Shown piece after piece: positions 1 through 64,000 of a DNA stretch of 64,000 bases. A program made the translations under genes and the position numbers. The first letter of the stretch is position 1; every line of letters starts with the position of its first letter. The notes beneath the pieces were generated by a model that was not told the origin of the DNA, searched no databases, and worked only from the letters and a program-made list of their open reading frames with translations. The stretch comes from the human T2T-CHM13v2.0 reference genome, Homo sapiens. The DNA lies in the NCBI RefSeq assembly GCF_009914755.1, contig NC_060936.1, one strand, 5' to 3'.

Positions 1-39
1 ATAAAGAAAACACTAATACAAAATAGGGATCTGATAGGC

Positions 40-460
40 AGCGAGTAGGGATGGAGGCTACCTTAGCATGGCCTGTCTGAGGAGATGGCATTTGGACTGA
101 GACCAGAAGGAGGCGGACGAATCAGTCATGCAAAGGGAAGAGGCAAGTGGGCCCAGAAACAGCAGGAATAGCAAGTGCAAGGGCCTGAGGTGGGACCAAT
201 CTTGGCTGTATTGTTGCTGTTGATCTGTTTGTTTCATTTTGCTTGAGAGGCAGAAAGGATCACCTAGCTGGAAAGCAGCATGAGATGAACTTAGAGAAGG
301 AGGCAGTAGCCGATCACATAGGGGTTTTGATGCCATAGTAAGGGCTCTGGATTACTGTATTCTGTGATAAAAGCTCACTCTGGCTGCTTCCTACAGTGTG
401 GGTTGAGGGAGCAAAGACAGAAGTGGGGAGGCCAGCAAGAAAGCCGATGCATATTCAGAT
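40..460 (-). mobile_element. L2 LINE fragment
   Basis: Typical antisense L2 motifs (gaggagatggcattt, gcaagtgcaagggcctgagg). Confidence 0.55.
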
Positions 461-499
461 GAAAGAGCCTGGCACCTGCTAAACGCTAAAGTGCAGCAA

Positions 500-700
500 T
501 CTCACTGAATCCTCACAGCTGCAAACCTTTATCATGCCCTTTGTCATACAGAGGAGAAAACTGAGGCTTCGGAGGCATTGAATAGCTTGCCCAAGGTCAC
601 AGAGCCTAACTCTAACCCTGCCCTTAGCTGACGTAAATAGCAGAGCTTGGATTCGAGCCCTCGCAGTCTGATTCCTGAGCCTACCTGACCCGGTGTCATA
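500..700 (-). mobile_element. MIR SINE
   Basis: MIR core gaaaactgaggc...ttgcccaaggtcacag. Confidence 0.7.
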
Positions 701-924
701 AACATCAAAGTCCCTTTGAGTCAGGTGGTGAGGCTGGGGAGGCCCCCAGGAGGGCTTAGTCCTTCCTGAGACTCTACCTCTTTGGATGGATGCTGCAGGA
801 GCCACTGCCCTCTAAAATGCTCTCTTGAATCAAGGACAAACCGTCAGACCTGGTCCTGTCCTGCCACTACCTGTCCTGGGTACCAGTGGAGGTGGGAACT
901 CATTTCTGCAGACAACATGAATTA

Positions 925-1130
925 TTTTATTTTTACAAAGACTTTTGCTGAGGCATAACTTACTATAGTGAAGTGCGTTCGTCTTCAATGTACAGATAAT
1001 TGGGTTTTTACAGATGAACCCCCATTCCCCACCCCTTACCCCGTGTAACCACTATCTAGGTCAAGATGGGGAGCATCCCTCACTCATATTCAGGACAATC
1101 TTTAAGAGTAACATTTATGCCCCCAAACAA
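925..1130 (-). mobile_element. Old L1M 3' fragment
   Basis: ttgctgaggcataacttac...tgtaaccactatctaggtcaagat resembles an L1MB/ME 3' end. Confidence 0.45.
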
Positions 1131-1714
1131 AGCATGTCTGCCCTACAGCAGTTTTTGCCAAGATCTCCCGCCTCCCCTTCAGCCAGGATTCTGCTGGAAA
1201 CTCCTCAGGGGAGCCCAGACCCTGGGCAGAAATTCTTTACAGCAGATTAGCACCAAAGTGCTTGTCAATAAACTAAGAAGTGAAGCAGGGTGGCTTGGTG
1301 AATGCTCAGGTCTCTGGGGTGATGGTGTTTTAAGAGTGACTCAGGTGAGCATTTTCACACACTTCTCATCTCCCAGCAGTCAGTGAGGCAGGTGGTCTCC
1401 ATCTTATTTGCAAAGAGGTCTCAGTTTCACCATCTGTGAAATGGGGGAACAGGAAGGGACAAACTTGAGGAAGTAGTCCTTTCCAAACGCAAAAACCCTA
1501 AGATTCTCAGGGTTGTGAGAAAGTGACAAGCCCATTCAAATGCAATTTCCTCCTCTCAAGGAAAAAGCAATTCCTCAGACTCCCCGACTCCCACATCTTC
1601 AAAATTTGACATGGGAAAGAGAATATGTTCTTGTCCTCTTCTCTCCAGGGAAGGGTCTCTACAGAGGACATTTTGCATTTGCACATTTCTGGGGAAAACA
1701 GCAGGAGCTTTCAA

Positions 1715-1900
1715 GATAAACATACTGGGGTTTGAATCCCAGCTCTGTCACTTACCAGCTGTGTGGCATCGGGCAAAGTCACTTCACCTTTCTGAACCTC
1801 AATCTCTTCACTTGTGTATGGAGATAGCAATACCCCTACTGTGAAATCCTTGTTGCAAGGACTCAATGAGACAATGAAACTGAAGAGCTTGCCCAAAACT
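1715..1900 (+). mobile_element. MIR SINE
   Basis: tttgaatcccagctctgtcacttaccagctgtgtgg...gaacctcaatctcttca core. Confidence 0.7.
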
Positions 1901-2429
1901 TAGACAAGGCTGAATTAGTATTTGCTATTATTACTGCTGTTGCTGTTTCTGCATCTTTGAGCACAAGGTAAGTGTTTTATAGACCTGTGCTTCTTCCTCC
2001 CTCACCAACTCTCATCTTGCCCCCACCTGTCTATTGACTAGATACCTAGAGCAGTAGCTGCCTGACTTGTCTGGGGGTATCCCCATATCCCAGGGGGAGA
2101 GACTTCTGGAAGATTCCCCAGGACAGAACTCAGGTGACCCCCAAGGTCAAACCCCAAGTCCAAGTGCTTGGCATCTCATCTGTATAAAGTCCCCACAGCA
2201 CAACCTGCAATTGCAGCATTAACATGCCTCTGTTCCTCTTAGGTTAATATATGTATTATTTATAGGGCTTTATTATGTGTTCAGAGGGCTCCCCTGAGAA
2301 ATATAATTGTGCATTGGGTGGTACATTTGAATAATATTTACAATTAATTTCAGACAATAAAGCAATGCACCGAGGCCTCTGTGTAGCAGAAATGGGCCCT
2401 GGGTTGGTTTCCCACTAACCACTCCCCTG

Positions 2430-2900
2430 AGAAAGCTTGGGTAGCTTTTAAATATCTTTCCAATAGTCCATTTCTCTCCAGCATCGCTTCTGTTTCCCCA
2501 GTCCAGATTCCACCATGGCTCATCTGAGGCTGCAGTAGCCTCCGGGCTTCCCACTCTGCCCCTCTCCAACCTGTCCTCCCCAGAGCAGCTAGGGGCATTG
2601 TTCCAGCATGCAGATCTGAGCATGGCACTCCCCTGCACATGGCTGCCGCATCTCAGGGTGAAGGTCTCCCCCACTGCCTGGCCCTTCCACTCCACCCCCA
2701 CCTGGTCTCACTCATCCTACACCCTCCTTGCAGCCAGCCCCCCACCCCCACCACTTCCCGTCACTGTGAGCATTGCTCCCTCTTGCATCAATGCCACTGC
2801 CCCTGCTGTCCCCTCCACCTGGAGCACCCTCCTCCTGCACCTCCTTACCACATCCGTGCCCACCCATCTTCCACATGTCAGCTCAAGTGTCCCCTCCCCA
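2430..2900 (+). mobile_element. L2 fragment
   Basis: gctgcagtagcctcc, ccagagcagctagg, ctcagggtgaagg and gctcaagtgtcccctccc are L2-like segments. Confidence 0.5.
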
Positions 2901-2954
2901 AGGAAGTTTCCTTAGTCTTTGGACAGGATCGGATCCCTCTATAATGTGTGTGCA

Positions 2955-3237
2955 GGCCTGGCACCATGGCTCACGCCTGTAATCCCAGCACTATGGACGT
3001 CTGAGGCAGGAGGATCACTTGAGCCCAGGAATTCAAGACCAGCCTGGTCAACATGGAGAAACCCTGTCTCTACAAAAAATAAAATAAAATAAAAAATACA
3101 AAAATTAGCTGGGTGTGATGGCATGTGCTTGAGGTTCCAGCTACTCCGGAGGCTGAGATGGGAGGATCACCTGAGCCCAGGGAGGTCAAGGCTAAAGTGA
3201 TCGTGCCATAGCATTCCAGCCTGGGCAACAGAGAAAA
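2955..3237 (+). mobile_element. AluJ
   Basis: Dimeric Alu with J-type GGAGGATCACTTGAGCCCAGG. Confidence 0.9.
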
Positions 3238-3409
3238 CATTTCCTGGGGTTGTTTCCCATTGGGGGACGTGTATAATTTTGATTATTGGCTGTCTCTCTC
3301 ATAAGTCAATGAATGAGCTCAGGAGGACAGAGGCTGTGTACGTCTTGATCATCTCTCTGTATATAGTGCCTACCACAGAATTAGCAAAAGAGTAGCTGTT
3401 AAATACATT

Positions 3410-3885
3410 TTAATGGAATGGATGAATGGGTGGATAGATAGATGGTTATGTAAGTGAATGGGTGAGTGGATGGATGGCTAGGCGAATGTTGAGATGAATG
3501 GCTGGGTGAGTGGATGTCGGAGTCAGTGGGTAAGTGGGTGGATGAGTGGATGTTGGGGTGGATGGGTGAGCTCATCTTGGGATAATGGGTGGGTGGATGG
3601 GTGAATGGATCTTGCGGTGAATGAGTGGGTGAATGGGTGGGTGGATGTGTGGGTGGATATTAAAGTGAATGGATGGTGGATGTGTGAGTGGATATTGGGG
3701 TGAATAGATGGTTGGATAGGTGGGTGGATCTTGGGGTGAATGAGTGGGTGAATGGGTGGGTGGATGGGTGGGTGAATCTTGGGGTGAATGGGTGGATGGG
3801 TAGATCTTGGAGTGAATGGGTGGGTGGATAGGTGGGTGGATGTTAGGGTGAATGGGTTGGTGAAAAGGTGAATGGATGAATGTGT
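3410..3885. repeat. (GGAT/GGGT/GAAT)n degenerate tetranucleotide array
   Basis: Visible directly in the sequence. Confidence 0.9.
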
Positions 3886-4280
3886 CACAGGAGCATCTGT
3901 CCTTGGGCCACCTGATGCAGTGCCAAAGAGTATAGACCTGACCATGAGGAGGCCTGGCTTTATGTCCCTTATCTGCTAGGGTTTACTATATTATCTTGGG
4001 TGAGTAACTACCTCTTTCACATCCTCAGTTGCTAGAAAAGCAAAATAAGTGAAAAGAATTTTTTTCAAAATGCAAATTTCTTGGAGCTCGAAGGTTTGAG
4101 AATGGCAGGTTGGGGACTTCAGGGCTTCTCCTGCTGCCCACAACATAGCTCTGTGACTTTGCACTGGCCGCCTCACCTCTCTGAGCCTCAGCTGCTGTTC
4201 TGTGAAGTAAGTGAGGAAGGCAAAAGGGAGGTGATGGCAGGAACCCCCAGAACTGAGCCACACACTCTTGCTTCAGTCTC

Positions 4281-4286
4281 TTTATT
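4281..4286 (-). terminator. Distal polyadenylation signal AATAAA
   Basis: TTTATT on plus strand; on minus it is followed by GU-rich GTGTGTGG and TTCTGGGG. Confidence 0.7.
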
Positions 4287-6494
4287 CGAGAGAAACTTTG
4301 TCCTCAAAGGGAAGAAGTAAGAAGACCCCCTGCTGAATTATTTCACAGTAGAAATAGTAGATTCCTCTCTGGTCCTAGATACCACCCCCAGCAGCAATTT
4401 TCCAAACCCAGGATTTGGTAACCTTGGGCCTAGGGCATCCCAGCCCCAACAAGAGCATAACATGTTAGGGAGGAACGAGAGAGGGAGGCAGGGCAGGAGT
4501 TGAGGAATCACCGACCACTTTCATCCAAACCAGACACCACCTCGTTTTGCAGAGTCCTCAGGGGAAGCTCTCAAAACCTCAGTTCCCTCATCTGTGAAAT
4601 GGGAGACATCTGGGCAAGATGAGTTTGAAGGTCCCTTATGGTTTTCACGATTGGATTCTATCTTCTCCCACCCATCCAGGCTCCCAACCCCACCAGAGCT
4701 GACTCTGGGGTCGAATTTGAGCCAATCCCCTCCCTTTGTCAGTGCCCAGTTTCCTCACCCCTTCTGAACCTTGCTGCCAGAATCTCTGTGCCTCTTCTCT
4801 GGAGAAGGACCCAGGAACCTGCAGGGCTCTGTGCGCTCTGGGAATTATCTAAGGCTGGCAAAGGCATCCCGGTGCTTGAGGCCCTTCGTGTTCTTGCTCT
4901 TCCCTTCTCCCTGTCCTTGCTGGCTCAAGGGTCAGCTGGAGATGGTTCTGAAATCAAATTCCTCCCACTCTTTGGACTTCCATTCCTCTCCCCTTCTCTC
5001 TTCTTTCTTTCTTCCTTGTCTTTTCCTTCTTCTTCTCCCCACCCTCTCCTTCCAAGGGCTGAAGAAGTTGGGCATTCAGGCAGCTGACCTGATTCAAAGC
5101 CCAGCTCCATACCTCACTAGCTGTGCAACTCTGAACTAGTGAAGTCTGTTCTTGAAACAGAAACTCACTTTCTGCACCCCCCCCCCACCTTGCTATGATG
5201 GTCCCCTTCTGCCAGGGCCAATTTGAGGTTTCAGTGTTTGTGCCTGAACCATCGTAGGTGCTTCATGAATGCCAGATCCCTTTCCTTCATCATCATGCTC
5301 TGGGACCTTTCTGTCCCCTCTCCTGTCCCTCCCCTATCCTCAAACACCATCTTCTTTTCTTTTCCCTCTACCTCTTGTCCTCACGATCCCTCAGCTCCCC
5401 CACCCCACCCAGGAGGCAGGGCTAAGTAAGGCCCCATCACTGAGTCCTGGGCCCAGAGAGAAGGCTCTGGGCACTAAGTATGTTGGTTGCCTGTGCAGCA
5501 GTGCAGGTGAGCACACTTTGCACACTGCAGGGACGATATATGCATGACCCATGGAGATGTTCACATGAAGCTGTGGGGACAAGACTGTATGGGATGTTAA
5601 GGCTGCATTTAAGTACTTGACAGGAACCTAAGTCAGAACAGGAAGACCCACAGAGCAGCCAGAAAGAGGGAGGCCAGACTCTAAGGAGGAAAACAGCCGG
5701 TTTGAATTGTGCTCCTGTTTATCAGCTTTTCCAATGACAACATGAATTCCTGGCTCCCCCATCCTGGCCTGGACTGCCAGAAGCCCAGGAAAAGCAGCAT
5801 CCTACAAGCCAGGAGGGCCAAGGCGCTGACGACTGCTGCTGTGACCCGGGACAGGTCCCATCCCATCTCGTGCCTCAGTAAATGTGGGAAGAGGGGAGAT
5901 GGGGGCCACTGAGCAATATTTAAAGCTCCCTTTTTGCTCTCAAACCGTCTATATTCAAACTCTTTAAAGCATTCAGAGGCTCCAGCTTGGGATCAATTCA
6001 GAGCTGCCTTGTCATAAGCATTAAGGCACAATAAGGGAAGGAACAGTTTGTCTCTTAATGAAGTGTGATTCCAAACAGCCCATGGCCTCGGGAACTCGCC
6101 CAGCGCGGGGTAGACATTGCATCTGTTCATTGCATCTTGTTGGAGAATCAGCTTAACAATGAAGGGACTTGGAAGAGAACAGAATGTGGACACTTAGGAG
6201 CCAAAGGGCCTCAGGCCCACAAGGGACTGCCTCCTGCCAGCTTTCCCTCCCCATTGCCTTGATCTCTGGAGACATAGGAGGTGGGAGCCACGGTAGGAGG
6301 CTGTTAATGGCTGTTGAGGGAGCTGGAAGCCAAGTGCATTTTCTCTGCCATGTTGCATCATTTTTGAAAACTATTTGCAAAGTTTCTTAAAGGCCATTAA
6401 GATGTTCATCCTCATTTGCAGAAAAATCAATATTTATGGCAAAAATCTCCAAACTTTTTAAGTCCTTCCCAACTCTGCAGCCTCATTTGAGCCA

Positions 6495-6870
6495 GGCAAA
6501 CTGAAGTTCAAATCCAAGCTCCGGCAGAGACTAGCTGGGTACCTTTGGGCAAGTTACTTAACCTCTCTAAGCCTCAGATTCCTCCTATGTAAAAGGGAAG
6601 TTATAACCATACCTAACTCAGGGTTGCTGTAATGATTAAATGAGAAAACATATGTAAAGTGCATAATATAAAAAGTGCTAAATAAATGTAGGCTATCAAT
6701 ATACTAGAATAATCTCCACAGATAAATTCCAAATAGAAGAACAGAGTTTCTGGAGCCAGACGGAGCCAGGTTCAGATCTTAACTCTGCCACTGATTAGCT
6801 GTGTGATGCTGGGCAAGTTACTTTCCCCATCTGGGCCTCAGCTATGTCATTTGTAAATGGGGCTATGACA
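6495..6870 (+). mobile_element. Two MIR SINEs in the 3'UTR
   Basis: gggcaagttacttaacctctctaagcctcag, with a second core at ~6760-6865. Confidence 0.7.
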
Positions 6871-7129
6871 CTCTGTGGCCACAGGGACGTGTCAGTATTA
6901 GATGAGAAAAGCCATGCCAGGCACCTGTATCCAGGAGGTATTTGGTGTCTGCAGCTCAGAAACACAGTTCAAGGAGTCCAGCTCCAGACTCTGTCTCAAG
7001 TGACTGAGTCCTCGGACATACTCTTCTTCCCAGGGGACTCTCCGGAGTTGCTTCCCAAAGCTGCATTTTGGACCTGTCTCCAAAGGCGTTGAGGAAATTA
7101 ACCAGAATGAGAAGCCCCACCACCAGTGT

Positions 7130-7135
7130 TTTATT
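7130..7135 (-). terminator. Candidate proximal polyadenylation signal AATAAA
   Basis: TTTATT on plus strand, ~930 nt after the stop codon; U/GU-rich sequence downstream on minus. Confidence 0.35.
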
Positions 7136-8062
7136 CTAAGCACCTCCAGCCAGAGCTGAGTGGATTAGGAAAGGCAGAAAAAAATCCCTGTGATGGGGTG
7201 AGGGCTGCTGGTGAAGATGCCTGCCACAACCCCACCCCCAGGTAAGAGGGGCAAGGTGAGATCAGGGGCTGGCACCACCCTGACGCCCCAAATAGCTCCA
7301 GCCTAAAGCACCATCAGCCTGCGATGTTCTAGGGTGAGCTGCTCCATGCCTGCATCCTTTAAAGGTTCTTTTCTCCTTTCTCATTTCTTTGCCAAATCTC
7401 AAGTCCTCGTTGCATCCCTCACTTGTCTTGCCCTTGCAAAGAGCCCACAGGACCTCTCAGGACCAGTTCTCTGTCTTCCTAGCTGATCCGAAAGCCAAAT
7501 TCATGGCCTATGGAGTTCATGGGCTGATATGTCACCTTCCTCTCCCAGATCACCTATGCATTTCCACATACTTTAACACAGAGCAGTGACTTGAAGGTAG
7601 GGTTTTCTGGCCAGCTACTGATAATATATATACAAGGGCCAAGTGTGATCTGCATCACACTGGGTTTGCTCTGACCCCCTCACTGCTCACACCAGGAATG
7701 GACCTTGGAGAGTGTCATTTCTGGGGCACACACAATAGGCAGCTTAATCCCACCGCCCTATGCCAATCCCAGTTCATGGCAATGCTTTTGAGAATTCTTC
7801 CTTTTTTGCTTTGAGTCAGTCAAGGCTGGCCTCCCAAGAAGCATAAATTGCTAGTCCAAGGCTGTATGGAACACAGCATGTTCTGTCCACTAGAAGAAAG
7901 GGGTTCCAGGCCCTAGATTCCCAGCATAAAACACTGTTCATCCCATGCAAAATGCAGTGAAAATTGGTGGATGCTAAAGAGGTTCTTGCCTTGATCTTCA
8001 GAAGACATATCCTTGGGTGTCCCTGGGTTGAGAGAGTCCATTGAGGGGTTCCACAGTGAGGA

Positions 8063-9181
8063 TCAAAGCATGCCGGTCTCCCTCTCATTCATAGAAGTCC
8101 TCTCATTCATTGATGACATCTTGGTAAAGCTTCTATGGCTGGGGTAGGAAGAGTGGCCTGTATCTTCACTTAGAGCATTGACCAGGCGAGAGAAGAGGGC
8201 CACCTTGAACTTCTTGAAGTCCTGACCCATGAAAACATACAGAATGGGGTTCATGCAGCTGTTGGCAATGGCAAGGGCAGTGGCCAGGGGCAAACCCAGG
8301 CTGAAGACAGAGCCAGGCATGGCAGTGTGGTGGAGCTCTAGGAGGTTGAGTGTGTGGTAGGGGCACCAGCAGAGGAAGAAGGTAATGATGATGGTCACAA
8401 TAATCTTGAAGGGCTTCTTGGTCTTGGCCAGGCGGTTGCGCTGCAGTTTGCACACGATGGTGAGGTAGCAAGCTGTGATGATGAGGACTGGGACCAGGAA
8501 GCCACAGAGGAAGCGGGTGACAGTCACCACCATGTGCCGGCTATACCCCACAGGGTCCATTTGGGAGTGAGTGGGCCACGAGGAAGACCCAGGTGTGGAC
8601 AGGCTGAAGTTGTTGAAGCAGGATATTTTCCCATGCAGGTTGGCTGTGTCCCGGAAGACGAGAGATGGGGAACTCAAGAAGAAAGCCAGGACCCAGATGA
8701 CCATGCAGGCCATGTAAGCCAGGCGAACGCTGCGGTGGTTCTGGGACCAGACAGGGAGGAGCACAGAGATGCAGCGGTCAGAGCTGATGATGGTCAGCAG
8801 GAAGACGCTGGTGAACATGTTGTGGATGAGAAGGAAGTTGCTGATCTTGCACATGGCTGTCCCGAAAACCCAGTGGTAGTCCATGGCGGCATAGGTGATA
8901 TGGATTGGGAGGAAGACGTTGAACAGGAAATCTGCCACTGCCAGGTTGAGGAACCAGACCATGTTCACTGTCTTCTTCATCTTGAAGGTGGCAATGATGA
9001 TCACCAGACCATTGCCCAGAATCCCGAGGAAGCAGACGATGCTGTAGACCACCACCAGGAAGATCCTGGTCACCCTGGCTTCCAAGGGGGATAAGTCCTC
9101 CAAAACCACAATGGAGTCTAAATAATCAGGGTATTCATCACCGTAACTGATGGAAGTGTTGTAATCTTCATCCTCCATTCT
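8063..9181 (-). CDS. CMKLR1: Chemerin chemokine-like receptor 1 (ChemR23), main coding exon. 373-aa isoform with the ATG from exon 3; 371-aa isoform from the ATG at 9178
   Basis: ORF encodes a 7-TM class A GPCR (GN in TM1, LAVAD, DRC in place of DRY, CWCP, NPILY). Protein (R)MEDEDYNTSISYGDEY...ETGML recognised as human CMKLR1. Acceptor ctcttgcag|AGAATG at 9182/9181; stop TGA at 8065-8063. The ORF-track start at 9187 is an intronic TTG. Confidence 0.98.
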   Translation of the reverse strand, partial: RMEDEDYNTSISYGDEYPDYLDSIVVLEDLSPLEARVTRIFLVVVYSIVCFLGILGNGLVIIIATFKMKKTVNMVWFLNLAVADFLFNVFLPIHITYAAMDYHWVFGTAMCKISNFLLIHNMFTSVFLLTIISSDRCISVLLPVWSQNHRSVRLAYMACMVIWVLAFFLSSPSLVFRDTANLHGKISCFNNFSLSTPGSSSWPTHSQMDPVGYSRHMVVTVTRFLCGFLVPVLIITACYLTIVCKLQRNRLAKTKKPFKIIVTIIITFFLCWCPYHTLNLLELHHTAMPGSVFSLGLPLATALAIANSCMNPILYVFMGQDFKKFKVALFSRLVNALSEDTGHSSYPSHRSFTKMSSMNERTSMNERETGML

Positions 9182-9329
9182 CTGCAAGAGAAGACAGGGA
9201 CCATTAGAGGAACCCTAGAGTTGGCTTTAAGAGGTTGACCAATACCAGCAAGACCAACAATGTTCCCCCTGACTCTGAGCAAGTCCAGTTTTGTGATTTA
9301 ACCATTTCCTTCTTTGCTATTTTATTTAT

Positions 9330-9560
9330 TGAACAAATGCCTCTCTGGTACCTCCTACATGCCAGGCACTATTGCATTCTACACTCTCTTAATCTTCACA
9401 GTAACTCAATGAGGTAGGTAGGTTATGAGCCTCAACTTACAAATGAGGAAACTGAGTCACAGAGAGCTTATGTCATTTGCCTGAAGTCCTACAGCTAGGA
9501 AAAGGCAGACCTGTGATTTGAATCCAAGCTTCAGAGTCTATCCTTTTGACAACCATGTTT
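9330..9560 (-). mobile_element. MIR SINE in intron 3
   Basis: tgaggaaactgagtcacagagag...gatttgaatccaag. Confidence 0.7.
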
Positions 9561-9810
9561 TCTGTCTGCTTGGGGCCCTGTCTTCCTCTAGAGCCTAGTG
9601 GGGGAGACAATTGTTCATCAAAAAGTCCCTCAAATAATGGGAACATTGCAATAATGCTAAGTGCAATGAAGAAGAGGTACATGGTGCTGTGAACTTGATT
9701 CCAACATGCTTCTAAAACCAAGTGGACAGCCTTGTTGTGATCCCCCTGTGCACCCAATCTGTCAGTGGTCACTGGTGCCCTTTGGAGTTCAGACCACAAG
9801 ACTTCCTCAC

Positions 9811-9813
9811 CAT
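9811..9813 (-). CDS. CMKLR1: Start codon of the long (373-aa) isoform, the last 3 nt of exon 3
   Basis: Minus strand ...GGTGAATG|gtgagg. Spliced to AGA ATG GAG it gives MRMEDED, the known N-terminus. Confidence 0.9.
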
Positions 9814-9886
9814 TCACCGTTATGTTGTCTGCAGCTCTCCAATGTGAGTCCTCAGCCAATCAGTCCCTGTACACAGCTAGAAACAC
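9811..9886 (-). other. CMKLR1: CMKLR1 exon 3 (76 nt, 5'UTR plus ATG)
   Basis: Acceptor T18-ccctacag|GTGTTT at 9887/9886; donor ATG|gtgagg at 9811/9810. Confidence 0.9.
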
Positions 9887-9894
9887 CTGTAGGG

Positions 9895-9912
9895 AAAAAA
9901 AAAAAAAAAAAA
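9895..9912. repeat. A18 mononucleotide run (T18 polypyrimidine tract of exon 3)
   Basis: Direct count; ends 6 nt before the acceptor AG. Confidence 0.9.
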
Positions 9913-12765
9913 GCAGCAATTGGATCCAGGTCTAAGAACCAGAGGGTTGAGTGGACCCAGCCAGAAATAAGATCTGTTGTTCTTATTCCCATTTTACAGA
10001 GAAGGAAGCAGAAGTTCAGAAAGGCTGTTATTCAGCCAAGGTTATGCAGCCAGGAAGGGATGGAGCCCCTTGAACCTAGGTCAACTGACTCTTCCCAGGT
10101 CAAGTGCTGGACTCTTCATTCTAACCACTCCCCTCTCCCAGCACATCCCTAGCTGACAGCTGGAGTCGGGCATGAGTAAAGGAAGACACAGAGGAGGTAC
10201 ATGGATGGCTCAATCCACTACCAGGTCGGGACTCAACTCCACTACCAGGGCAGGACCCACAAAATACTGTTTTAGGAAGTGTGAGCACAGAGAAAACAGG
10301 AGAAGACCCACACAGAGTACCTGCTATGTGCCAAGAACTTTTATTCTTTCTTGTTATTTAGTCTTCCTTGGGACTTTTCCAGGCAGGTGTTATTCCTTTT
10401 GTGTTAAGAAATAGAGAGACTGAGGCTCAGAGAAAGAAGCATCATTCTTGCTGGATATTCTCTGGGCCCTATGGGAACCATGAATGAGATGCAGGCTCTG
10501 AAGCCACAGCAGTCTGGTGTGAAGACAGACACAAATATATCCACTGAGCCTCCGCTGTGCAGACAACTTAAGTGGCACTTTAAACAAGCCCCATAACAAT
10601 CTTGCTGAGTATTTTTCCAGTCTATGGAAGAACAAACATATTCTGAGGAGTTTGCAAGTTTGCAAGATCTTGGAGGCAGTGATCACATGCAGGGTTCATA
10701 CCTAACCCCGGACACTTATGAGCTGTGTGGCTTTGGGCAAGTGATTTCTCTTCCCTGAATCTCAGTTTTCTTACCAATAAATGGGATTTCTCACCTCACA
10801 GAGTGTATATAAGAACTAGAAGCATCAGAAATGTGGAGCATTTAGCTTGGTATTGGCACATAGTAAGCCCTCAATAAATACTAGTGATTGCATTATTGCC
10901 TAGAGGTGCACAGCTGATAAGCAGGATTTAAAACCAAGGCTCTGATACCCCAGAGCCCATGCACTTTTTTCTGCGGCTCATGATCTCCCCATCTTGTCAA
11001 ATGGGCTCCAAACCAGATATTTCAGCTTCACAAGGCTGCTAATCAATGCTTTATTATAAATAACTCCAACCTTCCTGCACATAAATTCATTACTGATCCT
11101 TCCCAGCTTAAGGTTATATTTTATTACATAAAAGTCATCTTTTGCTTTTATTAAATAAAAGCCACTTGGAAAATTCCATTGAGGGCTTTGCACTCAGAGG
11201 GCTCACAATCAAAGCTTGGGTGTTATCCCACTCTATGCTGGGACAATATTTCAGAAGTGCCCACCAAGGGGTCTCCAAGGGTTTTCTATGGCACTGGAAT
11301 GCAGAGAGAAGATGGGGACACTGGAGCTGGCCTCCCATGACTGGAGGTAACCTGACAGGTGTGCATGACAGTAGTGGGGAATGCACATTGAGCTCTTGTG
11401 TATGCCAGGGACCATGTTAAGCCCTCAGTCCAGATGGTCTCACTTTAACCCCATAAGGGGCTACAGCAGGGCTCAGAGAGATCAGGACCCATGCCCAAGC
11501 ATGCAGGCAGGGGCTGGAAGAGCTGGGATTTGAACCACATCTGCAAAGCCTGAGCTCTTAACTGTCACTCCACACTGCCCCTGAGACCATGATCTGCTCA
11601 GATTGATGACCATCACCAACCTTCCTTTTGGAAGAAATGACCAAGTTGACATTCCCTGTGCCAAACGGTGCAGGCACCAGGGATGAGGACATGGCCTTAC
11701 TAGGGTCCCTTCCCAAAAGGAGCTCACAGGTATGAGACAAAGAGACAGTGTTGAGGCTGGGGCAAGACTAGAATGCCCCAAGAAGCCCAGAGGAGGGGCT
11801 GTTACCCAGCCTGGGAGTCTGAAGCTTCCTGGGGCCAATGGCATCTGAGTTGAGTTTTAAGGACAAGTATGAGTTAAGAAGGTGGAAGGCAGAGAAAGGA
11901 GGAAGGGCACGCCGGGCATCTCCCCATCTCTGACCTTCCCCTCCCTCATTGACAGTGGGCTGGGTGTGTGAGTCCCGAGAGGAGGTCGAGGAGGATCTGG
12001 GACTCAGGACTGAGTGCTTCGCACAGCATCTGCAGAGATGCAGCCTGAAGCAGATGACATCATGTCGGGCTCTCTGGCTGGGCTGGGAGCAGCTTGGGGT
12101 CAGAGGCCATGTTTTTTCATCTTAGAGCTGGGGCCAGGCTGGGCTGGCACAGAATGATGCTGACATCCTCTGGGCATGTCCCTCCTTCCACCCCTAACTC
12201 CTCATCCTTCCAGGAATTGAGTGGATTCGTGTCCCCTGTTGGTGCATCGCCCCCACCCCAAGACGCCTCTCTCTCTGGAAGCGTAAGGGAGGCACAAGTC
12301 ACAGGTTTGCTTTGAGCCTCTGCTCTGTCCTAACACACATCCCTCCTGTCCTGAGCACATTTCTGCTACCAAACCAAGCGGAAGAGCAGACTCTTGGGCC
12401 CAGCCAGACTGCCTGCATCCACATCCTGGATCTGCAGGAACTCCCCTGTGACCTTGGGCAAGTCAGTTACCTTCTTTGCAACTCAGTTGTCTTATCTGTA
12501 AAATGGGCTTGATAATAATAGCTCCTGCCTCATAAGAAGATGGTTGTGAGGATTAAGTGCTTGGAACAGGTCCCCTTATGGGGTAAGCACTATATTGTTG
12601 TTATTGGCATTGTTATTATTTCTCAGGCTTCCACTCTTAACTCCCTTCTAAAATGGTCTTTGCCTGGGAAGGTGGGATGAGGCTAGGAAGCCAGAGGACC
12701 AGTGAGTTCCTGGCCACTTGTCTCTCCAGCTGTGGGATCAAGGGCAGGTCAGAAAGGGACACAGA

Positions 12766-13058
12766 GGCCAGGCACGGTGGCTCATGCCTGTAATCCCAGC
12801 ACTTCAGGTGGCTGAGGTGGGAGGATTACTTGAGGCCAGGAGTTTGAGACCAGCCTGGGCAACATGGTGAAACCCGGTCTCTACTAAAAATACAAAAATT
12901 AGCCAGGCATGGCAACACGTGCCTGTAATCCCAGCTACTCAGGAGGCTGAGGCAGGGGAATTGCTTGAACCCAGGAGCGGAGGTTGCAGTGAGCCAAGAT
13001 CAGGCCATTGCACTCCAGCCTGGACCACAGGGTGAGACTGTCTTCAAAAAAAAAAAAA
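12766..13058 (+). mobile_element. AluS (Sx/Sz-like)
   Basis: Full-length Alu with poly-A and TSD agggacacag. Confidence 0.92.
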
Positions 13059-13280
13059 GAGGGACACAGGTAAGGATTTTGCTTCTCTAAGCTCCAATGT
13101 CCTCTCCTCTCAAGTGGGGGTAAGAACACCTTCCTCGTGTTGTTGGGAGAATCATGTGAAATGACAATGAAGCCTTTGCCAATTGTGAATTATAAAGAGC
13201 TGTAAAATTCTAGTTACCCAAATTCCTTAAATCCTCCACAACCAGGAAGCTTATGAAAAAAATATGCGTCACTATATATA

Positions 13281-13723
13281 CCGCTGACCCTTGAACAATA
13301 CAGGTTTTAACTGCGTGGGTCCACTTATTTGTGAATTTTCTTCTGCCTCTGCCACCCCTGAGACAGCAAAACCAACCCCTCCTCTTCCTGTTCCTCAGCC
13401 TACTCAACATGAAAACAATGAGGATGAAGACCTTTGTGGTGACCCACTTCCACTTAATAAATAGTAAATATATTCTCTCTTCCTTATGATTTTCTTAATA
13501 ACATTTTCTTTTTCTCTAGCTTACTTGATTGTATGAGTACAGAATATAATACATATAACATAAAAAAATACGTGTCAATTGGCTGCATATGTTATTAACA
13601 AGACTTCTGGTCAACAGGAGGCTGTCAGTAGTTAAATTTTGGGGGAGTCAAAAGTTATATGTGGATTTTTGACTGTACAGTGAGTTGGCTCCCCTAACCC
13701 CTGACTTGTTCAAGGGTCCAGTG
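13281..13723 (+). mobile_element. Tigger2a/MER28 DNA transposon (TcMar-Tigger)
   Basis: TIRs ccgctgacccttgaacaa / ttgttcaagggtccagtg; TA on both sides. Confidence 0.85.
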
Positions 13724-15734
13724 TACATAATATGTACATACATATAGTTAACGTTTGCTTGATCTCTCACTGTATGTGCTTTGCAAGACTCCATAATAGC
13801 CCTGTAAAAATAACTCCTATTTGCAGATGAGAAAACTGAGGTTCAGAGAGGTGGATACACTTGCCTGAGGCCACACAGCAGGGAGCTCTGACTCCAGAAT
13901 CTGACTTCCAAGGATCCCAAGTGAAAAGGCTGTTGGGTTCCTCCTGTTTCCCTGAGGGATTATCAGCTCTCATCCCAACCACTCTGACCTCCGTAAGCCT
14001 CAACCTTCAATCCTGATAGCCCAAACCTTTGTCACATTCCTGGTCCTGCCACAGAGCTGCCTTCTCTGAGCCACCTTCATAGATTTCCCTTCATCTCCTC
14101 CTCAAGGCCTCTGCAGTCAGTTACCACATGAAAATCACACCTGCAATGCTATGTAATTCCTAGTCAATGATGTTGCTCCCTGACTCCCTTGGGATACCCT
14201 TTATGAAGCTCTGTGCTCAGTGAGAAATACTCTGGAGGATTCAGGGTAAGGAACAATGTTGCTTCTCTTGAGGAACTGGGTTGCTTTCTCGTTCTTGATC
14301 ATCCATGTTCTACAACTGATCACATTTCCCTTTTTGATGTGACCACAAGGAAGCTCAGAGTCATGTTTGTTGGTCAAAGGCACAAAAACCTCTAGTCTGC
14401 AGGTTTCTGCACTGGTTTTGCTTGGTCCTTATGTCTACATCGAATTATACTTTATATTGGTTTTACTTCCTTGTAATAACTAATAATTGATTGGGTGCAC
14501 ATAAGAGTCCAAACACTGTATCAAGCACTTTCATTGCATCAGCTCATGCATCTCCAACAACCTCCAGGAGTGGTACTGCTATCACTCCCATTGTAAAGGG
14601 AGGAAGTGATGCTAATGTCACAGAGTTCAGCCAGTGACAGATCCACATCTGGGTTTGCTCTGACTATGAGTCTTGCTCTTCACCACACTGCTTACTGGAA
14701 AGGAGAACACATTTACCGATGTCTGTTCACACCTTTCCTGATACACCAGGCCGTCCAGCTCCACCCTACAGGGACACCCTCCTTGTTGCTCCACTTTTCC
14801 TAGCCCCTCAGGGAATTTACCCTCCCAGTTTTCAGGACAATCTAGCTGAGGTCTGGGACACACACACGGGGGTTACTCACCAGAGACCACATCATTCATC
14901 ACAGCCCATAGAGGCAGGCCGGCCTGACACCTGTCTGCCTCCCTTTCCACCCTCAGCTGCCCAGAGAACCCAGGGGAAGCCCATTCTCCAGGCCCAGCAC
15001 CAAGATTCTGCCTGAGACCCTGAACTCACACTGGATTTGGCCCCAGGGCAAAAGCCACTCCGCTCTTATCCCCCTGAGTCAGAACTCCCTAAGCCAGTCA
15101 TACTGGTCCATTCCCTGGGACGGTCCCAGGAGGGCTCCAGAAGGGAATGCCAGGGAGGAGATGGCAGCACAAGGTCCACGTGTGGGCGGCAGGAGACCTG
15201 CTGTGTCACCTGAACAAGCTGCTTCTCCTGTCAGGGCCTCAGATGTGCAATCTGCAAAATGAGGATGATAACAATACCCACCCCGCATGCTGTGCAGGAC
15301 TAGAATAGCTAAAGTGACAGGAATTTGTGTTTGGAGTCAGGACTGGGCAGCAGACGGTCTGGAGAACACTTTGGGCTCTGGGATGCCCTGCATATGCCTG
15401 CACCAGGTGCTCCTCCCAGCTCATCAGTCTTGGCAAGAATGTCAGAGAAAGACCCAGAAGGTCAAGGCCCCAGAGGTCTGAGAGCTGTGCTTTGTGGGAG
15501 AGGCATGAACTGGAACAACTGAAACTTCTCTTGACCAACACATTTGCTAGGTGGCAGTCTCTAAAAATCAAAATCACTTTTTTTTCAGTGTAGGAGTTTC
15601 TACTCCCTTTTAAATTCCTTCCCTAAGTCAACCTCATCCCTAGCAACCAGGTTCAGGCATCCTTTCTAGGAAGCATCCCCTCTCCTTCCTGTAGTAAGTG
15701 GAAGGATGCCCTCTGCATTCCACCCCCTGCCCCC

Positions 15735-16146
15735 AAATGGTGCATCCACTAGAACCTGTCAGTGTTACTTTGTTTGGGAAAAGGGTCTTTGCAGCTGAGA
15801 TTAAGGTAAGGATCTCATGATGAGATCATCCGGGATTAGAGTAGGCCCCAGATTGCAGTCACCGTATAAGAGGAAAAGCAGGGGGAAGATTTCACATGGA
15901 CACAGAACAGAAGGCCATGTGGGGATGGAGGCAGAGATAGGAGGGATGCTGCCCCAAGCCAAAGAACATCTGGAGCCACCAGAAGCTGGCAGAGGCAAGG
16001 AAGTATCCTCCCCTGGAGCCTTCAGAGGGAGCACGACCCTTGATTTCAGAGTTCTGGCCTCCAGAACCATGAGAGAATAAATTCCTGTTGTTTTAAGCCA
16101 CTCAGTTTGTGACAGTTTGTTATGGCAGCGCTGGAAAACAAATACA
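15735..16146 (+). mobile_element. MLT1C-like MaLR LTR
   Basis: aaaagggtctttgcag...ccaccagaagctggcagaggcaaggaa...gttttaagccactcagtttgtg...aataca. Confidence 0.85.
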
Positions 16147-16359
16147 CTCCCCATTCTGGCTCCTACAGCGTCCTGCTCACCCATGTGGGGCACATGGCAT
16201 TTATGTGATTATTGCTGGCATATGCATCTGATTAGATAACAAGTTATCTGAGGACAAGAATTGGGTCTTATTCAGCTCCATTTCCTCAGACTGGAGCAGA
16301 ATCCAGGCACCAGACAGGTCCTCTGGATATTGGGCTTTGTTCGGTTTCGTTTTGTTTCT

Positions 16360-16545
16360 CTTACACTATGGACCAGGGCGCCATGTGGCTTGAGCTTACT
16401 CACAGCATGGCAGCTTCAGGAGAGTGGGCTTGTTGCCTGGCAGCCCTGGGCTCCAGGAGCAGGTGCGCCAGGGAACACGGCCTTTTACAAGCTAACCTTG
16501 GGGGTTAGTGCTTAGAAATCACATTGGGGTCACTTCTGCCTTACT
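16360..16545 (-). mobile_element. Old MLT1 (J/K-like) LTR fragment
   Basis: ttactcacagcatggcagc...gtcacttctgcc. Confidence 0.45.
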
Positions 16546-16549
16546 CCTT

Positions 16550-16680
16550 TTATAACTCTATTTTGAAATAATTACAGACTCACAAGCAATTGCAAAAGTA
16601 GTACAGAGAAGTTCCATGTACCTATCACCTAATTTCCCCAATAGTAATATCTTACGTAACTCTAGTGCATTACCCAGAAT
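16550..16680 (-). mobile_element. L1M 3' fragment followed by (GAAT)n
   Basis: attttgaaataattacagactcacaagcaattgcaaaagtagtacagag. Confidence 0.6.
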
Positions 16681-17219
16681 ATTGTTTGATGAATGAATGA
16701 ATGAATGAATGAATGCTTGTTTTTCTGTCTCACTGGATCTGTCTGGATATTAGAAATAATAACAGTGACATTGTTGATGCCATAGAACATAGAACAACAC
16801 AACAAAGGGATTAAGGGCCCAGGATATTGCTTCCCATCCATCAGGGCTGGACTATTGCTCCATGACCTGTGAGCTGTGCGACCCTGGGCACATTACTTAG
16901 CCCTCTCTACAGCCTCCATTTCAATATTGGTGCAATGGGGATAATCCAAGGACCCACCTCCTAGGGCTGTTGTGAGAATTGAATAAGTGGCATTGGTGAA
17001 GCATTTGCAGCACTGCCTAGCATAAGAAAGTTCACCATTAATCATTAATAAAGTACTTCCTTTGTGCTGGACAATGAGCCAAGGAGTTTATCCCATCTCG
17101 CCCAATCCTCATGATCACCCTACAGGGTCGGGACACAATTATACGCATTTTCAGACAGGGAGGGACACAGAGGCTCAGGGGGTGAAAAAAGCCCTACGAA
17201 GCACGTTCCATCACTGTAG

Positions 17220-17593
<374 letters not shown>

Positions 17594-18204
17594 GCGTCCA
17601 CCCAAGTTTTCTATCAGTACCTGGTTCTGATTCTCACTCTGTCTAGTTCCCCAGGCCTCTCCCTCTGCTGCAGACCATGTCTTACCTGAAAATGCCACCC
17701 AGGCCACCCACACAAAAAAGCCCTACTATGTAACATGTGTTCATCCTCCACCAGCCCCCAGCTCAGTGCCTGGCACATAGTAGGCACATAATAAGCACAT
17801 GCTTTACTATTGCTGACATCATAATTTATTAAGCACCTACTATGTGGCAGGAGCCAAGCCCATTAGAAATGTCGTCACAGACTTTTTCCAAAACAACCTT
17901 GCAAAGGGGGTGTATCCTTCCCCCATTTTACAGACGAGGAGACTGAGGCTTTGGAAACATACAGAGCTTAATGCCCATGTCGTTGTTGTGTTATTGTTAT
18001 TAGTGTTGCTATTTGTGGCTCCACTCAATTGCTCATCTTGTGTTTGGGAATCCAGCCTCCACCTCTCTGCCCTGAAGCTTAGCTCATGTGGGAGCCCAGA
18101 TCCCACCATTATAATGGGCTACACACACATACACACACAGGCATGTGTGCTCACACAGACACACACATCAGAATGCACACACACACACTTCCTGCCTCCA
18201 ACGG

Positions 18205-18610
18205 AGGAAGATATTTACAATCTCCAAACCCAAAAAGGATTGCTATCTAGCGTACTCAAGGAGCCCCTTCCTGCAAATCCAAAAAACAGCGACCCTGACA
18301 GGACAATGGGCAAATGATAGGAACAGGCAATTGACAGGAGGGAAACCCCCAAACCCAGGCATATGACAAATTGAAGATCAAAGAAATGCACATGAAAACC
18401 ACAACCAGATGACATTCTACACCTTCTAGACTGTGGCAAGAACTAGAAAGCTGGACGCTTCCCAGGTTGGCCGGGTGGGAGCACAGGCACCTCATGCCAT
18501 GCTGCAGGTATCTGCGAACCCTCTGTGATGGCTCCTGAGTGAATATCCAGGCAGTGCCCCACCTCCCTGCAAGGAAACACACAGGGAGGTGTCCATGTGC
18601 ATCGTTTTTG
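18205..18610 (+). mobile_element. Degraded L1ME ORF2 3' region
   Basis: aatgggcaaatgataggaacaggcaatt, atcaaagaaatgcacatgaaaaccacaa. Confidence 0.6.
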
Positions 18611-18614
18611 GATA

Positions 18615-18915
18615 TGTCTTCTTTCCCCAGAAGCAAATCCTCAACTGACGATTCTGGCAAAAGTGATTTATTAAGGAAGCATTTCAGGAAAAACTGGTGA
18701 GGGAGTGAGGAAGTGGGAGGAGGCCAGGCAGGGGTGCAGCATCCCACAGCGTCCTACAGAGGTGGCCTTGGCTCACACCCATCAAGGACCCTGGGAACAG
18801 TGCAGGTCACATTCCAGGAGTATTTGCATGCCTCCGCCCTGTCCTGGAGTGTGCATTCCCAGCCACTCCCAGCCTCAGGTCAGTTCAACAAAGAGCCACA
18901 CAGGTGCTGGCTATC
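18615..18915 (-). mobile_element. ERVL LTR (LTR16/LTR33-like) remnant
   Basis: ttccccagaagcaaatcctc...gtgatttattaaggaag pattern. Confidence 0.45.
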
Positions 18916-20689
18916 AGGACCCTAATAGTGCTGTGGTACATTGAGAACATGTCTGCAAAGCGGCAACACACGTTTTGCAAGAATCCAGCCAAATAGCCAG
19001 ACGCACATTGAACACATTAGAATGGCTCCATGGGAGAGAGGGTGGGAGGGGTCACGGGACTGGGAAATAGGGCTACTGGGAAATGAGCACAGTGAAGAAA
19101 GAAAATACAAGCGCAGGGACTTCTGGGGGCCCCTGATGGAGAAGTGGAGGGATGGAGGGGTATAATTATGTCAACCCTCCCTCCTCTCCTGAGGTCCAGG
19201 AAACCCCAAAACAAACAAACAAACACTCCGATCCCTGCCTGGGGCTCATGCTTGGGTGGTGCCCAGCTCAGAGTCTTGGTTACTGAATCCCTGACCGAGC
19301 CACAGTGGCCAGGCAGGGGGCCAAACATGCAGCCCTCAGAGCTCCACCCGTTTTCCCCGTTAGGCGGGAATGAACTTGGACCGGCCAAAGGAAGTAACAA
19401 CGTCAGCCCAGCCAGGAGAGGCTGTGCAAAGAGTCCTGGGCCCTAGTCCTTCCTCGTCGAGCCCAGCCCCTGCTGGGGGTGGGATGGTCACCAGGCAGAC
19501 AGTTGTGTCCTGCCCACACCCCCGCTGCCGGACCCTTGCTGGGAAAGGGACAGGGCCTCAAGGTCACATCTGGCTTCTCCTGCCATGCAGAACAAAAGCC
19601 TCCAATGGACATTATTGGCTTAAGTTTTATTAAACAAATACACGTACAGTCCTCACTACAGTCCAGCCACTGTTGTAAGCACTGCTACTAATGAGAAAAC
19701 AGGCACAGAGAAGGTAACTAACGTGCCCAAGGTCACACAGAGAGCTCAGGTAAGTAAGGTAGGTCCAATTAGCCATTCTGAAGGAATGCTCAGAGACAGG
19801 CTTCAAGCCCAAACCCTGCTGAATTGACAAGCTCACTCTCTGTCCACTGCTTCGCCTCCTTGGAACATTCCACAAAACTCTGGCTTTTGCCCCAGTGGAA
19901 CCTCCCAAGGGCCCCCAGAAAATCAATCTGGCAAGATTCAGGGTGTGCATTTTACAGACGGAGCAAGGCAGGGCTCCGGGTCCCCTGCAATTTTCTCCCC
20001 CAGGTCCCTCTGCCTCTGGTTAATAGCCTGAATGTGAAATGCCTCCAATCTCGGTTACAGGAGAAGCCTTTGGAGGCGGGGATCATTCATTTATTCATCC
20101 ATCCTCCAAGGACATGTGGAGCCTTCTGCGCCCCAGAGCTGGTGTGGCTGCTGGGATGCAGCACACCGTGGGTGAGAGCACACCTTTTCTCTCTGCAGCC
20201 TCCCCCTAACCCTGCAAGGTCACTGGTATCAGTCCCACTTTACCAACGGGGATGTCTGAAGCTGAGGCAGGGGAGCAAGTAGCTTGCCTCACACCTGCCT
20301 GGTTGGTTGATCGATGACAGTGTTAAGCAGGGATTGCAGGGCTGGAGGACAGCAAGGTTGGGTGTTTACCCTCCAGCTCCTTCCCTGTAGGGTCTCCATG
20401 GGTCGACTTGGCCACAGCTATACTCTCCAGGCACCAAGAACCACTGCTCCCTCTTGCCCCTCAGCCTAGAGACAGTGAGTTCTCCTTGCCATTACCAGGA
20501 CTGGGATTCAAAACCCAAGTTCATATGGATCCAGGGCCTCACCTCCTCTGGCTGTTCCCCTGCCGGTGTGTGTCCTATGGGCTCAGTGTACAGCAGGGCC
20601 GGGGACCATCTGGGCAGCAGATATTTACCTTCTGCTTCCTTGATTAAACCCCTTTGCCCAATGGGTTCTTTACATCGCAAAGCACTGGC

Positions 20690-20915
20690 TCCTTTTCTGC
20701 CCTGGTCTCTCTGTCCTTTGTCTCTTTCCCTGCTTCCACCTCTGTCCTGTTCTTACTCTCCTCTGTCTCATATCTGACTTGTTCTTTCTGCCTCTCTCTC
20801 TCCCCCAGTCTCTGTGTTTGCCTCTCTTTGTTCCTGGCCCTCTCCGTCTCTTCCATCTCTCTGCAGTCTCCCTGTCTTCTCAGTCTCCACCTCCTCCTCT
20901 CTCTTCCCATGTTTT
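20690..20915. repeat. CT-rich low-complexity tract
   Basis: Visible directly. Confidence 0.75.
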
Positions 20916-23900
20916 CTCCACCTCCTGCACACCGGTCACGGGTCAGCCCTCCCCCTCTGACAGGCTCGGCTGCCCCTCACCTGCAACATTCCTCACCTGT
21001 GCGCCTAGCCAGCCCAAGCTTCCAGCAGCCACTCTGTCAATCTGCTGTCTCTTTCATCGCAGGCTACCACTAACCTCTTCCTGAAAGCAGGCCACAGGCC
21101 AAATGCAGGGGCTTTATCAGGGCCTGTGGGCGTAAGAGCCCATCAGGGAAACTGGAAACATTCCTCGCTCTGCAAATGACCATGTTTGGCCTGGCTCCTG
21201 TCCCCATCTTCTCCCCACATGACCCACCCTGACAGTCCAGCCAGATGGCTCAGACACCTCTCCTCCAATTCTGTCAGCCTCCAAAAGGAGCTGGGAGGCC
21301 CCTCGGAGGACCATCTCTTGTAGCAGGGGAAACTAAGGCCCAGAGAGTGCATGACCCTCTCTAAATCATAGAAAAGAGGGACTTGGTCTCTCTTGTTTAT
21401 GGTGTATCCCCAGAGCCTAGAACTGTGCCTGGGACTTCCATAACTTCTGCCTCAGTGTGATCCACATAGACTGTTCCATAGATTTGCAAATAGGGACTCA
21501 GAGAGGTGAAATGACTAGTCCAGATTCACACAGCCTTTAAGCATCAGCTCGGGATTTGAACCAAGGACTTTTTGACCCCAAAGCACAAGATCACAGCCTC
21601 AACCAGCAGCTGAAATGTAATGAGGCGGGCCAGTCACCACTCTTGCCCTCAAAAATGTCTCTCCTGAGCAGCATACCAGCCTCCCCCTGGCCTGGACGAC
21701 TGTAGGTGCTGATGTCTTTGCCTGCTGCCTTCTGGGCCAGTCCATTCACCAGATCTCCTACCCTCCAGGGCAGAGAGAAGGGGCCTCTCATCTCCCAAGG
21801 ATGGCTCCAGAGACACCTCCAGATCCCTGTATCCCCAGGCTCTGACAGACTCGGGAACCTGGAAACCACACAGTGTCTGCAGATGTTCCAGCCACAGGCC
21901 TGGCTGCCAGCCCCAGGACAGAATTAGCTCCGTGTCAGGAGAGAATTTCCTCCCTGGTCCCACGCCCACATGTGGGAGCTCGCACTGAGTCACTGCAGCA
22001 GAGCAGAGCGGCACGGGCTGCCTAACAGACTGTCCCATTTTCTTTCGGGTTTGGAAGGGGCCACGACGGAGCTTAGGACTCCATAAGAATGGGCAAAAAC
22101 AAGGAGCTTATGCCCCTGAACCCAGACAGCCCACCTGCTTAGAGGCCAGGAAAAGCAGCTGATGAGCTCACCGACTCAGGGAGACCCCCCCACCCAAAAT
22201 ATTCACGCCACTGCCTGGCATCCTCCCATTAGAACACTACTCCTTGAGCCTTAAAAGCGTTTCCTTCCTCTCCGGGGATCTCTGTCTCCAGATCCCTGTC
22301 TGTTCTGTGCCCTACAGGCTGACCTGCTTGAAAATCTCAATAGGCTGTTTGCCCTCTGACCTCTGGTTTGATCCACAACTGCAGGCGTGGAGCGTGCGGT
22401 TGGGTACAAACCCTCCAGCTCCCTCCTTGTCAGAGGTGTGCGGGTTGGCCACAGCCACACTCCTTGGGTGCCTTAACTACTTCCTGCTCTAGCCCCTCAG
22501 TCTAGGAACAGTGAGTTCTCGCCTTCACTGGACCCGGAGCGTGGTAGGGATCCCTTGTACTGTCTACCCTTTTGTCAGTCCTCCCCTGACTAAGTTCTCG
22601 TTAATCACCTCATTTGAGTGGGTTGTCCATCTCCTGCCAACACTCTGACTCAGAAACCAGACTCTCCACACTTTCCCCTCCCTCCCTACCCACACATCTA
22701 TCAACAAGTTCTTCCCATTTTGTCCTCCCAACAACTCACAGCTGTGAGCATCACCTCTGCTTACCTATGTGGCTACCAGGGGCTCCTAACTGGTTAGAAA
22801 CCTATCTACCTAGTACACAGACCATTTTATTCCTAGTAGACAAATCTTTTCAAGAAGCAAACCACATCATGTCACTCCTTGCTGAAAACCTCTTAGCACC
22901 TCCTTGTTCTTAGAATCAAGACCAATGCCTTACTATGGCCTGAGCAATCTAGACCCTGCCTACCTGAGGACTGAGCTGAGGCTCGAGCCCAGACCCAGAC
23001 GGAACCAAGTTCCATGAGAACACGCCCTTGCAAACTCAGCCTCATTATTTTATTGGACACCTAGCTGCCCTTGTAACCATCTCCCCAGCAGCCATTCCTA
23101 GTCACAGAAGGTCCCCAGCAAGAGCATTTGATGGACATCTGTCCTTCCAGGCCAGGAAGCCCCTGTAGCCCCCAATAATGGGTCCCGTACACAAGCCTTA
23201 AGTATCTTCCCAGCCATCCAGCTTGTGCCTCTCCCCATAAACACCGCCCCAGCCCCTGGAGCTGGCCTGTAAACAAATTTTCTCCCCTGCGCATATCCCA
23301 CTGGACTGGGAGGTCCAGCACCATATTTAGTTAATCCCCTGACGTCAGCCTTGGGTCCACTCTTGCAAATAATCCCCAAGCTATGAACACATTGTAGCCA
23401 AAGGGTGGCTGGTGCTGGGGATGCTTACAGCTTGCTCAGGATGTGGTCAAGAAGGCAGCTGGGGTGAGTGACTTCTGCCCATGCTGGGAGCCAGCCTGTG
23501 GCACGCACTTGGTGTGCTGTTCTGAGTGTGGGCTTGGAATCTCGACTCTGGGAGGCGGCGGAGGCCCCACATGCCTCCAGAAGCGCCCCCTGAGAAGTCA
23601 CTCTTCTCTTACAACCAGGTCAGCACAGCTCACCCTCTGCCCTTGCTTCTCTTCTCTGGCACCCTGAGATACCTGCAAAGTGGCAACTCAAGAAACTTAC
23701 CCAGCCACAGGGTCCCAATCTGCCAGCGGGTGGGGAGAAGGGCAAGGAGGTGGAGAACCCAGACTCATCCGCTCTGGAGCCCTTGTGTTTGAGTCCCATG
23801 CCTCGCTCCTTCCTTTCTGTTGCTCTGGTGAGCTGGATAAGGAAGCCATGGCTTCTGCCATTCCCAGCTTCAGCTCAGCCTCCCACCTCCCCAGCATCCC

Positions 23901-25651
23901 TACATCCTCTGCAAGAGGCTCTGCAAAGCGTGTTTCACTTTATTCAAGTCCCTCAGCTGAAACCAAGCTATTGTCTGGCCTCAGTCGGGACAGGGCATTA
24001 ACACCTAACAAGGAGGTGGTCCTGGCTGGGTGACCTGGATCTGCTCTCCACACCTCCAAGTCTCTTTTTCCACTTCTGGGGCATGTGGACCACCCAACAT
24101 ACCATGATGGTGAAGGAGAATAACCTCTGTGGCACACCTAGAAAAACAGCCAGCCCTTCATCAGGTCACAAACAATGCCAGTTGCCCATTATTCTCATTT
24201 CACAGATGAGAAAACTGAGATTCAGATTCAGTGAAGTGACCGAGTGAGCACGTGGGTAGAATCAGGAGCTCCAGGCTGGGCTTCCAGCTTCTCCTCCCTT
24301 GGTTTTCCATGGAATCCTGTCACATATCATCTGGAAGTAGGTTTCACTTCTAGCTCTAGCACTTCCTGGCTGTGTGACCTCATAGAGGTTACTTACCTCT
24401 CTGAGCCTCAGGAGCCTCATCTGTAGCATCTGTCTCAAGGAGTTGTGAGGATTCAATGAAACAAGGCTGGTGAGGTGCTTGTCACCACCACAGCCACTGC
24501 ATTAATAGGGAAAGGGGATTTCTTTCACAGGGTGAAACTGAAATGTGTTTCTACTGCTCCCTCAGTGAAGTCCACTGTTTTAGGGTCCCAGGAGAATTTC
24601 TCAGGACACAAGCCCCTTCCCAGCTCTCTCTTCTGCTCATCCCCTGAGCACATCTGGTCCAGGGTAGCCCCGCCCGGACCTCTCGCTGGCCGCTCAACAG
24701 CCTGTTCCCTGCAGGCCACCTCCTTCTGGAGACTTCCTGCCCTCGCCTTGACTGTTCCCCTCCAGGGCTCCCATCACTGTAGGAAGTGTGCTCAGCATGG
24801 GTCCAGGGAGCTGGGAATGAGGTTTGGCACCTCTTCTTGGGAGAGGTCAGAAAATAGAGGTTCTATTAGAGGGTGAGGACGGGCAAGGCAGGGGCCCCTC
24901 CAGACAGGCTGACTCAAATCCCTCAGGAGGCTGAGAAGCTTCCGACAAGACAATCTTGATATTGGGCTCAGCTCTGAAGGCCAAAGATTCTTCCTTCCAA
25001 TCCTCTAATCCTCCTGTTTCCCTTCCTCCATCCTTCCAAGAAATAGTCATTAAATACCTATTATGAGCCAGGCCTGGATCTGAGTACTGGGGTTGCAGCA
25101 GGGAACAAACCAGACACATCCCTGCCCTTGGAGTCGAGGGGTAGTCGGGGGTGACAGATGCTAAACAGTCAAGTAAACAAATACATAATAAGGAAGACAA
25201 ACACATCTGGAGCCAGACTGCCTCGGTTTGAATCCCAGCTCTGCTGTGTGACCATGGGCAAGTCATCACACTTCTCTGTGCCTCAGTTCCCTCATCTGGA
25301 AAATAGGAGTGATCATTGCTCCTCCCTCACAGAGTTGTTGCAAGGATTGAATGTTGGTAATGGGTTTATGTTGGTAATGTTTTAGAAGCATGCCTGGTTC
25401 ATCGGAAGCTCTATGTAAATACTGAAAAAATACAATGAATATAATAGCAGGCAGTGATTTGTGCTGTGAATAAAATACAAAGAGGGTCATCTTCTCAGAG
25501 AAGCTTCTTGGAACGCTCTCCCTAACATAGAATTCCCCTCCCCCAGCATTTATGCCCTGTTCCACCTTTGAATGGAGACCTGAATACACAGAGAGGGAGA
25601 CATGGGCTGGTGCTGTGGAAGAGCATGGTAGGCAGTGGGAACAGCAGATGC

Positions 25652-25767
25652 AAAGGCAGGAGGATCGCTTGAGCCCAGCAGCTTAGGGCTGCAGTGAGCT
25701 ATGATTGCACCACTACACTCCAACCTGGGTGACAGGGTGAGACCTCCATCTCCAAAAAAAAAAAAAG
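25652..25767 (+). mobile_element. Alu right-arm monomer fragment (FRAM/AluJ)
   Basis: ggcaggaggatcgcttgagccc...poly-A. Confidence 0.85.
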
Positions 25768-26379
25768 CCAGTAGTGGGCAACGTCTAAGGGTCACACTCC
25801 TTGCCAAATGCTGTGGGAGTAAGATGGCCCAGTCACTACCTTCATGCAGAGAAAGTGGTTGCAGGAACAGATCGTGGCACAGTCAGTATTCTGAGATGTC
25901 ACCTAAATTCCAGGCTTCCAGCAAACTGGCCATGCTGGGCTTGCATTACAGAACAGGGGTTATCCACAGTCCCCACCCCTCCCTATTGTTCCCTGGGGTA
26001 ATAAGCCAGTTGCAATTTGCCATTGAGTTTGTCCAGGGTCTCTGCTGTGGCAGAAATAAGTGCAATCCAGTGAGAGAAAGAGGAACCAAGTCATTCTCAT
26101 TTTCAGCTTTCATAGGAGAGCACGTATGTCTTTCTGGACATGAAAAATGTTCATAAATGGGTCATTTGGGTCTCCTGCCTGGCCCTGTTGGTCACTGAGT
26201 GTGTGGCCCTGGCTCTGCACAAAGTAAAGAGAAAGGGCTGGGGAAATCAGGGGATGCTTCCTGGAGGAGGTGGCATTTGAGCTGAGCCTTGGAGGGTATG
26301 AAGCCTTTGCCAGGTGGAGCAGCCGAGGGAAATGACATACCTGCAGAGGAACAGAGGCTTGAAAAAGTGTGGTTAGGGG

Positions 26380-26380
<1 letters not shown>

Positions 26381-26414
<34 letters not shown>
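26381..26414. repeat. (TG)17 microsatellite within an L2 remnant
   Basis: Direct count. Confidence 0.95.
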
Positions 26415-26417
<3 letters not shown>

Positions 26418-26991
26418 GGGGAGGGGAGAAGGCAGGAGATGTGGCTAAGGAAAGAAGAGGGTTTCAGATTGTGAGATCCCTGCAAGCCATCAACTTTATC
26501 CTATGGGCAATAGGGAGCCATGGATGGTTTTAAGCAGAGGGTATCATCCTTCTAAAAAGATTCCAGCTTCTAACCTGGGTGGCTGATGTGGGCACTGCGT
26601 TGGAAGAGGAAAGGCTGGAGGCAGGAGAATAGCAAGAGGCCTGGTGAACTGAGGATCCTTCTGCCAGTTCCAGGCCGACCCAGAAAGTGCAGTTTTTGGA
26701 GGCTCCAGGCATCAGGATGTCCCATCAGAGAGCCAGGAAGCCAAGCAATCTCTTTATTTTTCTTAAGGATTTTTCCTCAGCCCACAGGGACTGGTTTGCT
26801 TCCAGAGCCATTTCCATGGCAACCACCAATGCTCCAAGAAAGGTCTTGAGTGAGCGGAGGAGTGAGGACCAGAGATACTCAGATGGGTCTTCACGGGAAA
26901 AGCCAGGTCACAGAGAAGGGCCCATACTGTCCAGTCCTGGGGGCTGGGAGCCATCTTCCCCCGGAGTCCATGATGCCACAGATAAGCTATG

Positions 26992-27005
26992 GTTGCCATG
27001 GTAAC
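26992..27005. promoter_or_regulatory. RFX X-box (GTTGCCATGGTAAC)
   Basis: Perfect match to GTTRCCATGGYAAC; second near-match ATTTCCATGGCAAC at 26810-26823. Confidence 0.6.
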
Positions 27006-27548
27006 ACCGAGTCCCCCATCCCCGGGCCTCATGGACCCAGGGCCTTTCAGCAAGGCGGGTAGGCAGAGACAGGAGGGAGGCAGTGCTGAGGGGCAGCCAG
27101 AACCTGCAGCTCACCAGGGAGGCACATCCCAGGACACGTGTGTGAGGCAGGTAAGTTCGAAGACCGCCCCCCCACCCCCCGCCCAGGAGATGAGCAGGGT
27201 GCAGATGAAGGAGCAGTCAGCAGTCTCTGGGGTCTGGTGCTGGGGTTCTGGAAAGGCATCCCCCACTGCAAATTGATGCCAGATACACACTGCTGCTATG
27301 CCTTCAATTCCACCATCAGGGTCCTGCTTTCAACTTTTCCCCAGTGAACTGAAGTCAATGTCGTGATGACGATGGAGAAGCAGAGGCCCACACACAAAGG
27401 AGGTTTTTGGCCACAGTTATACAGCAAAATGGCGTCAGGACTGGGGCTCAGATGCCAAAACCATTCCTACTATGTCAGATCCAGTTAGTGGTTGACATGA
27501 ATGTGTGTATGTGTGCGTGTGAGATATTAACACTTAAAAGTGCTAGGG

Positions 27549-27856
<308 letters not shown>

Positions 27857-29787
27857 AGTGCCAGGGAAAGGACGCTAAGGGGAAAAGGCAGCATAGAGGG
27901 GGAGAGCTGGTGGAGGCAAGAGGCAACAGGAGGAAGGGTGGGCCACTGAGCATGGGCATTAGCCTCCCTTCCCCTTGGACAACCCAAGTGAAGTCAGCGA
28001 CCCCTGACCCAGGACAGGGCTGCAGGACTCATGGGAAGCCCCAGGCTGGGGGCACGGAAGGACTGCTGGGGGGACCTCAGAGGCCAAGTCCTTCCAAACC
28101 AACCTGCTCCCTGTGCTTAAGGAGCCCAGTACCCCGAGCATGGTTCAAAGCACCTGGGCCTCTGCTCTTGCAGGTCCCTCTGCCTGGGGTGTGCTTTCCA
28201 CAAGCATCCCCTTGCTTCTCCCAGCCTCATGTGCACAAATCCAGGCAGAGCAAACAGCAAGGTGACAAGAGGAAAGAGACCCATCCTGTTACGTGCCAGG
28301 CACCTAGCTGTGAGCTTGACACCCCCTCATCTCCTTGTGTCCTGACAATCCATCTTCCCCCTGGCCTGAGGACATTACCTCCATTTCACAGATGTTGAAA
28401 CTGAGGCTGTAAAAGGAACCAGATCAGGATCGCCAGCCAGTGCCCAGTGGAACCAGGACTTGAACTCAGATCTGTGAGAACTCAAAGCATCTATGCCCTT
28501 ATCACAGCATTTCCAAGCATCGTGGATGGGCTGACAGGCCCCTTTCATCACAAGACTGTGAAACGTGTCCAGGCAGCATTCCTTCCTCTCCCTAGGACTT
28601 CCCTTACAGCCTACCAGCACGGCTTCTCCATGGGGAAGAGCCCTCACCCACTGCCTGTCACAGGGTCCTGGGGTGCAGCTATGGGGTGAGAGGAACCAAA
28701 ACTGAGAGTCTGGGGCTCATGGAATCCACCCCCTGCTTATTAGGCACAGACGGCATACTCAGTGCCTCCACTCACAACAAACCTTCGAGGTAGATATTTT
28801 CATTCCCATTTTTCAGATGTGGAAATCAAGCCATAGAGAAGCAAGGGCACTGGCCCAAGATCTCACAGTAGGAAGGGGCAGAGGAGAGATCTGAATCTGC
28901 ACTGCCTGACTCTGGAGTCCAGGTCTTCAGTGACGGTCACTGTCCTTTATGTTCTGTGGCTTGCCTGCTGCACACGGGGCCCTGTGATCTCATATCAGTT
29001 GTCCCCACCTGTGCAACTTCCGCACCTTGCACATTCACAATGCTACCTCACTGACTTGGGGTACTTAGAGACTCCAAATCACCCCCCTCTGCACAGTCTC
29101 CACAGGCTGGCCAGACTCCCAGGGCAGGGAGTCTGTAGAGGCCTGTCCAGCCACATGGAGCTTTGAAAAATCCCAGAGCCCTGAGCTGCCCCAGGGTCCT
29201 CCTGCCTAGGCTGCCAGCCACGAGCACAGAGGCCTTGGAGTGCTCAGGCAGGCTCTGGCCCCTTGGAATTCCCTGGCTCCAGCCCAAGCAGCTGACAAAT
29301 GGACTGGCACCACTGCCAGCAATCAGGACGGTGGAGTATGAGATCCCACCCTGTTCCCAGGCACAGGGAAGGAGGGGCAGGCTGCCCTTCCTTTTGACCC
29401 TGTCACCAGGCTGTCACCTCTCCCAAGGCAAAGCCCAAGCCTTGACCTAGGAGGGGTCTTGCTGGAAAAATTGCCCCCCACCCTACCCCACCCCACCTTC
29501 CATGGAAAACAAAAAGCTGCTCGAAGACCAGAGGAAATTCTAGAATCCTAAAAGTCATTGCTAGAGAGGCTTTAGGATCAAGGGGTCTCACACCCTCATC
29601 TTACAGGAAAAGGGAAGTGGCTCAGTGCAGCTGACAGCTTAAGCCTCACTCAGTTACAGCAAATCCACATGTGAATCCCAGCTTGGCCCTTCCCATGCTA
29701 TGTAATCTTGGATTACTAAATCACAGACTCCTCGTCTGTAAAGGGGGTCAATGTAAAGATTTCATGAGATCATATACGTAGGGTGCA

Positions 29788-29899
29788 TAGGGTGACCAGT
29801 TGTCCTGGTTTGCCAGAAACCAAGGGGTGTCCTGGGATGCAGAATGTAAAGTGCTCAAACTGGAATGTCCCAGCCAATCAGGGCCCGCTGGTCACTCTA
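29788..29899. mobile_element. MER81 (hAT-Blackjack MITE)
   Basis: TIRs tagggtgacca / tggtcactcta; ~112 bp. Confidence 0.8.
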
Positions 29900-30959
29900 T
29901 GAACATGAAGAGACTGGCTCAAACAAACATGCCCTTTGGCTGTTATGTTTAAAGAGAGCTATGTCTGGAGTCAGCTATCAGTGAGTTTGAAACCCCCACC
30001 AGTAGAACTTCTAGAAAGACTTGTCAAGTCATTGGAAAGCTCTTCCTTTTTTTCACTACACTGACCTTGAGCAAACTGCCACATTCGTGTCAGTGTTGGT
30101 TTAGGCCCCTGGAGTCACACAGGACAAGCCAGCCACCTCCCTCCCCAGGCAGCAGCCACTTCCTCCCTTTAATCTCCGCCAGCACTTCCTCTGCATCATT
30201 CTTAACCCTTTGCCAGCCGACCCCCACCAGGCCAACTGAGCTGCTCTCCTGGGTTGGGGAGGGGTGCCACAATATGGTTTTGCTTGCAGGTTTGTCGATT
30301 TTTTATTTTTGTTCACTTAATTATTGGCGTGATGCAGCTGTGGATGGTGGGAGGTTCAAAAGAGGCTCACTTATACAGGGAACATAAATTAAAGTAAAAG
30401 AAGGAAGGGAAACATGTGTAGAGACAGAAAATGGAGTCACGGCTAAGGGTGAAATGCAGGGGACACAGAAGTTCCTAGACACTGACAGTGGCTGGACCAT
30501 ACACTGGAACCCCAGCTTCCTGAAAGGGGGACCCAGTTACATGAGTCACATGCTCCTTGCTAAAAACCAAACCCACTCAGGGGAATAGTAAGGCTTCCTG
30601 ATGCTAGGAGCAGAAGGACTGTCTCCAGAAGCCTGTGGAGAGAAGACATGGGGGATCTGATCACGGAACGGGGTCTCCAGTTCCTGAATGTTTTAAGGGA
30701 GGCTCCAAACACTCACTGATGGACAGCACTGCCCCAAACTGCAATTCAGTAAAAGCTGCTTTTCCTAGATATGACTGTGAGTTTCAGTCTACACATCCAG
30801 GTGTATGCACTGCTGGTGTAATCCAAAGAATTTTCTAGAATATCTGAGAAGGGGCCTGAACCGTGGCCTTTAAGTCATTCTCCCTGATGTTTTTTCAGAA
30901 CTGAAGCTTTGGTAGCAGTAGCAGTGATAAGTGGGACACTACTCTTTCTTTTTTCCCCC

Positions 30960-31105
30960 TCCCTTTTTAAAATTTTATTATTTTAATTTTTGGAGATGAG
31001 GTCTTGCTATATTGCCCAAGCTGGTCTTGAATTTCTGGCCTCAAGCTATCCTCCCACTTTGCTTCCCAAAGTGCTGGGCTTACCATCATGTTCCATCATG
31101 CCCAG
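30960..31105 (-). mobile_element. FLAM / Alu left monomer
   Basis: gagatgaggtcttgctatattgcccaagctggtcttgaa. Confidence 0.8.
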
Positions 31106-31151
31106 CCCGAGGGACATCATTCTCTATGGCCCAGGCTCGAACACAGCCTTG

Positions 31152-31440
<289 letters not shown>

Positions 31441-31558
31441 AAACACAGTCTTTCTCCACACCAGCTGGGGGTGGGCCTGGGGCATCCTTATACTCACCTA
31501 TCTGTGAACATATTTTATGAAACAGACAATCATGACAAAGACATACTTGATACACAGG

Positions 31559-31672
31559 TAGAGTGACCCTCCATCCTGGCTTGCCCACAACAATCCCTGT
31601 TTATGCTTCTTGTCATGTTCCTTTCATTCTCAAAGTGCCCCAGTCAGGACAATAAATCCTACAGTTTCCCTA
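31559..31672. mobile_element. MER94-like hAT-Blackjack remnant
   Basis: tagagtgacc...cctggcttgccc...ggacaataaa. Confidence 0.5.
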
Positions 31673-32284
31673 CTCATAGATTACTCCCTCCTCTGGCCTA
31701 GAAGCTCCTGTGTACTAGCCTTGCCCACCTACTTGTGCCAGGCCCTAAGCTAAGCACACGTCCTGTGTCATTAAATTCCCATAAGGGTCCTGTGAGGCAG
31801 GTACCACCATGATCCCCATTTGACAGATGAGAAAATGGAGGCTCAGAAAGGCTGTGGCTGCTGTTTCAGGAGGTAGCCATGTGCCAGGAACTTTCCAGGA
31901 TTTAAACACCAGCTGGTTCTGCACAGATGGCTACTTTCACTACCTCTATTTTCCAGATGCAAAGACTGAGCCTTAGTTCACTGATAAAAGGGTGGCTTAC
32001 CAAAGCCCCTATGGTTTCAGCCAGGAAAGGACCACAGAATGTCCAAATTTCAGAGTCAGCTTCCTTCAATCCGGGCTCATGAGCTGTGGGTCCCTGGGCA
32101 AGTGACATGGCCTCTCTGAGCCTTGATTTATCTCATTGGTAAAATGAAGATGAATCTTGCTGCTTACTGTTGGGTGAGTGAGGAGCAGACGCAGGACCAG
32201 CACTTGGACCCTGCGCCTCAGCCCAGCTCTTACAGCTCTAAGAGGAGGGGATGTGTTCCCCCCAGGAAGTTCATAATCCTCAGC

Positions 32285-32446
32285 AGAAACAGTGCATACT
32301 TCATGGAGTCACTGCAAAATGAAAATGCAGCCCCTTATTCAAAAATTACTGAGAATTCAGGACAGCAACTGCCAAGTGTTAAACAAAGCACAGGCCTTCT
32401 GAGCCCTGTGTGGCTGCACTGGTCGCCAGCCTGAGATGCTGGCCCT
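32285..32446 (-). mobile_element. MER91A-like hAT-Tip100 element
   Basis: tgcaaaatgaaaatgcagcccc...ggctgcactggtcg...ggccctg. Confidence 0.65.
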
Positions 32447-33074
32447 GCCCCTCAGCTCTAGGGAATTTGAGGGAAGAGCCCTCTTCACTTCAGGCCCCAG
32501 CAGGGCAGGGGCTCGGCGGGATAGGTGATCTTAGGAGGGAGGAAGAAGCAGCACAGCCAAGAAAGAGCAGAGAGAACAGAGGATGACACCTCCTCAACGT
32601 AGACAGAAAGAGAGGGGGAAGAGGGGCAGGGAGAGGAAAGCCAGCAGGAAGAGGAGAGACGCACAGGGACTGGAAAAAGGAGGACAGAGCGGTCAGGGCA
32701 AAGCAGCAAAGTGGCAGAAGAAAGACGAAGGCAGGGTGAAGAAAGTCCCCAGGAAGAGAGACCCAGAGGCAAGAAGAAAGGGACAAGGCTAAAAGGAGTC
32801 TTCTGCCAACCTCTGAGAAGGTTTAACAAGACCCCATGGAGCCACCCGGTGTGGGCAGGGAGGGGCCCCATGAATAGCTGTCCTCCTGGGGTGAGGGCCA
32901 TTTGCTATTGCATTTGCATACATTTAAAAGCACAGGAAAGGCAGTGCTGGGGATTTCCAAAATCCCCAAAGATCAGGGAGCTACGGGCAAGGTGTCAACC
33001 CCATAGCAGAAATGGGTGGGGCTTTTGCTTTGGGATGGAAAGCCACAGGCACCGGTTGGAACCGCCAGTGGGAG

Positions 33075-33359
<285 letters not shown>

Positions 33360-33989
33360 TAACACACAGCCTGTTTGGTGGTGGGCTGGAGGCAGTGTTT
33401 GGGAAGGTCCTGGCAGACACAAGATGAGCTGAAAGCCATCCCAAGCAGTTCTCTTCATTGAGCATGGGTTTCAGTCATTATGTGCTCTAGAGGTTCTCTT
33501 CATCCATGGTTATTAGTGCCAAGGAGAGCCCACAAGAACGCATTGTTTTCCCTACAAACATTTCACCAAGAGCTTGGAATGAAATGGCAGGTCCACTATG
33601 AGACATAGGTATTGACTACCCATGGCCTCAGGAGGCCACCAGGAGTGCATCACGGTCATGAGGATGATGTGGACACTGGAGGGAGGGGTGGGCTCTGTGT
33701 AAACCCCACAGGACTCTCTCAGCTGGTTCAAAGTGGGCCAAAGGTGGCCTCATTCTGACATCAAGGAAAGCCGTAGTCAGCTGGGCAATAAATCCAGCTA
33801 GTTTGAAAACTCCAAATGTGCTTATGTCACAATCAAGGAGAAAATAGGAATGAAAACCACGGGCCTTAGAGTTTACAACACACATACTATTCACATAATA
33901 ACACTGTTAGCCTAACAGCCATCCATCCACAATTCTAATAGGCTTTTTGAATTTAAATTGCTGACCAGGCATCACAACTCCATCTAACT

Positions 33990-34460
33990 GGTGATGTTCA
34001 AACCATCTAAAACTATAGAAAGATTAGAATGAAAAATCTTGCTCCTACCTGCCACCATCCATCCAGTTTCCACTGTACCCACCTCCCTATGTTAGTTCCT
34101 CATGTCTCCTTCCAGAGTTTCTTTGGAGAAATACATTCTCTTTTCATTTCATTTCTCTCATTTTGCATAAACGGAAGTATACTAAACACATTATTTTGCA
34201 ACTGGCCTTTCTTGCCTAACAATATCTCTTGGTGATGATTTCTTATTAGTATATTCATATGTACAAAGCATCTTATCCTTTTTGATAGCTGCATAGCATT
34301 CCATTGGTAGATTTGCCAGCATTTAATTAACTAGTCCCAGGGATGGGCACTTGAGTTGCTTCCGGTTTCTTGCTGTTACAATGTTATAATAAATCATTGT
34401 GTGTGTTACAATGTTACAATTAACTACATATGTGTATCATTTTCCACATATTCTTAATAG
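33990..34460 (-). mobile_element. Old L1M fragment
   Basis: gctgcatagcattccatt...gatgggcacttgagttgcttcc. Confidence 0.55.
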
Positions 34461-36228
34461 AGTCTGGAGTTCTCAAGCCCTGGTCTTTTATAATGAGCAA
34501 ATGGGCTTTAAGCACTCCCTTTGCACTGACTGTGCTGTGTTTTGATCCATCAAGAATATCCTTCAGAGCCACTTAGACCTTCAGTCCCCATAGAACCTGG
34601 GCCATGTCTTTAGTACAAAGTCTGTCTCATGGGAAGTCAGAGAACCTTGGTTCTTATTCTAGCTGTACTGGCTGTTCCAACTCCCTGTCCTCAGTTTCCA
34701 CGTTTATCAAAGGGAAATGACAATTGTTTGCAGGGTCACTGTGGGGATCAGCTATCAGGAGAGAATTCTGTGGATATATGACAGTATCCACAGTGTGAGG
34801 GAGATTTCTGCCTGAGGCCTCCTCGTCACCCCAGAGGGCAGATCTGTTCTCTGTGGGTTCCCAGAGAAGATGCCAGTCAGGCTGGAGGAGGGAGTCTCTG
34901 CAGAAAACAGAGCAGCCACCTGCCAATGGCAGGTTTCCAGTGTGGTCCCTGATCCCATAGCAGCCGGAGCCCAAGCCCACAAGGAGCCATGTTCTGGAGG
35001 TGCCTTTGGTGGCCCCAAGCAGCCCTGAGAACTGCCAAGTTGAAGCTGCTTTTTATTCTGTTTTAAAATAAAATAGTGATCACATTCCCAAGGTGTGGAG
35101 ACACCCCTCCCCTCCACGAATTAGTCTCAGCTTTCCCAGCCACTCAGGAAAGGATCCAAAGGAATTTTCCACCCATGCCTTATGCAGAGCAAATCCTGGT
35201 GGACAACAGGGTGCCTGCCTCACTTCCAGGCAAGAGTCCTCATCTCCCTCTTTGTAGCACTCACATCTTCCCAACTTGCCTCCCCTAGGGCCCCAAGGTG
35301 CTGACAAGGAGCCTTTGTCTCCCTCTTCCTGGCCTCCATGCCCTTTGCCAAGAACCCTGGCCATGACGTCTCTGCTGATGCAGGTTTCCAAGGCTCATTT
35401 TGTAACCATGAGCAGAGATCTTTGAAACCGCTGCCTCGCTGAGCCATGAGAACCATCCCTGTCAACCCTCAGGGTCCTTTCCATCCCTTACTTTGCCCCA
35501 GCCTCCCAACAACATTGAGGACCACCCCTACCTCACAGGTGAGTAAACTGAAAGTCAGAGAGGTCAAGCAACTTGCCCAAGATCACACAGCTAGAAAATG
35601 GAGGAGCTAGGACTTCAACCCAAAAGCCATGTTCAATGTGTGATGGTTAAGGGTACAGGTTCTGAAGCCAGACCACCTGAGTTCAGAGCCAGCTCTGTCA
35701 CTTACTACCTGTAAGACCTCTTTGTTGCTTAAATTCTTTCCTCAGTTTCCCAATCTGTAAAATGGAGCAATACATGCCTCACAAAGTACATACCTCATAA
35801 ATAATATATACCTTATAAAGTTAGTATTAGGATATAAGAGAAGGAATATAAACAGCTAGAATAATAATACCTGGCCCATGGTATGTTCTCAGTATATTAT
35901 CCATTGTTATTATTGTTGTTGTTGTTGTTGAGTATAATTATGAATCTTACCATTATATGACTTGGCCTCACACATAAATGTGGCATGATTGTAAGGGAGT
36001 ATGGTTTAAAAACAAAACAAAACAAAAACCTCCTCTCAGAATTTCTTTCACACTGAGGTATAAATATCTGATGACATATTACACATTTCTCATTCTTACA
36101 TTCAATAAACCTTACTGAGCACATATTACCTGCCAGGTGTCAGGCTGGGAGATAGAATACAAAGATATAGTTCCCACTCCCAAGAAACCCAAAGCCAGGT
36201 AAGAGCAACAGACGATGAGTAAATCATG

Positions 36229-36830
36229 ACAGAGTAAGCCCAGGGCTGGGGGACCTGTCGGCATAGTATCCATTCCAGCTGCCAAGTCAGGGAAGGCTGC
36301 CTGGACACAGTGAAATTTGAAGGACAAGCAGGAGTTGGCCAGTGGGCACCCCAGGCTGAAGTAACTGCAGAGGCACAAAAGCATTGCACTTTCACATGAT
36401 ACAGCTGGAGAAGAAGGTTGTGAACTGAGTTGGGATTTAAAGCTGTGATGGTGGAAACTCAGGCACTGTGTGGAGTAGAGGTAGAGTTTCAGCCAGAACA
36501 TATGGACCCCAGTGTCTCTAAAATCCCAAAGGGGTGGCATGACTAGGGGACGAAGCCCTGAGCTTCCCTCCCCAAGCCCTGGGAGGTATGCGCCAGGTAA
36601 GGGGTGCTTTCTCCTGAGTGCCAGCAGAAATCCCAACCCACTCCAGGGATCCGGGACTCAGAATTAACATCCCAGCCCTCAGACTGTGAATACCTCTCCC
36701 CCACATTTAGAAAGAGCCAAAAGTGCCAGTCCACCTCCTAAGCCCTTCATATAGCATATACCTGATTACCCAAAAGCAAAGATTTCTCCTTCCTTCCCTC
36801 CTTCTTCCATCTTCCCCTCAGCCTCTTCCT
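36229..36830 (+). repeat. Inverted duplication, arm A (parent copy)
   Basis: Reverse complement aligns to 38233-38839; continues seamlessly into the flanking L2-like sequence. Confidence 0.95.
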
Positions 36831-37409
36831 CCTCCATGTCTCCTTCCGTGGGCAGAATCACAGACACCTGTTCCACTTTGGCCTTCCTCTCCCCAGCTCC
36901 CACCCTCCAGGAAACTGAGCCAGCAGCTTAGGACCAACCAGGTCCTCAGGTCACACCCACATCCACACTGGCTCCACCCACCCTCCTGCTCATTCATTCG
37001 TTCTACAAGAGGAATAGAAACTGGACCCCAGAAACTCCAGCACAGCCATATTCAAAGAAACACAGTCCAGCAGCCAAAAGTGCTTGTAAACCTGTGAAAT
37101 TTTTACTGCCACTTCTCAAAGAACAACAGGATGGTATTGTGGTGGATGTTTTTGGTGCCCAGTCTGGGTCCTCTTCACTAGCAGGGTCCCCCATCTGCCA
37201 GCTGCAGGGAATATTAGATGCTAACAGCTCACAGCTGCCCTCTCCTCCTAAGAATTGCCCTCAGCAGAGCAGGAGCAGCCTCTCCCTGGCTGCCGCAGAG
37301 CACAATGCTCACTCCAGGGGTCCCCGTGGGATCAGACTGAAGCTAGTCTCACCTGAGGCCATATCCTCAATAACCCCTTCCCTGATTCCCATTCTCCTGA
37401 GAGCACAGC

Positions 37410-37790
37410 TTGGACTGGAGGAGGCAAGTGAGGCACTTGCCTTGAGTGCAAACTTAGGGAGGAGGGTTGCCAAAAACCTCACTCATACAAAAAATAATAA
37501 TGTAATGCAACATTTTTTCAAAATCAAATTTACAGCTATGCAGGAGGCTAAGGCGGGCAGATCAATTGAGCCCAGAAGGTCAAGGCTGCAGTGAGCTACG
37601 ATCATACCACTGTACTCCAGCCTGGGTGACAGAGTGAGACCCTGTCTCCAAAAAAATAATAATAAATAAATAATAAAAATTAACGCAAAATATTGCATGA
37701 TGAGCAAAACATCAAAATAAAGATGGGATCCCATCCTGCACTTTCACGCGTCTGCGTCACTCACCACCCCCTAACTCTGACTCTGCTGGA
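37410..37790 (+). mobile_element. MER53 (hAT) interrupted by an Alu right-arm fragment (~37535-37677)
   Basis: ggcaagtgaggcacttgccttgagtgcaaa...aaaatcaaattt [Alu] aaaattaacgcaaaa...atgatgagcaaaacatcaaaa. Confidence 0.7.
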
Positions 37791-38050
37791 GAGCACACCC
37801 TAACACAGAACGTGCACCCAAATCCCTGTCTCAGGCTCTGCTTCAGGGAAACCCAATCTGAGACAGGGATCCAGATCAGAACCCACTGCAGGGGTTCTTA
37901 GAATGTACTTTGACTCATTCCTCTCCTCTGTATTCCCAGATCTAAGACACCCTGATGCCCTTCCCTAGCTCCTCCCCACACAGCCCCCTTCCAGCCAAGG
38001 CTCTCTCTCTGCTCACTGCCCTGACTGAACTAGGAATTGAGCACATATGG

Positions 38051-39093
38051 TGATACAGTTTGAATATCTGTCCCCTCCAAATCTCATGTTGAAATCTGAT
38101 CTCCAGTGTTGGAGGTAGGGCCTAAGGGCAGTGTCTGGGTCATAGGGGTGGATCCCTCCTGACTGTCTTGGTGCTGTCCTCCAAGTAATGGGTGAGTTGT
38201 CTATTAGTTCCCACAAGAATTGATTGTTTAAAAGGAAGAGGTTGAGGGGAAGGTAGAAGAAGGGAGGGGAGAAAGGATAAATCTTTGCTTTTGGGTAATC
38301 AGGTATATGTTACATGAGGGGCTTGGGAGGTGGGCTGGCACTTTTGGCTCTTTCTAAATGTGGAGGGAGAAGTGGTAACAGTCTGAGGGCTAGGATGTTA
38401 ATTCTGAGTCCCGGATCCCTGGAACGGGTTGGAACTCCTGCTGGAGCTCAGGAGAAAGCACCCCTTACCTGGTGCATACCTCCCAGGGCTTGGGGAGGGA
38501 AGCTCAGGGCTTCGTCCCCTAGTCATGCCACCCCTTTGGGATTTTAGGGAGACACTGGGGTCCATATGTTCCGGCTGAAACTCTACCTCTGCTCCACACA
38601 GTGCCTGAGTTTCCACCATCACAGCTTTAAATCCCAACTCAGTTCACAACTTTCTTCTCCAGCTGTATCGTGTGAAAGTGCAATGCTTTTGTGCCTCTGC
38701 AGTTACTTCAGCCTGGGGTGCCCACTGGCCAACTCCTGCTTGTCCTTCAAATTTCACTGTGTCCAGGCAGCCTTCCCTGACTTGGCAGCTGGAGTTGATA
38801 CTATGCCAACAGGTTCCCCTAGCCCTGGGCTTACTCTGTTAGTTCCCACAAGAACTGATTGTTTAAAAGAGCCTGGCACCTTCCTTCCCTCTCTCCCTCC
38901 TCTCCTCATGTGATGCTGGCTCCCCTTCCCCTTCTACCATGAATGGATGCTCCCTGAAGCCATCACCAGAAGCAGATGCTGATTCCATGCTGTTTGTGCA
39001 GCCTGCAGAACCATGAGCAAAATAAACCTCTTTTCTTAGTAAATTACTCAACCTTGGGTATTCTTTTATAGCAACACAAAATGGACTAAGACA
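38051..39093 (+). mobile_element. MSTB-like MaLR solo LTR, split by the inverted duplication
   Basis: Starts tgatacagtttgaatat...ccaaatctcatgttgaaa; ends ggactaagaca; TSD (t/c)atgg. Confidence 0.9.
38233..38839 (-). repeat. Inverted duplication, arm B (daughter copy inserted in an MST LTR)
   Basis: Aligns to arm A in reverse; flanked by a 31-bp direct repeat (38204-38234 / 38839-38869). Confidence 0.95.
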
Positions 39094-39554
39094 CATGGTA
39101 ATCATTTCATCCAATTGCCACAGCTGGGCACCTACTATGTGCCAGGTGCATTCTCCCCCTGCAATCCAGCCTTGGATCTGGCAGCAGATACCTTTCCCTC
39201 CATACCTCATTCTCTCAGATTCCCCCTTCAGCCAGACAGTGCCCACCTGAATCCCCCACTGAGCTCAAAGAAGCCCAAGAGACCAGCTTAGTTCAGTCAA
39301 CTTCACGCCTTGGGATTTCATGAACTGGTTACATTTCCCACAAATTTTTGAGACTGTCATAGAGTTGCCACCTTTCTACATTTGCCAAGTAAGGACACTG
39401 CAAAACTAAAACCATCCTTTACCATCACCACCACTTCAGAAAAGAAACAACACATTAATACCCACGAAAATAGGTGAGACATAGACTCATCTTTTTCAGT
39501 TGAAAATGTTTCACTTTATGAAATGCTTACCTTGCTATCTGTGATTTTCCCTTT

Positions 39555-39587
39555 TTTATTTTATTTATTTATTTATTTATTTATTTT
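39555..39587. repeat. (TTTA)n microsatellite
   Basis: Visible directly. Confidence 0.85.
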
Positions 39588-42500
39588 TGTGGCTTATCTG
39601 CAGACTGGTAAAAATGTGGACACAGGCTCCGGTGGGCTGGGGTTGTCAACCCTTCTGTTTGACATTGGGGGAAACTAAGACCCAAAGGACAGCTTGCCTT
39701 CTCCATTCAAACCCTAGCCCTCAAATGTTTCCCTGAGGGAACCTGAGGAATGAACAAGGTGCAGTGGAGACAGGAAGGCTGGGTTTTAGTCCTGACTCTG
39801 CTCCAAATGTTCCATGAACCTGCACAAGTTTCTGCCCCTCTCTGAACCACAAGGCTGCAAATCTTCAGATGACACTGAGCTGGAAGTTGCCATCTGGTCC
39901 AATGTGTAGGACTTGGGGTGCAGTCCCTGCCTGAGCTCACAAACAAGCTTGGCTGGAGAAACAGGACTGGATGCCAGTCCTCTTTCTCTGATATCCAATC
40001 TAGCGCCTCAGTTTCCTCTTCTGGAAATGAGTTCTTTGATCATTGCCAACTCCAGACTGCCACACAGACAGTGGCACAGGGGCCAAGGGAAGAGAACTGG
40101 CAACAGCTAAGCCACCTGGAGGAATAGGCTGGCCCCACAGCCAAGGACCTCTGATAAGAGGCACAGAGGACTACTTCCAGCTCCAGAGAGACCAGGGGTC
40201 TACAGTCCAGCCCTGGCAGGTCCCCTCCCTGTCAGAGACCCAGCCCAGGCCAGAGGTCTAGGGCTCCAGCAGGGAGACCCCAGAGTTTACATCTCTGGGC
40301 AAAACCAGGCATTTACCTGTCCCCAGTGGAAAGGTACTTGGGGTCCCTGGTGACGACTGGGTTCTTGCCGGTCTCTTTTTTCTGGGAGCTGCATGTGATC
40401 ACACTTGTTGTAGAACAAGCACATCTCAGCTGTCCAGGAAATGTGGCCTGGCTGCCCAGACACAGATGTAGGGGGGCAGATAGGAACAGGGCTCACCAAA
40501 GGGGCATCTTTTCAAGTGTTGTAGTGAAGGCTGCCTGGATTCAAGCCCTGGCTCTGCCGCTTACCAGCTGTGTGACCTTGGGCAAGTCGCTTAACCTCCC
40601 CGTGCCCCTATTCCCTCCAATATACAATGGAGAGGTGAGGGGAAGAGGATCCTATCATGTGGGAGCACTCCCCTCAGACCTGAAAATCCATGAGTTCTCT
40701 ACCCCAAGTTTCTCCAAGCAAGCCACGCAGACGGGAAGCCAGAGCACAGACGAGGCGCCTCTCCCTGGAGCCGACCCAAAGACTTCCAAGGGGCTCCACT
40801 TTCATCTTTAAATGCATGGGCCTATTATGGCACTGAATGCAAAGTTCCCAAGCTATTTTTTTAAAGCATGTGCCCTCAAAATAATTGTATGCAGTTTAAA
40901 AATAAAACACATGGTCTTGAAATAATTTTAGTGAGGGTTTGGTTTTCCCTAAGGGAAAGAGATCCTATTCCCTGAGGGCTGAGGGTGCACCCTTCTGCTG
41001 TTGGGCTCACTTGTTCATTTCCTTGCAAGTGTTTACTGAGCACCCACAATGTGGTGGGTGGCCTGAGCATGCTTCCTCCCACAGCCTCCAGTCTGACCAC
41101 AGCCAGGTCCCAGAGGGAAGAAACCAGCAAGAACCCTGTCAATACCCAGGGCCTTGAGAACACTCCCACCGGGAATAAGTGCTTGGTTTTGCCCAAAGTT
41201 GCTGCACTCAACCTCTGGAAGACCACAGCTGGTTCAGAGCACTTGCTACAGAAGAAAGAGGGCAAGAGGAAAAGGAGGAGGGAGAAGGAGACGGAGCAGC
41301 CGAGACAGGGCAGCAGAGCCAGGGCTGTGGAAGGTGCACTGGGAGGACAGGGATCAGGCAGCCTGGAGTTGTCCCCAGCATTTCCAGAGGGCTTCCAGAC
41401 ACCACACCCCTCGGGGAGCCAGAAGACACCCAGACAAGCCTCATGAGTCGTTCTGGAAACTTGTCCTGGGGGCCTGCCTTGGACTGTGGCTTCTTTCATT
41501 TCACCCCTGTCCACTCTCAATCACCTGAGAGCATGAAGATCAGAGCCACAGAGCTTCTTACTAAATCCACATCGTGGCTGGGGATATGGGTTGCTGGTAA
41601 CAAAATAGCTCAGGCTGCACACTCACTAAGCGCAGCCCTGTGTAGACTCCTGGCAGGTGCAAGGCAACTTGCACCCCTACTGTTATCAGCCCAATTCCAA
41701 CTTCCCCAATGGGTAAATAGCTGGCTGTGGCAAATACCAAAAATATTTAAATAGCTGGCTGTTGCAAATACCAAAAGCAAGAAAAGAAATAAAACATACC
41801 CTCCCACAGATCCATCTCCCCCTGCCCCACCCAGATAACCCTATGAGGCAACATCATCCTTACACCCATTTTACAGATGAGGAAACTGAGGCAATCAAGC
41901 AAGGAAGTCAAGGAATTTGAAGCCAAGCCACCGAATTCCAGAAGCTTTGACCGTCTTGCCATCCTGCCTCTCTAAACACACCTGGATAAAATGCACTTCT
42001 ACCCACACCAGCGCAGCCACCAACACCACATCCTCTCCCAGTTCTCACTTCCACTCCCTGAACAAGGAGGGGAGGAAAATGAGTTGAAAGACAGTTTTAC
42101 CAGTTCCGCAGAAAGTGCAAGGACCCCAGGCTCCTCATCCAGGGCACAGGACATGTTGGGGTAACCACTCCTACCCCCAGGCTCTGTCAGAAATGCTGGC
42201 GGGTGGGTGGGCAGTGTAGACATGAGTGCACCAAGATTGGGACACTCACCTCCGTGACCTCCAAGGCCTGCCCTATTTCTCTGAACTCTGCTAACATGCA
42301 GCTTTGTCATTTTTTTTAAGATAACCCAATTTTGGCCATTCTGTCTACAAGAAAAGGGAGGAAGAGAGAGGCCCCAACGGAGGTGCAAATAAGTTGGAAC
42401 TACAAACTTCTCCTATGAAATTGACTCAGTAGTTTTCTTTCCTCAGGTCCTTGCAGCAGAGGAGGCTGTGGCTTGCTTGTCTCTAAGAAGATCCCCAACC

Positions 42501-43215
42501 AAAAGCCTCCCCTTCCCTGTGTTTATGTCCACAGCACCTGAATGTCCCCCACCCTGAGCACTCTCTGCTGGCTTAAGGCATCCTGCTCCCAAAACTTCCA
42601 CTCCAGCAAGCTATCATCAGTTGCAAACACCTCAGTGTGAGTGAGTTTATTGCTTTGGTTTCCAACTGGCCATCTGGATGAGAACAGGCTTCTGAGGCAA
42701 TGGGCCATGACACTGATGAGTCAAGCCATGGAAGATGAAGAGACAGTCCCATCATAAAGGCCATAATCAGTATAGAAAGGGTCTGCAGCACGTGAAAGGC
42801 AGAAAGGCCTGGAAATCACAGGGGAGGATTCATGGACTCTGGAGAAGGGGACTGGGAGAACAGGGTCAGCCTGGGCGATGTGGCCCTGGGCACTCAGCTG
42901 ATGTCTTTGAGCCTCAGTCTCTGGGCCTCATCACACACAGGGGAAAGCTGGCTGCTAAGGGGCTGGGGGCTAGAGCGGAGGAGGTGATTGCAGAATTCAA
43001 TCGCATTTCAGAAAGTATTTCCCAAGGGCCTCGCATGCACCCTGCCTTATTTTAAGTGCAAGGAAATCTTCAGCATGCTTCTTTTACAAGGGATCTACTA
43101 AGCACTGGTCCCACTGCTATGTGTTTTTTCATGGATTCGCTGATTTAATCCTCACCACACAACTCATGGCAGATCCTGTCATCAACTCTAATTTATAAGT
43201 GAAAAAACTGAGGCT

Positions 43216-43235
43216 GAGAGAGAGAGAGAGAGAGA
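43216..43235. repeat. (GA)n microsatellite inside a MIR
   Basis: Visible directly. Confidence 0.8.
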
Positions 43236-43294
43236 AACTGATCCAGGATCACCCAGCTGGTAATCAAGGGACTCAGGATTTGAACTCAGGTCTA

Positions 43295-43710
<416 letters not shown>

Positions 43711-46156
43711 GAGATGTTGTGAATTAGAGAATGAAGGAGTGAGTGAACACACATCATCTCTCTGGGCCTCCATTTCCCTGGCTATAAAATAGGACTGTTT
43801 TTCCCACTGCCCACACATCTGATGAGTGTCTGTGAAGCCAGCAGGTAGGTACTTGGCTTATAAGCAGCCTGTTGTGATCAGCCAAGAGGTAGGGCTGGTC
43901 CCAGAGGACAATCTTGGAGGCGGGAAGCAGGACCGGGCAGCAGCCCAGCCTGAACTCCATGGGTGAAGGCTACCTGTCCCTTCAGGCGGTGGAACCAACA
44001 CAAAAGGCTCTTGGAAGGAAGAACGAGGAGGTGCAGTGGGTTTCCTGGGCCCCGGGAAAATGTGAAACACTGGACAGGGTGGGACGGGGCTGAGAAAGTG
44101 TGGATCAGAGGCCAGCCTTCCAGGACATGGAGGATGTCCGGGGTCCCAGCCTGACAATCTCCTCCCGGGAGACCTGTCAGAAACCCTGTGATGGGGAAGG
44201 GAGGGTATCTCCCCACCAGCTGGCCTCACAGGCTGCTCACAGCAGTTCTCTCCCCTCCCCAGAGTCGTGTTTATGATTTCCTGATTTCCTTCACATCTGA
44301 GGCTTTTCATGGGGTGAGAGGGAAAAACAGTAAAAGAAAGGCCTGTTTAGGCCAGACAGGGCCAGCTTCCCCCGGGAGAAGTGAGGCCAGCAAGTCAAGG
44401 TCTCCACCCAGTCCCTACCATGTCTTTTGGCCAAGGCAGGAAGTCAAAAGGGAAAAGCCTGGAATGAAACTATGACTTTGGCATTGCCTACAACCGGCAT
44501 TTCTTAGCCTTTCATGGTTCAAGAATGCTGATCTCCCGCATCCCTTCCCCACCAGGCAAGCCCCCTGACACCAAGGCCACGCTTTATTTTTTAGCCCCAA
44601 CTCCGGGCCACACGTGATCTCGTTTAAGCCCCACAACACTTCAGTGAGGAAAGCCCTTTTATGATCCTCTTCGTAAAGTTGAGGAAACTGAGGCTCAGAG
44701 CAGTTAAGCAACTCTTCTGAGGCCTCCCAGCCAGCACGTGGCTGAAATGGGTTTCAAAAGAGGTCTGGAGAAAGCGGAGCAGCTGCCTCTATCCACGCGG
44801 TGGCCATCCCTTCTGACTCAAGGGAAGCCCTTTTTCTTCATGACCTAAATCCCTGACAGCTGAAGAGTCCCCCTGTGAGTTGAGTCTGTCATAAAAAAGA
44901 CTGAAAATTGCCTGCACTCCCTGAAGACCTGTTCTTGACGTCAGTCAGCCGTACCTCCCCATAGCTAGGAGGCCGGGGGGCCCTTTAATGCCCAGCCTGG
45001 GTTAGTCTGGCTGCTGCAACTGGTGGCCAAGTCTGCCTCTCTCCAGTAAAGACATCACCAAATGGCCTTGGGCAACCCAAAGTGCCATCTTAAATCAGCT
45101 CTCCTTTAGGATTAAACCAAAAGGAAACACCTCATTTCCTCTCAGCCTCTATGCCTACGTCCATCAGCAAGTCCTGGGAGTGGTGGGAGGGGGACCCACC
45201 ATTCAATCAAGAAAGCCCCCAGTGGAGAGAAAGATTCTCTTCTCCAAGCTGGTTTATAGGCCAGACACCCCATGAGATAAAGCCACAAACCAGCATGCCC
45301 ACTGGAATTTCAAACTTAATTAGCTTCGGGTTGTCTGGAATCTTCCATTGTCCAAATGTTCAAATTTAATCAACTGAGTTTGGAGAGGGCAAGGGTTGGA
45401 GGCAGCAGGATGCTGTTCCCATGAAATAAAGCACATTGGACCACCTGGAAAATTGGGTGGGGCCTTCAAGGCCCTGAGTTGCATTCCGACCTCCTCCTGC
45501 CATCCCTGCTTCCTGCCCACCACGCCAGACTCCCTGCACTCATCAAGTCTCTGGATCTGTGTTCATGCAGCTCTCCCTGCCTAAAATCTCTCTCATGTCT
45601 AGCCAACTGCTCCTATAAGCAACTGAAGGCCAATTCACCCTTTGAACCCAGCTCGAATATATGCTTCCTTCTCGAAGCACTATTTCCTGGCTTCCCCAGT
45701 GAAAGCTACCTCCACTTCACTCCTGCAGTACTTTGCACACTAAATGTATCAAGCAGGCATAAGTGGGAGGGTATTTAACAATAAGCACTTGGTAAAAATG
45801 GCCCAGTGGTCACTTACTGTTCTGAATGGATGATGAATGGAATCATCATGGGTGACTGTGACCTGTGAGCAAAATTTGCCCCAAGCACCCAACATTAAAG
45901 CCAACCTTCTGGCTAGATGGGCCTCCACTCTGTCTGTTTACTCACCTGTCTCCCACTCAACAGGAGCTCCCTGTATCCCATGCTCCTAGCACACAGTTAG
46001 TGCTCAGTAAATGCTTGTGAAGTGAACAGAGGCTCCTTTAAACAAATCCTTTTTGAGTTTCAGTTTTCCCATCTGAAAAATGGGAGTGTAGTCTAACTTA
46101 GGGTGACAAATGATTATCTCAGATGGCCACTGTCATTCGTTGTTTTAAGATGAAGA

Positions 46157-46670
46157 TGGTAGATTGTCTTTAAAGATAGACTCTAACATCCCACCCTGCC
46201 CCAATACTCACATGTCACGCCTCCCATCAAGAAGTGGACTCTATTTCTCCTCCCCTTGAATCTGCACTGGCATGGTGAGTTGCTGTGACCAACAGAAAGT
46301 GGTAGAAGTGATGCTGTGCTAGTCCCAGCCTAGATCTCTAGATGCCATCAGCTTCTGCTATCATTGTTGCAGAGCCCTGAGCCTCCTGGTAGAAAAATCC
46401 AAGCAGTTCTGCTGGAGAGATGGGCTACAGAGAGAGAGAAAGAGAGAAACAGAGCACACAAGTTCCAGGATGTGAGATCATCTTATATATCCCAGCCCCA
46501 GTCAAGCTCCCAGCTGAATGCAGCCCATGAGTAACGCAGCCAACACTATGTGGAGCAGAGATGCACTGTCCCTGCAGAACTCTGCTAAGTTGCATAATTA
46601 TAAATGAATAAGTCAGTTCAAGCCACTAAATTTGGGGGTGTTTGATCCACAAAGATAAATGACAAAGACA
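46157..46670 (+). mobile_element. MLT1 (G/H-like) MaLR LTR hosting CMKLR1 exon 2 in antisense
   Basis: cctcccatcaagaagtggactctatttctcctccccttgaatctg...aagccactaaatttgggggtgtttg. Confidence 0.8.
46212..46424 (-). other. CMKLR1: CMKLR1 exon 2 (213 nt, non-coding 5'UTR, LTR-derived)
   Basis: Acceptor ttctctctctctgtag|CCCATC and donor GACAT|gtgagt. Matches my recollection of the CMKLR1 5'UTR (not verified by alignment). Confidence 0.8.
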
Positions 46671-47739
46671 TCTGGGTTCAACTAGAGGAAAAGTCATGAC
46701 TGATGTGTGATGTCTGCCACAGCACATGGTGAGGGGTGTGGACTTCCATCCCTGGACTAGATCATGTCAAGGTCAGTGCCAATTCAATTCAATGCCAATT
46801 CGTGATTCTTCTGGGACCTTCTAGAAATGCAAGTTCCAGATTCAGAGGGAATCCATCCACCATCAGAGAGAACCCCAGCAGGGATCCAGTGGGGACCCTG
46901 GAAGGATTACATGAACCAATGAGGTAGCCCCTCTTGGGGCATATAAACAGTGACTTGGAAATAAAGTAGAGCAGTTGGTAGCAGGACTGGGAGCAGAAGG
47001 AGGTAGACATAGGAGACACTGAGCCCCATTGATAGTAGAACAGCTGAATGGGGGCTGCAGGCTCCTGCAGCCTAGGGGACAAAGATAATCCAGCCCTCAA
47101 GCCAACACATATCCCAAGAGCCTTCCAGGTCAAACACAAGCCTGGCTGGGCAGCTGGCACCTTCTCCCCTCCTAGTTAGCATCCACATCCTCAAAAACGA
47201 ACCTCCTCTCTTACAGGGGGGAAGAGAAGGAGCCCTTGTGCTCCTTGCAGCCCATGAGCCAGACAAGCATGTCTCCCTAGCATGGGGCAGAGACAGAAAG
47301 GTTCTCATAACTAGAAATCACCAGTACCTGGGATGGAGAGACTCAAGCTGGGAAGTTAAACTCCTGGGGGATCATTCATTCCTGTTGAGCCTCCTACCAG
47401 GTGCCAGACACTTAACTCTTACTATCTCCTTCCATCCTAACTACTACCCTATGTACAACATGCCGCCATCCCCATTTCACAGATGGGAGAACCCCCTCGT
47501 TCAGAGTCAGCAGGTTCATAAGTGCAGGGACGTGAACGCAGTCTAAATGATGCCAAAGTCTGGTTCCTGGTTCGGTCCTGATAATCCCTGAATACTCCCT
47601 GGTAAAGCCTCACTGGTTGCTACACTTGCATCCATTCTAATTGGTCAATACTCTGCAGGTGGTCAATAGATGGCCACCTGAACTCCCAATATCTAAATTC
47701 GAAATTCAAGAAACAATCAGATGCAGACCAATGTCACTG

Positions 47740-48202
47740 TTAGACAGAATAACAGATCCCCAAAGATGTCCACATCCTAATCCCCAGAACCTGTAAATAT
47801 GTCATCCTACATGGCAAAAGACACTTTGCAGACGTCATTAGGAATCTTGAGATGGTGGGATTATGCTGGATTACCCAGGTGAGCTCAGCGTCTTTAAAAA
47901 TGAGACAGAGAGGCAGGAGAGTCAAAGTGATTTGATGTGACGAGGACTCAACCTGCGGTTGCTGGCTTTGAAGGCTGGGGAAGGGGACCATGAGTCAAGG
48001 AATGTGGCAGCCTCTAGAAGCTGGAAAAGGAGGGCAAACAGATTCTCCCCTAGGGCCTCTGGAAGAGATGCAATCTTTGATTTTAGCCCAGTGAAACCCA
48101 TTTGGGACTTCTGACCTCCAGAACTAATAAGATAATAAGTTTGTGTTGTTTTAAGCCATTCGGTTTATGGTTATTGTTATAGCAGTAACAGGAAACATAT
48201 AC
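47740..48202 (+). mobile_element. MLT1D-like MaLR LTR
   Basis: cagaataac..cccaaagatgtccacatcctaatccccagaacctgt...gcagtaacaggaaacatataca. Confidence 0.85.
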
Positions 48203-48460
48203 ACTTGCTACCTGAATTCTTACTTCATATAACACTCAGGAATTCATAGATTCTGATAACTGTTCAAACCAATTCAGGTAACAAAGGATGGGCATTTGAG
48301 TGTCCCCTGCCCTTATTCCCCACCCCAAGTCATTTACTGAGCACCTACTCCAGGCCAAAGAACATGGCAGACACTCTCTCAACAACCCTGGGCAGGAGGA
48401 AACTGAGGCCTAAAGAGGTTATATGTATGTGACTTGCACATGCTCACAAAAACAATAGGT

Positions 48461-49205
48461 GGCCGGGCTCACCGCAAAAACATGCGGTGGCTCATGCCTG
48501 CAATCCTAGCACTTTGGGAGGCCAAGGCAGGTGAATCACTTGAGTCCAGGAGTTCAAGACCAGCTTGGGCAATGTGGTGAGACCCTGTGTGATGGTTAAT
48601 ACTGAGTGTCAACTTGATTGGATTAAAATATAATAAGTATTAATCCTGCATGTGTCTGTGTGGGTGTTGCCAAAAGAGATTAACATTTGAGTCAGTGGGC
48701 TGGGGAAGGCAGATCCACCCTTACTCCGGTGGGCACAATCTAATTAGCTTCCAGAGACTATAAAGCAGGCAGAAAAACCTGAAAAGGAGAGACCGGCCTA
48801 GCCTCCCAGCTTACATCTTTCTACCATGCTGGATGCTTCTTGCCCTCGAACATCGGATTCCAAGTTCTCCAGTTTTGGGACTCAGACTGATTCTCCTTGC
48901 AGATGGCCTATTGTGTGACCTTGTGATCATGTAAATTAATACTTAATAAGCTCCCCCTTTTTATATGTAGAGAGTGAACCATAAGAGAACCCTCTAAGAG
49001 AACCCTGACTAATACATCCTGTCTCTACAAAAAATACAAAAACTAGCCAGACATGGTAATGCATGCCTATAGTCCCACCTACTCAGGAGGTGGGAGGATT
49101 ACTTAAGTCCCGGAGGTCGAGGCTGCAAATGAGCTGTGATCATGTCACTACACTCCAGCCTGGGTGACAGAATGAGATTTTGTCTCAAAAAATAAAAAAT
49201 AAATC
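48461..49205 (+). mobile_element. AluJ interrupted by an MLT2A LTR
   Basis: Left arm runs to gagaccctg (48587) and resumes tctctacaaaaaatac (49022); TSD caataggt. Confidence 0.88.
48588..49016 (+). mobile_element. MLT2A1-like HERV-L solo LTR
   Basis: tgtgatggttaatactgagtgtcaacttgattggatt...gagaaccctgactaataca; 5-bp TSD (c/t)cctg. Confidence 0.9.
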
Positions 49206-51345
49206 AATAGGTGTCAAACCCAGGATTAGAACTCACATCTGCCAGACCACAGGGCCTGCCCTCTTCTCACTACACCACACCCTCTCTCCATTGACTTCCT
49301 GTTTCTCTGACCCCTGATTTCCAGGAGGAAAAACCAAGTGTGCTCACTGTTGTTTTTTGTACCCATCTCCCCACCCACCCACCTCCTTGCACAAGAGCTG
49401 CCCTCAGCAGGAACCCAGGGCTGGAATCTGAGGACCCATGAAAGCAGAACCGATTCTGACATTCTGCCTGGATAGCAGCTGACCTCCCTGCTGAGTCAGC
49501 CGCTGGTACTTCCAACATTGCCAGAGACTGTCTATGGTGAAGACAGTGAGGCCCAGGGCACTCTCCACCAGCAGAGCCCAAGACCTCTCCTTGGGGCCAG
49601 ACATGGAGGCAAGAGACTAGCCCAAATGACATTTTCCAGTCTGGGAACCCAAGATCACAAGGCACCAGACACCCAGATGTGCAAAGGCCAATTTCAAAGC
49701 TCACTGTCCCAAAAATAAAAATAGAAATGCCTTCACTGAACTGACCACGTGCTGTACTCAGTGCTTGATGGATATGGACTCATTTAATCTCACCATAACC
49801 CTGACAGGCAGGTACTCATAGCATGCCCACCTTATGAATGAGGAAGCTGAGGGGCTCAGGAGGTTAAAGTTCAGAGCTGGGATCTCAACTCTGGAGCACT
49901 TGGATCTGGGATCTATCATCACCACAGTGTGCTACCAGCCAACGTCACCCAGACGTCAACATTTCTTTCTCTGATAGCACCACGTAGAATTACTGCCTCT
50001 TGATTCCATCTGACAGTGCAAGGATTTCTACTTTTTCTCATTCATACCTGTGTCCATTGCTGCAAAAATCTAGAGGTTCTAAAAAGAAATAACTGGTTTC
50101 GTGCTATCGCCTGAAACCAGCATGTCCTGAGTCCGGCGGCAGCTCAAAGTGGCTGCCAATAACAGGGGCTCCTCACTGCATCTCAGTCCTGGCCTACGGC
50201 CACCTCCTCAGCAGGGGCTATGGAAAAAGTGCTGGGCTGGAAGCCAGGTGTTTCAAGTCCTAATCTGGCCAAATGATCTTGGGAATGTCACGTAACCAAT
50301 CAGGGCCTCACTTTCCTCATCTCTCAAATGGGTTCCACAAGGATAGGAATCCTGTCTTTCCATCGTTCTTGCCCTGTGGAGAGCCAGACGTGTAGTAGAT
50401 GCTAATAAATGTTTGTTGAGTGAATTAATAAAAGTATATGTTACAAGTTTGTCTCTCCTCCCCTGAGGGCCTCAAAGACAGGAAGCAGGTCTGATTCATC
50501 TCATTTTCTCACAGTGCTGCAGCTGTTACTCCCACATGCATTTATTCACACAGGAAAGTGCTCCCAGGCACCCACTATGTGGCCAGCCCAGTTGAAGCCT
50601 CAGTGTCTTCCAGGACCACACAACACCCTCATGCACTGTCCCTTCTCTTTTACACAGCCAGTGGCTGTAATACTTGGTCACACTGTACTTCTTCACCCCA
50701 GGACCTAGGACAACCACCCAGCTGCCTTACAGTCAGCAGCCTTGGCCCATTCTGGGGAGTTTGAGCATGATTCCTGAGCTTTCACTTCCCTCATGCCCAG
50801 CCCTGGGGGAGCCCAGCCCAAGGAAAATCCCGACTCTAACCACACCATGTACACGTACATGAACACCAACATTCAAATGTGCAGTGGGGCCCTAGGACAG
50901 GAATAAGATGTTTTTCGTTCAAATCCCATTCTTTTGCTATGAGCTGTGTGACCTTAGGCAAGTCCCTTTAGCTCTCTGAGCCTCATTTTATTCACCTATA
51001 AAATGGGGATGATAGTCCTGAGGCCTTTCCATGTAGGCTTGTAGGGAGATTCAAGTAGATAATGGATATAAATACCTTTGGCTTAATAACCCGCAGCATG
51101 TTCTATCAAACCATTATTCTTATTTCCTTTTTCCAGGGGGAAAAGAGAATGGCAGTTGCCTATGTTTCAGAAAAATCCATGTTTAGGGGCCTGGAGTCTG
51201 GAAATTTACTTAGTATATTTGATGGGAATTACCTTGAGGATAGGTGATGTTGTGAGTCCAACATCACCATGTTAACTAAGATTGACTAATGGAAATGTAG
51301 ACTTAGAATCAAAGAATGGAAGCAACCCAAGAGGTCACCACATTT

Positions 51346-51775
51346 GTGACAGAGACAGGTAGCTGTCCACAAAAATTCATTCTCCCTGTCCACAATACAC
51401 GACTGTGGCTGGGAAAGAGCTGCTCTTTGCCAAGAACCTCATATCCTTGTAACTCCATGTCCTGGCCTCCTTTGCAACTAGATTGGCCACATGATAGTTC
51501 TCATGTGAGTGGAAGTCATGTCTGCTGCTTCCAGGCCAAAGCAGATAAGCAAATATGCCACCTCCATACTTTCTTTTGTCTTGTGCACCTGGCTGCAGAC
51601 AATGAGGATATCTGAGGAGAGAGTGGGACCACCAGATGAGTCACTGAAGTACCATGAGGAAGAGGACCACCCTCCATTCAGAAATACTTGCCTTATAATA
51701 AAGCTCTGCTTTGCTTCAGCCCTTATGCCTTTGGGGACCTATTTGTTACTGCAGCTACTACCCTAGCTGATATAC
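51346..51775 (+). mobile_element. MLT1J-like LTR
   Basis: tttgcaactagattggccacatgatagttct...tatttgttactgcagc. Confidence 0.6.
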
Positions 51776-52462
51776 CATTCGACCTCCTTATTTACAGATG
51801 AAATTATTGTGGCCAAAGAGTAAGAGTGCCTTGCCAAGGTCACACAGTAAGCTCAACAAATGTCTAGAACTTTGGTCTCTTAACTCCTTGGAGTAGAGGA
51901 GTTGCAGTTTCCTGCCTGCCCCATGGAGCTACAAAGATTCTTAGAGGCCCTTCAGCAACAAGAGTGAGATTTAGTGGCAGCCTGGAGTCTTCCACCTCTG
52001 TTTCAACAAGAATAACACCACCTTTATCTGTTTTCAAATTACACTTCCCCATAAGACTTTCATTTGTGGAAAGGATTCTGCAACTGAAAATAATTTCAAA
52101 GCCTCCATGCTGGGGGATTGCTAACACGATCTGACTTTCTGTGGTACTATAAGACAAAGTTTCGCTTCTTCTCTGCCAAACCTTCTGGCCTCAACTGCTG
52201 ACACGGAACATGTGGATTCACAGAAGTACATGAATATTTGCTTAGAAGGGAAAAAAGAAACCTTATTGTGCAGCAAAGAACCCAAGACCCCAGTGTGAAC
52301 AAAGGGCAAAAAGGAAAGACTTTTAAGCACTCTAGGTTGGTAGTTCTCAAGTTTTGGGGTGCATCTGAATGACCTGGGGTGCTGGTTCAACATGCAGACA
52401 CTGAAGCCTCATCCACAGAGATTCTGATTTCCAAACTGAAGCTTTAAGAAACACTCACAATT

Positions 52463-52793
<331 letters not shown>

Positions 52794-54399
52794 CTAGAGA
52801 TTGCACTTTGAGAAGCTCTGAGTCTACTTCATAGCCTCGCAACTGGCGGTAATGTCTGCACCCATGTGGTGTAGCTCAAAGAGAATGAAATAAGCTTTTG
52901 GTTTTCTTGTACATCAGTGGGAATAAGAGCATTAATAATCCACTAAAGAAATCAATAATAATTTCCATTTGGCTCAGATGAGTGTCACAGGTATAGACAG
53001 GCACAGTGGAATAGAAATGATCATCAGAACAATAGCTAATGTTTATAGAGACCTTATTTTACAACAAATCCTCTGCTTACAGCTTTACTTGTATGATCTC
53101 ATTTACTCTTTAGAATAATCTTATGAGGCAGTTACTGATCATATTCCCATTTTATAGATGAGGAAACTCAGGCACAAAGATGAGGAATAACTGATTCCAT
53201 GTCACTCAGTTGGCAGGTGGCAGGCCAATTCAAGCCCACCCCCAGAGTGATAATAATATCAAATAATATCATCCTTATTTACAGATGATATTATTGTGGC
53301 CAGAGAGTGGGAGTACCTTGCCTAAGACCAAGGTGCCCCTTCTTGCACAATGTTCTACTCCCTTTTGTGGGGAGGTCTAGCATCAGAACTCTCCAGGCTT
53401 CTGTTTCCTAATCTGTAAAATGGGCATGTTAATAGTACCTTCATCATGTGGCCATGGTGAGGATTTGATAAAATCATCTCGAGAAAGTGGTTTGCAAACT
53501 GAGAGGAGTTATTAGGTAAACATCTAAGAGATGGGACTTCAGTCCAACTTCCCCCACCCCATTTTACAGATGGTGAAACTGACACCTGGTTACTTTATTT
53601 ATTCCATGAACAATGACCCTAATATATGCTAGTTCTTGTGCAGGGGACTGAGGATGCAGAAAAAAAGTAATATCCCAGATCTGGCCTCTAGGGGCCTCCC
53701 GGCTAGAAGGAGAGACAGACAAGATGACTGGTCATTAGAACACGGTGTGGTAGGAGCCGTGATAAGGGAGGGATAGGCCCTGGGAGAGCCTAGCAGACAA
53801 GCCCTGACCCAGTGCGGGTAGGGGACTTCTCAGAACAAGTCAAGCCAGAGAAAGGCATGACTTGCCCAAAGTTAAGGTTATCTGTTCCCTGAAGTTTTGG
53901 GGGAGTCCAAAGAAGGCCCCTGTGCATCAAGAGATAACTCTCCTGTGGACCTCCCAAGTGTATGACACATCATCATTTGAGTGCCACTGGTTTAGGTTAA
54001 AGAAAAGGCCAAGCTGCCTCCTCCTGCACCAGAGGCCTGAATGACCCAGTCACACTCACCTCAGCAGCCAAGGCATTTAGAGGAATCTTACCTTCAAACC
54101 AGTTTGGAAGGGGCAGGAGATACAGCAAGAACCACAGAGAAGATTGGTCTTGAGAAGGAGGTAGGGGATGCAAAAGGGAAGTTGAGGGCTTTCCCTAATA
54201 GAAAAAGAAAGACTCAGAACCTGGACGTTCAGGCGTGTGACCTCAGACCAGTGATCTGGCATCTCTGAACCGCACAGGTCTGAGTGATTGGGCTTATATC
54301 AAGTAGTAGTTCCCTGATGTTGTAATGCTTATAATTTTGCCAAAGCTGGCTTGCCCATTTAAAATGGGCTATTCTGAAGACAGAGGAGGGAGTGGAATA

Positions 54400-55010
54400 T
54401 TTTCAACAGAGAGTGCCGGCAAAGGTTTTGTGTCCTTTATATACAAAGAACCCTTAGATATCAATTGGAAAAAGATAAACATGCCCCCAGAGGAGAAAAA
54501 AATGGGAACAGACTTGAACAGGAGAGTCAGACTAGAAATGTGAAAAATAAGTTTATAAAAGAGAATCAACACTAACAAAGAAATGAAATGCCTATTGAAG
54601 CATCTAGATATTATTCTCGACTTCACATCAGGGAAAGTTTAAGGGATGGGTAGCAACAAGGTGGGTTTAGTATGTGAGAATACTGTGCCCTGGTATAACA
54701 TCGTAGAGAGGTCAAGCTGCCACGGCCTTCCAGGGTGCAGTGTGACCAAAAGCTCAGAAGTCTTAAAAATAGGCAAACCTTAAATCTAGCAATTTCTAAA
54801 AGGTATTCATAAGACACACACACAAAGATGTCATACTAAATATTCATTGCAGCACTGTTCTAATAAAAAAAAAGAAGCAAATCTATTATGGAAAAGTCAA
54901 ATAATCTTAAGATAGCCTTTCTATGCAGCCATGAAAAATGTATATTGGAAGAATATAGGTGATATGGAAAAAAGTTCACAATCTGTGGTTAAGCAGGTTA
55001 CCAAACTAGA
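54400..55010 (+). mobile_element. Degraded L1ME fragments
   Basis: aaaatgggaacagacttgaacagg, atctagcaatttcta, tattcattgcagcactgtt. Confidence 0.55.
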
Positions 55011-55224
55011 TGTGGAAATCCACATTCATATATTTAGTTGTGTATCCTTGCTATTTCTTTAAACAATGAACATGCATTACTTTTGACATCTGAAAATAAT
55101 AACAAAACTCTTCCTTTTAACAAATATGAAATTATAAAAAGAAACAAACTTTTCTCTCTGTTAGTATTCATTCCCCTTCCCTGGCCCCCCTCAGAAGACA
55201 CCCAAGGCAAGTGTGTGATGATAC

Positions 55225-55540
55225 CTTCCCTCTGGTCTCTGCCCGGAAGGTCTTCCTGAGGGTTCCCTGTGACTGCAGGCCACTCGAGGCTGTTGGGGAG
55301 ACTTGCACACCCTGGCTTCTTTCTGCCAATCACAGGCTCCTCTGGCTGTGGCTGTTTGCCCAGAAAGCAGTTCATTCATTTGTTCATTCAAGATCCCCCT
55401 CTGAACCCCCAGAGCGCCGCAGCTGGAACACCCCTATCACCCGGAGGCTTCCCAGGGAGCCTGCTCTGTCCTGAGCTCCCTGCTGGCCGCCGGGGCTGCT
55501 TCCCTGAATGGGACTGGGACAGAACTCAGCCAGAGAAACA
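55225..55540 (-). other. CMKLR1: CMKLR1 exon 1 (non-coding; TSS approximate)
   Basis: Lies next to the most CpG-rich region of the window. Donor GGAAG|gtatca at 55225/55224. Sequence recalled as the start of CMKLR1 mRNA. Confidence 0.7.
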
Positions 55541-55830
55541 GCTGGAGGGAGGAGAGCAGGAGGGAGGGGCAGGAAACTGGGCTGACCTAGGGCGGGGGCG
55601 GCTAGCTGCGTGGAGAGGGGGCTGCGAGGGGAGGGTGCCCCTACCAGCCGGGGACTGGGCTTGTGGGTGGCGGCGGGGGCCCGCTGGGGACGACCCGCCC
55701 CTCTGGCAGCCTCTTGCAGCCGGGGAGCCGTGCCCACTGAGCGCAAACAGGGAGCACATCTGAGCACCCGGCTGCTGGGGGAAGTGCAAGCGCCTCTGCT
55801 CCCGGTGAGGGGCTCAAGCTCCACACTGAC
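55400..55830 (-). promoter_or_regulatory. CMKLR1 TATA-less GC-rich promoter (small CpG-rich patch)
   Basis: Local CpG cluster; overlapping GC boxes GGGCGGGGGCGG 55590-55601; ETS core CAGGAAAC 55570-55577; PU.1-like GGGGAAGTG 55778-55786. Confidence 0.75.
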
Positions 55831-56654
55831 CGAGAGATTGGCTGCCTCTCACCCTGGGCCTTTGCAACGCTGTTCCTCCCACCTGGATGCTATTCCTGCC
55901 CTAATTCGTGGCCCGATGGTCTCCTACTGCCTCTTCAGGTCTCAGGTTGAAGGTCACCTCCCAGGGAAGCCTTCCCCAACCCTCGGGGGCTGCTGTGCCC
56001 CTCAGGGTCACCCCATCACCTCACTGATGCAGTGCTGTCCTTGCCTGTTAAGATGTCTCTCTCCTTGCACCGAGAACTCCTTGCACCAGGAACTCTGTAG
56101 GGAAAGAACTGTATTCTGTTCCCTGCCCTAACCAGGCGCTAAGTGCCTGGTTCATCGGCTGTGTGGTCACCATCATTAGTGGAATAATCAAAACAACCCA
56201 CAGCCAGGCAGCGTGCTAGGCGATGCGTACTTACTCTTCACGGCAACCCTAGATAACAGGAATTATTACTACTCCAGTCTTACCAATAAGGAAACTGGGG
56301 TACAGAGAGATTAAGTCACTTGCTCAAGACCACACCGCCAGCAGCTGACAGAGCTGGGATTCCAACTATGTTGTCTGGCTCGGAGGCCCACCCTTGGCCT
56401 CCAGACTGAAGAAATAACAGAAGTGCCCATGTGGGCCCCTGTGCCAAGTGCTTCCATGGAGTAAGCCGTGTGAACCACCACCCACGTCGGGGGGGCATCA
56501 CTTGCCCATTCTACACATGAGGATGCTAGGGCCACAGAGCAGAAGTCGTTTTGCCCAGGGCGCCAAGCTCATGCTGACCGAGCCATGGCTGGATCTGAGT
56601 CTGTCTGATTCCAAAGCCAAGACTGCCTACGACTGCCTAAAATAATATTTTTAG

Positions 56655-56810
56655 AAAGAAAAAGAAAAGGGAAGGGCAGGGGAGGGGAAGAGAGGGGAAG
56701 GGAGGAGAAGAAAGAAAGGAAGAAAAGGGAGGGCAGGGAGGAAGGTAATGGGGAGGAGGGGAAGGTGAAGGGAGAGGGAGATGGGGAGGGAGGGAGAGAA
56801 GGAGAGAAAC
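56655..56810. repeat. GA-rich polypurine low-complexity tract
   Basis: Visible directly. Confidence 0.8.
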
Positions 56811-57189
56811 CTGTGTTTTGGGCCTCAAAGTCTTGGGCAGGTGGAGGACTATGTCCTCATCGTCTGATCAGCCTTAGAACCCCACCAACCTCTCCCCACC
56901 ATCCTCAATCCTTTAATTCAGTGAGCTTTACACTTAGAAACCATCTAATTTCATTCTTCCATTTCACAGATAACTTGAAGCCCAGAGAGATTGAGTCTCT
57001 TGCCTGAAGTCACACAGGTCTCTATAGTCAGAAGTCAGGCCCAGTCTACCCAACTGTCTTCCTTGCTCTCTTCTTCTTTGGGCTTATCTACGGAACAAAA
57101 CATCATATCCAAACACTTACTGTACAGATGAGAACACTGAACCCAGAGGAGGCAAGGGACTCACCCAAGGTCACCCAGAAGTTAGTAAT

Positions 57190-57553
57190 TGTATTGGTCC
57201 GTTCTCACACTGCTGTGAAGAAATACCCAAGACTGGGTAATTTATAAAGAAAAAAGGTTTAATTGACTCACATTTTCACATAGCAGGGGAGGCCTCAGGA
57301 AACTTACAATCATGATGGAAGGTACCTCTTCACAGGGTGGCAGGAGAGACAATGAGTGCCAGGCAAAGGGGGAAGCCTCTTATAAAACCATCAGATTTCA
57401 TGAGAACTCACTCACTATCATGAGAACAGGATGGGGGGAAAACCACCCCCATGTTCAATTACCTCCCACCTGGTCCCTCCCATGACTCGTGAGGATTATG
57501 GAATTCCAATTCAAGATGAGATTTGGGTCGGGACACAAAGCCAAATCATGTCA
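57190..57553 (-). mobile_element. THE1C-like MaLR LTR
   Basis: tgtattggtccgttctcacactgct...gggaggcctcaggaaacttacaatcatg...gggacacaaagccaaatcatgtca. Confidence 0.88.
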
Positions 57554-57629
57554 TTCCCCAGGTTCTCCTGGTGAAAGGAGAGGATATTTCCATAACATGG
57601 CAGGGATCTTGTATATCACCATCTAATAG

Positions 57630-57815
57630 AGACCAGAGGTTCCTAAAGTCTAGTTTCCATACCAACCCCAGCAGCCTCACCCAGAAGTTTGTTAGAAACA
57701 CAAACCCTTGGGCCTCACTGCAGACCTTGGCAATCAGAGACTCCAGGAAGCCATCTGGGTTTTAAGAAGCCCTCCAGGGGATTCTGATGCTTGCTCAAGT
57801 TTGAGATCCACTGAC
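57630..57815. mobile_element. MER5A hAT-Charlie element
   Basis: aagccctccaggggattctgatgcttgctcaagtttgagatccactg. Confidence 0.75.
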
Positions 57816-58014
57816 ATAGGCATTTCAATTAGGAATCCATTGAAATGGGCCCTGGAACAAGTCACCTTGCCAATGCACAGAATAGTGGCTAAGAACAGAG
57901 GCTTTGATAGCAGACGGACCTGGTTTGAATTCCTGTCGCTGTCACTGTAAGCTGTGTGACTTGGGCAAGGCCTTTCACCTTTGGAGTCTCAGTTTCCTCA
58001 TCTGCTGTGGACAG

Positions 58015-58605
58015 TGGAAGAGGAAGAGGAGGAAGAGGGAAAGGGAGGAGGGAGAGGAAAAGAGGAGGAGGGAAAAAGGAGAGGAGGAGGAGGGAAAAAG
58101 GGAGGAGGAGGAGGAAAAAGGAGGGGCCAAGTAGAGGAGAGGGGAGGGGGAGGAGGAGGAGGGAAAGGGAGGAGGGATATGAAAAGAGGAGGAGGGAAGA
58201 GGAGCGGAGGAGGAGGGAAGAGAAAGAAAGGGGAGGAGGAGAGGGCGGGGGAGGAGGAGACGAGGAGGAGGGAGTAAGGAGGAGGAGGGAAAGGGAGGAA
58301 GGAGATGAAAAGAGGAGGAGGGAGGAAGAGAGGAGGAGGAGGGAAGAGGACGGGTCAAGGGGAGGAGAGGGGAGAGGGAGGAGGAGAAGAGGGGGAGGGG
58401 GTAAGGAGGAGGAGGGAAAGGGAGGAGGGAGATGAAAAGAGGAAAAAGAGGGAAGAGGAGAGGAGGAGGGAAGAGGAAGAAAGGGGAGGAGGGGGTCAGA
58501 AGGAGGAAGGGGGAAAGAGAAGAAGGGGAGGAAAGGGAGATAAAGGAGAGGGGAGGAGAAGAAGGAGTGGGGGAGAGGAGGGAGAGTGGGAGAGAAGAGA
58601 AGGAG
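58015..58605. repeat. ~590-bp (GGA/GAG)-rich polypurine tract with a ~126-bp internal period
   Basis: Nearly pure purine on plus; atgaaaagagg recurs at 58179, 58305 and 58432. Confidence 0.9.
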
Positions 58606-59909
58606 GCCAGAAGGCAGCCTTCGAGGAAGATCAAGCACACGGGTACTATGGAAGAGGAGCTGGGTAAATCCAGCCCGGGGATGGACTCCTGGACATGCCT
58701 CTTCCTCCCTGGAGGTGGCTGTGGCTGTGGCATGCCTCCCTCTGCCTCTGGCCTCCCAGCCAAACCTAGGCTCGGGTCTCATCAGCTAGGAGCCACAACT
58801 GGCAGAGCAAGGACACTGGTCCCCCAGCCAGCTGGGCCCCTGGGTGGCTGGCAGAGGAGGTGGGAACCCACAGCCCCACTGGGCCAGTGAGGAAGGCGTG
58901 GGGCTGCCTGGCTTATGACTCTCCACCTGGTGGCTGTGGGACAATCTGAAGCCACGGGCCTTTGGCCATCCCTTTTGAACAGGGCTGAACAGTTTGGCTT
59001 TTCTTTCTTGGAGCAAAAAGTGTTTGTTGTTGCTTGTGGGGGTTTTTATGCTTTTGTTTTAAAGAGGATTTTGAAATCTAAGGGCTGACCTGGGGATACT
59101 GGGACTTGAGAGAGAAGCAGTCTCCTCCAGGACCCTCAGAGAAACCTCTGTGTACACCCCTGGCAGCTCCACATAGAATCAGGATGGAGGGTCAAGCTTC
59201 CTTTTGAGGTCCAGCTCGGGTTGACTGGTTCTTGATTCCTGGAGCTCTGTGTTAAAGGGAATCTGAGGCCACATCCTGGCCTGGCTGCAAGGAACTCAGT
59301 GATCCGAGAGCAATGCCTGCCCTGGACCTGGAGTGGGAGGAGGGTTGCCTTTCTCATCCCATGCTGTCCTCCAACTAAACTCTGTCCCATTGGCGCAGGG
59401 TGGACTGGTTCAGCAGGGACTGGTTCCACCCCTACCACTCCCTCTCCTGGTACTGGCTGTGCCTAGTGTAATGGAGCTTATATCTCATTCCCAAGCCACT
59501 GGGTAGCTCCTTCCGGCAGATCTTTAGTGTTCACAGATTCCTAACACTCTACTTAAAGCTGAACGGTTTCCCCAGCCTCCCTGATCATCAGTGGCTAAAC
59601 TAGGCTCAGCAGAGAGGCTCCCAACCAAAGGAGGTCTTCAAAGATGCATCCTGCCACATGAAGGATCCTCTCTAAGTCCAAACTCTGCCTACTTTGGACT
59701 TTCTTTAAGGCATAGACAGGCCACATGGGAATGAGAGCTCCTCTATTTCAGCCAAAGATGGGCTGTGTGACCTTGGGGGACTCATATACGTTCTCTGGTT
59801 CATTCAGTGCTCAATAGATGCTTACTGGACCCCATCTCTGTGGCAGGCACAGGCTGGTGAACAAGACAGCCATGCCCTATGCTCAGGAAGCTGGCCTGCT
59901 GGAGAATTC

Positions 59910-60229
<320 letters not shown>

Positions 60230-60302
60230 TGAAACTCCCCATTTTAAATGAGATATGATGCTTTCTAAGAACCCCTTAATTACCAGGAAAGATTCTCAGG
60301 CA

Positions 60303-60608
60303 GGCTAGGCATGGTGCCTCACGCCTATAATCCCAGCATTTTGGGAGGCCAAGGCAGGACAATTGCTTGAGGCCAGGAGTTCAAGACCAGCCTGGCCAAC
60401 ATCGTGAAACCCTATCTCTGCTAAAAAAGATAATAGCGAAGCATGGCAGCACATGCCTGTAATCCCAGCTTTTTGGGAGGCTGAGGCAGGAGAATTGCTT
60501 GAACCAGGAGGTGGAGGTTGCAGTGAGACAAGATGGCACCACTGCACTCCAGCCTGGGCCACCACGCAAGACTCTGTCTTAAAAATAATAATAAAAATAA
60601 AAATAAAA
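60303..60608 (+). mobile_element. AluS/J
   Basis: Full Alu; TSD aaagattctcaggca. Confidence 0.9.
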
Positions 60609-60684
60609 GATTCTCAGGCAACTAACACGTCCTGAAGATGCAAGCAGCCTTTAAAAGAGCAGAGGGCAAAATAGGCTGGAAGAC

Positions 60685-61172
60685 TGTGACAGGCAGAATA
60701 ATGGTCCCCCAAGATACCCACATCCCAATCCACAGAACCCGAGAATATGTTACCTATGTTACCTTAGGTGGTAAAAGGGAAAGGATTTTGCAGATGTGAT
60801 TGAATTACAGATCTTGAGATGGGGAGATTAGCCTGGATCATACAGGCGAGCCCAGTGTCCTATTAAGAGTCCTATTAAGAGTAAGGCAGGAGATCAGGGC
60901 AGGGAGAAGGCAGTGGGGTGATGAAGGAAGCAGAGATTTACTGATGTGACCAGGAGCCAAGGAGTGTGGGCAGCCTGCAGACACCAGAAGAGGCAAAGAA
61001 CAGATTCTCCCCTGCAGCCTCCAAGAGGAACCAGCCCTACGAAAACTTTGATTTTAGCCCATGAGGCTCATTTTGGACTTCTGAGCTCCAGAACTGTAGG
61101 GATACAAATCTGTATTATTTTAAGCCACTAAGTTTGTGGTGATTTATTCTAGCAGCAGTAGAAATCTAATAC
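60685..61172 (+). mobile_element. MLT1D-like MaLR LTR
   Basis: tgtgacaggcagaataatggtcccccaagat...gcagtagaaatctaataca. Confidence 0.85.
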
Positions 61173-63254
61173 AAGAGCTGTTTCAAAGAAGACCAGAACA
61201 TTGGGCTTGGGGGCAGGCAGATCTGGGTTTGAGTCTCTGCTCCACTTGCTAGCTGTGTGGGCTTGTGCAATTTCCTAACCTCCCTGAATCTAATAGAGTC
61301 CCTACCTCAAAAGGTTGGTGGGAAAATTAGAGTTGATACACATAACATGCTTAGAAAACTGTCTAGCCCAACTGTCATGTAGTAAATATTGGATTTCCAC
61401 CCCCTTCTATTGAGCATTAAAAAGGCCACATACCTTGTGCAGGAGGTGGGTTTTATGAGGGGGAAAAAGGCCACATTCCCAAATGCAGGCCCTCAATTGT
61501 GTCTTGGGACACGCAGAACTGGCCATCCTGACGTTCTATTTTGTTTTGTGTCACTCCACTGCTCAACAACATTTCATGGCTCCCTATTACAGTGTCTTGA
61601 TTCTGGTCTATCAAAATCCCCCATAACCTGGTTCTTGCCAACCTCATCTTCCAAGATGGAGAAAAACTAAAGGGATGGCACAGCTGGAGAGAAACCTAGG
61701 GGGAGCAGGACCTTCAGAGGTCAGCTGAAATGTCACTTTCTCCCAACCTCTCATGGCACCCTGACCTCCACCACAGCACCATCCTCAATCGTAATGCCAT
61801 GATGATGTGTGCAAAGTATATTTCCTCCCTCCACACCTAAAGCTCCAGGGGGACAGGGACTGGGGACAGGGATTGGGCCAGGGACGAAGAAGCTGCTCAA
61901 TACATGTATATGTTAAATGAATGAATAAATGGATGGCCAAAGTCAGCAACCAACTCAGGCCAGCTGGGCCAAGGACACAGGGGAGCCTTCCTGAAGTCTG
62001 AGTTCTAGTTCTTAGCCACAGAGAGGACTGCAGTTACCAAGACAGGGAAGTTGAGCATTGAGCTGTCACCAGACACGTGCTATGCCCCCAGACAAATATT
62101 TTATTGGAAACAGGATTCAAGTCTGTGCAGTGTGTTTCAGGAACTGTGAGAGTTACTTCTGTCCTATAGACCAGGCTCAGAGAAGGAGGGGGAAGGAGGA
62201 GGGAGTTTCTTAAGGACTTGGAGACTGAGGTGGAAAGACAGACAATTGTGAAGTTGAGGTTTTGGAACTGAGAAAGAGAAACAGAAGGAAAAAACTGGCA
62301 GCCTAGTCTGTTCTGTCCATTAGATGAGCATCCAGGCCCCCAGACTTTTGTCCAAGCTGGAAAGGGTTAACAGCACTGAAGGGTTAATGGCCCTCAGTGA
62401 GGATGGGAGTCAGGAGGCCCCACCTCTAAGGCCAGCAGAGGGGTTTTCTCTGATGGGGGAGGGCAAGGCCCACTGCTCTCTGGTGAGCCCTGGGGACCCC
62501 ACCTACCCAGCCCCTTCTGAAAAAGGTAGTTTTCCACTCTGGGGGTGGTGGGACCACCCTGGATGCCTGGGAGGGGTCGGAGGGCTGGGCAAGGTTGCTC
62601 TAGAGCATTTTTCCTGGACCCCAGACTGGGATGGGAGGAGCTCGGAGCTGATGAGACCTGTGGCTGTTCCCCAACACTCAGGTGACGTCCAACTGCACAT
62701 AGCTTCGTTCTGCGAAAGCTTCCATTTTGGGGGGTGAGAGACATGCAGTGGGGAGAGACATGGGGAATGGAGGCCCAGAGAAGTTTAGTGACTGCCCAAA
62801 GCCACACCGCAAGTCTTGAGCAGCTGATCTAATCTCCCAACTCCCAGAGAACTCCACCAGCCCCCATTTCACACACACAGACACAGGGGCTTCTGGTGGC
62901 CTCACCCCTGGCCATCCCCCTAGCTGCATGGCCTACCTCTTCCCCTCCTACTCTGAACCTATCATGCAATTTAAAGACTCCACACCTTTGTTAGAACTGC
63001 CCCTTTGGCCAGAAATACCCTCTTGCTACCATGTGCCCAGCCACCAAGTAACCTCCTGGTCATCTTTCAAAATCTAGCTCAGATGTCCTGTCCTCCAGGC
63101 AGCCTTCCAGGATTGTTTCTTCTCTTCCCATCTACCTGATCATCCTTCTGCCAAGCATATCTGTACTTGGCCAACACATTCATGCTTTCTCAAATCACAC
63201 TGCTTTTTCGTTTCACCATGTGTGCATCTGTCTCTGCCCCCTGGACTGCCACCG

Positions 63255-63333
63255 CCCACCAGGTCTCTCCCCCAACATTGGGAATTGCAATTCAACATGA
63301 GATTTGAGTGGGACACAGAGCCAAACCATATCA
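63255..63333 (-). mobile_element. MST/THE1 LTR 5' fragment
   Basis: caacattgggaattgcaattcaacatgagatttgagtgggacacagagccaaaccatatca. Confidence 0.75.
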
Positions 63334-63684
63334 AAATCCTTAGACCCAAGTCCTGGGGCACCTCCACAGCCACCAGTCTCTGGCTTTCTTTTTAAAGGAC
63401 CCCTTTTTCCCAGAAGAATCCATATGGAGCCCCAAAATACAAGGCGTACAGAAATGGACCTGCTTAGTTAAGGAAGACAGGGACAGTGGAGCCACTTCTT
63501 TCGACATGCTGGGTCCCCTGGGGTCATCCCAGGCTTCATCTGAGCACAGCTCAAAGTCTCCCAATTAATCCGACACCCGCTCTTCCCACCACCACCTGGG
63601 GTGTGGGGAAGACTTTTCATTTTTACATAATTTCAAACTTACAAAAAAGTGGCAAGAATAGTACAAGAAACTCCATTATAGGGA

Positions 63685-64000
63685 GTTTATATTTATTAAA
63701 ATATATTTATTAAAGTATTTAAAATAATATTTTATTTATTAAAGTATTTTAAATAAATATTTTATGTAGTAGAATATTTTAAATAAATATTTTATTTAAT
63801 AAACTATTTTAAATTTATATTTATTAAAATATTTTAAATTTATATTCATTTATTAAAATATAAATAATTGGCAACTGAGGGTAAATATAAACTTAAGAAC
63901 TTCTTGTAAAATATATATTTTGTAAATTATATATTTTGTAAATATATATTTTGTAAATTATATATTTTGTAAATTATATATTTTGTAAATATATATTTTG
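63685..64000. repeat. AT-rich tract ending in a 15-16-bp tandem repeat (tgtaaa[t]tatatattt) that runs off the window
   Basis: About six units visible from ~63905. Confidence 0.85.

What the first reader, a model, noticed from the sequence alone, without database searches (positions are those of the whole stretch)
36229..38869. ~600-bp inverted duplication created by template switching into an MST LTR
Seen: 38233-38839 is the reverse complement of 36229-36830, across a ~1.4-kb spacer. The daughter copy splits an MSTB-like LTR and is flanked by a 31-bp direct duplication, ttagttcccacaagaa(t/c)tgattgtttaaaag (38204-38234 / 38839-38869). Junctions show microhomology (AG on the left, TCT.T on the right) and there is no poly-A tail. 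The parent copy runs on into older L2-like sequence, which fixes the direction of copying. Inference: this is a fossil FoSTeS/MMBIR or Pol-theta templated insertion, not retrotransposition, and it post-dates the MST insertion.
Basis: partly seen in the sequence, partly recalled or inferred. Interest (0 to 1): 0.8.

Follow-up and report, generated by a model that had tools for sequence, protein, structure and literature searches.

The report
Old inverted copy pasted into LTR
About 600 bases of a CMKLR1 intron were copied long ago, in reverse orientation, into a retroviral LTR remnant 1.4 kb away, apparently by a DNA-copying slip and not by a jumping gene; it is a clean but ordinary example of a known kind of mutation.

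Summary
Window 38233-38839 is the reverse complement of 36229-36830: 570 of 607 aligned columns are identical, with 32 mismatches and 5 gap columns. A whole-genome search found this unit at only these two places, so it is not a multi-copy transposon.

The second copy splits a multi-copy solo LTR (38051-39093) and is flanked by a 31-base duplication of LTR sequence. In 25 of 29 paralogous LTR copies the two halves meet on a single 31-mer, and no copy shows a duplication.

The junctions show 2 bases of microhomology (AG) and 1 strict base (T; 4 of 5 as TCT.T). There is no poly-A tail, no polyadenylation signal and no L1 endonuclease site.

Best reading (about 0.7): a DNA-templated, microhomology-primed template switch (MMBIR/FoSTeS or snap-back synthesis) that returned 31 bases behind its point of departure. 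An RNA-templated patch is not excluded.

Arm divergence is mosaic: 2.3% over 36229-36621 and 10.7% over 36622-36830. This suggests later gene conversion or clustered mutation, and it makes the age uncertain.

No primate outgroup could be consulted. This is a new member of a known kind, of modest interest.

The parts
36229..36830 (+). Arm A, the parent (template) copy, 602 nt. Unique sequence in the CMKLR1 intron; it includes bases 30-98 of an alternative exon and its 5' splice site.
   Evidence: alignment; only two places in the genome. No flanking duplication around it.
38233..38839 (-). Arm B, the daughter copy, 607 nt, reverse complement of arm A. The new DNA is 38235-38838; the end bases overlap the microhomologies.
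   Evidence: 570 of 607 columns identical. It lies inside an LTR between two copies of a 31-mer.
38204..38234 (+). Left copy of the 31-nt duplicated target. T at 38220 is a later change.
   Evidence: D1; paralogous LTR copies have C at this position in 26 of 27.
38839..38869 (+). Right copy of the 31-nt duplicated target.
38051..38234 (+). Left half of the host solo LTR. It starts with TG and is preceded by TATGG.
   Evidence: 3619 first-look candidates genome-wide; 39 other scored places at 78-85% identity. for the sequence.
38870..39093 (+). Right half of the host solo LTR. It ends with CA and is followed by CATGG.
   Evidence: it aligns in the paralogous copies directly after the single 31-mer. 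for the sequence.
36831..38232 (.). 1402-nt spacer between the arms. It contains an Alu-type piece at 37533-37682 with an A-rich tail.
   Evidence: (family D3, 6 copies in the window).
36783..36849 (+). 67-nt tract, 91% pyrimidine on the + strand, surrounding the point (36830) where copying of the parent began.
   Evidence: about 1% of window positions lie in a tract this pure and this long.
36762..36859 (-). Annotated alternative CMKLR1 exon overlapping arm A. Probably a first exon: GT, not AG, precedes it, and a GT donor follows it.
   Evidence: The hub's gene table, plus the sequence. That it is a first exon is my inference.

Best explanation
This is a fossil DNA-templated insertion made by template switching.

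Proposed sequence of events (inferred):
1. A 3' DNA end was being extended rightwards along the + strand through a solo MaLR-type LTR. It stopped after 38234. The end could have been a stalled leading strand or the resected left end of a break.
2. It paired through 2 bases (AG) with the + strand about 1.4 kb behind it, at 36829-36830, inside a pyrimidine-rich tract. That strand is either the lagging-strand template or the end's own resected tail (snap-back).
3. It copied that strand down to 36229, making a 604-nt inverted copy.
4. It then switched back to the original, sister or homologous template at 38200-38204, 31 bases behind the point of departure. Pairing would be TCTGT on the complement of TCTAT, that is 4 pairs plus a G.T wobble.
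5. Synthesis resumed, so the 31 bases were copied twice.

Shown: the structure, the single-copy state of the 31-mer in the LTR family, the two-copy state of the unit, the junction sequences, and the absence of poly-A.

Inferred: the order of steps, the strand and the enzymes.

The event post-dates the LTR. From arm divergence it is tens of millions of years old (catarrhine time frame). Part of the arms may have been homogenised later by gene conversion.

Today the structure has no demonstrated function. It does place a roughly 600-bp near-perfect inverted repeat in the CMKLR1 intron.
For: - Structure: and searches show a 602/607-nt inverted copy at 94% identity. One search shows only 2 places in the 3.1-Gb genome, so the only available source is 1.4 kb away in cis.
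- Target: in 25 of 29 paralogous LTR copies both halves map onto one single 31-mer. One further copy has 19 of 19 mapped positions. In 3 copies the alignments do not cover the site. None is duplicated.
- Left copy of the target: family copies have A at the position of 38203 in 21 of 28, so the target read TCTAT. The G in the daughter's TCTGT is the parent's base.
- Age of the duplication: the 31-mer copies were identical at the time of the event, because family copies have C in 26 of 27 at the one differing site.
- Against retrotransposition: there is no poly-A, no AATAAA or ATTAAA near either insert end, and neither edge of the duplication is a TTTT/A site. The edges read TCTA/TTAG and AAAAG/AGCC.
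- Setting: the entry point lies in a 67-nt, 91% pyrimidine tract.
Against: - No outgroup genome could be consulted, so the empty site is inferred from paralogous LTRs and not seen in an orthologue.
- The microhomologies are short (2 nt, and 1 nt strict). They are compatible with end joining or chance.
- The event is much larger and more distant than the MMB-TIs catalogued so far. That tool searches for templates within 100 bp and inserts no longer than a read. Here the insert is 604 nt and the template is 1.4 kb away.
- A flanking duplication of 31 nt is also a feature of target-primed reverse transcription.
- The source is transcribed, and the copy begins 29 nt downstream of what looks like an annotated transcription start. 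An unspliced RNA template therefore remains possible.
- The mismatch spectrum is symmetric: W>S against S>W is 12 to 11 in 36622-36830 and 4 to 5 in 36229-36621. This gives no sign of error-prone synthesis.
- No significant hairpin exists at the breakpoints.
Confidence: 0.7

Rival explanations
1. RNA-templated patch or atypical retrotransposition. An unspliced CMKLR1 transcript, sense strand, possibly started at the alternative first exon, was reverse-transcribed at a staggered break or nick pair in the LTR. The reverse transcriptase could be L1 ORF2p acting without its usual site.
For: - The insert has a 31-nt flanking duplication. A duplication of 5 nt or more is the first feature of class 1 templated sequence insertions (PMC5110952, passages seen).
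- The source lies in a transcribed gene.
- Read on the + strand, the insert has the sense of the CMKLR1 RNA. It starts 29 nt downstream of the annotated start of exon 36762-36859 (hub table).
- Class 2 insertions lack poly-A and show microhomology.
Against: - There is no poly-A tail, no polyadenylation signal and no TTTT/A site at either edge. That is 3 of the 4 class 1 features not met.
- Class 2 events have no target duplication, but this one has 31 nt.
- The copy is unspliced and includes 533 nt of intron.
- The template lies 1.4 kb away in cis and in inverted orientation. That arrangement is what a local DNA strand switch predicts, whereas an RNA template has no reason to land this close.
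Confidence: 0.12
2. End-joining capture of a free double-stranded DNA fragment copied or released from 36229-36830, for example from the sister chromatid, at a break with 31-nt staggered ends that were filled in.
For: The junction homologies are very short (2 nt, and 1 nt strict). This is typical of end joining. Capture of DNA 'patches' at breaks is documented (PMC5110952).
Against: - The parent copy is intact, so the fragment must itself have been made by copying.
- A 31-nt stagger with fill-in on both ends is an extra assumption.
- The nearness and inverted orientation of the source are left to chance.
Confidence: 0.08
3. Two independent insertions of a mobile element, or an assembly artefact.
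For: None found. The only resemblance is that arm B has a flanking duplication.
Against: - One search finds only 2 places in the genome.
- Arm A has no flanking duplication, and the unit has no terminal inverted or long terminal repeats.
- The arms differ at 32 sites and 5 gap columns, which an assembly duplication would not produce.
Confidence: 0.02

Closest known systems
MMBIR/FoSTeS templated insertions (MMB-TI signature; PMC8421209, passages seen; the FoSTeS and MMBIR models themselves are recalled, not read here)
   Same: An inverted copy of a nearby template that stays intact, microhomology at both junctions, and no retrotransposon marks. A return to the original template behind the point of departure explains the flanking duplication.
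   Different: The scale differs. The insert is 604 nt and the template 1.4 kb away, against tens of bases within 100 bp in that survey. This is also an old, apparently fixed germline event and not a somatic or disease allele.
Templated sequence insertion polymorphisms, classes 1 and 2 (PMC5110952, passages seen)
   Same: A stretch templated from elsewhere in the genome is inserted while the donor is kept. It shares the target duplication with class 1. It shares microhomology and the lack of poly-A with class 2.
   Different: It fits neither class. It has the duplication but lacks the poly-A tail, poly-A signal and TTTT/A site of class 1. It has a duplication that class 2 lacks. Its template is local and inverted, not distant.
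Fold-back (snap-back) inverted insertions at breaks (PMC11724301; only the search listing and start of the abstract were seen)
   Same: An inverted duplication made by a 3' end priming on its own strand.
   Different: Those events are described as mostly about 5-34 bp and adjacent to the break. Here the copy is 604 nt and starts 1.4 kb back.
Inverted-repeat and palindrome arms kept alike by gene conversion (recalled, for example sex-chromosome palindromes)
   Same: Two inverted arms in cis, with one part much more alike (2.3%) than the rest (10.7%).
   Different: The arms are only 0.6 kb long. Conversion is inferred from the mosaic alone and was not shown with outgroups.

Membership tests
MMBIR/FoSTeS-type templated insertion | The insert is an inverted copy of a nearby template that remains in place. 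| tested here: met
   (94% inverted copy, parent intact). (the only other copy in the genome, 1.4 kb away). The distance is larger than the 100 bp used in PMC8421209.
MMBIR/FoSTeS-type templated insertion | Microhomology at both junctions. | tested here: met
   AG (2 nt) at the left junction. T (1 nt strict), or 4 of 5 as TCT.T, at the right junction. This is short, so it is weak support.
MMBIR/FoSTeS-type templated insertion | Replicative origin (polymerase switching, not ligation of fragments). | not testable with these tools
   Sequence alone cannot separate it from capture of a copied fragment.
L1 ORF2p-mediated insertion (class 1 TSIP or processed copy) | Target-site duplication of 5 nt or more. 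| tested here: met
   A 31-nt duplication with 30 of 31 bases identical.
L1 ORF2p-mediated insertion (class 1 TSIP or processed copy) | Poly-A tail at one end of the insert. | tested here: not met
   Neither insert end carries an A-run or T-run.
L1 ORF2p-mediated insertion (class 1 TSIP or processed copy) | Polyadenylation signal 10-30 nt before the insert end. | tested here: not met
   No AATAAA or ATTAAA in the last 40 nt in either orientation. This was read by eye.
L1 ORF2p-mediated insertion (class 1 TSIP or processed copy) | Insertion at a TTTT/A-type nick site. | tested here: not met
   The edges of the duplication read TCTA/TTAG and AAAAG/AGCC. A TTTAAAA lies inside the duplication but not at its edge.
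Pol-theta end joining with templated insert | Short templated inserts (a few to some tens of bases; recalled) with microhomology. | tested here: not met
   The insert is 604 nt. Microhomology is present.
Interspersed repeat or transposon (the 600-nt unit) | Many diverged copies in the genome and defined termini. | tested here: not met
   One search gave 2 first-look candidates and 2 matches. No terminal repeats. Very old copies below BLAST's reach cannot be excluded.
MaLR-type solo LTR (host of the insertion) | A multi-copy element of about 400 nt with TG...CA ends and a 5-nt flanking duplication. | tested here: met
   3619 first-look candidates. 38051 TG to 39093 CA, 408 nt without the insert. 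Flanks TATGG and CATGG match at 4 of 5. The names MaLR and MST are recalled; no repeat library was available.

The most novel reading that the evidence does not exclude
The event left a functional legacy. In CMKLR1 pre-mRNAs started at the upstream promoters, the two arms can pair into a roughly 600-bp, 94% matched intronic double-stranded RNA. That duplex swallows 69 of the 98 bases and the 5' splice site of the alternative first exon. It could be an ADAR substrate. It could also mask that splice site or alter use of the alternative promoter in immune cells. The unusually low divergence of 36229-36621 would then reflect maintenance of pairing, by conversion or by selection, and not chance.
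Probability: 0.1. Interest if true: 0.55.

Novelty: new member of a known kind. Interest (0 to 1): 0.3.

Why it matters
It is a clean, base-resolved fossil of a non-retrotransposon templated insertion that became fixed in the human lineage. It is much longer (604 nt) and farther from its template (1.4 kb) than the templated insertions usually catalogued.

The empty site can be reconstructed from a repeat family. This shows that such events can be recognised in a single genome by three marks: a unique inverted local copy, a flanking duplication, and an interrupted repeat. That could seed a genome-wide survey of how much replicative template switching has contributed to primate genomes.

By itself it changes no established view. 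Any effect on CMKLR1 is untested.

Tried and rejected
1. Multi-copy transposon. Rejected: 2 of 2 genome matches are the arms themselves.

2. L1-type retrotransposition. No poly-A, no signal and no nick site. Kept only as a low-odds RNA-patch rival.

3. Hairpins at the breakpoints as a cause of stalling. DNA folds of both 31-mer copies and of the entry region give z-scores of -0.58, 0.29 and 0.98. No support.

4. Short local template switches as the source of the two mismatch clusters (36619-36641 and 36688-36694). Only 8-10-mers recur, which is uninformative. The clusters stay unexplained.

5. Error-prone synthesis as the cause of the high divergence near the entry end. The direction of changes is symmetric: W>S 12 against S>W 11. 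No support.

6. No repeated DNA abuts arm A. This could not be verified without a repeat library.

7. Earlier scan notes.

8. Literature on this locus. 'CMKLR1' with 'inverted repeat' returned 0 papers. 'CMKLR1' with 'A-to-I' and 'dsRNA' returned two papers that hold CMKLR1. In both it is an unrelated mention: a reference-list entry and a differentially expressed gene.

9. Orthologous primate loci.

Full report
**The observation**

The repeat finder on 35000-40000 reports five collinear inverted pieces that together cover 36229-36830 and 38233-38839:
- I6, 25 nt at 96%
- I1, 271 nt at 97%
- I2, 189 nt at 92%
- I3, 104 nt at 91%
- I4, 31 nt at 90%

It also reports a direct repeat, 38200-38234 against 38835-38869, with 33 of 35 bases identical.

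A gapped alignment joins the pieces. It compares 602 nt with 607 nt and gives 570 of 607 columns identical, 32 mismatches (27 transitions, 5 transversions, 5 in CpG context) and 5 gap columns. K2P distance is 0.056. The homology stops sharply at both ends. The spacer is 1402 nt.

In the whole 64-kb window this is the longest and best inverted pair. The other pairs of 90 nt or more are 79-88% matches between members of dispersed repeat families, which from the sequences shown I take to be Alu.

**Is the unit a repeat?**

A search of the window's own 3.1-Gb assembly with arm A gave 2 first-look candidates and 2 matches: arm A itself, and arm B at E = 6.8e-264 and 94% identity. The tool warns that it skips very common words and scores only the best candidates. 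Even so, a family of moderately diverged copies would have shown up, as it did for the LTR (3619 candidates).

The flanks of arm A are also essentially unique. In 35400-36228 the only repeated pieces are query 125-226 (about 35524-35625; 367 first-look candidates) and one weak match at query 278-368. In 36831-37500 only query 334-459 (about 37164-37289) recurs, with 8 candidates.

It is not needed for the argument.

**The host element and the empty site**

The left flank of arm B, 38051-38234, belongs to a large family. There were 3619 first-look candidates and 40 scored matches; the 39 other than itself were 78-85% identical.

I fetched 29 paralogous copies (L004-L032) and aligned both flanks of the insertion to each. 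All 29 contain both halves.
- In 25 of 29, the 31 bases that end the left half and the 31 bases that begin the right half map to the same bases of the copy (21 to 31 positions mapped, all concordant).
- One more copy has 19 of 19 concordant.
- In three copies (L006, L008, L009) the alignments do not reach the site.
- No copy has the 31-mer twice.

The element runs from TG at 38051 to CA at 39093. It is 408 nt without the insert. It is flanked by TATGG and CATGG, as expected of a solo LTR with a 5-nt target duplication. From memory I recognise it as a MaLR LTR of the THE1/MST type. The subfamily could not be tested.

The added DNA is therefore 38235-38869 (635 nt). That is 604 nt copied from the parent plus a second copy of 31 nt of LTR. 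Arm B is thus the daughter and is younger than the LTR.

**The junctions**

Left junction: the target ends ...AAAAG and would continue AGCC, while the daughter continues GAAGAGG. The reverse complement of the parent reads ...GGAGG-AG-GAAGAGG. AG is therefore shared.

Right junction: the daughter reads TCTGT, exactly as the parent does, before the right 31-mer. The same place before the left 31-mer reads TCTAT. Paralogous LTR copies have A there in 21 of 28 (G in 5, C in 2), so the target carried A and the G came from the parent. Strict microhomology is one T. With a G.T wobble, five bases could have paired.

The single difference inside the 31-mer (38220 T against 38855 C) is a later change in the left copy, because the family has C in 26 of 27 copies.

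Neither end of the insert has an A-run or T-run. By eye there is no AATAAA or ATTAAA in the last 40 nt in either orientation. The edges of the duplication (TCTA/TTAG and AAAAG/AGCC) are not TTTT/A sites.

**Mechanism**

The structure is what a strand switch predicts. A 3' end growing rightwards on the + strand leaves its template after 38234. It primes through AG on the + strand at 36830 and copies it down to 36229. It then re-pairs at 38200-38204, 31 bases behind where it left, so that those 31 bases are copied twice.

The strand used as template is the lagging-strand template behind a rightward fork. Equally, it is the same strand as the invading 3' end if that end was a resected break (snap-back). 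A sister or homologous template for the return step gives the duplication without needing a staggered cut. I cannot separate these variants.

The published signature of MMBIR templated insertions is an insert in inverted orientation near its template with microhomologies at the junctions (PMC8421209, passages seen). That signature is met. The scale is much larger than in that survey, which by design looked within 100 bp.

The event fits neither class of templated sequence insertion polymorphism (PMC5110952, passages seen). It has the duplication of class 1 without the poly-A tail, signal or nick site. It has the microhomology of class 2 but also a duplication, which class 2 lacks.

An RNA template cannot be excluded. 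The source is transcribed. On the + strand the insert has the sense of the CMKLR1 RNA. It begins 29 nt downstream of the start of the annotated exon 36762-36859. I take that exon to be an alternative first exon because GT, not AG, precedes it (hub table).

I put a DNA-templated switch at about 0.7, an RNA patch at about 0.12, capture of a DNA fragment at about 0.08, and everything else at a few per cent.

One circumstantial point: the entry site lies inside a 67-nt, 91% pyrimidine tract (36783-36849). About 1% of window positions lie in such a tract. Tracts of this kind are known (recalled) to adopt unusual DNA structures, but no role is shown here. Small hairpins at the breakpoints are no better than in shuffled sequence.

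**Age and the mosaic**

Divergence is not even along the arms. Columns 1-393 (36229-36621) carry 9 mismatches (2.3%). Columns 394-607 (36622-36830) carry 23 (10.7%). The best change point had a likelihood ratio of 18.8, reached by 0 of 2000 permutations.

Part of this comes from two tight clusters, 36619-36641 and 36688-36694, which hold 13 mismatches between them (two of these, 36619 and 36620, fall just inside the first part). After merging mismatches within 5 nt into single events, the contrast is 8 events in 393 columns against 12 in 214 (Fisher p = 0.03). The direction of changes is balanced in both parts, so nothing points to one-sided, error-prone copying.

The simplest account is that the distal 390 nt were homogenised later by gene conversion between the inverted arms, or that the proximal part suffered a few multi-base mutations. 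The longest perfect run is 123 nt.

Four of the five CpG sites in the low-divergence part differ between the arms. This sits a little uneasily with a very recent conversion, but the numbers are small.

For scale I used recalled primate divergences: human-orangutan about 3%, human-macaque about 6.5%, human-marmoset about 11%. The overall 5.6% then points to the catarrhine stem, with bounds from roughly the great-ape ancestor to before the New World monkey split.

The host LTR is 78-85% identical to its paralogues, so it is several times older.

**Consequences**

Transcripts from the upstream CMKLR1 promoters run through both arms. The arms could pair over 580 bases (duplex energy -1193 kcal/mol), with a 1.4-kb loop. 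The duplex would include 69 of the 98 bases of the alternative exon and its donor site. Arm B also carries a copy of that donor site on the + strand.

I found nothing in print on this. 'CMKLR1' with 'inverted repeat' gave 0 papers. The two papers holding CMKLR1 together with editing terms mention it only incidentally. Any function is speculation.

**Verdict**

It is a clean, old, fixed example of a known mutational class. The outgroup test remains to be done.

Noticed in passing
window 36229-36621 versus 36622-36830 (and the matching parts of 38233-38839): Divergence between the arms is mosaic: 9 mismatches in 393 columns against 23 in 214. None of 2000 permutations reached the change-point statistic. 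After collapsing clustered mismatches the contrast is 8 events against 12 (p = 0.03). Possible causes are gene conversion between the inverted arms or multi-base mutations.
   Followed up: partly
window 36619-36641 and 36688-36694 (arm B 38424-38446 and 38371-38377): Two tight clusters hold 13 of the 32 mismatches. The second can also be read as a paired 3-nt deletion and insertion. No nearby template for a short switch was found.
   Followed up: partly
window 36762-36859, minus strand: The annotated alternative CMKLR1 exon is preceded by GT, not AG, and followed by a GT donor, so it looks like an alternative first exon. Arm A starts at its base 30. Arm B therefore carries a promoter-less copy of the exon's 3' part and its donor site on the opposite strand (about 38233-38306).
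   Followed up: partly
window 36783-36849: A 67-nt tract that is 91% pyrimidine on the + strand, around the alternative exon start and the point where copying began. About 1% of window positions lie in such a tract.
   Followed up: partly
window 36229-38839, minus-strand RNA: The arms could form an intronic RNA duplex of about 580 pairs (-1193 kcal/mol) with perfect runs of up to 123 bp. It is the only long inverted pair in the window that does not involve the dispersed repeat families (Alu-type by my reading).
   Followed up: partly
window 37533-37682: An Alu-type piece of about 150 nt with an A-rich tail lies in the spacer (6 family copies in the window). Whether it arrived before or after the duplication is unknown. 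If it arrived after, the template was about 1.25 kb away at the time.
   Followed up: no
window about 35524-35625 and about 37164-37289: Short, old interspersed-repeat pieces on either side of arm A but not abutting it: 367 and 8 first-look candidates genome-wide at 74-90% identity. The first is possibly MIR-like (recalled).
   Followed up: no
window 3408-3907: A G/T-rich minisatellite with a 12-nt period (GGGTGGATGG-like units), just outside the 3' end of CMKLR1 (family D1).
   Followed up: no
window 58015-58521: A tandem array of about five units of roughly 100-127 nt at 60-88% identity (family D4), upstream of CMKLR1.
   Followed up: no
window 39555-39589: A (TTTA)n microsatellite, which pairs weakly with the A-rich tail at 37649-37683 (I5).
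   Followed up: no
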